The notes under the pieces are model-generated. The model saw only the letters and a list, made by a program, of their open reading frames with translations, searched no databases and was not told the DNA's origin. A program made the translations under genes and the position numbers. Positions 1 to 31,228 of a stretch of 31,228 nucleotides of DNA are shown here, in pieces; the stretch's first letter is position 1; the number at the start of each line of letters is the position of its first letter. This stretch comes from a virus. Its lineage: Duplodnaviria; Caudoviricetes. The stretch covers positions 1 to 31,228 of IMG/VR virus record IMGVR_UViG_3300037461_000157; one strand, given 5' to 3'.

Positions 1-37
1 CATCGCAACGATTGTGTGCAAGTCTGAGGGTCCGCTG

Positions 38-454
38 ATGTCCGGACATGGCCCCGCGCCGAAGGCGGATAGCCGGACGCGTCACGTCCCGATCCGCGGC
101 GAGTGGCAGGCGACGCCCGGCGTGGGCTGGCAGTTTGGCGCTATTCCGCCCTGCCCAGTTCGCCGAAACGCCTCCCGTGTCGCCTGGGCGACGTGGTTCC
201 GGGCATGGTTCGCCGCTCATTGGACCCCGGACGACGTGCCGGGGCTGCGCCAAGTGATCCGACTCTATGATCAGGTCGAGGCAGGAGAGTTCGTGCGCGC
301 CACCGAGCTTCGGTTGGCGATGGACAACTACGGGATCACTCCAAAGGGACAGCAGGACCGCCGATGGGCGCGGCCGAAGCCTGAAACGGTCACCACGGCC
401 CCCGTTGCCGAGCCGGCCGGCCCCTATGCCGGCCTCCGCGTGGTGAACGCCTGA
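38..454 (+). CDS. terS: Terminase small subunit
   Basis: ATG at 38 after GAGGG; N-terminus MSGHGPAPK and C-terminal ELRL...YGITP..Q..RRW resemble actinophage-type small terminases; stop overlaps terL start (TGATG). Confidence 0.8.
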   Translation: MSGHGPAPKADSRTRHVPIRGEWQATPGVGWQFGAIPPCPVRRNASRVAWATWFRAWFAAHWTPDDVPGLRQVIRLYDQVEAGEFVRATELRLAMDNYGITPKGQQDRRWARPKPETVTTAPVAEPAGPYAGLRVVNA

Positions 455-2016
455 TGCCGTGGTGCGGACCGACTCCCGATCGACCGTTCCCGTCCCTCGG
501 ATGGGGCGTCCTGGCGTGGACCTATGGGTTCCTGCCGTCCCCGGCGGACGAAACGAAGCCGCTCATCTACACCGACGAGCAGGCGCGCCGCGTCGTGCGC
601 TGGTACGAGCTTGACCCCGACTCTGGGGAGTTCGTCCACCGCCGCCTGATCCTCGAGGAGGCCAAGGGCTGGGGCAAAAGCCCGTTCGCCGGGTCGCTCA
701 CCCTCGCCGAGTTCCGCGGCCCCGTCTGTTTCGACGGCTGGGACGCGAACGGCCAGCCGGTCGGAGTCCCGTGGGGCACCGGAGACCGGCCACCGCCGTG
801 GATTCAGGTCGCCGCCGTTAGCGAGGACCAGACCGAGAACACGTACGGCGCGCTCTACGCGATGCTCATCGCGAACGATCACCGCGCTGCCCGCGAGCTT
901 CGCATTGACGACGGCCGGACCCGGCTCTACCTCCGCGACGTGCCCGGCGCGAAGCTGGAGCCCGTCACCGCGTCGGCCGGTTCTCGTGAGGGCCAGCGCA
1001 CGACGCACGGGCTGGCCGACGAGACGCACCTCTGGAACCCCCGCAACGGCGGCGTCCGCCTGATCCGGACTATGCGCCGGAACGTGGCGAAGATGGGCGG
1101 TCGGATGGTCGAGACCACGAACGCCCCCGTTCTGGGTGAGAAGAGCGTCGCCGAGCAGTCTGACCCCGATGCACCCGAGGCCGGCGTCCTCCACTACGCC
1201 CGGCGTGCCCGCGTCGAGCCCGATCCCAACTGGACCGATGCCCAGCTCGAGGAGCTGCTCGCCGAGGTCTACGGCGAGGCATGGTGGGTAGACCCGAAGC
1301 GGCTGGTCCGCGAGACCCGCGACCCGGCCAACTTGTGGGATGACGCTCTCCGCTTCTGGTTCAATCTTCGGACCTCCGGAACGGGACGCGCTGTCGATCC
1401 GCGGATGTGGGACGCACTCGCCGTTCCGCGTGACGTGCCGGACGGTGCGGCAATCGGCCTCGGCTTCGACGGTTCTGTGAGCCGGGACGCGACGTTCCTC
1501 CGCGGCTGCACCGCGGATGGCTACGGCTTCATCGTGGGCCACTGGCAGCGACCGCCGGGTGCGCCGCCCGAGTGGACCGTCGATCGGACTGATGTGAACG
1601 AGCGGATCGCCTGGGCGTTCGAGCACTACACCGTCGGCCGGATGCTCTTCGATCCGCCGTTCTGGCGCAGCGAGGGCGAGGCGTGGGCGCGTCAGTTCGG
1701 CGAGGATGTAGTGGTTGCGCTCGACACGAACCAACCGCGGCGCTTCGCTCCGGCCGTCGACCGTTGGTTGACTGCCCTGCGCGAGGGAACCCATACGCAC
1801 GACGGCGACCAGCTCACCGGAGAGCACGTCAAGTCGTCCCATCTTCGCAAGGTCTCCGCAGCTCAGGATGAAGCGGACGGCCGGACCAAGTTCGTACTCG
1901 TCAAGGGCGACGACCGACGGCGCATCGATGGTGCGGTGGCGGACGTTCTCGCCTACGAAGCTGCGATGACCATGCCCGCGATCGGGAGCCATGAGGTATT
2001 TGCGACATGGGCATGA
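454..2016 (+). CDS. terL: Terminase large subunit
   Basis: Walker A AKGWGKSP, Walker B LADETH, AAVSEDQT motif, RNase H-like GFDGS..RD and C-terminal RIDGAVA. Confidence 0.96.
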   Translation: MPWCGPTPDRPFPSLGWGVLAWTYGFLPSPADETKPLIYTDEQARRVVRWYELDPDSGEFVHRRLILEEAKGWGKSPFAGSLTLAEFRGPVCFDGWDANGQPVGVPWGTGDRPPPWIQVAAVSEDQTENTYGALYAMLIANDHRAARELRIDDGRTRLYLRDVPGAKLEPVTASAGSREGQRTTHGLADETHLWNPRNGGVRLIRTMRRNVAKMGGRMVETTNAPVLGEKSVAEQSDPDAPEAGVLHYARRARVEPDPNWTDAQLEELLAEVYGEAWWVDPKRLVRETRDPANLWDDALRFWFNLRTSGTGRAVDPRMWDALAVPRDVPDGAAIGLGFDGSVSRDATFLRGCTADGYGFIVGHWQRPPGAPPEWTVDRTDVNERIAWAFEHYTVGRMLFDPPFWRSEGEAWARQFGEDVVVALDTNQPRRFAPAVDRWLTALREGTHTHDGDQLTGEHVKSSHLRKVSAAQDEADGRTKFVLVKGDDRRRIDGAVADVLAYEAAMTMPAIGSHEVFATWA

Positions 2017-3845
2017 TCGATCGCTTCCGTTCCATCTTCATTCCGCCCGCCCATCCCTACGTCGACAACTACCTCCCGTTCGTGAGCTTCAACGGGAACA
2101 CCTATCCGCTCGGCGGCCTGACCCAGACGCTGCAGGGCAACGTGGAGCCGATCGCCTCGGACTTCGCCGGGCTGGTGCAGGGCGCCTACCAGCGGAACGG
2201 GATCGTGTTCGCCTGCATGCTGGCCCGCCGCTCGCTGTTCTCGGAAGCGCGCTTCATGTTCCGCCAGCGCCGGAGCGGCACGCCGGGCGAGCTGTTCAGC
2301 CTGCCGAGCCTCGACATCCTGACCACGCCCTGGGCCAACGGCACGACCGGCGATCTCCTGTCGCGCGCCATCCAGGACGTTGACCTCGCCGGTAACGCCT
2401 TCTTCCTGCGCCGCGGCGCCCGGATCATCCGCCTGCGGCCGGATTGGGTCGTCATCGTTCACGGGTCATTCAACGATCCCGACGTGGGCATGTGGGACCC
2501 GGAGGCCGAGTTGCTCGGCTACGGCTACCAGCCGGGCGGGCCCGCCAGCGGCCGCACCCCGATCTTCTACCAGGCGTCCGAGGTCGCCCACTTCGCGCCC
2601 GAGAAAGACCCGCTCGCCCCGGACCGCGGCATCTCGTGGCTGACGCCGATCCTCCGCGAGATCGAAGGCGACTCGGCCATGACCGACCACAAGCGGGCGT
2701 TCCTGGCCAACGGGGCGACCGTGAACCTCGTCGTCACCGGCGTGCCCTCGGCCTCCAAGGAACAGTTCAAGGAGTGGGTCGATACGTTCGAAGGTAAGCA
2801 CCGCGGCATCGCGAACGCGTACAAGTCGCTCTACCTCTCGCCCACGATGGACGCCAAGGCCGTGGGCTCCGACATGGCGCAGCTCGACTTCAAGGTGGTG
2901 CAGGGCGCAGGCGAAACGAGGATCGCCGCGGCTGCCGGCGTGCCCGCTGCCGTGGTCGGCATCTCCGAGGGGCTGCAGGGATCGTCGCTGAACGCCGGCA
3001 ACTTCGGTGCCGCGATGCGGCGCTTCGCGGACATGACCATGCGCCCGCTGTGGCGCGACGTGTGCGGGTCGCTCTCGACGATCGTCCCGCCCCCGCCAGC
3101 CTCCGAGCTCTGGTATGACGATCGGGACGTGCCGGCGTTGAAGGATGACGTGAAGTCGGCTGCCGAAGTCCAGCAGCTCCAGGCACAGGCCGTCCACCAG
3201 TACGTCGTCGCCGGCTTCGATCCGGCCTCCGTCGTGGATGCCGTGAAGTCCGGCGACCTCTCGCGCCTGACCCACACCGGCCTCTACTCCGTCCAGCTCC
3301 AGCCGCCGATGCCCGAGGGCCAGCCCGAGCCCGAAGCGCCCGAGCCGGAGCCCGAGCCGGAGGACGCCGCCCCGGCCCGCGAACAGCTCTTGCTCTTGGC
3401 CCGGACAGCCGAGGCGCACGAGCGCCGGGCTGACGCGGCCGAGCGGATGGCCGAGCGCGAGCCTCCGGCCCCCGTGGTCAACGTCACCACGCCCGAAGTC
3501 ACGGTGCATCCGGCCGATGTGAACGTGACGATCGAACGGGGCGCCGTGGAGGCCCCGATCACGATCGAGCCTGCGGTGGTGAACGTCACGACGCCGGAGG
3601 TCCGCAACGAGATCACCGTCGAGCCGTCCCCGGTCGAGATTACCGTCGAGCCGTCCCCGGTCGAGGTCCGCAACGAGGTAACGGTGGAGCCGACGCCGCT
3701 AGAGGTCCACAACGAAGTCAACGTCGAGCCCACGCCCGTGACGATTACCAACGAGATCCCCGAGCCGCGGACCGTGACGAAGCGCGTCATCCGCGACGCC
3801 AAGAACCAGATCACCGAGATCGTGGAGGAGCCGACCGATGGCTAG
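2007..3845 (+). CDS. Portal protein (HK97 family) with long Pro/Val/Glu-rich C-terminal extension
   Basis: GNAF..., RLRPDWV, RGISWL, IAAAAGVP..VG motifs typical of HK97 portals; position after terL; alternative start 2013 (ATGA overlap). Confidence 0.93.
   Translation: MGMIDRFRSIFIPPAHPYVDNYLPFVSFNGNTYPLGGLTQTLQGNVEPIASDFAGLVQGAYQRNGIVFACMLARRSLFSEARFMFRQRRSGTPGELFSLPSLDILTTPWANGTTGDLLSRAIQDVDLAGNAFFLRRGARIIRLRPDWVVIVHGSFNDPDVGMWDPEAELLGYGYQPGGPASGRTPIFYQASEVAHFAPEKDPLAPDRGISWLTPILREIEGDSAMTDHKRAFLANGATVNLVVTGVPSASKEQFKEWVDTFEGKHRGIANAYKSLYLSPTMDAKAVGSDMAQLDFKVVQGAGETRIAAAAGVPAAVVGISEGLQGSSLNAGNFGAAMRRFADMTMRPLWRDVCGSLSTIVPPPPASELWYDDRDVPALKDDVKSAAEVQQLQAQAVHQYVVAGFDPASVVDAVKSGDLSRLTHTGLYSVQLQPPMPEGQPEPEAPEPEPEPEDAAPAREQLLLLARTAEAHERRADAAERMAEREPPAPVVNVTTPEVTVHPADVNVTIERGAVEAPITIEPAVVNVTTPEVRNEITVEPSPVEITVEPSPVEVRNEVTVEPTPLEVHNEVNVEPTPVTITNEIPEPRTVTKRVIRDAKNQITEIVEEPTDG
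3608..3665 (+). repeat. 27-bp tandem repeat (EITVEPSPV x2) inside the portal extension
   Basis: CGAGATCACCGTCGAGCCGTCCCCGGT at 3608-3634 and CGAGATTACCGTCGAGCCGTCCCCGGT at 3635-3661 (1 mismatch); degenerate copies flank it. Confidence 0.9.
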
Positions 3846-4212
3846 CGTCTTGTCCGTGGTCGAGCGCCAGCGGCTGCTCGACTCGTTTGGCACCACATAC
3901 GGCTTCGCGTCCGCCCACTCCGGCGACCCCGGCGCGACCGGCGCGAACAACGAGCTGACCGGAGGCTCACCCGCCTACGCTCGCAAGGCCGTCACCTGGG
4001 CATCGGCCACGTCCGCGACGCCGAGCGTGAAGGCGCTCGCCGCGACGTTCCCGGTATTCGATGTCCCGCCCGCCTCGACCGTCGCCTACATCGGCTTCTG
4101 GACGCTCGCCACGGGCGGCACCTACGGCGGCTGCATCGACGTGACCGATGAGGTCTACGCCGGGCAGGGTACCTACACGTTCAACGTCGGGCCGCCGAGC
4201 GTGAGCCTGTAG
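3838..4212 (+). CDS. Putative virion structural protein
   Basis: GGAGGAG RBS; H.GDPG.TGANNE..GG..YARK.VTW and F.VP...V...G.W...TGG motifs seen in small phage structural proteins. Confidence 0.7.
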   Translation: MASVLSVVERQRLLDSFGTTYGFASAHSGDPGATGANNELTGGSPAYARKAVTWASATSATPSVKALAATFPVFDVPPASTVAYIGFWTLATGGTYGGCIDVTDEVYAGQGTYTFNVGPPSVSL

Positions 4213-4214
4213 CC

Positions 4215-4859
4215 ATGACCCTCGCGGGCGACAGCATCCTCGTCACTCCGGGCACCGGGGCCACGGTCGCCACGCATACCGTGTCGGCCAAAGAACACTC
4301 GGTCGTGATGGTGGCCGACCAATACGGCCATATCGCTGGCAGCCGGGATACGTACTTCTACGCCATCCCCGAGCAGGTCCACGTCGCGGCGGCCGAGACG
4401 GTCCATTGGGATCTGTGGAACAACGACGCCTCGAAGCTCGTGCGCATCGTCTCCATCCGCCAGATCCCGAGCATCACAACAGCCGTCACGGGCGCCGTGT
4501 CGGCATGGCGGTTGACACGGACCACGGCCATCGGCACGGGCGGCAGCGCCCAGACGGCATGGCTGCCGGACCTGTCGCAGACGGCGATGGATGCCGACGT
4601 GACGTGCCGCTCCAAGCCGACCGGCGGGGCGACCGCCAGCACGATCCTGCGGTACTACTCCCTCCACGGCGAGGAGACGAACGCCGCGACCGTGATGATC
4701 GCCAGCATGGGCGGGCTGGAACTGATCCCCGAAGCGCTCATGGTTCCGGGCATGGCTCCCGGCATCCTCCTGCGCCCGAGCCAGGGGCTCCGCGTCTCGC
4801 AGAACACGTCCACCGCGGCCGGGAATACCGGCTGGCTGATCTCGTTCACGATCGAATAG
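4215..4859 (+). CDS. Hypothetical protein, probably virion-associated, beta-rich
   Basis: Tightly packed in the structural operon; GC3-biased codons; Thr/Ala/Gly-rich. Confidence 0.65.
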   Translation: MTLAGDSILVTPGTGATVATHTVSAKEHSVVMVADQYGHIAGSRDTYFYAIPEQVHVAAAETVHWDLWNNDASKLVRIVSIRQIPSITTAVTGAVSAWRLTRTTAIGTGGSAQTAWLPDLSQTAMDADVTCRSKPTGGATASTILRYYSLHGEETNAATVMIASMGGLELIPEALMVPGMAPGILLRPSQGLRVSQNTSTAAGNTGWLISFTIE

Positions 4860-4862
4860 CCG

Positions 4863-5684
4863 ATGGACATCCTGCTCTTCTGGCCCGCCTCCTCAGCCGA
4901 CCGCACGGGAGGCGGCACGCTCGCGGCGTCCGCGTCCCTCTCTGGCGCAGGAGCGAAGGCCGACGCCGGAGGCGCGACGCTCGCGGCCACGGCGGCCCTG
5001 ACCGGAGCGGGCAAGAAAGTGGATGCTGGCGGCGCGAGCCTTGCCGCGTCGGCGTCCCTGACGGGTGGCGGGTGCAAGGGCGCGGTCTCGGGCGCCACGC
5101 TCGCTGCCAGCACGTCGCTCGCCGGCGCGGGGCAGCGCGGCGCACTCGGGGCCGGAACGCTCGCAGCGGCGGCCGTGCTGGCGGGCTCCGGGCAGAAGGC
5201 GACCACGGCCGCCGGGAGCATCACCAACCTCGCCACGTTCGTCGGCGACGGAGCGAAGGGCGACGCTGGCGGCGGCACGCTCGCGGCATCGGCCACGCTC
5301 GCGGGCGACGGGGCGATGGGCGCCACGGGGGCAGGCTCGCTGGACGCTGTGGCCACGCTGGCGGGCGCGGGTCGCAAGGGCGTCGCCGGCGGCGGGCAGA
5401 TCGTCGCGATGGCCGACTTCGCTGGCGATGGGACGAAGGGCGAGGGTACGGATCGGGTCGGCGGCGGGACGCTGGTGCTGGTGCCGATCTTCGCAGGATC
5501 GGGCACCACGACCAAGACCTTCCCGCTGGTGATCACGGCCGGGCACCGCGCGCGAATGGTCAGGCCGGTGCCATTCAAGCGAGCCTCCGGTGGCGGCGCC
5601 ATCCATCTCACCGCCCGCCTGACGGGATCTGGAACGAAGACATCCGAAGTGGACGATGACCTCGTCCTCGCGTTGGCCGCATAG
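4863..5684 (+). CDS. Ala/Gly-rich repeat protein (~20-aa repeats), putative fibre or decoration protein
   Basis: About 10 degenerate repeats of GG.TLAA.A.L.G.G.K; ends DDDLVLALAA. Confidence 0.7.
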   Translation: MDILLFWPASSADRTGGGTLAASASLSGAGAKADAGGATLAATAALTGAGKKVDAGGASLAASASLTGGGCKGAVSGATLAASTSLAGAGQRGALGAGTLAAAAVLAGSGQKATTAAGSITNLATFVGDGAKGDAGGGTLAASATLAGDGAMGATGAGSLDAVATLAGAGRKGVAGGGQIVAMADFAGDGTKGEGTDRVGGGTLVLVPIFAGSGTTTKTFPLVITAGHRARMVRPVPFKRASGGGAIHLTARLTGSGTKTSEVDDDLVLALAA

Positions 5685-5694
5685 GAGATCGCCC

Positions 5695-7857
5695 ATGACT
5701 ACCCCGACCCGCCCCCCGAAAGACGACCTCTTCCGGGCGATGCAGTCCGGCATCTCCTCGGATGACGGCCGCACCCTGACCATCCGGCTCGCCCCGGCCG
5801 ACTCCTGGGCCGAGATCGACAGCGTGACCGAAGGCCACTTCATGGAGCGCTTCCGCAAGGGTGCTTACCGGAAGACGATGGCCGAGAGCCCGCCGAAGAT
5901 CCTGTTCCAGCATGGCCGCGACCCGCAGATCGGCGAGAAGATCATCGCCTCCACCGAAGAGACGGGCGAGGACGAGATCAGCCCGTTCGCCCGCGGGGAG
6001 ATCCTCGAAGGCGTCCCTGAACTCGTCGTCTCCGGCCTCCGGGCCGGTGCCTACGGATCGTCGCACCGCTTCAGCGTGGTGCGTGACGAGTTCAACCCGA
6101 AGCCGAAAGCCGGGTCGCACAACCCGAAGGGGCTGCCCGAGCGCACCATCACCGAGGCCCGGCTGTACGAGCTGGGGCCCGTCACATGGCCCGCCTACGC
6201 GCAGGCCAGCGCCAGCCTCCGGTCCCTGACCGACGAGTTCCGACTCGGGGACATCACAGCCGATCCCGCTCGCCTCCGCGAGCTGGTCGCCTACATCGAA
6301 CCCGACGCACCCTCCGTCGACGCCGCGGCATCGCCGCACCTCGAGCCGGAGCGCCGCGAGACGGTCGTCTCACCGACCATCCCGACACCCGAAAGGAAGT
6401 CCACCATGGAGTACGTGACCCGCGACGAGAAGTCGTCGCGCGTGACCGAGCTGAAGCAGTCTCTGTCGGCCCTCGCCGTCGAGTACCCCGGCGTCCTGCC
6501 GGAAGACGCGCAGGCACGCTGGGACGCCGACAGCGCCGAGCTCGACACCCTGGAGCGCGACATCCGCGCCTGGGACGAGCGGCAGGCTCGCCTCGCTGCC
6601 TACGCCAACGATCCGGCCAAGATCGAGCGGTCCTACGAGCCCGTCCCATCCATCGTCCGCAAGACCGAGACCGACATCTACGATCTCCAGGCCATCTACC
6701 GCAACGCCCGGTCCGTCGAGGATCGCGGGCAGAAGATGCGCGACAGCGCGATGCGCGCCGCCGAGCAGCTTCGGGTGCCGTCCGATCGGTACGACCAGGA
6801 CGCCAGCCGCGACCGGCTGACCGGCCTGCTTGACTACAAGGACAGCGAGAACAAGGAACTCGCGCGCCTCGTGCTCGCGACCAACTCGCCGCAGTACCGC
6901 ACCGCGTTCTCGAACTACGTCGCCTCCGGCGGCATCGAGCGCGGCACGGCCCTCGCGGTCGGCGTGGACGCGACGGGCGGCTACTCCGTCCCGGTGTCTT
7001 TCGATCCGACGATCGTGGCGACGGGCGCGTGGACTGCCGTCAACCCGTACCGCGGCTCTTGCCGCATCGAGACCATCGTCGGCACCGACACCTGGCAGGC
7101 GCTCACCGCGACGGCCATCACGGCCGCGTGGGCCGCGGAGGCCGCAGCGGCCACCGAGCAGGGCCCGACGTTCGCCCGCCCCGAGTTCATCGCCAAGCGC
7201 GGCCACGCCTACGTGACCGCCAGCTACGAGATGGTGCAGGATCGGCCGGGCCTTCCGTCCGAACTGGGCCAGCTCTTCGGCGAGGCGAAGGACACCCTCG
7301 AAGAGAACAGCTTCACGGTCGGCGCCGGCACCACCGTGTACCCGCAGGGCATCGGCCTGAAGGACGCGTTCACCCGCGTCGACTCCATCACGAACGACAC
7401 GTTCGCCGTCGGCGACGTGTACGCCCTCGCCGCGGCTCTCCCGATCCGCGAGCGCATGAACGCCGCGTGGTACCTCAGCCGGGCCGCCATCATGGCGATC
7501 CAGGCGCTCGAGACCACGGGCGGCCAGCTCTTCAGCGGCACGAACTACGCCGCGACCCCGCCTCCGGCCACCCGGCCGAACGGCAACACCGGCCTGACCC
7601 TCCTGGGCTTCCCGGTGTACGAGACGCCCTCCATGCCGTGGACGCCGACCTCCGACGACACGACCTGGGGCGTCCTCATGAACCCCCGCAACTACGTCAT
7701 CCTCGACCGCGTGGGTGCCAGCATCCGCGTCATCGAGAACGTGATGGACGGGGCCACCCCGTCGATGCCGACCGGCGAGGTCGGGATCTACTTCTTCTGG
7801 CGGGGCACTGCCCGCGTGCTGTACGTGGGCGGCGGCCGCCAGGGCGCCATCCAGTAG
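5695..7857 (+). CDS. Prohead protease (HK97/U35-type) fused to HK97-fold major capsid protein
   Basis: AGGAG RBS before ATG 5695. N-terminal protease motifs FMERF..GAY, LFQH, GSSHRF, RTITEARLYELGPVTWPAY. C-terminal capsid motifs GGYSVP, G.GT..PQGI, LLGFPVYETPSMP, YVILDRVG. No stop between the two parts. Confidence 0.92.
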   Translation: MTTPTRPPKDDLFRAMQSGISSDDGRTLTIRLAPADSWAEIDSVTEGHFMERFRKGAYRKTMAESPPKILFQHGRDPQIGEKIIASTEETGEDEISPFARGEILEGVPELVVSGLRAGAYGSSHRFSVVRDEFNPKPKAGSHNPKGLPERTITEARLYELGPVTWPAYAQASASLRSLTDEFRLGDITADPARLRELVAYIEPDAPSVDAAASPHLEPERRETVVSPTIPTPERKSTMEYVTRDEKSSRVTELKQSLSALAVEYPGVLPEDAQARWDADSAELDTLERDIRAWDERQARLAAYANDPAKIERSYEPVPSIVRKTETDIYDLQAIYRNARSVEDRGQKMRDSAMRAAEQLRVPSDRYDQDASRDRLTGLLDYKDSENKELARLVLATNSPQYRTAFSNYVASGGIERGTALAVGVDATGGYSVPVSFDPTIVATGAWTAVNPYRGSCRIETIVGTDTWQALTATAITAAWAAEAAAATEQGPTFARPEFIAKRGHAYVTASYEMVQDRPGLPSELGQLFGEAKDTLEENSFTVGAGTTVYPQGIGLKDAFTRVDSITNDTFAVGDVYALAAALPIRERMNAAWYLSRAAIMAIQALETTGGQLFSGTNYAATPPPATRPNGNTGLTLLGFPVYETPSMPWTPTSDDTTWGVLMNPRNYVILDRVGASIRVIENVMDGATPSMPTGEVGIYFFWRGTARVLYVGGGRQGAIQ
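6391..6408 (+). promoter_or_regulatory. Internal in-frame ribosome-binding site and ATG for a capsid-only product (6406-7857, 483 aa)
   Basis: GAAAGGAAGTCCACCATG at the protease/capsid boundary, in frame with 5695. Confidence 0.7.
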
Positions 7858-7869
7858 TCAACCGCATAG

Positions 7870-7894
7870 GGGGCCGGGCACCTCGCCCGGCCCC
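7870..7894 (+). terminator. GC-rich hairpin after the capsid gene (terminator, attenuator or mRNA stabiliser)
   Basis: GGGGCCGGGC-ACCTC-GCCCGGCCCC, perfect 10-bp stem, no U-tract. Confidence 0.55.
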
Positions 7895-7914
7895 ACCACC
7901 ACCGGAGGCATCGC

Positions 7915-8136
7915 ATGGCAATCAAGGCGGCAGCAGAACCGCAGATCGTGATGGCGCTGACGTCCTTTGTCGGCGGCGCCTCGCTCTCCGTCATCAAAGG
8001 CGACCTGTTCGCCTCCGATGACCCTCTCGTGAAGAAGCACCCGACGCTCTTCGGCCCCGCCGAGGTCAGGCGTTCGGTCCCCGGTCCCCGCATCGAACAG
8101 GCCACCGCGGCCCCCGGCGAGAAGCGAGGCGCATGA
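7915..8136 (+). CDS. Small head-associated protein
   Basis: GGAGG RBS; DPLVKKHPTLF and EQATAAPGEKR motifs typical of the small gene following the MCP in high-GC phages. Confidence 0.75.
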   Translation: MAIKAAAEPQIVMALTSFVGGASLSVIKGDLFASDDPLVKKHPTLFGPAEVRRSVPGPRIEQATAAPGEKRGA

Positions 8137-8735
8137 TGGGCTACACCCTGACGAACACCGCCGCCACGACGGCAGCGGTCGCTGACCGGATCGTGACCTC
8201 CGAGAACATGAAGCTCGGCGCGTACACGATCGCCAACGCCTCGCCAGTCTGGGCGGGCGGCGCCCTGATCACCGTGACGCACACCGAGGTCGGTGGCGGC
8301 GTGGACACCCTGGGCACCATCGTGGTGGTCGGGAAGGATCTCGCCGGCCAGACGATCACCGACACCATCACGCCGCTCAATGGCACCGTGGCGACCGGCA
8401 CGAAGATATTCCGATCCGTCACGTCCGTGACCGGCGTCGGCTGGCTCATCGGCGTCGGCATCGACACGATCACCGTCGGCGTCGCCGCGGGCAACTACGT
8501 CTGCGGATCTGGCGGTTCCCTCGGCGGCATCCTCGTGAACAACTCGGTCGCGGCGACCATCGTGGTGAGCCACGCCGGGGGCACCATCCTGACCGTCCCG
8601 GCCTCGGCCGCGGCGGGCACCTATTACAACCTCGGCGGCGTGGACTTCAGCGGATGGCTGAAGGTCGCCACCACGAACACCAACGACGTGACCGTGTTCC
8701 ACACGCCGACCCTGCCATCCACCTACGCGATGTAG
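8133..8735 (+). CDS. Putative virion structural or decoration protein
   Basis: ATGA-coupled; Thr/Val/Gly-rich beta-strand pattern. Confidence 0.7.
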   Translation: MMGYTLTNTAATTAAVADRIVTSENMKLGAYTIANASPVWAGGALITVTHTEVGGGVDTLGTIVVVGKDLAGQTITDTITPLNGTVATGTKIFRSVTSVTGVGWLIGVGIDTITVGVAAGNYVCGSGGSLGGILVNNSVAATIVVSHAGGTILTVPASAAAGTYYNLGGVDFSGWLKVATTNTNDVTVFHTPTLPSTYAM

Positions 8736-8738
8736 CCG

Positions 8739-9032
8739 ATGCGCGTCGTCTGCGGCTGGTGCGCTCACGCCACGCCCCGAGGCCGATGTGACTACTGCGG
8801 GCGCGACCCGGTGGTCCCATGGCTTCAGCGTGGCGCAGCGCCACCGGCCGCGGACCACGACGCCGGGGAGGGCCGGCCATCACTGGAGCCCCGCGAGATC
8901 CGTGCCCGATACGACGACGCCCGCGCCGCCCTCATGGCAGCCGGACGCGAGCCGACCATCGAGGCCATCGCCGAGCGGCTCGACCGAAGTCCCAGGACTG
9001 TGCGCGCATGGAAGCAGCGCTTTGACCTGTGA
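8739..9032 (+). CDS. Zinc-finger plus helix-turn-helix protein
   Basis: CxxC...CxxC at the N-terminus; TIEAIAERLDRSPRTVRAW HTH at the C-terminus. Confidence 0.7.
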   Translation: MRVVCGWCAHATPRGRCDYCGRDPVVPWLQRGAAPPAADHDAGEGRPSLEPREIRARYDDARAALMAAGREPTIEAIAERLDRSPRTVRAWKQRFDL

Positions 9033-9087
9033 TGTCTGCCGCTTCTCAGCCTAGAAACCGCCACGCCCCCACGCAAGGATGTAGACG

Positions 9088-10032
9088 ATGACGACGGCAA
9101 TCGGTTCCTACGCGACACTCGCGGGCGTGAAGGCTCGGCTGTCGGGCACGATGGACTCGGCCGACGACACCCTGCTCGGGACGCTCTGCGACCAGGTGAA
9201 CCAGTTCATCGAAAGCCCGCAGGGCTGCGGCCGGGTCATCGCCCCGCGGCCGGTCGGATCAGGCGTCGCGTCGGCGAACGAGATCCAGTCCGTCACGCTC
9301 GCGAAAGCGGGCGGCTCCGTCACGGGCGGGACGTGGACGCTCACGTTCAACGGGAGCACGACCACGAACCTCGCGTGGAACATCACAGGCGCCGATCTCC
9401 AGGTCGCGCTCCGGCTGCTCGCCACCATCAACGGAGCGAACGTCACGGTCACCGGCGACGGCCCCTACGCGGTGGAGTTCATCGGCGAGCTCGCCGGGCT
9501 GGCGCAGACGCTGATGACGGCCGATGCCTCCGATCTGACCGTCGCCCCCTGCACCGCCACCGTGGCCCTCGTCTCGACGCCGCAGACGGCGCTCTATTAC
9601 TTCGATGGCGACGGTGGCCGGACGCTTTACGTCGACCACCGCGGCATCGCCGAGCTGGCGATCGCCACGCAGACGGGCGGGAGCTACACGGTCCTCGCGG
9701 CCACGGACTATTTCAGCCGTCCGCTCCCGCAGTCCCGCGATCCCGGCTGGCCTGCGACGCGTATCGAACTGTCGGACGTGGGCAGCTACTGGTACTTCCC
9801 GGTGGGCTACTCCACCGTGCGTGCGAAGCTGGTGCTCGGCTGGCCGGCCATCCCCGATGACATCATCGCCGTCGCCGAGGTCGCCGTCGTGCGCGCCTGG
9901 CACGCCCGCCAGAGCGGCCAGACGGACATCGTCGGAACCGACGAGACGGGCGCCCCGATCGTGTCGCGCTACATCCCGGCGGCTGACTGGATGACGCTGA
10001 AGGCGTACCGCGTGGCGCCGCCCGTCGGATGA
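9088..10032 (+). CDS. Head-tail connector (gp6/gp15-like) with an inserted ~100-aa domain
   Basis: YATLAGVKARL...DD.LL N-terminus and GWPAIPDDI C-terminus; insert NEIQ...GGTWTLTFNG at ~9277-9580. Confidence 0.8.
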   Translation: MTTAIGSYATLAGVKARLSGTMDSADDTLLGTLCDQVNQFIESPQGCGRVIAPRPVGSGVASANEIQSVTLAKAGGSVTGGTWTLTFNGSTTTNLAWNITGADLQVALRLLATINGANVTVTGDGPYAVEFIGELAGLAQTLMTADASDLTVAPCTATVALVSTPQTALYYFDGDGGRTLYVDHRGIAELAIATQTGGSYTVLAATDYFSRPLPQSRDPGWPATRIELSDVGSYWYFPVGYSTVRAKLVLGWPAIPDDIIAVAEVAVVRAWHARQSGQTDIVGTDETGAPIVSRYIPAADWMTLKAYRVAPPVG

Positions 10033-10475
10033 ACCTCCTAACGATCGCCGACGCGCTGGCCGCCCGGTTCGCTCCGGGCCTCGTCACCCCGCCCGCCGGC
10101 CGAAAGAACATCACGGCGGCCACGGCCCGCCCGCCGAACGCGATCCCGAACACACCCTACGTCGTGGCCTGGGCCGACTCGGGCGAGGTGACGTTCCCGC
10201 CGGGCCAGATGCAGGGCGAGCACGAGTTCAAGGTGACGTTCTATTACAGCAAGAGCGAGGCCGACATCCCGCGCGAGTACGCGGCGCTCCTAGATTGGGT
10301 CGGCGTCCTGCTCGCCCGGCTGGCCGGCCAGACGCAGCTCGGCGTCACGGGCGTCAAGAAGGCGATCCCGATGCGCTGGGAGATCGGCACGGCCATCTAC
10401 GCCGGGGTCACCTACGAGGCGATCATCATCACCGTTCACGTCTGGACGGAAGACAACGTGACGCTCACGCCATGA
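10029..10475 (+). CDS. Putative tail terminator or head-tail joining protein
   Basis: Size, position and IADALAARF...P..IPNTPYVV pattern. Confidence 0.6.
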   Translation: MNLLTIADALAARFAPGLVTPPAGRKNITAATARPPNAIPNTPYVVAWADSGEVTFPPGQMQGEHEFKVTFYYSKSEADIPREYAALLDWVGVLLARLAGQTQLGVTGVKKAIPMRWEIGTAIYAGVTYEAIIITVHVWTEDNVTLTP

Positions 10476-10960
10476 GCGTCTTTCACATCTCCAAGGCGGT
10501 CGGCGTCGACGTGCGGGGCATCCCCGAAGTACAGGCTGCGCTCGGGAAGATGGAGGGGCCGGCCGCGAAGAAGATGCTGCAGGCGGCTACCTCTGCGGGC
10601 GGCAAGATCCTGAAGAAGAGCGTGCAGGCCGAGGCGCCACGGGGCGCGACCGGCAAGCTCCGGCGCTCCGTCTCGGCCCGAGCCGTGAAGGCGAAGAGCC
10701 GCCCCGGCACCGTCATCTCGCCACGTCCGAAGGTCGCGTTCTACCGGCACATGGTCATCGGCGGGACGAAGGACCACGGGCCGCGCAACCCGGCCAACCG
10801 TTTCCTGATCTTCAAAGGTCGGGGCGGCGAGAACGTCATGGTCCCGCGCGTCAAGGGCAATCCTCCCAACCCATTCGTCTCCCGCGGCTTCGACCGCGGC
10901 CAGGCGGCCGCGATGGCCGCGCTAGAGAAGGTGGTCGACGACTACCTGGACAGCCTGTAG
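10472..10960 (+). CDS. HK97 gp10-like tail completion protein
   Basis: VRGIPEV..AL, AP..TGKLRRSV, GT, PNPFV..GFD motifs; ATGA-coupled start at 10472. Confidence 0.8.
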   Translation: MSVFHISKAVGVDVRGIPEVQAALGKMEGPAAKKMLQAATSAGGKILKKSVQAEAPRGATGKLRRSVSARAVKAKSRPGTVISPRPKVAFYRHMVIGGTKDHGPRNPANRFLIFKGRGGENVMVPRVKGNPPNPFVSRGFDRGQAAAMAALEKVVDDYLDSL

Positions 10961-10969
10961 GAGGCCACC

Positions 10970-12325
10970 GTGAGCGAAGCCGTCTTCAACATTCTGCAAG
11001 TGGCGCAACAGTCCGCCGACGTGACGGGCGTCGCGGCCAAGGCGCTCTTCCCGGTCGACGCCGGGGCCGTGATCGACGAGGACCGCTCGCCCACGTCGCC
11101 TGACGAGGACTACGGTGAGAACGCCATCGGTCAGCCCGGCCGCGGCACCTACGGACTCCGCGGCTCGACCCTCAGCGTCGCCGGCGAGGTCCGGGCCGAG
11201 GACATCATCGAACTGCTCTCCATGCACGCGAAGGGCGGCGTCACCCCGACCGGGGGCGCCGGCGCCTACGTCTGGACGTTCCCCTACGATCTGACCAGCG
11301 ACACCCTGAAGCGCTACACGATCGAGGGTGGCGTCGTCGGCGTGGCGAATGACCAGTGGCGGGCGGTCGGTTGTCTCTGCAACTCGCTGGAGCTCGGCTT
11401 CGATGCCCTGACCGCTCCCGGCAACGCGCCGTGGCGGTTCAGCGCTGACATCCAGGGGCTCTTCCGCGAGCGCTCCGACCTGACAGCCTCGCAGGATCCG
11501 TACCCGTCCCTCGAGACGTTCGAGGGCCACATGACCAGCCTGTACGAAGGCGCGACCGGAACGGCCTACTCCTCGCTCGCACACGCGGTCTCGTCGCTCA
11601 AGTCCTTCAAGGTCACGTCTGAGCTGAACCTCGCCCGCCGGGCCTACGGCGGCTCCGTCGACTACGCCGCGGGCTGGGGCTACGCGGGCCGCAAGGCCGT
11701 GAACTTCACGGCCGAGCTCGCCATCAACGCCACCACGCACCCCGATGTGTCGGACGTGTACGAGACGGCCGGCTCGCTGATGACCGAGCGGCGCTGGCGC
11801 ATCCTCGCCCGCGGCTCGCGGCTCACCACGCAGAACGAAGTCCAGACGTTCACGACCGACGCGGACGGCGGGACGTTCACCCTCAGCTTCGAAGGCGCCA
11901 CCACCGGGTCGCTCGCATACGACGCCACCACCGGGACCGTCCAGACGGCGCTTCGCGCGCTGCCGACCATCAACGGAGCGAACATCACCGTGACCGGAAC
12001 GCCGGGCGCGTGGGTGCTCACCTTCGGCGGGACGCTCGCGAACGCGCCGCAGCTCCTCATCCAGTACAGCGACGCACTCCTGACCCTGACCGCGAGCGTG
12101 CCGACGAGCACGCTTGTCCGCACCACTCCGGGCGGGCAGCTGAAGACGCTCACGATCGACGGCCGGGTGCGCTTCCACACCGTCAACATCGGCAACCTCG
12201 ACGGCGAGCGGGTGTTCGCGGTGGAGGGGATCTACGTCAAGGATCCGACCGCGAACAGCGGCACCGGGACCGACCTCCAGATCGCCGTCCTCAACGGCAT
12301 CGCCACGCAACTCACGGTCGTCTGA
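10970..12325 (+). CDS. Major tail tube protein with inserted NEVQ-type domain
   Basis: AGGAGG RBS and GTG; position before chaperone and tape measure; YTIEGG..., GC.CNSLEL tube-like motifs; insert at ~11834-12135. Confidence 0.8.
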   Translation: MSEAVFNILQVAQQSADVTGVAAKALFPVDAGAVIDEDRSPTSPDEDYGENAIGQPGRGTYGLRGSTLSVAGEVRAEDIIELLSMHAKGGVTPTGGAGAYVWTFPYDLTSDTLKRYTIEGGVVGVANDQWRAVGCLCNSLELGFDALTAPGNAPWRFSADIQGLFRERSDLTASQDPYPSLETFEGHMTSLYEGATGTAYSSLAHAVSSLKSFKVTSELNLARRAYGGSVDYAAGWGYAGRKAVNFTAELAINATTHPDVSDVYETAGSLMTERRWRILARGSRLTTQNEVQTFTTDADGGTFTLSFEGATTGSLAYDATTGTVQTALRALPTINGANITVTGTPGAWVLTFGGTLANAPQLLIQYSDALLTLTASVPTSTLVRTTPGGQLKTLTIDGRVRFHTVNIGNLDGERVFAVEGIYVKDPTANSGTGTDLQIAVLNGIATQLTVV

Positions 12326-12765
12326 TGGTCGCCGAGCCGGTGCCGATCGTCCCGCAGGACGACGGCAACTTCACGAGCGACGCCACGACGACCGTCGTCC
12401 TCGGCGAGTGCCGGTGTCCCGGCCGGCCGCACGACGAGGACACGGCCGAGGTGCTGTTGGAGCTCCCCTGGGAGACGCTGGTCGACGTGGGCCTGCTCTC
12501 CGGGGCGGCGGCCTACCGGCGGCTCATCACGGGCGCGCTGGTGGCGTGGAACCTGACGGACGCGCAGGGCGAGCCGGTCCCGCTGGCGGAGTTGTCGCGC
12601 CTCCGTTACGACCGGCTCGACCCGATCGCCGACGCTGTGAACGCGGCCTACCAGCGGGCGCAGGCGCCACTCCCAAACGCGTCTGGCGCTCCATCTCGTC
12701 GCTCGCGACGGGAGAGCGCCTCTGTGAACCCGACGATCCGACCGCGCGCGAAGCATACGAGGTAG
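12325..12765 (+). CDS. Tail assembly chaperone (gpG-like)
   Basis: TGATG-coupled to the tail tube gene; LVAWNLTDAQGEPVP motif; contains a slippery heptamer. Confidence 0.85.
   Translation: MVAEPVPIVPQDDGNFTSDATTTVVLGECRCPGRPHDEDTAEVLLELPWETLVDVGLLSGAAAYRRLITGALVAWNLTDAQGEPVPLAELSRLRYDRLDPIADAVNAAYQRAQAPLPNASGAPSRRSRRESASVNPTIRPRAKHTR
12672..12678 (+). other. Programmed -1 ribosomal frameshift site C CCA AAC
   Basis: X XXY YYZ heptamer in phase with the chaperone; the -1 frame is open to 13019, where its stop overlaps the tape measure ATG. Confidence 0.85.
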
Positions 12766-13019
12766 AGCTGATGCGGATCACGGGCTGGACGGTGCCCGAG
12801 CTGCGGGCCGCGCCCGCCCGCGTGGTCCGCGCGCACTTCCTCCGCATCTTCGTCGGGCTCGCGTGGAACCCGGCACTAGCCGAGGCTGCCGCGGGGCCAC
12901 CTCCCCCTCGCGGCAACTTCGGCTCCATCGGTGACTACGCCGAGGCGAGGCGCGCGAAGGCGCGGGCCGTGGAGGCGCAACAGGTCATCGAACGGGCGCT
13001 CTGGCCGGAGGACGACTGA
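12678..13019 (+). CDS. gpT-like C-terminal part of the frameshifted chaperone (G-T fusion ~231 aa, 12325-13019)
   Basis: LMRITGWTVPELRAAP is typical of gpT segments; reached by a -1 shift. Confidence 0.8.
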   Translation, partial: RVWRSISSLATGERLCEPDDPTAREAYEVELMRITGWTVPELRAAPARVVRAHFLRIFVGLAWNPALAEAAAGPPPPRGNFGSIGDYAEARRAKARAVEAQQVIERALWPEDD

Positions 13020-14644
13020 TGGCGTCGAAGGAACTCAGCATCCTCCTGCTCGCGAAGGACATGGCGTCCAAGACGATCGGGAAGGTCAGCAAGGAGATCA
13101 CCGGGCTCGACAAGGCGGGCCGCACCGCGAGTCGGGGGCTGGCGAACCTTGGGGCCAACCTCGCGAAGATCGGCGCCGTCGCGGCCGTCGGGCTGGGCGT
13201 GGCGGTCAAGTCCGGCCTGTCGAGCCTGGCCGAGCTGGAGTCTGCCGTCGCGTCCGTCGAGGGCGCGATCGTCCAGATGGGCCTCACCGGCCAGGTCACC
13301 GGCGCACAGGTGGCGACGTGGGCCAACGAAATCGAAGCGGCGACCGGTGCTGCCTTCGATGACAAGGCCATCACGCAGGCCACGTCGACCCTGATTCGCT
13401 TCGGCAAGGTCACCGAGTCCAACATTCGCCCGGCGATGGAGATCATCACTGACCTCGCCACGAAGACGGGCGATGTCGAGAGCGCGGCCACGCTGCTCGC
13501 CAAGGCGCTCGCCGATCCGACGAAGGCCGCCGGGAAGCTCGCCCGCTCGGGCGTCATCCTCACGAAGTCGCAGCAGGACCAGATCAAGGCGTTCACTGAG
13601 GCCGGCGACGCGGCGGCGGCGCAGAAGGTCATTCTCGACTCGCTGGCCGAGACGACGAAGGGCGCCGCGCTCGCATCGCAGGGACCGTACAAGCGGGCCA
13701 TGTCTGTGCTCGCGGACGTGACCGAGGATGCCCAGCGGGCGCTCGCCGAAGGCTTCCTGCCCGTGCTCGAAAAGCTCGCCGGGAAGCTCTCGACGGCGCT
13801 GGCGAACCCGAAGGTCATGGCGAACATCCGCGAGTTCGGCAAGGGGCTGGCGTCCGGGCTCGACTCGCTCATCTCCATCGCTGAGAAGCTGCCCTGGGGC
13901 GCGATCGGCGACTCGCTGAAAGTCGCCGGGGCCGGTGCCAAGGCCGTGCTCGGCGCCTTCGTCGCCCTGCCGCCGTGGGTGCAGACGGCCGTGCTCACCG
14001 GCTGGGGGCTGAACAAGCTCACGGGCGGGGCGCTCGGCTCTCTCGTCGGGCAGCTCGCGGGCGGGCTCATCAAGGGCGTGCTCGGCATCCAGGCGGGCGT
14101 CGTCAACGTCACGGGCGGAGTGGTCAACGGGCCGGGCGGCATCGGCGGCAAGGGCGGTCTCCCTGTCGGGGCTCTGCCCGGCGTCGGTGGAGCCGTGGCG
14201 GCCGTCGGCGGCGGAGCCGCCCTAGCCGCGGCCGCTGGCACGGCCGCGGCGCTCGTCGCCGGAGGGGTCGCTCTTTACAAGGGCTACGAACTGCTGGAGG
14301 GCGCCCGCACCGAGGAGGCCAAGAACCGGCCGGTCGGCCCGCGCGGCAACCTCCGGGGCTTCACGGACGCCGAGCGCGAGGCCCGCAATACGACCGCCGC
14401 GGTCGACAGCCTGAAGTCCGAGACGACGGCGATCCTGACCCGCGTCAACTCGTCGGTCACGGCTGGCGACTCCCGCACGGCGGGCCGCATCGACTCGCTG
14501 AACGCGGCCATCCGGGCAATCAAGATCCAGCCGAAGATCACCGTCCCGGTCTACGTCACCTCTACCGTGAGCGTGCGGAACACCCGCGTCGCCACGGCCG
14601 TCTCGGCCCGCTACGGCGGCTCCAACCGGATCTATGAGCCATGA
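13019..14644 (+). CDS. Tape measure protein (short, 541 aa)
   Basis: L.AKD.AS..I N-terminus; Ala/Gly/Leu helical composition; LAKALADP...L.RSGV motif; position. Confidence 0.9.
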   Translation: MASKELSILLLAKDMASKTIGKVSKEITGLDKAGRTASRGLANLGANLAKIGAVAAVGLGVAVKSGLSSLAELESAVASVEGAIVQMGLTGQVTGAQVATWANEIEAATGAAFDDKAITQATSTLIRFGKVTESNIRPAMEIITDLATKTGDVESAATLLAKALADPTKAAGKLARSGVILTKSQQDQIKAFTEAGDAAAAQKVILDSLAETTKGAALASQGPYKRAMSVLADVTEDAQRALAEGFLPVLEKLAGKLSTALANPKVMANIREFGKGLASGLDSLISIAEKLPWGAIGDSLKVAGAGAKAVLGAFVALPPWVQTAVLTGWGLNKLTGGALGSLVGQLAGGLIKGVLGIQAGVVNVTGGVVNGPGGIGGKGGLPVGALPGVGGAVAAVGGGAALAAAAGTAAALVAGGVALYKGYELLEGARTEEAKNRPVGPRGNLRGFTDAEREARNTTAAVDSLKSETTAILTRVNSSVTAGDSRTAGRIDSLNAAIRAIKIQPKITVPVYVTSTVSVRNTRVATAVSARYGGSNRIYEP

Positions 14645-16773
14645 GCCTCACCTACACCTACGATGGCGCAGCGGTCACGCACAATGCCGCGCCGTCCGGG
14701 CTGAACGTCACCCACCGCGCCGACGGGGAGGCATCCTTCGGCGGCATCCCGTTCGAAGATCCGACCGCGACGCTGGTGGTCGTCGGCCACAAGCTCGTCA
14801 CCGTCGAAGAGGACGAGTGCGCGCAGCCGCGCCTGTTCACCGGCTTCACGACCGAGCGCGGCATGGGCCGCTCGCTCGACGAGGGACTGTTCGTCGGCCC
14901 TAACCCGCGGCTCGTCGACATGACCGTGGTCGACATGAATGCGGCACTCGGCTTCCGGCAGATCACCGGGAGCGATGGCAACCGGCCCGCCGAGACGTGG
15001 GCCGACCGGCTGACGTGGATCCTCGAGTCGGACTACCTCAACGAGTTCATTTCGTCCGATCAGACGTGGATCGTCACGAACACGACGAGCATCGAGGCGG
15101 CCGACTACCGAGGGGCCTACGCCACGGCGGTGCTCGACGACCTAGTGGATCGGTCGGGCGGGGCTTACGTCTACTACGTCTTCTGGGACACGGCCGCGAG
15201 CGAGACGAGGCTGTTCTTCGATAATGACGTGGAGACGATCGGCCCCGCGGGGGTGTCAATCAGTAACGTCGACGCGGACGTTGACGGTGCCACAGTCTTC
15301 GCCCCGACGACGACCTCCAAGCTAGCCCGCGAGCCGGACCAGACGTACAGCGACGTGACGGTCGTCTACGATCGCGGGGCGAAGAAGCTCTACCGCTACC
15401 GCGCGTCGACGGCCACGACCTACGTCCGGCGCGGTACCGAGATCAGCCGCCCCTACACCCGCGGCCTCGCCACCGCCACCGCCCAGGCCGAGGCGTGGCT
15501 CGACAAGCACTCGGTCGAGGTGGACCGCATCACCTGCTCGATCCAGGTGCCGGCCGACTCGGTGGGGCTGATCCAGGCGGGCCAGTCGATCGACGTGCGG
15601 TTCAGTCATCTGCCGGGCTACGAGAGCGCCAGCTTCACGACCATGCGGATCGTGAGCTACAGCCCGAAGCCGACGAACGACCTGGCGACGCATTACGACG
15701 TGGCGCTGGAGCTCGTGGGCGCCCGCCCCGTCGTCGAAGAGGGCTGCGACTGTCTGGAGGGTGACGACGGCACACTGGCGACGGGCGATCTTGCGTACAG
15801 CGTGCGGTCACAGGAGTTCGGCCCGCTTCACGTCCCGGCTCACTGCTCCGTGACGATCACGCGGTTCGACTGGACCGAATACACGAACCCTGGCAACCCG
15901 AGCCTCGATCCGCCATGCCGCATCTCGGCTAGCTTCCTCGACACCGATCCGAGCCAGTTCTCGCTGTCCGATCCCAAGTACGCGACGTTCTCGGGCAACG
16001 ACACCAACATCAAGGTCACCCACGGCGCGGACCTTGGCAGTGATCCTCTCGCTGAATCCGCCCCCGGCAATGGCTTCACGTTGGACCCCAGTGGCGGCGA
16101 CGCGATGGATCCGCCGAACCTCGGCTATGCCCTGTCGGGAATGCTGATCGAGAACGCATCCGACGACGACTTCGAGTTCACCATGCTGGTGAAGAGCAAC
16201 CCCTATTTCGAGTCCGTCGGGAACTACTCGATCACGGCGACATACATCTGCGGCGAACCGGCCGTCGAGGATGAGGAGATCGACCTCGGACCCACGCCCG
16301 GCGCCACGACGACGCACACCGTCGACCCGACCGTCGACGACGACGAGACGCTCGGCTTCGGGACGCCGGGGATGATCTGGGTCAACACGACGGACGGTGG
16401 CGTATTCGTGCTGGTCGACGGCACGGACGGGGCTGCCGTTTGGACCGAAGCGAGCCCCATCGCGGGCACCGTATACGCGCCCACGAATGCCGACTACCTC
16501 GTCGGCACGGCGCAGGGTGGGCTCTCGGACGAGATCGTCGTCGGCACCACGCCTGGCGGCGAGTTGGGCGGGACGTGGGCCAGTCCGACGGTGGATGCGA
16601 CGCATTCCGGGTCGGCACACCTAGCGCTCGGCTCCACTTCGAGCACGGCGGCGGCCGGCGACCACTTGCACGCGGGCGTCTACGTCGGCGAGCTGCTCAT
16701 GCAGGACGGCGTGACGAGTCCGCCCGTGCCGATCGAAAACGAAGCCGGCGATGACTGGCTCTATGCCGACTAG
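14641..16773 (+). CDS. Tail tip or baseplate hub protein with C-terminal fibre-like domains
   Basis: Follows the TMP by ATGA; RLFTGF, IQAGQSIDV hub-like N-terminal half; variable C-terminal half. Confidence 0.7.
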   Translation: MSLTYTYDGAAVTHNAAPSGLNVTHRADGEASFGGIPFEDPTATLVVVGHKLVTVEEDECAQPRLFTGFTTERGMGRSLDEGLFVGPNPRLVDMTVVDMNAALGFRQITGSDGNRPAETWADRLTWILESDYLNEFISSDQTWIVTNTTSIEAADYRGAYATAVLDDLVDRSGGAYVYYVFWDTAASETRLFFDNDVETIGPAGVSISNVDADVDGATVFAPTTTSKLAREPDQTYSDVTVVYDRGAKKLYRYRASTATTYVRRGTEISRPYTRGLATATAQAEAWLDKHSVEVDRITCSIQVPADSVGLIQAGQSIDVRFSHLPGYESASFTTMRIVSYSPKPTNDLATHYDVALELVGARPVVEEGCDCLEGDDGTLATGDLAYSVRSQEFGPLHVPAHCSVTITRFDWTEYTNPGNPSLDPPCRISASFLDTDPSQFSLSDPKYATFSGNDTNIKVTHGADLGSDPLAESAPGNGFTLDPSGGDAMDPPNLGYALSGMLIENASDDDFEFTMLVKSNPYFESVGNYSITATYICGEPAVEDEEIDLGPTPGATTTHTVDPTVDDDETLGFGTPGMIWVNTTDGGVFVLVDGTDGAAVWTEASPIAGTVYAPTNADYLVGTAQGGLSDEIVVGTTPGGELGGTWASPTVDATHSGSAHLALGSTSSTAAAGDHLHAGVYVGELLMQDGVTSPPVPIENEAGDDWLYAD

Positions 16774-16782
16774 GAGGCCGTA

Positions 16783-17670
16783 ATGGCAAAGGCAAGCGAC
16801 AACGCCTTCCCCTCGATCCTCATTACCGAGGGCACCGAGCCGTCCGCGCCGGCCGCCGGCAAGCAGCGGCTCTACATCGACTCGTCAACGCACAAGTTGA
16901 AGCGGACCGACAGCAGCGGCACCGACGTGACGATCGAGGCGACGGCCGGGGCTCTCAACAAGTACGACGCCACGGCCGCCCCTGCCGTGACCGACGACTC
17001 GGGGGACGGCTACTCGGTCGGCTCGATCTGGATCGACGTGACCGGCGATGACGCCTACATCTGCGTGGATGCGTCGGTGGGGGCTGCGGTCTGGAACCCT
17101 TTTGAGGCGGCCGGTGTAGGAGATCCGCTCTACTCCTATGACACGCTGTTCACCGGCTCTTCACTCCCGAGCGGCTGGGCATTCACCGGCTCCGGCACTT
17201 GCGTCGTGTCGGGAAACAAGGCGACCGTCACGAGCGGGGCCCACAAGGACCGGCTCATGTACGACTTCACGCCGGACGGCCAGTACCTAATCCAGATGCA
17301 CGTCACGAACCTGTCCGGCACCGGCGGGATGCCCTCGCTCGTCGTGCTCGACACGAACGGGGATGGCTGGGGCACCGGGCCGTACAACGACAGCGTCACC
17401 TACACCTGGGTCATCGACAACTACGGCTACACCGGGAACACGGGCGGGAACTCGGCGAGCCCAACGCTGACCGATGTCTGGTTCCAGCTCTACGTCGTGG
17501 CCGGGATCGTCGTCGCAGCGGGCTTTTCGGCGGACGGCTCGACATGGACGCGGCTCAACTGCGCGACGACGACCAGCCTGACGATGACGCAGTTCGGGAT
17601 CTGCCAGATCTACACCGCGGCCAGCATGGTCGCGGAAGTCGTCCAGGTCCGCTACTGCGCTCCCGTCTGA
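16783..17670 (+). CDS. Tail fibre or receptor-binding protein
   Basis: AGGAGG RBS; PSAPAAGKQRLY N-terminal adaptor; lectin/ConA-like beta-sandwich C-terminus (FSADGSTWT). Confidence 0.7.
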   Translation: MAKASDNAFPSILITEGTEPSAPAAGKQRLYIDSSTHKLKRTDSSGTDVTIEATAGALNKYDATAAPAVTDDSGDGYSVGSIWIDVTGDDAYICVDASVGAAVWNPFEAAGVGDPLYSYDTLFTGSSLPSGWAFTGSGTCVVSGNKATVTSGAHKDRLMYDFTPDGQYLIQMHVTNLSGTGGMPSLVVLDTNGDGWGTGPYNDSVTYTWVIDNYGYTGNTGGNSASPTLTDVWFQLYVVAGIVVAAGFSADGSTWTRLNCATTTSLTMTQFGICQIYTAASMVAEVVQVRYCAPV

Positions 17671-17702
17671 TCGGCAGACACCCACACCGAAGGAGGCTCG
17701 AC

Positions 17703-18011
17703 ATGGCTCAGGCAATCGTCATCCGCGAAGACCAGAAGGCAAGCGTCGCGCTCGGGATGCTCTACTCGGACGGCTCGGTCCAGCAACTCGGGTTGCTCTT
17801 CAACTATGCCTTCGACCCGGAGGGCATCGCCACGCTCGCCGTTGGCAGCCCTACCTTCATCGTGGCGTCGGCACCCGGAACGACGGTGCTCACCCTGTCG
17901 GACATCAACCGCACCTTCTCGGAGGACGTACAGGTGACGGTCACGGCCGGCCCCCCCGTCGTCGTCCCCGTCGGCCTGTCCATCGTCTTGGGCGCGCCTG
18001 AGCCGAAGTGA
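17703..18011 (+). CDS. Small Ig-like (Big-type) domain protein
   Basis: AAGGAGG RBS; DP.GIAT...IVASAPGTTVLT...VQVTV pattern. Confidence 0.6.
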   Translation: MAQAIVIREDQKASVALGMLYSDGSVQQLGLLFNYAFDPEGIATLAVGSPTFIVASAPGTTVLTLSDINRTFSEDVQVTVTAGPPVVVPVGLSIVLGAPEPK

Positions 18012-18026
18012 CAGCCTAGTTGTCAC
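18008..18026. promoter_or_regulatory. Palindromic operator-like site GTGACA-N7-TGTCAC
   Basis: Perfect 6-bp inverted repeat in the spacer between the structural and early modules. Confidence 0.45.
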
Positions 18027-18080
18027 AGCCCCGCGCCATCCTGCGGCATAACCCCGGACGGAAGTACCAGCGTTTGCCCC

Positions 18081-18116
18081 TTGACAATGTATAACGCCCC
18101 GCGTAGGCTTCGGGCA
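18081..18116 (+). promoter_or_regulatory. Sigma70/SigA-type promoter, leaderless transcript
   Basis: TTGACA(18081)-17 bp-TAGGCT(18104-18109)-6 bp-ATG(18116); no SD sequence. Confidence 0.85.
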
Positions 18117-18316
18117 TGGGAGACGCACCGCAGACGCCACTCCGCCAGATCCGTCTCGCCGCAGGGCTAACCTTGCGCGAGGTCGCGCGACGGAGCGGGG
18201 TCAACCCTGGGCGGCTGTCCATCATCGAACGGGGCGTGCCGCCGACCATCGACGAGGCCAGCCGCATCCTTGCGGCGCTCCAGGTCGAGGTCGTCCCAAA
18301 GGGAGACGCCGCATGA
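18116..18316 (+). CDS. XRE-family HTH regulator (Cro-like)
   Basis: LRQIRLAAGLTLREVARRSGV....LSIIERG HTH_3 signature; first gene of the early operon. Confidence 0.9.
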   Translation: MGDAPQTPLRQIRLAAGLTLREVARRSGVNPGRLSIIERGVPPTIDEASRILAALQVEVVPKGDAA

Positions 18317-18522
18317 CTCGCCAGATCCTCCTCCGCCAGTTGGCCGAAGCCCGCGAGATCGGGGACCGCGCCGCCGTGACGATGCTGCTGGCCCGCATTA
18401 AGGCCGAGGAGCGCCGGAACACGGCTGCCGCCCTGTCCGCCCGTCCTGGTGGCTTGGCGGGCCGCGTGGGGCCAACGGGGCCGCTTTCCGAGCTGGAGCT
18501 GCTGTACCGCTTCGGCCGCTGA
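18313..18522 (+). CDS. Hypothetical protein
   Basis: GGGAG RBS; ATGA overlap with the XRE gene. Confidence 0.55.
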   Translation: MTRQILLRQLAEAREIGDRAAVTMLLARIKAEERRNTAAALSARPGGLAGRVGPTGPLSELELLYRFGR

Positions 18523-18552
18523 TCCCCCAACGGCAAAGCCAAGGGAGAACGC

Positions 18553-19317
18553 ATGGCACGCACCATCAAGGCACCCGTAGCGGTCGGCCTCTGCCGGGAC
18601 GAGTACCACCGCTACTTCTGGAACGGGGAGGGGCCGCTCGTCTCCCCGACGACCGTCGCGAAGGTCATCTACTCGTACCCGCTGGAGCGCTGGAAGCTCG
18701 AAGGCGTCGCCCGTCGAGCGATCCGCGACCACGACCTCATCACCGTCCTGCGCGAGCGCGGCGACGAAGAGGCAGCGATCCGGCTCCTGCTCGACTCCAA
18801 GGATGAGTCGACGGCAGCCCGTGACCGCGGCACCGCCTTCCATGCCTGGGCCGAAGTGGTCAACCGCGACGAGCCGGCCATCGCGCCCGAGGGGCTCGAG
18901 GGAGAGGTCTTCGGCTACCTCCGCTGGCGGGATGCCGCGAAGCCCGAATGGCTGGCCGTCGAGTCGCTGGTGGCGAGCCTCAAGTACCGCTATGGCGGAA
19001 CCCTCGACGGTATCTGCCGGCTCGACGGCCAAGTCTGGCTGATCGACGTGAAGACCTCCAAGAGCGTCGCCGACAAGAACGGCGCGGTCTGGAAGGACTA
19101 CCGCCTCCAGCTCTCGGCCTACGCGAACGCCGAGTTCATCGGGCGCCCCAACGATCCCAAGAAGTACCGCATCCCTCCGATCGAGCGCTTCGGGATCGTC
19201 CATGTCACCGCGTCGGAGACGCGGCTGGTGGAGGCGCGGGTGACGCGCTCCGACTGGCTCGCCTTCCTCCAGGCGCTTGCCCTCCAGCGATGGATGAAAG
19301 AGGAGACCGCCGCGTGA
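18553..19317 (+). CDS. PD-(D/E)XK exonuclease (RecE/Cas4-like recombination nuclease)
   Basis: HRY, SPTT, ARDRGTAFH, YGGTLDG...LIDVKTSK, LQLSAYANA. Confidence 0.88.
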   Translation: MARTIKAPVAVGLCRDEYHRYFWNGEGPLVSPTTVAKVIYSYPLERWKLEGVARRAIRDHDLITVLRERGDEEAAIRLLLDSKDESTAARDRGTAFHAWAEVVNRDEPAIAPEGLEGEVFGYLRWRDAAKPEWLAVESLVASLKYRYGGTLDGICRLDGQVWLIDVKTSKSVADKNGAVWKDYRLQLSAYANAEFIGRPNDPKKYRIPPIERFGIVHVTASETRLVEARVTRSDWLAFLQALALQRWMKEETAA

Positions 19318-19628
19318 GCCTGACCTGCCCGTACTGTCACCAGCCCTTCACCCTCTTCGCGGTGTCGATCCCGGCGGCAGCCGCCGCGACCACCGTGCCC
19401 GAGCCGACCCCCACGACGCCGTGGCTCTGCCCGGTCCATCGCACCTCCAAGATCGTGCCGGCGGGAACCTCGCGGGCCACCGGCAAGACCTATACGGCCT
19501 TCTGGGCGTGCACCGAGCGCGACTGCCAGCAGCGCCCGCCCCGCGGCTACCCGGTGCCGCTCGGCGCCCCGGCGTCCGTCGCCCCTGAGCCGTTCCCCGA
19601 GACGAGCGGGCTGGAAGAGCTGATCTGA
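19314..19628 (+). CDS. Zinc-ribbon protein (recombination-associated)
   Basis: GTGA overlap and AGGAG RBS; CPYC, CPVH...AGTSRATGKTY.AFWAC...C. Confidence 0.7.
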   Translation: MSLTCPYCHQPFTLFAVSIPAAAAATTVPEPTPTTPWLCPVHRTSKIVPAGTSRATGKTYTAFWACTERDCQQRPPRGYPVPLGAPASVAPEPFPETSGLEELI

Positions 19629-19864
19629 TGAAGCCCTCCACCCGCCAAGTGCTCGCACTCCTGCGTGAGCAGGGCGTCGACGGCGTGACCCCGGCGCTCG
19701 CCCTGTCCGAAGTCGGCACCATGCGGCTCGCCGCCCGGATCGCCGAGCTGCGGGCCGAGGGCCACGACATCGTCAACGTCGGCTGGACGACGCCGACGGG
19801 CAAGCACGTCGCCCGGTACGTCCTCCGTGAGCGCCAGCAGTTGACGCTCGGAGTGGCGTCGTGA
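19628..19864 (+). CDS. Winged-helix DNA-binding protein (HTH_39-like)
   Basis: T...AL...G.MRLAARIAELR.EG..I...W...GKHVARY. Confidence 0.8.
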   Translation: MKPSTRQVLALLREQGVDGVTPALALSEVGTMRLAARIAELRAEGHDIVNVGWTTPTGKHVARYVLRERQQLTLGVAS

Positions 19865-20178
19865 GCCGCCTTGCGCGCTTCTGGTACCTCGTCGGCCATA
19901 CGCCAGTCGGCACCGATGACGTGGCCGTCTGGTCAGACAACCTGGAGCCGATCGAAGCACGCCGCGTCGGCAACACGCAGATCGGCGACGTGAGCGTATC
20001 GACCGTGTTCCTCGGCGTTGACCACGAGTTCTACGGCGGCCCGCCGCTCCTGTTCGAGACGATGATCTTCGGCGGCCCGCAGGACGAGTTCTGCGAGCGG
20101 TACTCGACGTGGGAAGAGGCCGAGGCCGGGCACGCCCGCATCGTCGCCGCCGTTGAGGCGGGAGAGGTGGCGTCGTGA
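19861..20178 (+). CDS. Conserved phage hypothetical protein
   Basis: VSTVFLG.DH...GPPLLFETMIFGG...RYSTWEEA.AGH, a motif I recognise from phage hypotheticals. Confidence 0.75.
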   Translation: MSRLARFWYLVGHTPVGTDDVAVWSDNLEPIEARRVGNTQIGDVSVSTVFLGVDHEFYGGPPLLFETMIFGGPQDEFCERYSTWEEAEAGHARIVAAVEAGEVAS

Positions 20179-20342
20179 CCACGCCCCTGCGCCCGTGCGG
20201 CCGGGAGCGGTGCCGACTCTGCAACCCCCGGCCCATCCACGACGAGCCGCGAGACACCCTGCCGATGCTGCTGCTCTCGGCGGCCATGCTCGTCCTGCTC
20301 GGCATCTTCGCGTTCGTCCTGCTGCCGGTACTCGTCCTGTGA
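20175..20342 (+). CDS. Small membrane protein (55 aa; not in the ORF track)
   Basis: GTGA overlaps at both ends; MTTPLRPCGRERCRLC...[25 protein letters not shown]. Confidence 0.65.
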   Translation: MTTPLRPCGRERCRLCNPRPIHDEPRDTLPMLLLSAAMLVLLGIFAFVLLPVLVL

Positions 20343-20680
20343 AGCCGGCCTGCATGACTGTCGACGAGTGGGCCATCTGGACTGAAGCCAACGACAAGCT
20401 CTGGGGCGTCCTGCGTTCCGAGTCGCCCTGCCGGGACTGCACGCCGCTCTTCCACCGCGACATGGTGGCGGGCGGCATGTGCGACGGCGTGCCCCTGCCA
20501 GGCGAGCGGCTGTCGGCCAAGGCGGGGCCGAAGTTTCAGTACCACGAGCACACCTACGCCGAGCTGAAAGAGATGCGGGCGGCATACAGCCGCTTCGGCG
20601 CGCCGCCGTCGCTGCTCGTCGAGATCCGGCGGGCGTACTTCCGCGAGCGCGACAGGGATCGCCGGCGGGTGACGGCATGA
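20339..20680 (+). CDS. Cys-motif hypothetical protein (possible metal or Fe-S binding)
   Basis: GTG start overlapping the upstream stop; PACM...PCRDC...GMCDG. Confidence 0.6.
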
Positions 20681-21603
20681 GCAAGTTGAGTCTCGGGGTG
20701 GAGAAGGCCGCGGCTCGTCACGAACTTATCGCCCGCCCAGACGTAGCCATCGGAACCGTGATTGACCTTCGCATCCCTGACAGCATCCCCGTCCTGACGG
20801 GCGTGCTCGACAGCCTCGGCGGCGCGATCGCCAAGGGCGGCTGGTGGACGGCCGCCGCGGTGTACGCGTGGACGGAGCCGCAGCAGGGCAAGCGAACGGA
20901 CCTCGTCGGGATTCCGACGAAGTTGAGCCTCTCCGACTTCGCTGACTTGCGCGTTCGCGGACTCCGCGGCCGCGAGGAAGTGGGCAAGTACCGCGGCAAG
21001 TGGGAGCGGGCAATCGAGTTGGGATGGGCGCGCCCAGTCGCCCCCGGAGACGACGTTGGGCTTCCTGAGCAGGACTTCGACGACCCGGAGCTTGACCCCG
21101 GCGGCATGGCCCACGTCGGGCAGAACAGCGGCGAGAACGAGTGGTACACGCCCGCCGCCTACATCGCGGCGGCCCGCGCCGTCATGGGCGGCATCGACCT
21201 CGACCCGGCGTCCACGCTCGTCGCCAACGAAGTCGTCGGAGCGACGGCCATCTTCACGGCGGAAGACAACGGGCTGGAACAGCCGTGGCGGGGCTGCGTA
21301 TGGATGAACCCGCCATACGCCCAGCCGCTCGTCGGCCAGTTCACATCGAAGCTCGTCGAGGAGTTCACCCACGGCAACGTCGAGCAGGCGTGCGTTCTGG
21401 TGAACAACGCGACCGAGACGGGCTGGTTCCAGCCGGTCGCTCTCATCGCCTCGGCCATCTGCTTCCCGGCTGGGCGCGTGAAGTTCTGGCACCCGGAACG
21501 CGAGTCCGCGCCGCTGCAAGGGCAGGCCGTCCTATATCTCGGCGCGGCCGTCGAGTCCTTCCACGCCGAGTTCAGCGGCTTCGGATTCACGGTGACGAGA
21601 TGA
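20677..21603 (+). CDS. DNA N6-adenine methyltransferase (phage Dam-like) with N-terminal extension
   Basis: NEWYTP, IDLDPAS, DNGL, WMNPPY, NNATET.WFQ, GRVKF. Confidence 0.92.
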
Positions 21604-22073
21604 CAAGTTCGCGGCTTCAGAAGCGCCCGACGTGTGGGCAGCACTGGCCCGACGACGACGAGCACGCGACTCGCGCGTTCGGCTGGGTGGATCCCCTGCC
21701 ACGGAAGATCACCGTGAGCAACATCGACGGCATCATCCATGACGGCGCGACGGGGATCGACCGCTTCCTTGTCCTAGAGTCGAAGCACCTGAGCGAGCCC
21801 GTCAAGCCCGGCCAACTGCGGCTGCTGAAGGCGCTGGCCGCCGTCCCCAACTTCGCTGTCCGCATCCTGCGGGGCACGCCCGAGATGATGGTGAAGGAGA
21901 CGGTGACGCCCGAGGGTGTCTTCGGCGCCGAGTCCATGACCGCTGCTGCTGCCCGAGCGGGCATCGTCCGCTGGATCGACCCCGCGTATCCCGTTGAGGT
22001 TCGCACCAGCGTCGCCCCGTCCGCGGGCCGGTTCGATCCCTTCGACGAGCTGGACGTGGATTGGCCAGCATGA
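21600..22073 (+). CDS. Putative PD-(D/E)XK nuclease
   Basis: SNIDG...FLVLESK...GQLRLLKAL; ATGA-coupled. Confidence 0.6.
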
Positions 22074-22627
22074 GCCGCGAGGACGGCTTCGACGTGGCCG
22101 ACGTGGCGACCGGCCACCTGGACGACCCCAAAGTCAAGGCGCTCTGGCGGGCTGTGGCGCCCGACCAGGACCGCATGAGCCGCGCCCTGACGCTGCACCT
22201 GTCCGTCCTGCTCGCCTCGTGGCGGCAGGGTGCCCGCGTCACCGTCGCCGAAGCCGTGCCCGTGTGGCTCGACCCGGACGCGGAGCTGGTGGCGACGTTG
22301 CAGGCCGTCGGCCTGCTCGACAGGACCGGGAAGTTGCCGACGCGCTCATGGAAGGGCTGGTTTGGGCCGGCGTGGGAGCGCCGGGAAGCCCGCCGGGAGG
22401 CTGGACGGCTCGGCGGCATGCGCTCCGGGACGGCTCGGCGAAGCAATGCTGAAGCACCGCTTGAAGCCATGCGAAGCAATGCTGAACCCGACCGGCCGAC
22501 AGGCCGGTCCGTCCGTACCGTCCGACAGGACCGTCCGTCGCGCGAGAACGTGCCGTCAAACGGCACGAAGAGCGACGGAATGACGGCCGTCCGCGAGACG
22601 GTGGCGGCGCTGGGGCTGGCGAAGTGA
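22070..22627 (+). CDS. Putative replication initiator
   Basis: DDPKV N-terminus, R..RREAGRLGG motif, and internal iteron-like DNA repeats as in lambda O-type initiators. Confidence 0.65.
   Translation: MSREDGFDVADVATGHLDDPKVKALWRAVAPDQDRMSRALTLHLSVLLASWRQGARVTVAEAVPVWLDPDAELVATLQAVGLLDRTGKLPTRSWKGWFGPAWERREARREAGRLGGMRSGTARRSNAEAPLEAMRSNAEPDRPTGRSVRTVRQDRPSRENVPSNGTKSDGMTAVRETVAALGLAK
22438..22540 (+). repeat. Iteron-like repeats, putative replication origin
   Basis: GCGAAGCAATGCTGAA at 22438 and 22471; GAAGC at 22440, 22451, 22463, 22473 (10-12 bp period); followed by CCGT(C/A) repeats. Confidence 0.7.
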
Positions 22628-23244
22628 CCGACCTAGACCGCCTCCCGTTCCATGACGGCCACGAGTCCCCGCCCACGCCCAACGGCGCGAAGGGCGCGAA
22701 GCCCTGCAAGCACCACCACCTCCTGCGCCGTTTCGTCGTCACGGACTTCGCGACGCACCCCGTCACGGGCTACAGCGAGTGCGGTCGGTGTCATGCGCGG
22801 CTCGACCCTACGGCCGCTCGCCGTGGCCGCAGTTCGGACCGGCTCGGGAAGGACCAGGAACGGCGGATCGAACGGGTCTACGGCCCCCGGAAGGTGGGCG
22901 AGTACGGCGATGCCGTCGACCATCTCGGCCAGGACTTCAAGTGGCAGGCGAAGGCCACCCGGAAGGAACCGCCGAAGTGGCTGGCCGCGATCACCGAACC
23001 GACGTGGCTGGCGATCGTGCCGAAGTCCGTCCTCGACCCGATGGCCCACATGAGTGGGATCGGCGGGATGCGCCGGCCGCTGGTGATCCGATCCTACGTC
23101 CACCAGGGGGTGCCGACCCGCGACTGGCTGTTCCTGATCTGGCACGACTGGTACCGCCTTCATGGCGGCGACCCGCATGGCTACGGCTACATCGTCATGC
23201 CGGGCTCGGCGTTCCTCGAGCTCCACGGGCCGGACGCGGCATGA
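22624..23244 (+). CDS. Putative Holliday-junction resolvase-like PD-(D/E)XK protein with N-terminal Zn motif
   Basis: RGR...GKDQERRI, VD, WQAK motifs; CxH...CxxC. Confidence 0.55.
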   Translation: MTDLDRLPFHDGHESPPTPNGAKGAKPCKHHHLLRRFVVTDFATHPVTGYSECGRCHARLDPTAARRGRSSDRLGKDQERRIERVYGPRKVGEYGDAVDHLGQDFKWQAKATRKEPPKWLAAITEPTWLAIVPKSVLDPMAHMSGIGGMRRPLVIRSYVHQGVPTRDWLFLIWHDWYRLHGGDPHGYGYIVMPGSAFLELHGPDAA

Positions 23245-23966
23245 CCCGCCCGGTCCTGCTCGACCTGTTCTGCGGTGCCGGTGGAGCCGCAGTCGGCTAC
23301 CACCGTGCAGGCTTCGACGTGATCGGCGTGGACATCAGGCCGCAGCCGCACTACCCGTTTGAGTTCATCCAGGCGGACTGGGAGGAACCCCTCTGGACCC
23401 TGCCCGGATTGTGGGAACGCGAGGGTCGGCCCTACGCCATCCACGCCTCACCGCCATGCCAGGCGTACTCGACCATGACGAAGCGTTGGGCGCGATCCGA
23501 CGAACACCCCGATCTTATCGGCCCGGTGCGCGAGCACCTAGAGGCCATCGAAGCGCCGTTCGTGATTGAGAACGTCGTCGGGGCGCCGCTGGTCGACGCC
23601 ACGATGCTCTGCGGCTCGATGTTCGGACTCGGGGCTGAGGGCTTCCAGCTTCGGCGGCATCGCCTGTTTGAGCCGCACGGCTTCGACCTCTGGCCGCCGG
23701 CCGGCTGCAATCACGAGGGCCAGGCGCTCCCGGTCTATGGGCACCCCGGCGGGTCGTCGAAGCGCGACGGGCTAAAGTTCCCCGGCACGTCGGCATGGAG
23801 GGCCGGCATGGGCATCGACTGGATGACCACGCCGGAACTCACCGAGAGCATCCCGCCAGCGTTCACGGAATGGGTCGGCGCGCCCCTGCTCCGGGCCGCT
23901 CAGGACGCGATCGGTGTCCTGTTCGCCGGAACCGTCGGGGACTTCCTCGACGAGCTGGGCGCATGA
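23241..23966 (+). CDS. DNA C5-cytosine methyltransferase
   Basis: LDLFCGAGG, ASPPCQ, VIENV, RRHRLFE, ESIPPAFTEWVG. Confidence 0.92.
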   Translation: MTRPVLLDLFCGAGGAAVGYHRAGFDVIGVDIRPQPHYPFEFIQADWEEPLWTLPGLWEREGRPYAIHASPPCQAYSTMTKRWARSDEHPDLIGPVREHLEAIEAPFVIENVVGAPLVDATMLCGSMFGLGAEGFQLRRHRLFEPHGFDLWPPAGCNHEGQALPVYGHPGGSSKRDGLKFPGTSAWRAGMGIDWMTTPELTESIPPAFTEWVGAPLLRAAQDAIGVLFAGTVGDFLDELGA

Positions 23967-24142
23967 CGACGCCCCGGACGCCCCAGCGACTCGGCGCGGT
24001 AGCGCTCGACCTCGCCCGGCGTGACGACCCACGTCTTCCCGACGAGCGTGGCGCGCAGCCGTCCGTTGCGGACCTGAGAACGCAGAGTGGCGGGCGACAC
24101 CCCGAGGGATGCGCCCGCCTGAGCGAGTGTGATCTCGCGCAT
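23900..24142 (-). CDS. HTH_17 (MerR/excisionase-like) DNA-binding protein
   Basis: ITLAQAGASLGVSPATLRSQVRNGRLRATLVGKTWVVT..EVERY; GRPGRR tail. Confidence 0.85.
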   Translation of the reverse strand: MREITLAQAGASLGVSPATLRSQVRNGRLRATLVGKTWVVTPGEVERYRAESLGRPGRRHAPSSSRKSPTVPANRTPIAS

Positions 24143-24352
24143 CGGTCAGAAGCCCCGCACCATCCGGCGGGTCGTCTCCTGGTTCTCGCGCATCGTCCGG
24201 TCCTGGAGGGCTCGGTACTCAGCGGCGGCCTTGCGGTCGGCATCGGCTGCGGCGCGCATTCGGGCTTCCGTCGTGGTCGGGGTCTGCTCGGTGGTCTTCA
24301 TGCCAGCAATCTACACGGTAGCGCGCAGTTTGTCAAGTGGGCAATCGCATGA
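23963..24352 (+). CDS. Possible filler ORF antisense to the leftward cassette (129 aa)
   Basis: Starts by ATGA overlap with the methylase stop and ends by ATGA overlap with the next + gene; protein looks like a shadow translation. Confidence 0.35.
   Translation: MTTPRTPQRLGAVALDLARRDDPRLPDERGAQPSVADLRTQSGGRHPEGCARLSECDLAHRSEAPHHPAGRLLVLAHRPVLEGSVLSGGLAVGIGCGAHSGFRRGRGLLGGLHASNLHGSAQFVKWAIA
24146..24301 (-). CDS. Small helical protein (51 aa, MKTTEQTPTTTEARMRAAADADRKAAAEYRALQDRTMRENQETTRRMVRGF; not in the ORF track)
   Basis: Leaderless ATG 6 nt after a -10 box; GC3-biased codons; stop 3 nt before the HTH_17 start. Confidence 0.75.
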   Translation of the reverse strand: MKTTEQTPTTTEARMRAAADADRKAAAEYRALQDRTMRENQETTRRMVRGF

Positions 24353-24723
24353 CCGCCCTCGTCGCCGCGGCCATGCTCGCCGACCTCCTCACCTTCGCCG
24401 CCGTCATCGAAACCGTCGGCATCGGCGCCGAGCAGAACCCCGTCATGGCGAGCGGCTACACCCAGGGCGGCATCGTCGCCGTCGCCGCCCTCAAGCTCAC
24501 CGCCCTCGCCGCCATCGTCCTGCTCGTCGCCCGCGTCCGCCGTCCCCGGCTGCGCGTCCTCGCGGCGGGCATCGCCATCGTCGTCGGCGTGACGGGCGCC
24601 GCGAGCAACGTCACCGCCTGGGCGCAGACGTCGGGACAGGGCAACCCGGCAGCGGGCGGAGCAGGTGCGGCGGTCGCTGCGGGACCGGCCGAGGTCGATC
24701 CCGCAGTTGACGCATCGGCTCAT
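24298..24723 (-). CDS. C4 zinc-finger protein with C-terminal tail antisense to a membrane-protein gene
   Basis: CVNCG...RSDRRTCSARCRVALSRR; ATG directly follows the upstream TAG; stop overlaps the ATG at 24301. Confidence 0.65.
   Translation of the reverse strand: MSRCVNCGIDLGRSRSDRRTCSARCRVALSRRLRPGGDVARGARHADDDGDARREDAQPGTADAGDEQDDGGEGGELEGGDGDDAALGVAARHDGVLLGADADGFDDGGEGEEVGEHGRGDEGGHAIAHLTNCALPCRLLA
24301..24336 (-). promoter_or_regulatory. Leftward sigma70-type promoter, leaderless transcript
   Basis: Minus strand TTGACA(24336-24331)-17 bp-TAGATT(24313-24308)-6 bp-ATG(24301). Confidence 0.85.
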
Positions 24724-25758
24724 CTACTCGCCCTCGGGGACCGGACCCCACTGCTCCAGCCATTTGCCGGTGCGGCGGTAGTAGCGGAGGCGGACAGCGT
24801 CGTTGCGAGCCTGCCGCCGGTCCTCTCGAGCCGCGGACCACTCGGGATGGGCCTTGTCGGCGGCCGTCCAGAGCCGCAGGGCGCGGGCGCGAGCGGCCTT
24901 CCTGGTCGAGTGCTCGACGACGCGGACCGGCTTCCACTGCGTGACCTTGGCCGTGCCGGACCGGGCGCCTGGGCCGTAGGGCTGGTAGATGCCGCTCGCG
25001 TACTTGCCTTCGGCGAGCGTCTCGGTTGTCCAGAAGAACATCGCGCCGTCTGGCGACTGCCAGTAGCGGTAGCGCGGTTGGCGAGCGGGCGTGAACAGGG
25101 CACGGAGTGTCGGGTCGCTGTTGACGAAGCTCGCGAGGTCCTCTTGGAACGATGCCATGGCGTCTCCCTTCTGTTGCGGTTGTCTACACTAAGCGTAACA
25201 CCACTGTCAAATCTACATGCAAGTCTGCACCGGTCGTCGGCGGCAGCTTCGACTCCCCGAGCTGCGCTGGAGAGCATCCCGGCTGTCTCCCGGCCGGTTG
25301 GGCAGGTCACCCTCGATGATCCAGCGCAGCTCGGGCAGCCGGACCAAGCGAAAGCGGTCATCCCGGCGCCCGACGACCGGCCCAAGGGTCCCGGTCGGAT
25401 CACACCACCTCGGCCGGCGATCGGGATACGGCCCGCGCCGACCGAGGAGCCCCGCACCGCGCTAGTCCTGCGGGGCATCGCTTCCTTCGTCGGCCCCGGC
25501 TACGGGCCGCGCTACCTCGCCCTGCCGGACGGCCCCGGCGTCACCGTGTACATCTGCGGCCCCGTGGCGTGCGTGGTGCGGACCTCGACCGACGCCGGAC
25601 CCGACCTCGCCATGCAGCGTGCCGGCCGCGTGGCCGACCTGTCGTTCGCGGACTTCCGGCGAGTCTGCGGCTGTGACCCGTGGGCCGTGGGGCTGGTCCG
25701 CGTCACCGTCGCGCCCATCCCCGCCCCGCCCGTGACCAGCACGAAGGAGACGCCATGA
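24349..25758 (+). CDS. Membrane protein (DUF5658-like, 3 TM) joined in frame to a C-terminal RlpA-like double-psi beta-barrel
   Basis: N-terminal ADLLT...AEQNPVM...LK and three hydrophobic helices; C-terminal G.AS...ALP.G.G..V.IC...TDAGP...RVADLS..DF...GLVRV; ~280-aa linker between them. Confidence 0.6.
   Translation: MTALVAAAMLADLLTFAAVIETVGIGAEQNPVMASGYTQGGIVAVAALKLTALAAIVLLVARVRRPRLRVLAAGIAIVVGVTGAASNVTAWAQTSGQGNPAAGGAGAAVAAGPAEVDPAVDASAHLLALGDRTPLLQPFAGAAVVAEADSVVASLPPVLSSRGPLGMGLVGGRPEPQGAGASGLPGRVLDDADRLPLRDLGRAGPGAWAVGLVDAARVLAFGERLGCPEEHRAVWRLPVAVARLASGREQGTECRVAVDEAREVLLERCHGVSLLLRLSTLSVTPLSNLHASLHRSSAAASTPRAALESIPAVSRPVGQVTLDDPAQLGQPDQAKAVIPAPDDRPKGPGRITPPRPAIGIRPAPTEEPRTALVLRGIASFVGPGYGPRYLALPDGPGVTVYICGPVACVVRTSTDAGPDLAMQRAGRVADLSFADFRRVCGCDPWAVGLVRVTVAPIPAPPVTSTKETP
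24724..25158 (-). CDS. Hypothetical protein (144 aa), first gene of the leftward unit
   Basis: GAAGGGAG RBS; aromatic-rich, natural-looking sequence; GC3-biased codons on the minus strand. Confidence 0.8.
   Translation of the reverse strand: MASFQEDLASFVNSDPTLRALFTPARQPRYRYWQSPDGAMFFWTTETLAEGKYASGIYQPYGPGARSGTAKVTQWKPVRVVEHSTRKAARARALRLWTAADKAHPEWSAAREDRRQARNDAVRLRYYRRTGKWLEQWGPVPEGE
25181..25210 (-). promoter_or_regulatory. Probable leftward promoter
   Basis: TTGACA(25210-25205)-18 bp-TAGACA in an AT-rich island; shares GTGTAGA with the 24336 promoter; imperfect -10. Confidence 0.55.
25230..25380 (+). ncRNA. Unclassified structured RNA element (multi-way junction)
   Basis: Nested perfect inverted repeats 25230-25240/25370-25380 (11 bp) and 25256-25271/25320-25335 (16 bp), plus a GC-GAAA-GC capped hairpin 25338-25367. 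Confidence 0.6.
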
Positions 25759-25847
25759 CCGACTTTGCCAAGGGGATGCTCGCAGGAGGCGCCGCGGTGG
25801 CGATCGGCGCGGTAATGGCAACCCTTCTCGCGCTGGTGCTCCGATGA
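25755..25847 (+). CDS. 30-aa single-TM protein (MTDFAKGMLAGGAAVAIGAVMATLLALVLR)
   Basis: AAGGAG RBS; ATGA overlaps at both ends. Confidence 0.65.
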   Translation: MTDFAKGMLAGGAAVAIGAVMATLLALVLR

Positions 25848-26047
25848 CCGACAACGGCATCGCCCCGATCCACGACCGGCGCGACGAGGAGCCGATCCGT
25901 CGTTGGGAAGATCGCTGCGACTTCATCGCGCCAACCGGGACCATCGCCCCGGACCTCATCTGTGATAGGCCACGCGGCCATGCGGGGATGCACACGGGCA
26001 GACTGGTGCGGGACCGGCGCGTCGTGGGCTACGGGAGGCTCCGATGA
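25844..26047 (+). CDS. Small Cys/His motif protein
   Basis: C...C.RPRGHAGMH motif; ATGA-coupled. Confidence 0.6.
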   Translation: MTDNGIAPIHDRRDEEPIRRWEDRCDFIAPTGTIAPDLICDRPRGHAGMHTGRLVRDRRVVGYGRLR

Positions 26048-26391
26048 GCGACGACAACGGATTGTCGGCGCTGGCTGCGGCGCTGCACCGCGAGTGGTTG
26101 CTGCGCCCTCACCGCCTCCCCGAAGCCGCCGCCATCCTCGGTGAGCGCGGGGTGTTTCTGCCAAATGGGCTGCGGAGCGTCGAGATCTACAACCATTGGG
26201 CGGTCCAACTGGACGACCAAGCCGCCACCATCGCCACCCTCCGCGCCGCGCTGGACGGGCTGGTGGAGGCGGCTGAGGCATACATCACGGCGCTGGATGC
26301 GGACCTATACCGACCGGGAACGCCCGAAGACTGGTGGAACCGGGAGGCAGCCCTAGCCGCCCTCCGCGCCGCGCTGGAGGCTGAACGATGA
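26044..26391 (+). CDS. Hypothetical coiled-coil protein
   Basis: GGGAGG RBS; ATGA-coupled; IATLRAAL repeats. Confidence 0.65.
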   Translation: MSDDNGLSALAAALHREWLLRPHRLPEAAAILGERGVFLPNGLRSVEIYNHWAVQLDDQAATIATLRAALDGLVEAAEAYITALDADLYRPGTPEDWWNREAALAALRAALEAER

Positions 26392-26696
26392 CTGGATCGT
26401 GTATTCACGGCATCCCGTGGGACGCTGGCTGCACGCTCTGTGGCCGGAACACCCTACCGGGGGTCAACCTCTACAACACGACTTGCGTCCACGGCCTCGA
26501 CCTTCGGCTGGTGCCGCGCTGCTACCTCTGCAAGCCCGAACTCGACTTGTCGGCTGTCGTCTCGGGGACGGACTACACCGATCTCCTGCTCCTGATCGCA
26601 GAGTGCCTCGTGGTACTCGCATGGAGGGCAGAACCGGATGCCGGGGCGCGTCAGTCGCGGCTGCACGCGATCCGTGCCGCGAAGGAGACGCCATGA
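26388..26696 (+). CDS. Hypothetical protein with two CxHG..CxxC motifs
   Basis: GGAGG RBS; CIHG...CTLC and CVHG...CYLC. Confidence 0.65.
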   Translation: MTGSCIHGIPWDAGCTLCGRNTLPGVNLYNTTCVHGLDLRLVPRCYLCKPELDLSAVVSGTDYTDLLLLIAECLVVLAWRAEPDAGARQSRLHAIRAAKETP

Positions 26697-26818
26697 CCCG
26701 CCTCGACCGTTGCCGGATCGGGAAGCACATCTGGCAGCCGTGGACCCGGACGGACGGCACCGAGAGCGGCTGGTGGTGGTGCTTCCGTTGCCATGCCACG
26801 AGCGAGGGGACGCCATGA
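26693..26818 (+). CDS. 41-aa zinc-finger-like protein
   Basis: AAGGAG RBS; C..GKHIW...CFRC; ATGA overlaps at both ends. Confidence 0.65.
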   Translation: MTRLDRCRIGKHIWQPWTRTDGTESGWWWCFRCHATSEGTP

Positions 26819-27096
26819 CCCGCCTCGCCCTCTCATGGCTCGGCGCCCTCGTCGTCATCGCCTGGGCCGTGGCGACGGCATGGGCCTTCATCCATGCCGC
26901 GATGCGCCGGGATGACGATGTTCCGACCTACCGCGAGCCGGAGGATGGCGTGCAGCCGTGGGACCCCGAGACGATCCGGCGCATGACGTTCGGCGGCGGA
27001 TCGGCCACGATCGTCAGCGACAACCTGACGACCTCCGACGCGGCCGATGCGACGCTCTGGTTCGACTGGCGCGCGGAGCGGGCCCAACTGACGTGA
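26815..27096 (+). CDS. Membrane-anchored hypothetical protein
   Basis: N-terminal hydrophobic helix; ATGA-coupled. Confidence 0.65.
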   Translation: MTRLALSWLGALVVIAWAVATAWAFIHAAMRRDDDVPTYREPEDGVQPWDPETIRRMTFGGGSATIVSDNLTTSDAADATLWFDWRAERAQLT

Positions 27097-27512
27097 CCGA
27101 CGACCCCGCGGTCCTCACGCCGCTGGAGGTCGGCCGCATCCTGCGCGTCTCGGACGTGACCGTGCGCCGGATGATCACCCGCGGCGTCCTGCCGCGCATC
27201 GCCGGGGTCCGGGTCGTGCTCATCCCGCGCCGCGCCGTCGACCGCCTTCTTTTGGGAGAGTACGATTGGCAATCCGATGAGCCGAGAGAAAGGCACCGGG
27301 ACGATCGTCCCGACGAAGACGCCGGCCGGGGCGGATCGCTGGCGGATCGCCGTGACGATGGCGGACGGCCGGCGAGTCTGGCGGACTGCGAAGAGCCCGA
27401 AGGAAGCCGAGCGCATCCGCAAGGCGCTCGTCGACGCCCGCGAGCTCGACCTCGACCCCACGCGGCAGACCCTCGCGGACTACCTCCGGTCATGGATCGG
27501 GAGCCTGCGTGA
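27093..27512 (+). CDS. xis: Excisionase / recombination directionality factor (HTH_17)
   Basis: GTG start; VLTPLEVGRILRVSDVTVRRMITRGVLP...VLIPRRAVDRLL; immediately upstream of int; frame runs 236 nt into int. Confidence 0.75.
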   Translation: MTDDPAVLTPLEVGRILRVSDVTVRRMITRGVLPRIAGVRVVLIPRRAVDRLLLGEYDWQSDEPRERHRDDRPDEDAGRGGSLADRRDDGGRPASLADCEEPEGSRAHPQGARRRPRARPRPHAADPRGLPPVMDREPA

Positions 27513-28371
27513 TGGCCGTCGCGTCCGTCCCCGGACGGTGGAGTCCTACGCGATGATCGTCGAGCGGCACATCGTCCCGGCGCTCGGCGGATACAAGCTC
27601 GCCGCTATCACCCCGCGCCGCATCCAGGGCTGGATCGACGCGCATCCCGGCGCCCCGCGCACCGTCCTGCTCCACCATGCCGTCCTGCGTCGCGCCCTCG
27701 GAGTGGCCGTCCGCCAGCGGCTCTTGCCGTGGAACCCGGCGATGGCCGTCGACCTCCCCCGCCCGCGCACCGACGTGGCCCGGCCCCTGACGCTCGAGGA
27801 AGCCCACCGACTGCTCACCGCCACCAGCGGCGACCGGTTGCACGCGCTCTGGCGGCTGGCGATCGTCACCGGCCTGCGGGAGAGCGAGCTGCTCGGCCTC
27901 GCGTGGGACGACGTGGGCGGCGCGACGATCACGGTCGGCCACCAGCTCCAGCGCATCGGTCGGGCGTGGGCCCGCGTCGCGCCCAAGGCGGCTCGCACCC
28001 TGACCCGCGTGGCGCTCGACCCCGCTACAAGCATGGTTCTCGAGGCTCATCGCCTGCGGATGGCCGGGGAGCGGACGCCTGAGTGGACGTACTTCGGCCT
28101 GGTCTTCGTCACCGAGCGCGGGCAGCCGTTCCACCGGCCCATGATCCTGCGCGAGTTCCACGCGGCCTGCGACGCGGCCGGGATCGAGCGGCGACGGTTT
28201 CACGACATCCGACACAGCACGGCGCACCTGATGAACGACCTCGGCGTGGACGAGAAGACGCGGATGGCCCGGCTCGGCCACTCGACGGTGAGCATGAGCC
28301 GCCACTACAGCGGCGCCAGCGAGGCGCAGGACCGGCTGGCGGTGGAGAGGTTGGGGGAGGCGCTGGGATGA
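27277..28371 (+). CDS. int: Tyrosine integrase
   Basis: TGLRESELLGL (R), FHDIRH (HxxR), RLGH, SRHY (Y); SAM-like N-terminal domain. Confidence 0.96.
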   Translation: MSREKGTGTIVPTKTPAGADRWRIAVTMADGRRVWRTAKSPKEAERIRKALVDARELDLDPTRQTLADYLRSWIGSLRDGRRVRPRTVESYAMIVERHIVPALGGYKLAAITPRRIQGWIDAHPGAPRTVLLHHAVLRRALGVAVRQRLLPWNPAMAVDLPRPRTDVARPLTLEEAHRLLTATSGDRLHALWRLAIVTGLRESELLGLAWDDVGGATITVGHQLQRIGRAWARVAPKAARTLTRVALDPATSMVLEAHRLRMAGERTPEWTYFGLVFVTERGQPFHRPMILREFHAACDAAGIERRRFHDIRHSTAHLMNDLGVDEKTRMARLGHSTVSMSRHYSGASEAQDRLAVERLGEALG

Positions 28372-28640
28372 CGGCTGAGATGGTCCGCTGGCAGCCGACC
28401 ACGCTGCCCGATGGCTGGGTCGTCACGAGCATTGAGGCGCATGTGGAAGGCCGGGAAATGCACCTGACCACTTACCGCTTCCGCATCCGCCTGGTACACA
28501 AGTGGGGCTGGGCCTTCGAGTTCGAGATCCACGATCCGGCCACCATCAACGAGGCCGGACTGGCCGGCCTGCTCGACGCCTTGGCACATGCGAACACGGG
28601 CGTTTCGTCGGCATATGCAGAGTGGATCGGGTGCCGGTAA
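28368..28640 (+). CDS. Hypothetical protein
   Basis: GGGAGG RBS; ATGA overlap with int. Confidence 0.55.
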   Translation: MTAEMVRWQPTTLPDGWVVTSIEAHVEGREMHLTTYRFRIRLVHKWGWAFEFEIHDPATINEAGLAGLLDALAHANTGVSSAYAEWIGCR

Positions 28641-28738
28641 TGGATGAGATCAAAGCGCTGGTCGGTAGGCACTGGGTGCTCGACGGGCATCGCGCTGTCC
28701 GCGCTACCTTGCACGAGTGGGGGCTCCCGGCTGAATAG
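28640..28738 (+). CDS. 32-aa ORF, possibly the frameshifted tail of the previous gene
   Basis: TAATG overlap; no clear RBS. Confidence 0.3.
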   Translation: MDEIKALVGRHWVLDGHRAVRATLHEWGLPAE

Positions 28739-28899
28739 TTGCTCCATCGTTGCTCGCGGCCCGTCCTGAGCACGCCCTACCCGAAGTAGAAGTTGCGTGT
28801 TGCGGGGTCGTTTCGACCCCTGACCGCTTGTCCTGAGCACGAATAGGCCGCAAGAGATCAGACAAGATCAACTGAGTCTGTTGCACTGATCGTTGCTCG
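28738..28899. other. Putative attP region
   Basis: Non-coding and downstream of int; paired arm-type repeats GTTGCTCCATCGTTGCTCG (28738-28756) and GTTGCACTGATCGTTGCTCG (28880-28899); GTCCTGAGCACG x2; AGATCA x2 at 10-bp spacing. Confidence 0.7.
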
Positions 28900-28934
28900 G
28901 GCGCACGCTTACACGGTGTCGAACCTCCCCGCCC

Positions 28935-28981
28935 TCGCTGACGCTGCCCGCGGTGCCCAATTCGCCGCGGGCGCTCGGCGA
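28935..28981 (+). promoter_or_regulatory. Long hairpin in the leader of the lysis/packaging operon
   Basis: GCCCGCGGTG/CGCCGCGGGC (28946-28955/28963-28972) extended by TCGCTGA/TCGGCGA. Confidence 0.45.
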
Positions 28982-28995
28982 CCGGCCCGCCGCGC

Positions 28996-29313
28996 ATGAC
29001 CAGTCCGATGCCGGATCTCGGCGGCACCACCACCGAACGCCTCGGCCGGCTGGAGGACAAGCTCGACACGGTAGCCGTCGAGGTCTGCCAGCTCCGCGAT
29101 CACGTCAACGGGCTGCAACAGGCCGAGGATCGCCGCTTCACCGATCGCCTCCTGCCTGACCGCGTCCGGGCGCTCGAGGACCAGATGCTCCAGACGCGGG
29201 TCTATCTCTCCCAGGCGAAGTGGGCCGTGGCGGTCGCGGCAGGAGCGCTCATTGCCGGTGTGATCAACATGGGCCTGACGCTCCTGATCCTCTCGGCGGG
29301 GCACGGATCGTGA
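28996..29313 (+). CDS. Coiled-coil plus C-terminal TM protein (lysis-cassette membrane protein)
   Basis: RLGRLEDKLD, RVRALE coiled-coil then one TM helix; location. Confidence 0.65.
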   Translation: MTSPMPDLGGTTTERLGRLEDKLDTVAVEVCQLRDHVNGLQQAEDRRFTDRLLPDRVRALEDQMLQTRVYLSQAKWAVAVAAGALIAGVINMGLTLLILSAGHGS

Positions 29314-29651
29314 CCATCCTGCCTGACCACGTCGACTCGTTCCTGCGGGCGATCGTCAAGCCCGAGCAACCTGTGAGCGTGCGCGAGGTCGCGCTGTTGC
29401 TGGGGGTCCACGGCAACACCGTCAAACGGATCAGCCCCGCGGCCCTGCCGTACTTCCGGGTCGGCTCTCGCGGGGACCGCCGCTACCAGCGCGACGACGT
29501 GCGGGCCTACATCCACTCACGGGCCGAGCGCAGCAGCGTACCACCGTGCGAGTGCGGCGTTTGCCGATGCCCATTCCCGTGCAAGCCCGGAGCTACCCGC
29601 GACGGACTGGCGATCTGCTGGCGCTGCAAGGAAGGGAGGCACAGCCAATGA
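29310..29651 (+). CDS. BldC-like HTH_17 protein with Cys-rich C-terminus
   Basis: GTG start; VSVREVALLLGVHGNTVKR...RVGSRGDRRY..DDV; CECGVCRC...CWRC. Confidence 0.75.
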   Translation: MTILPDHVDSFLRAIVKPEQPVSVREVALLLGVHGNTVKRISPAALPYFRVGSRGDRRYQRDDVRAYIHSRAERSSVPPCECGVCRCPFPCKPGATRDGLAICWRCKEGRHSQ

Positions 29652-29740
29652 CCGATAGCGTGCGGGCCTTCACGCTGGGCGGCCTCTGGGTGCTGCTCTG
29701 GGGCGGGCTGGCCGTCATCGTCACGAGGGTGCTGCAATGA
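29648..29740 (+). CDS. 30-aa single-TM protein
   Basis: GGGAGG RBS; ATGA overlaps at both ends; MTDSVRAFTLGGLWVLLWGGLAVIVTRVLQ. Confidence 0.65.
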   Translation: MTDSVRAFTLGGLWVLLWGGLAVIVTRVLQ

Positions 29741-30441
29741 CCGAGTTCAGCCTGGGCGCGCTTCCCAGCCCGCCCGACCCGCGCGACTGGCCGCTTGTCC
29801 GGGCGCCCGGCTACGCGGCCGCGCCCACGGCGTTCGCCGCTTCCTACACCCTGCCTCCGCTGGTGCCGGTCGCGCTGAACCAGATGAACGACCCGGTGTC
29901 GGGCGGCTGCGTCCCGTTCAGCACCACGACCATGAAGCAGTACCAGGAACGCCTGCAGACGGGCAAGTGGTACTACGACGACGCCAGCGCCATCAGGCTC
30001 CACGCCCGCTGCAAGCAGCTCGACGGCATCCCCAACCTCGAAGGCACCTACCCGCGCGTCGCGCTGCAGGTCGCCAAGGAAGAGGGCATCCGGGCGGTCA
30101 ACGGACACAGGTACCTGATCGCCTCGTACTACTCGCTGGCGGGCGACGCGCTGGACAACATCAAACGGACGCTCACCTACTACCACCGGCCCGTGCTCCT
30201 GGCGACGACCTGGTACTCGAACTGGTTCGGCCTCGGACGCAACTACACGCTCAAGCCGCCCAACGGGCAGGAGGTCGGCGGCCACCAGTTCATGGTCTAC
30301 GGCTACACGACCGTGGCGGACGGCTCCACGCACCTGCACTGCGTCAACTCGTGGGGCACGGGCTGGGGCAGCAAGGGCCGCTTCAACATGCCGTGGCAAT
30401 ACGTCCAGGCGTGGGACGTCTGGGCCAGCATCGATCGTTAG
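29737..30441 (+). CDS. Papain-like cysteine peptidase (family C1), putative endolysin
   Basis: PSPPDPRDW, oxyanion NQ...GGCVPF (catalytic Cys), GGHQF (His), NSWGTGWG.KG (Asn). Confidence 0.9.
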   Translation: MTEFSLGALPSPPDPRDWPLVRAPGYAAAPTAFAASYTLPPLVPVALNQMNDPVSGGCVPFSTTTMKQYQERLQTGKWYYDDASAIRLHARCKQLDGIPNLEGTYPRVALQVAKEEGIRAVNGHRYLIASYYSLAGDALDNIKRTLTYYHRPVLLATTWYSNWFGLGRNYTLKPPNGQEVGGHQFMVYGYTTVADGSTHLHCVNSWGTGWGSKGRFNMPWQYVQAWDVWASIDR

Positions 30442-30450
30442 GAGAACGTC

Positions 30451-30783
30451 ATGCCGACCGACGAGACAACCCTCACTCTCGCCCTCGTCCTGACAGCCGG
30501 CGGGGCAGTGCTTGCCTCGGGCCTCGTCACGGGCATCGTCCAGATCCTGAAGCAGCTCGGCACGTTCCTCGACGGCAGGGAGCGGCTCGCCGCGTTCCTG
30601 CTCTCGGCCCTGCTCGTCATCATCGCGTTCGCTTCGGGCGTGAGCGACGGCACCCTGACCATCCAGATCCCGACCCTGTTCGCCGCGTTCCTCGCGTGGT
30701 ACGGGATCGCCCGCCTCTCCATGGCGGTCTATGCCGACGTCACCAAGGAGCCCAACAGCCTCACGGGGAACACGATCAAGTGA
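30451..30783 (+). CDS. Putative holin
   Basis: AGGAG RBS; three TM helices; VQILK and YADVTK motifs; follows the peptidase. Confidence 0.7.
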   Translation: MPTDETTLTLALVLTAGGAVLASGLVTGIVQILKQLGTFLDGRERLAAFLLSALLVIIAFASGVSDGTLTIQIPTLFAAFLAWYGIARLSMAVYADVTKEPNSLTGNTIK

Positions 30784-30878
30784 AGCGCTCCTGCCGCTGC
30801 CTGGGCTGCTCGCACTGCAAGACGTGGCATCGCCCCGTCTGCAAGGTGGCGGGCTGCGGCTGCGCGGTGTTCATGTGA
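30780..30878 (+). CDS. 32-aa Cys-rich peptide
   Basis: GTGA overlaps at both ends; MKRSCRCLGCSHCKTWHRPVCKVAGCGCAVFM. Confidence 0.55.
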   Translation: MKRSCRCLGCSHCKTWHRPVCKVAGCGCAVFM

Positions 30879-31204
30879 AGCGTCCCTGCCTCGGCGACTG
30901 TGGACGGCTGGTCACGGGCGGCGGACGCTGCCCGGACTGTCGCCGCACGGCCGAGCGCAGGCGCGGCACGCCGACCCAGCGTGGCTACGGCAGGGCACAC
31001 CAGGCAGCACGCCAGTCACTCAAGTCGCAGTTGCCCGGACCGTGCGGCTACTGCGGGGGCTGGCTGACGGCAGAGGGCGACTGGGTGGCGGCCCACGTCG
31101 TCGACGGCGATCCTTCGGCTGGGTGGCTCGCTGCCCACCGTGCGTGCAATGAGCGTGCCAAGGGTGGGTCGGCCCTCCCCAGCCGGTGGGGGGTGGGGTC
31201 GTGA
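30875..31204 (+). CDS. HNH endonuclease (terminase-associated, HK97 gp74-like)
   Basis: KRPC..CGRL...RCP.C, RGYG..H, CGYC, AHV, HRACN; last gene before terS on the circle. Confidence 0.85.
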   Translation: MKRPCLGDCGRLVTGGGRCPDCRRTAERRRGTPTQRGYGRAHQAARQSLKSQLPGPCGYCGGWLTAEGDWVAAHVVDGDPSAGWLAAHRACNERAKGGSALPSRWGVGS

Positions 31205-31228
31205 CGTATTCGCGTTCCTCCTTAGTAC

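Follow-up and report, generated by a model that had tools for sequence, protein, structure and literature searches.

The window analysed here, 31,228 nucleotides of temperate phage DNA rich in GC, carries two small mini-operons (cassettes A and B) that run backward through a coupled operon, and across each of them the operon strand keeps a reading frame free of stops. Judging from the sequence, this frame likely (with a probability of roughly 0.7) lets ribosomes pass the cassettes and then reach the coding sequence downstream. Both cassettes are insertions, bridges of like geometry are found again at unrelated sites, and the filler drifts while its frame stays open. The best reading of these features is that selection acts for ribosome traffic and not for a protein.

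The Phage Operon and Its Empty Sites

The host of the phage is probably a member of the Chloroflexota. Both cassettes lie in a plus-strand operon whose genes, between 19314 and 27096, are chained without a break by stop-start overlaps of the -4/-1 type. Its relevant parts are as follows.

18081..18110, plus strand: TTGACA early promoter-like site, which heads the operon containing cassettes A and B
23241..23966, plus strand: C5 DNA methyltransferase (Pfam PF00145, E 7.5e-7), with a stop that overlaps the filler A start
24349..24623, plus strand: DUF5658-like membrane domain, the N-terminus of a native membrane anchor-linker-DPBB gene
25245..25758, plus strand: Pro-rich linker and predicted double-psi beta-barrel (DPBB; RlpA/expansin-like), with a 96% nucleotide match to L013 at 25242-25343
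25755..25847, plus strand: next gene of the chain, with an ATGA overlap and its own Shine-Dalgarno (SD) site (-9.3 kcal/mol)

The plus-strand ATGA overlaps lie at 23963, 24349 and 25755. Cassettes A and B are present here and absent at the matching sites in close relatives. In L004, L005 and L012, the methyltransferase and cassette A are both missing, and the upstream gene adjoins the DUF5658-like gene directly, leaving an empty site. Contig joints from 23245/6 to 24349/58, found in runs X2-X4, also skip the methyltransferase together with cassette A. The empty site of cassette B is seen in L004 and L012, where the anchor-linker-DPBB gene is present without it.

Cassette A

Cassette A lies between two genes of the operon and is bridged by filler A.

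23963..24352, plus strand: filler A, a bridge ORF of 129 codons from ATGA to ATGA, without a family match
23900..24142, minus strand: HTH_17 (excisionase/MerR-like) gene that ends cassette A (Pfam PF12728, 29.6 bits against a cut-off of 27)
24146..24301, minus strand: 51-aa variable gene (ORF)
24308..24336, minus strand: putative promoter P2 (TTGACA, 17 nt, TAGATT), by consensus match

Filler A lies opposite the HTH gene, the 51-aa gene and promoter P2 in the codon-aligned antisense register, and between 23940 and 24370 the sole stop in its frame is the one at 24350. Both of its overlaps are contained in an 8-bp repeat, found at 23960-23967 and at 24346-24353. The HTH_17 domain spans approximately 24142-23969, and a C-terminal tail extends into the end of the methylase; a 3-nt gap precedes the gene at 24142. 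The 51-aa gene has no Pfam or PHROG match, and its ATG lies 6 nt past the -10 box, so that it is likely leaderless. The sequence-only reading had this gene coupled to the minus-strand gene before it; the frame relation between the two follows from plus-strand geometry, and the 51-aa gene has its own putative promoter, likely a leaderless one.

Cassette B

Cassette B interrupts the anchor-linker-DPBB gene itself.

24624..25244, plus strand: filler B, 621 bp or 207 codons, an in-frame insertion relative to cassette-free L012
24616..24723, minus strand: Cys4 zinc-finger-like module of 35 aa that ends cassette B (DUF2116, E 0.006, under the Pfam cut-off)
24298..24615, minus strand: read-through tail of the zinc-finger ORF, a shadow of the DUF5658-like gene and P2
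24724..25158, minus strand: SD-led 144-aa gene with 8 homologs (46-72% identity)
25163..25210, minus strand: putative promoter P1 (TTGACA, 18 nt, TAGACA), by consensus match, with an SD

Filler B would be read across cassette B as a linker without conservation. The frame of the long plus-strand ORF has zero stops between 24600 and 25270, and with filler B included this ORF would encode a 469-aa fusion. There is no in-frame ATG, GTG or TTG at 25246-25480, and the DPBB part therefore relies on read-through of filler B. Since the next gene at 25755 has its own SD, selection at cassette B may be for the DPBB domain and not for coupling. The SD of the DUF5658-like gene, at the far side of cassette A, is weak (-4.3 kcal/mol).

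The domains named in the sequence-only reading fared unequally. HTH_17 was borne out, while DUF5658 (E 1.6e-4) and the zinc finger fall under the Pfam cut-off, and the RlpA region of the window has zero Pfam matches and is tentatively assigned to DPBB by a structural model (pLDDT 80.6). The best PDB matches of this model are expansins and DPBB proteins with TM 0.60-0.66, and its best E against PDB chains is 9e-4 (TM 0.62). The counterpart domain in L004 matches DPBB_1 at E 1e-3. The DPBB alignment yielded no solved relative by sequence and was too variable for a locus scan.

The 144-aa gene belongs to a real protein family, and selection in this part of the cassette acts on the minus strand. 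A viral scan with the protein sequence alone returned zero relatives, a viral scan with the alignment returned one distant locus, and a metagenome scan returned at least 3 loci. A scan with the zinc-finger-like module gave 6 loci, of which L094 and L096 were examined; neither is an antisense insertion, and thus the in-gene type of bridge is known from the window and three partial alleles. In L094, the module also ends a promoter cassette, here sense-oriented. The cassette genes in the window matched only HTH_17/excisionase-like and zinc-finger-like families and no transposase or recombinase, a result that does not fit an insertion sequence or transposon.

All eight ORFs first described, with their coordinates and their plus- and minus-strand junctions (the latter including TAG abutting ATG at 24724/24723 and ATGA at 24301), are present in the sequence, as are the TTGACA starts at 25210 and 24336. 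The unbroken coupled chain claimed for each strand holds on the plus strand; the minus chain is partly shadow and ends at 23900 in the methylase, without a start to couple to. The proposed symmetry between strands finds no support either: the 141-aa 'Zn finger' is the 35-aa module plus a shadow tail. This tail mirrors the DUF5658-like gene in codon-aligned antisense, and all relatives of the module have unrelated tails. The equivalent antisense frame is free of stops in L005, L012 and L006, which lack the cassette, and has one stop in L004. A selected minus-strand chain was rejected for this reason. Both cassettes run into host genes at their ends.

Chance in the Window

Taken by itself, the pattern in the window is weak and only modestly beyond chance. 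Under synonymous resampling in its own register, the filler is open with P 0.40 (A) and 0.20 (B); in random register these values become 0.19 and 0.066, and with an additional length factor of 1/3 they are approximately 0.06 and 0.02, so the shuffling suggested earlier favours the idea only modestly here. Of 6045 stop triplets in loci L001-L060, 3204 (53%) share 1, 4 or 8 nt with a start codon, which makes a single stop/start overlap cheap evidence, and it was rejected as such. Openness through the two AT-rich promoters, which had been considered notable, is unsurprising and was likewise discarded, as 21 of 45 control antisense frames across promoter blocks are open. The precise start and stop couplings are real, and the ATGA ends in the window are mostly relics of a duplicated ancestral junction that did not evolve separately.

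These base rates also favour an account without any selection, in which GC-rich shadow frames and junction duplication leave bridges as chance survivors from one or two lucky cassettes. The codon-aligned antisense frame has a stop rate of just 0.4% per codon, overlapping starts are common as noted, two sense cassettes (L019 and L034) have an opposite frame that is open by chance, and the bridged HTHs cluster on the tree. This account is highly improbable in light of the relatives, where recurrence takes the pattern far beyond chance.

Recurrence Among Relatives

The HTH set comprises 46 related loci, obtained from alignment scans only; flanking genes were called by our codon-score script and by eye. 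In 21 of these the cassette is antisense between host-strand genes, representing 13 sites besides the window, and at 6 of the 13 sites (14 loci) a single bridge ORF of 152-748 codons overlaps the upstream stop and the downstream start, spanning the entire cassette. The null, which assumes a start and a stop at no cost, was taken from 178 kb of these loci where genes run in one direction, and it gives a bridging rate of about 4%. Against it, 6 bridged sites were observed where 0.47 are expected (P 1.5e-6; 1.3 expected and P 5e-4 under a generous null), with the proviso that L021, L046 and L066 have a cassette type in common and the sites are therefore not fully independent. The longest bridges almost never stay open under synonymous resampling: the 567-codon bridge of L024, whose genes lie in differing registers, was open in 0 of 2000 trials, and the 748-codon bridge of L046 in 3 of 2000.

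The ParB-methylase/terS (small terminase) junction is bridged by all seven of its different cassettes (166-433 codons), so the frame has been kept by seven different contents at one site; in one of these, L048, the left overlap is of another type. A later sample gave 6 of 10 testable loci bridged and 2 partly bridged, and the 2 clear failures were confined to decayed remnants; a probability computed for this sample is disregarded, since it involved hand-set values and related alleles. Descent from one lucky cassette is also contradicted by the tree: although 14 of the 16 bridged HTHs group together in a clade with weak support, a single clade, and with it one origin for every bridge, was rejected by the tree test.

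Among the 13 bridged cassettes, 11 have a gene-to-HTH spacing of 0 or +3 nt, which keeps the frame, while frame-shifting -1/-4 overlaps occur in 12 of 12 called other cassettes. A single frame for all genes of a cassette is no requirement for bridging, as the bridges of L024 and L041 span -4 overlaps. Promoter spacers of different loci have an imperfect palindrome in common, but the sequences of P1 and P2 are not repeats close to identity.

Drift of the Filler

Alignment of homologous loci, the check first proposed, shows open frames and junctions preserved despite divergent cassettes. Identity is 0.82 for the HTH and 0.57 for the filler. One allele of cassette B differs in 22 codons, 21 of them non-synonymous on the plus strand, with zero stops; in a second allele, 475 nt have been swapped for 352, a net change of -123 that keeps the frame. 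The core inference of the sequence-only reading, that the fillers are selected to carry ribosomes, is supported by this check: unrelated cassettes at unrelated sites retain the frames and overlaps while amino acids drift.

It could instead be argued that the fillers are new overlapping protein genes with important products, or that sense and antisense strands make up a switch in which each excludes the other. By their layout the promoters converge, filler B would be part of the 469-aa fusion, and translated antisense genes have been reported in other bacteria (PMC8850804). However, filler sequences of 129-748 codons are unrelated to one another and have no Pfam or PHROG match, and substitutions concentrate at third positions of cassette codons (414 versus 138 and 109 at the other two). 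Moreover, the minus-strand tail appears to be an unselected shadow, the cassette family also occurs in sense orientation, and no evidence was found for the switch that had been suggested. Conserved filler proteins were rejected on the drift described above, and this alternative as a whole is very unlikely.

Coupling, Rho and the Downstream Gene

If bridges deliver ribosomes, the strength of the downstream SD becomes relevant. It is weaker at bridged than at unbridged sites (7 versus 7; one-sided Mann-Whitney p 0.019), a modest contrast with a Fisher p of 0.10. At unbridged cassettes, which make up 7 of the 13 antisense sites, the next gene mostly has its own SD. L028 has a duplicated ATGA junction yet lacks a single bridge, L036 is coupled at its end only, and a sense insertion in L004 breaks the host frame.

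An open frame might also be selected to keep ribosomes on the RNA, so that Rho spares 0.4-2.2 kb of otherwise untranslated RNA, with the overlap being a relic of the duplicated junction. Rho is over the family cut-off in 3 of 5 cassette-carrying host genomes, with a split match in a fourth; overlap-holding junction repeats of 7-18 bp occur at window A, L015, L041 and L068; and the gene that follows the bridge of L024 has a strong SD (-10.0). Nevertheless, L020 has about 800 unbridged nt within its tail operon, ahead of an SD-led gene. The overlaps of L021, L046 and L066 are exact though no junction repeat was found, other overlap types occur in L048, L104 and L108, and the bridge of L102 stops on an internal in-frame terS GTG. 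Protection from Rho is thus unlikely to be the main reason for the open frame.

In the preferred reading, that of ribosome traffic, a cassette would use short homology to enter the junction of two genes, and the insertion would often duplicate the stop/start overlap, placing a start at its left and a stop at its right. Where the next gene has a weak SD, termination-reinitiation would be maintained only by insertions with a length and register that leave the frame open. Such insertions alone would persist, and gene swaps or point changes that come later would pass through the same filter. Read-through of the opposite strand would let mobile cassettes escape polarity. At filler A, ribosomes would restart on the next gene, and at filler B they would simply continue into the downstream sequence. 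The bridge polypeptide is likely a by-product, and the cassette's promoter would drive transcription of the cassette strand.

Relation to Known Systems

Inteins, self-splicing introns and engineered non-polar cassettes are insertions that leave host expression intact. In contrast to these, the element here involves no splicing and no new SD and would be read through on its non-coding strand. Phage morons, likewise small and mobile, carry a promoter together with small genes that vary, and they move among phage genomes. The PeSL cassettes of T4-type phages resemble the window cassettes in being small and mobile, in the strong sigma70-like promoter, in small genes that vary, and in shuffling between phages; they carry promoter and terminator stem-loops, and their abstract mentions no bridge frame (PMC2839356). 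Unlike PeSLs and morons, the cassettes described here end in an HTH or zinc-finger gene, are often antisense in coupled operons, and are opposed by a bridge ORF on the host strand.

Termination-reinitiation pairs have the same -1/-4 stop/start overlaps, and SD dependence at ATGA/TGATG overlaps differs among gene pairs; there the partners are ordinary genes, whereas here the upstream partner is an antisense ORF free in sequence and apparently kept only for ribosome delivery (PMC6728339). A published antisense-ORF study likewise found frames open without amino-acid constraint, and its authors speculate that translation, and not an essential protein, may be what matters. However, those ORFs lie opposite single genes and no mechanism is given (the words 'coupling', 'polar' and 'operon' appear 0 times), while the bridges here run from stop to start across multi-gene insertions. 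No description of such antisense-cassette bridges was found in the open literature searched.

Implications

Bridges would provide a concrete reason for long antisense ORFs that are stop-free yet unconstrained in amino acids, the long-standing shadow-ORF puzzle. They would also mean that translational coupling or polarity is strong enough to decide the survival of insertions in phage genomes. Annotation pipelines will mis-call bridges as genes or fusions, as with the 469-aa and 141-aa 'proteins' here. The broader picture, which we favour with somewhat less assurance than the bridging itself, is that cassettes of Chloroflexota phages colonise coupled junctions, among them that in front of the essential small terminase, and stay silent as introns and inteins do but in a third way, with the non-coding strand forming an open bridge of up to 748 codons selected purely for translation. 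Bridges would then be candidate starting points for de novo overlapping genes and, taken together, a standing nursery of new translated antisense genes.

The window locus and its two cassettes

The window is a single GC-rich contig of 31,228 bp and can be read as a temperate phage because it carries genes for portal, capsid-protease, integrase and methylase. Relatives of the window's HTH gene are found in 17 GTDB records, all bearing the name of a Chloroflexota lineage in their title (Chloroflexota/Chloroflexi, Chloroflexia, Limnocylindrales, Thermomicrobiales), and from these titles we infer a Chloroflexota host. On the plus strand, following a TTGACA site at 18081, -4/-1 stop-start overlaps run without a break through 19314-27096. 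An excisionase-like HTH ORF (27093-27512) enters the integrase ORF (27277-28371) by about 235 nt in a different frame.

Elements of the locus
23900-24142, minus: HTH_17 gene, cassette A
24146-24301, minus: 51-aa gene, cassette A
24336, minus: TTGACA of promoter P2, cassette A
24616-24723, minus: Zn finger, cassette B
24724-25158, minus: 144-aa gene, cassette B
25210, minus: TTGACA of promoter P1, cassette B
23963-24352, plus: filler A, the open frame opposite cassette A
24624-25244, plus: filler B, the open frame opposite cassette B

Every ORF, junction and promoter hexamer claimed in the sequence-only reading is present. Its domain assignments hold with some reservations: HTH_17 scores above its cut-off and DUF5658 below, the Zn finger is a module of 35 aa, and the RlpA assigned to the C-terminal domain of the long ORF has no Pfam match, although a double-psi beta-barrel (DPBB) is predicted there.

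Comparison with close relatives identifies cassettes A and B as two insertions. In related loci L004, L005 and L012, the gene matching 22624-23244 directly overlaps the DUF5658-like start, without methylase, HTH, 51-aa gene or P2, and contigs of the related sets X2-X4 have the identical join. In L004 and L012, membrane domain, Pro-rich linker and C-terminal domain form one gene; relative to L012, the window has a 621-bp in-frame insertion (24624-25244) containing P1, the 144-aa gene and the Zn finger. Both ATGA overlaps of filler A are junction relics, since they lie inside an 8-bp repeat found at both its ends. The cassettes share a layout of promoter, variable small gene(s) and terminal HTH or Zn finger, and both kinds also occur sense-oriented at other loci.

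Several further observations concern these modules. The 144-aa family (window 24724-25158, minus) has a long form of 138-146 aa and a short form of 105-111 aa without the C-terminal third. A sense cassette at 3893-5033 of L004 splits the DUF5658-like gene at codon 15, and the gene is restored downstream by an N-terminus from a different allele; this cassette has an HNH gene and a TTGACA on each strand. Where membrane-anchor segments end, L013 has a short sequence three times (77-89, 1215-1227, 2003-2015), and it recurs at the cassette B junction (24611-24623), which suggests a recombination hot spot for anchor/DPBB module swaps. L024 carries a C5 methylase (2309-3004) like that of the window (23241-23966) inside its antisense cassette; the window counterpart adjoins the cassette on the host strand.

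Taken alone, the window is weak evidence for bridging, because synonymous resampling often enough leaves the frames open (own register: filler A P 0.40, filler B P 0.20; random register and length: about 0.06 and 0.02), overlapping starts are common (3204 of 6045 stop triplets) and so are open frames across promoters (21/45 control antisense frames cross the promoter block without a stop). Most of the proposed minus-strand coupled chain is shadow: the tails of Zn-finger relatives are unrelated, the DUF5658-like antisense frame is already stop-free in 3 of 4 cassette-free relatives checked, and the HTH gene tail terminates within the methylase, where there is no start to couple with. Two-strand symmetry and a mutually exclusive switch between strands are unsupported.

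Bridges in related loci

The idea that fillers are ribosome bridges over antisense cassettes is well supported by comparison of relatives. An HTH alignment search yielded 29 viral and 17 genomic loci. Cassettes lie antisense between two host-strand genes at 21 loci, reduced to 13 sites; the other 25 (sense, divergent or with uncallable flanks) were removed before counting. At 6 of 13 sites (14 loci), a single host-strand ORF crosses all cassette genes and the promoter, overlapping the upstream stop and the downstream start. The bridged sites comprise the ParB-methylase/terminase-small-subunit junction, L016/L017 (167 codons), L021 (289), L024/L025 (567), L041 (152) and L046 (748); L020, L022, L028, L031, L036, L051 and L054 have no bridge. 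At the terminase junction, open frames and overlaps are retained in all seven cassettes despite differing gene content (166, 330, 166, 172, 227, 230 and 433 codons), with 8-nt overlaps on both sides in six and ATGA on the left in L048.

The null model grants start and stop free and asks for an open frame of the right length class (1/3); its rates come from the co-oriented gene runs of these loci, 178 kb in total. For the 13 sites, which are not fully independent, it expects 0.47 bridges against 6 observed (P 1.5e-6), or 1.3 with the best register always granted (P 5e-4). In resampling that shuffled uncalled genes within some cassettes as non-coding, the frame stayed open in 0/2000 trials for L024, 0.15% for L046, 0.25% for L066 and 1.4% for L041. 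A 52-column tree rejects a single clade for the 16 bridged HTHs and requires no fewer than 3 changes along supported branches, yet a single group with weak support contains 14 of them.

Two later searches of 401 genomes each, in overlapping sets, gave ten antisense loci with a testable host-strand junction (interrupted L091 is outside the count). Six are bridged (L064, L066, L068, L102, L104, L108). The methylase-side junction of eight of the ten is that of the earlier terminase site, which leaves L066 and L068 as the new sites. The ORF after the bridge is unrecognised in L064 and cut by the contig end in L068; the L102 bridge ends at an internal in-frame GTG within the terminase gene, and overlaps of other types are seen in L104 and L108. 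The L062 bridge terminates in the promoter, and an ORF of 25 codons carries on to the terminase start; L065 keeps the frame open and has lost the start codon. L078 and L100, without bridges, are decayed remnants (HTH frameshifted or terminase gene truncated).

Other cassette features were also observed. Inside the cassettes of L021 (2718-2970), L046 (2703-2978) and L066 (1200-1439), a host-strand gene precedes a hairpin, and the bridge overlaps this gene in another frame, giving two overlapping host-strand frames. A DnaA-box-like motif lies on the host strand shortly upstream of many cassette promoters: TTATCCACA in L036 (~2725-2733) is a perfect match, and the motif also lies just upstream of the -35 in L021, L041, L010, L066, L038, L045 and L048-L050. 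Promoter -35/-10 spacers are imperfect palindromes of a type common between loci (window 24314-24330 and 25187-25204; L024 2040-2075; L028 2648-2680; L036 2754-2785), possible operators for the cassette's own HTH.

Conservation of the open frame

From sequence comparison, the conserved trait of fillers is openness rather than protein sequence. At the terminase site, HTH differences fall at third, first and second codon positions 414, 138 and 109 times, and identity is 0.82 for the HTH versus 0.57 for the filler. In one cassette B allele with at least 27 differences, those listed affect 22 codons, 21 non-synonymous on the plus strand and 14 synonymous on the minus strand, with no stops; in another, 475 nt are replaced by 352, a net multiple of three. 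Spacing ahead of the HTH gene is frame-keeping in 11/13 bridged cassettes and frame-shifting in 12/12 called unbridged or sense cassettes (3 uncalled), a contrast confounded by lineage.

Known systems and proposed mechanism

Known systems for comparison include morons, inteins, introns and engineered non-polar cassettes. Among titles and abstracts listed in the open literature on this arrangement, its nearest concepts, stop-codon avoidance and the host group, none describes bridge ORFs over antisense insertions. PeSL cassettes (PMC2839356) are among the closest known systems to these cassettes, and antiparallel ORFs without constraint (bioRxiv 10.1101/724807) among the closest to the fillers.

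The main rival holds that the bridge is retained as protection from Rho, which is above cut-off in 3/5 host genomes. In cassette B, the barrel domain lacks its own start and the following gene has its own SD, so retention of the in-frame insertion may serve that domain. For bridging by termination-reinitiation, which PMC6728339 describes at ATGA/TGATG gene pairs, the fit comes from downstream starts, whose predicted SD pairing is weaker where a bridge exists (-3.1 to -6.9 kcal/mol, with one of -10.0) than where none does (5/7 at -10.2 to -15.6 kcal/mol; rank test p 0.019, Fisher p 0.10). On this reading, ribosomes finishing the bridge would reinitiate at the downstream start.

Follow-up and report, generated by a model that had tools for sequence, protein, structure and literature searches.

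The C4 antisense RNAs of phages P1 and P7 and the CI RNA of phage P4 are structured segments of phage early transcripts that overlap small ORFs and are released by RNase P, an enzyme that a retained tRNA elbow suits; in these RNAs a middle segment can pair either to its left or to its right. Palindromic DNA of about 150 nt, as in Rickettsia palindromic elements, REP sequences and MITEs, is tolerated in frame within genes. RNase III, according to PMC5371410 and PMC11780869, cuts inside coding regions and can stabilize processed transcripts, and the former source treats its proximal and distal boxes as weak predictors. The put element of phage HK022, as described in PMC9378689 (and summarized in PMC12360218), is about 70 nt long, consists of two stem-loops with critical conserved residues and lies after early promoters in early operons; conAn2 is intergenic and needs a protein (PMC8191782); and GOLLD is a phage-linked structured non-coding RNA of 700–800 nt able to hold a tRNA (PMC12990946).

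The DNA analysed here (the window) is the whole 31,228-base record of a temperate phage, in which a family scan of 49 of 199 ORFs recovered terminase, portal, capsid, tail, exonuclease, methyltransferase, excisionase-like and tyrosine integrase genes. Its host is probably a member of the Chloroflexota: one homologue bears the name Candidatus Limnocylindrales, and two genome bins of Chloroflexia point the same way. As originally predicted, a structured segment lies inside an open plus-strand frame (24337-25758) just before an RlpA-like domain. We found its conserved unit to be an array of five hairpins, P2–P6 (about 25256-25476), situated in a Pro/Ala linker with a DUF5658 anchor on one side and a DPBB (RlpA/expansin-fold) domain on the other. 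The features referred to below are:

24298..24723, minus strand: ORF starting with a small four-cysteine segment, in the cassette (seen in translation; similar ORF in locus L018)
24349..24620, plus strand: DUF5658 membrane anchor, 5′ part of the gene (Pfam PF18902, 26.4 bits, cut-off 25.2)
24621..25241, minus strand: inserted leftward cassette, 621 nt or 207 codons, with the plus frame open throughout; junctions uncertain by 3 nt
24724..25158, minus strand: cassette ORF of 144 aa, no family found, with an upstream ribosome-binding site; one contig of run X3 skips 24727-25163
25182..25211, minus strand: probable leftward cassette promoter (perfect -35, 18-nt spacer, weak -10)
25230..25240, plus strand: 5′ arm of P1, private to this allele, which pairs with 25370-25380 and competes with P4
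25247..25255, plus strand: left segment including TTCGACT, which can extend P2 by pairing with the 5′ strand of P3
25256..25335, plus strand: P2, a 16-bp perfect stem with an exchangeable branched interior
25333..25371, plus strand: P3 (25333-25342/25363-25371, one bulged A), directly abutting P2, with a variable interior that contains the private GAAA insertion here
25374..25397, plus strand: P4, originally described as an alternative pairing
25408..25447, plus strand: P5 (alignment and fold)
25449..25476, plus strand: P6, ending on the first codon of the folded domain; two-sided changes in 6/8 pairs
25474..25758, plus strand: double-psi beta-barrel (RlpA/expansin-like) domain and stop (AlphaFold pLDDT about 95; Foldseek)
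27277..28371, plus strand: tyrosine integrase downstream of the array (PHROG 1 and 66), preceded by an excisionase-like gene

By analogy, the array would function most like a nuclease site embedded in an mRNA, and it fully matches none of the systems compared. With RNase III processing stems it shares a long, near-perfect intramolecular helix of free sequence (16 bp and perfect in the window), but here it belongs to an ordered set of five hairpins, with interiors that can be exchanged, in a translated linker, and cleavage is a prediction. Like the C4 and CI RNAs, it would be a structured part of a phage early transcript with a middle segment able to pair to either side; it gave no C4-type match in Rfam, no conserved loops matching targets were found, and in the window it lacks a cloverleaf. 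Like put, EAR and conAn2, it would be a cis structure in an early or long operon with two abutting stem-loops; however, P2 alone spans 43–109 nt with unrelated interiors, at odds with the length and critical residues given for put in PMC9378689. In contrast to GOLLD, it is without an Rfam match, is read in frame and, where it holds a cloverleaf, lacks the normal anticodon arm. Unlike REP sequences, MITEs and Rickettsia elements, it is single-copy, always in the linker of this gene type and not dispersed: in 301 genomes of the probable host order the pattern gave 4 matches against 4 for the control, and an array model found 0 in 151 genomes, which included no positive control. No MITE match, which would have spoken against the originally proposed novelty, emerged, the window holding a single copy and neither phage nor host dispersed ones.

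The absence of a known family was likewise borne out, the Rfam 15 covariance models giving 0 matches in the window at E up to 1; in 35 related loci tRNA alone passed the threshold and no family accounted for the array. A group II intron domain V or self-splicing intron was rejected, the GAAA loop being a private insertion, the lengths keeping frame and Rfam giving no match. For a retron ncRNA, P1 is not conserved and no RT was present among the 49 of 199 ORFs scanned, flanking ones included. One motif scan of viral contigs returned 121 loci, none with a downstream DPBB-family frame and none with a convincing P2; a second returned 6 loci in unrelated genes; and others recovered known contigs only (L253, L256; L092) or nothing. 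We found no description of the array in the literature, of which the PMC10690425 supplements were covered in part, so that a listing there is possible; in three of its six listed files, five contig identifiers and the term 'RlpA' had no match. The DNA-virus arm of that large viral RNA screen, according to PMC10690425, began by removing predicted coding regions, and intergenic screens would therefore skip this family.

Within the window, P2 is the longest of 31 perfect repeats (at least 10 bp, within 300 nt), the next reaching 12 bp. The original prediction had drawn a unit of about 150 nt in which P1 encloses P2: both P1 (25230-25240/25370-25380, 11 bp) and P2 (25256-25271/25320-25335, 16 bp) are indeed perfect inverted repeats, and the inner stems, P3, the GAAA hairpin and the alternative pairing are all present in the sequence. 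Its boundary at 25397 falls short, the element continuing to 25476. Taken without the cassette arm, 25243-25480 folds into five hairpins in which the minimum-energy and centroid structures coincide (z -4.1 on the plus and -3.3 on the minus strand, against shuffles). The originally drawn interval, 25225-25400, also folds beyond shuffled controls, as anticipated, with z -3.0 (+) and -4.5 (-); contrary to the proposed preference for the plus strand, it folds better on the minus. As the 170-nt window at 25230 ranks only 11th of 207 genome-wide, folding energy alone is not exceptional. The 170-nt windows at 12780, 8730, 7680, 28830 and 22380, with z from -3.7 to -4.5 (14 shuffles), are stronger than that of the element. 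No spacer separates P2 from P3. The alternative fold extending P2 is weak (121/180 cells Watson-Crick; shuffle mean 108, maximum 119), and TTCGACT, once likened to a T-loop, has no closing T-stem and varies among relatives.

Comparison of relatives established that P2–P6 are maintained by compensatory changes while their interiors are replaced. A sequence-only alignment of seven close loci has 91.8% of 196 cells paired in P3, P5 and P6, with two-sided changes in 12 of 28 pairs, a level of pairing reached by 0 of 500 shuffles and compared with 32–51% in slid controls, the structure having been derived from these same sequences, two of them nearly identical. P4 is the local minimum-energy hairpin in all seven aligned loci and forms there with changed pairs; what had been read as a mutually exclusive alternative thus exists, but as a conserved member of the array. 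Across 20 more distant loci, P2 is Watson-Crick in 218 of 240 cells over 12 positions, using all four pair types (shuffle maximum 146), and P3 in 147 of 160 with a further 9 G-U (shuffle maximum 121), counts inflated because the loci were picked for showing the array and anchored by best pairing; L038, L017 and L090 were dropped for failed anchoring or a different junction. A blind anchor search placed 14 distinct loci of the phage family above the highest-scoring of 28 host loci; the window, with its bulged A, reached 24, below the host maximum of 25. Covariation among homologues is strong for P2–P6; neither P1 nor the GAAA loop is conserved. The structure is real, under selection and uncatalogued. 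Many members of the gene family lack a long linker and several with a long linker lack the array, which is accordingly dispensable.

A control for coding composition is provided by the probable host order, in which 162 of 301 genomes match, nearly all with a single weaker-scoring paralogue of the same anchor-linker-domain plan. The linker of this paralogue (L223-L252), present in about half of the genomes searched, is conserved at the protein level. Median linker-folding z was -2.4 in 32 phage-family loci, hand-picked for long linkers with and without the array, versus -0.84 in 23 of the 29 paralogue loci fetched (p=0.0025). A perfect stem of at least 10 bp occurs in 15/32 phage-family linkers versus 3/23 host ones, and linker stems number 42 against 18.3 in shuffles for the phages and 15 against 14.8 for the hosts. 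A fixed 210-nt window, which cut P2 in many loci, weakened the contrast (medians -1.6 versus -0.7; z below -2 in 15/33 versus 3/23). GC-rich Pro/Ala coding thus fails to explain the array, since the host paralogue linker is not unusually structured.

All loci carrying the array retain an open frame up to the domain, and P2 spans fall in one length class modulo 3 in 16 of 20 loci (p=2.5 × 10–5, with loci that are not independent and five lengths re-anchored). The 3′ strand of P3 is read in the window in another frame than in L010 and L011, the frame being regained by P4. We infer that the linker is translated but tolerates almost any amino-acid sequence, which leaves its bases free to encode RNA structure as well; it is predicted to be a floppy, disordered spacer of a membrane protein. 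The element is a dual-coding, uncatalogued hairpin array, larger than, and distinct from, the unit first drawn. Keeping the frame in register argues against the free-standing sRNA gene once suggested. A translational switch, another early suggestion, is unlikely, as the stems in the window cover neither a start codon nor a ribosome-binding site.

The domain at the end of the frame has 138 homologues and matches expansin D1 and PA4485 in Foldseek (E 1e-4 to 7e-4); a Pfam search with it gave no match, a DPBB_1 lead from the Atlas covers 13% of one cluster, and no relative was found among GenBank phages. Homologues run from a hydrophobic anchor through a Pro/Ala linker, or none, to the domain. 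L011 and L253 show the uninterrupted form of the window gene, with the DUF5658 anchor fused directly to the linker and then the domain, while in L253 and L256 a linker of the window's type precedes a domain from another DPBB subfamily. The domain tree, poorly resolved and used solely for this point, likewise indicates that linker and domain do not travel together. L018 carries two DPBB genes of different subfamilies 1 kb apart on one contig (7-549 and 1551-2333). Linker-less forms (L002, L042, L067, L084, L087) adjoin lysis-type genes, unlike the long forms, with an endolysin match in L087.

The interiors of P2 and P3 are unrelated between phages and change much faster than the flanks. Rfam detected an in-frame, plus-strand tRNA cloverleaf inside P3 in 2 of the 35 loci scanned, L028 (51.7 bits; 233-301) and L058 (38.6 bits; 126-221), with compensatory changes between the two and with D- and T-loop residues kept. 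Both lack the 7-nt anticodon loop, the arm being deleted or replaced: L028 has a 2-nt loop and L058 a long extension. L043, whose domain is nearly identical to that of L028, retains the flanking stem only. An attP remnant was rejected as the source of these inserts, the best host matches (to L028) being 74–75% identical and their status as tRNA genes unconfirmed. In the window neither ARAGORN (0) nor Rfam (0) found a tRNA; a relaxed ARAGORN scan, too noisy to use, gave a tRNA-like candidate at L038 455-532 that is a lead only. A shared 60-nt module, which may contain a covarying pseudoknot and has no Rfam match, lies in P2 of L024 and L092 and after P3 in L051 and L055.

Evidence on the active strand is mixed, the cloverleaves and the G-U pairs of P3–P6 favouring plus while P2 and the pooled stems do not. 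G-U outnumbers A-C by 9 to 2 in P3 of the 20 loci and by 8 to 3 in P3, P5 and P6 of the aligned ones, whereas the non-Watson-Crick cells of P2 comprise 9 A-C (six at one position) against 3 G-U, and all linker stems together 12 A-C against 9 G-T. Long-linker genes sit among replication and early genes, often just ahead of xis-int; the order seen in the window recurs in L028, L043 and L086, and an integrase also lies downstream in L096, L225 and L003 (serine type in the last). Counting distinct loci with at least 1.2 kb of downstream flank, an integrase follows in 6/14 array loci versus 0/34 without the array after L064 and L062, duplicate array-bearing loci, were regrouped (5/12 versus 1/36 before), an association resting on related, partly duplicated contigs; L027, without an array and excluded for its short flank, also has xis-int downstream. 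A consensus scan of the window found no rightward promoter. Several early genes are preceded by a start motif (purine-rich site, GACGCC, start codon) resembling a start-associated sequence, at 25745-25757, 26683-26695, 26805-26817, 25156-25170 (-) and 18300-18315.

The P1 arm has a separate origin. Among the four DNA runs compared, a single contig of a close relative, from run X7 (depth 5.9, aligned at 80% likeness), joins 24620 to 25242; since it skips 621 nt, the window carries an inserted cassette to which the 5′ arm of P1 belongs. Also missing from this relative are 11 nt surrounding the GAAA loop and a single base, 25373, in the 3′ arm of P1; it has several small indels, yet 240 window bases match 252 of its own, a multiple of 3. 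Six other aligned loci also lack the GAAA insertion, which removes that loop as a feature of the family. Eighteen other loci show no conservation of a closing helix like P1, since pairing with the own partner (-13.0 kcal/mol) scarcely differs from that with swapped partners (-12.7). An open frame is in itself weak evidence, because antisense frames in register frequently stay open in this genome (0.61 for 178 codons); the in-frame lengths add support. L018 has a related cassette, likewise in frame, and the same promoter motif abuts the array in L018 and L007 (in L007 at the contig start, just before the array). Leftward cassettes of a promoter and a small gene insert at the 5′ edge of the array while the plus frame stays open, at 24621-25241 in the window and about 1690-1940 in L018. 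The four-cysteine segment is putatively zinc-ribbon-like. A near-palindromic 9-nt motif, a possible operator, lies within the promoter spacer of all three loci, the window, L018 and L007 (1-25). The leftward promoter of the original prediction is probable, given its perfect -35, but its -10 is weak and the consensus scan missed it, reporting 24336-24308 only. That site belongs to a second leftward promoter (10/12 consensus matches) in the block 24150-24336, with a small ORF and an excisionase-like HTH gene under its control; as X3 contigs leave the block out, it is another optional cassette.

We favour, with a probability of roughly 0.4, a dual-coding, cis-acting mRNA processing or stability element in an early operon, frequently upstream of xis-int. 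Once the segment is free of ribosomes, host RNase III would cut the long P2 stem, and in relatives with a tRNA elbow in P3, RNase P would cut there. Cutting would halt synthesis of the anchored DPBB protein, and the downstream fragment, still capped by the P3/P4–P6 hairpins, would govern the level of the early genes that come next, in many cases xis and int; for the window, the private P1 arm from the cassette is predicted to displace P4. This reading is favoured because a long stem of free sequence suits RNase III, an elbow suits RNase P, the probable hosts have RNase III and there are documented precedents: the first 12 positions of P2 are almost fully paired with free sequence, as for a dsRNA nuclease that reads shape, and RNase III is encoded in 3/3 probable host genomes, the host itself being an inference. 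The long RNase III-like processing stem among the original suggestions therefore survives at this tentative level, although its unit was wrongly drawn. The array might instead act on transcription, either as a put- or EAR-like RNA-only antiterminator formed by P2–P3 or by shielding a C-rich, slowly translated linker from Rho and so allowing read-through to xis-int. The spacer-free abutment of P2 and P3, the two stem-loops of put in early operons (PMC9378689), the position of the gene in a replication/early operon and the presence of Rho in 3/3 probable hosts all fit, and any stable fold would suffice for shielding, which would explain the free exchange of interiors. Neither role, however, needs a kept tRNA elbow; put has a size and sequence-critical residues, according to PMC9378689, that P2 does not share; and phage linkers do not differ from host ones in C-over-G skew or unpaired C content (0.071 versus 0.082, p=0.23), on which ground Rho-site masking by composition was rejected. 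We consider an action on transcription possible but somewhat doubtful.

That the hairpins matter as DNA, as cruciforms or single-stranded folds, or arise by template switching and mark a cassette-swap recombination junction, with the RNA fold as a by-product, is doubtful. The stems are near-perfectly Watson-Crick without an overall strand preference, three loci have a cassette with a shared promoter motif next to the 5′ edge, breaks between assembly contigs fall at 25246-25250 and 25344, L253 and L256 combine this linker with another DPBB subfamily, and the perfect private P1 resembles a copying event; yet plus-strand cloverleaves with kept loop residues, tolerance of G-U in P3–P6, the lack of an excess of long perfect repeats elsewhere in the genome and the fixed order of five hairpins across divergent phages all speak against it. 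A translated RNA scaffold, in which the disordered linker would accept interchangeable folded RNA payloads, among them tRNA mimics lacking an anticodon, freed by host RNase III or RNase P as trans decoys or regulators while still coding, is unlikely. About as unlikely is an array that would be a carrier excised from the mRNA, its variable interiors, such as tRNA mimics and other folded modules, acting in trans either as decoys of host defences that sense RNA or target tRNA or as antisense to phage ribosome-binding sites. Rapid change of the interiors relative to the flanks is expected here but also fits relaxed constraint; the anticodon-altered cloverleaves are just 74–75% like their best host matches, and one module occupies P2 in L024/L092 and the stretch after P3 in L051/L055, but tRNA occurs in only two of the Rfam-scanned linkers. 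The P2 apex of the window is complementary to the start motif at four early genes, but these duplexes (-12.3 to -16.2 kcal/mol) straddle the random-site 5th percentile (-15.1), and an anti-Shine-Dalgarno sRNA was rejected as pairing within background. The discrete P1-closed RNA of the original prediction, in which the GNRA loop would be functional and P1 and P4 would form a switch, whether as an sRNA, a ribozyme or a translational switch, is highly improbable. P1 is predicted here at a probability near 1, excluding P4, and a chance 11-bp match at exactly this place is unlikely; against this, the nearest relative lacks P1 and GAAA, neither is conserved, Rfam offers no ribozyme or sRNA match, and neither a rightward promoter nor a start codon under the stems was found. 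As a family-level description this unit is largely refuted.

The array represents an uncatalogued structured-RNA family and illustrates that a protein linker of free sequence can accommodate RNA of ordered and modular build, a tRNA cloverleaf included, with its frame unbroken. Should it act in processing or antitermination upstream of xis-int, it would be a candidate lysis-lysogeny control point in phages of a barely studied soil and sediment lineage. The locus L007 shows a further arrangement: behind the array (254-488), another frame contains a nested 73-aa ORF that has a ribosome-binding site of its own, and the stop of this ORF overlaps a TTG that may start an anchor-less DPBB domain, such that the array may there be a leader.
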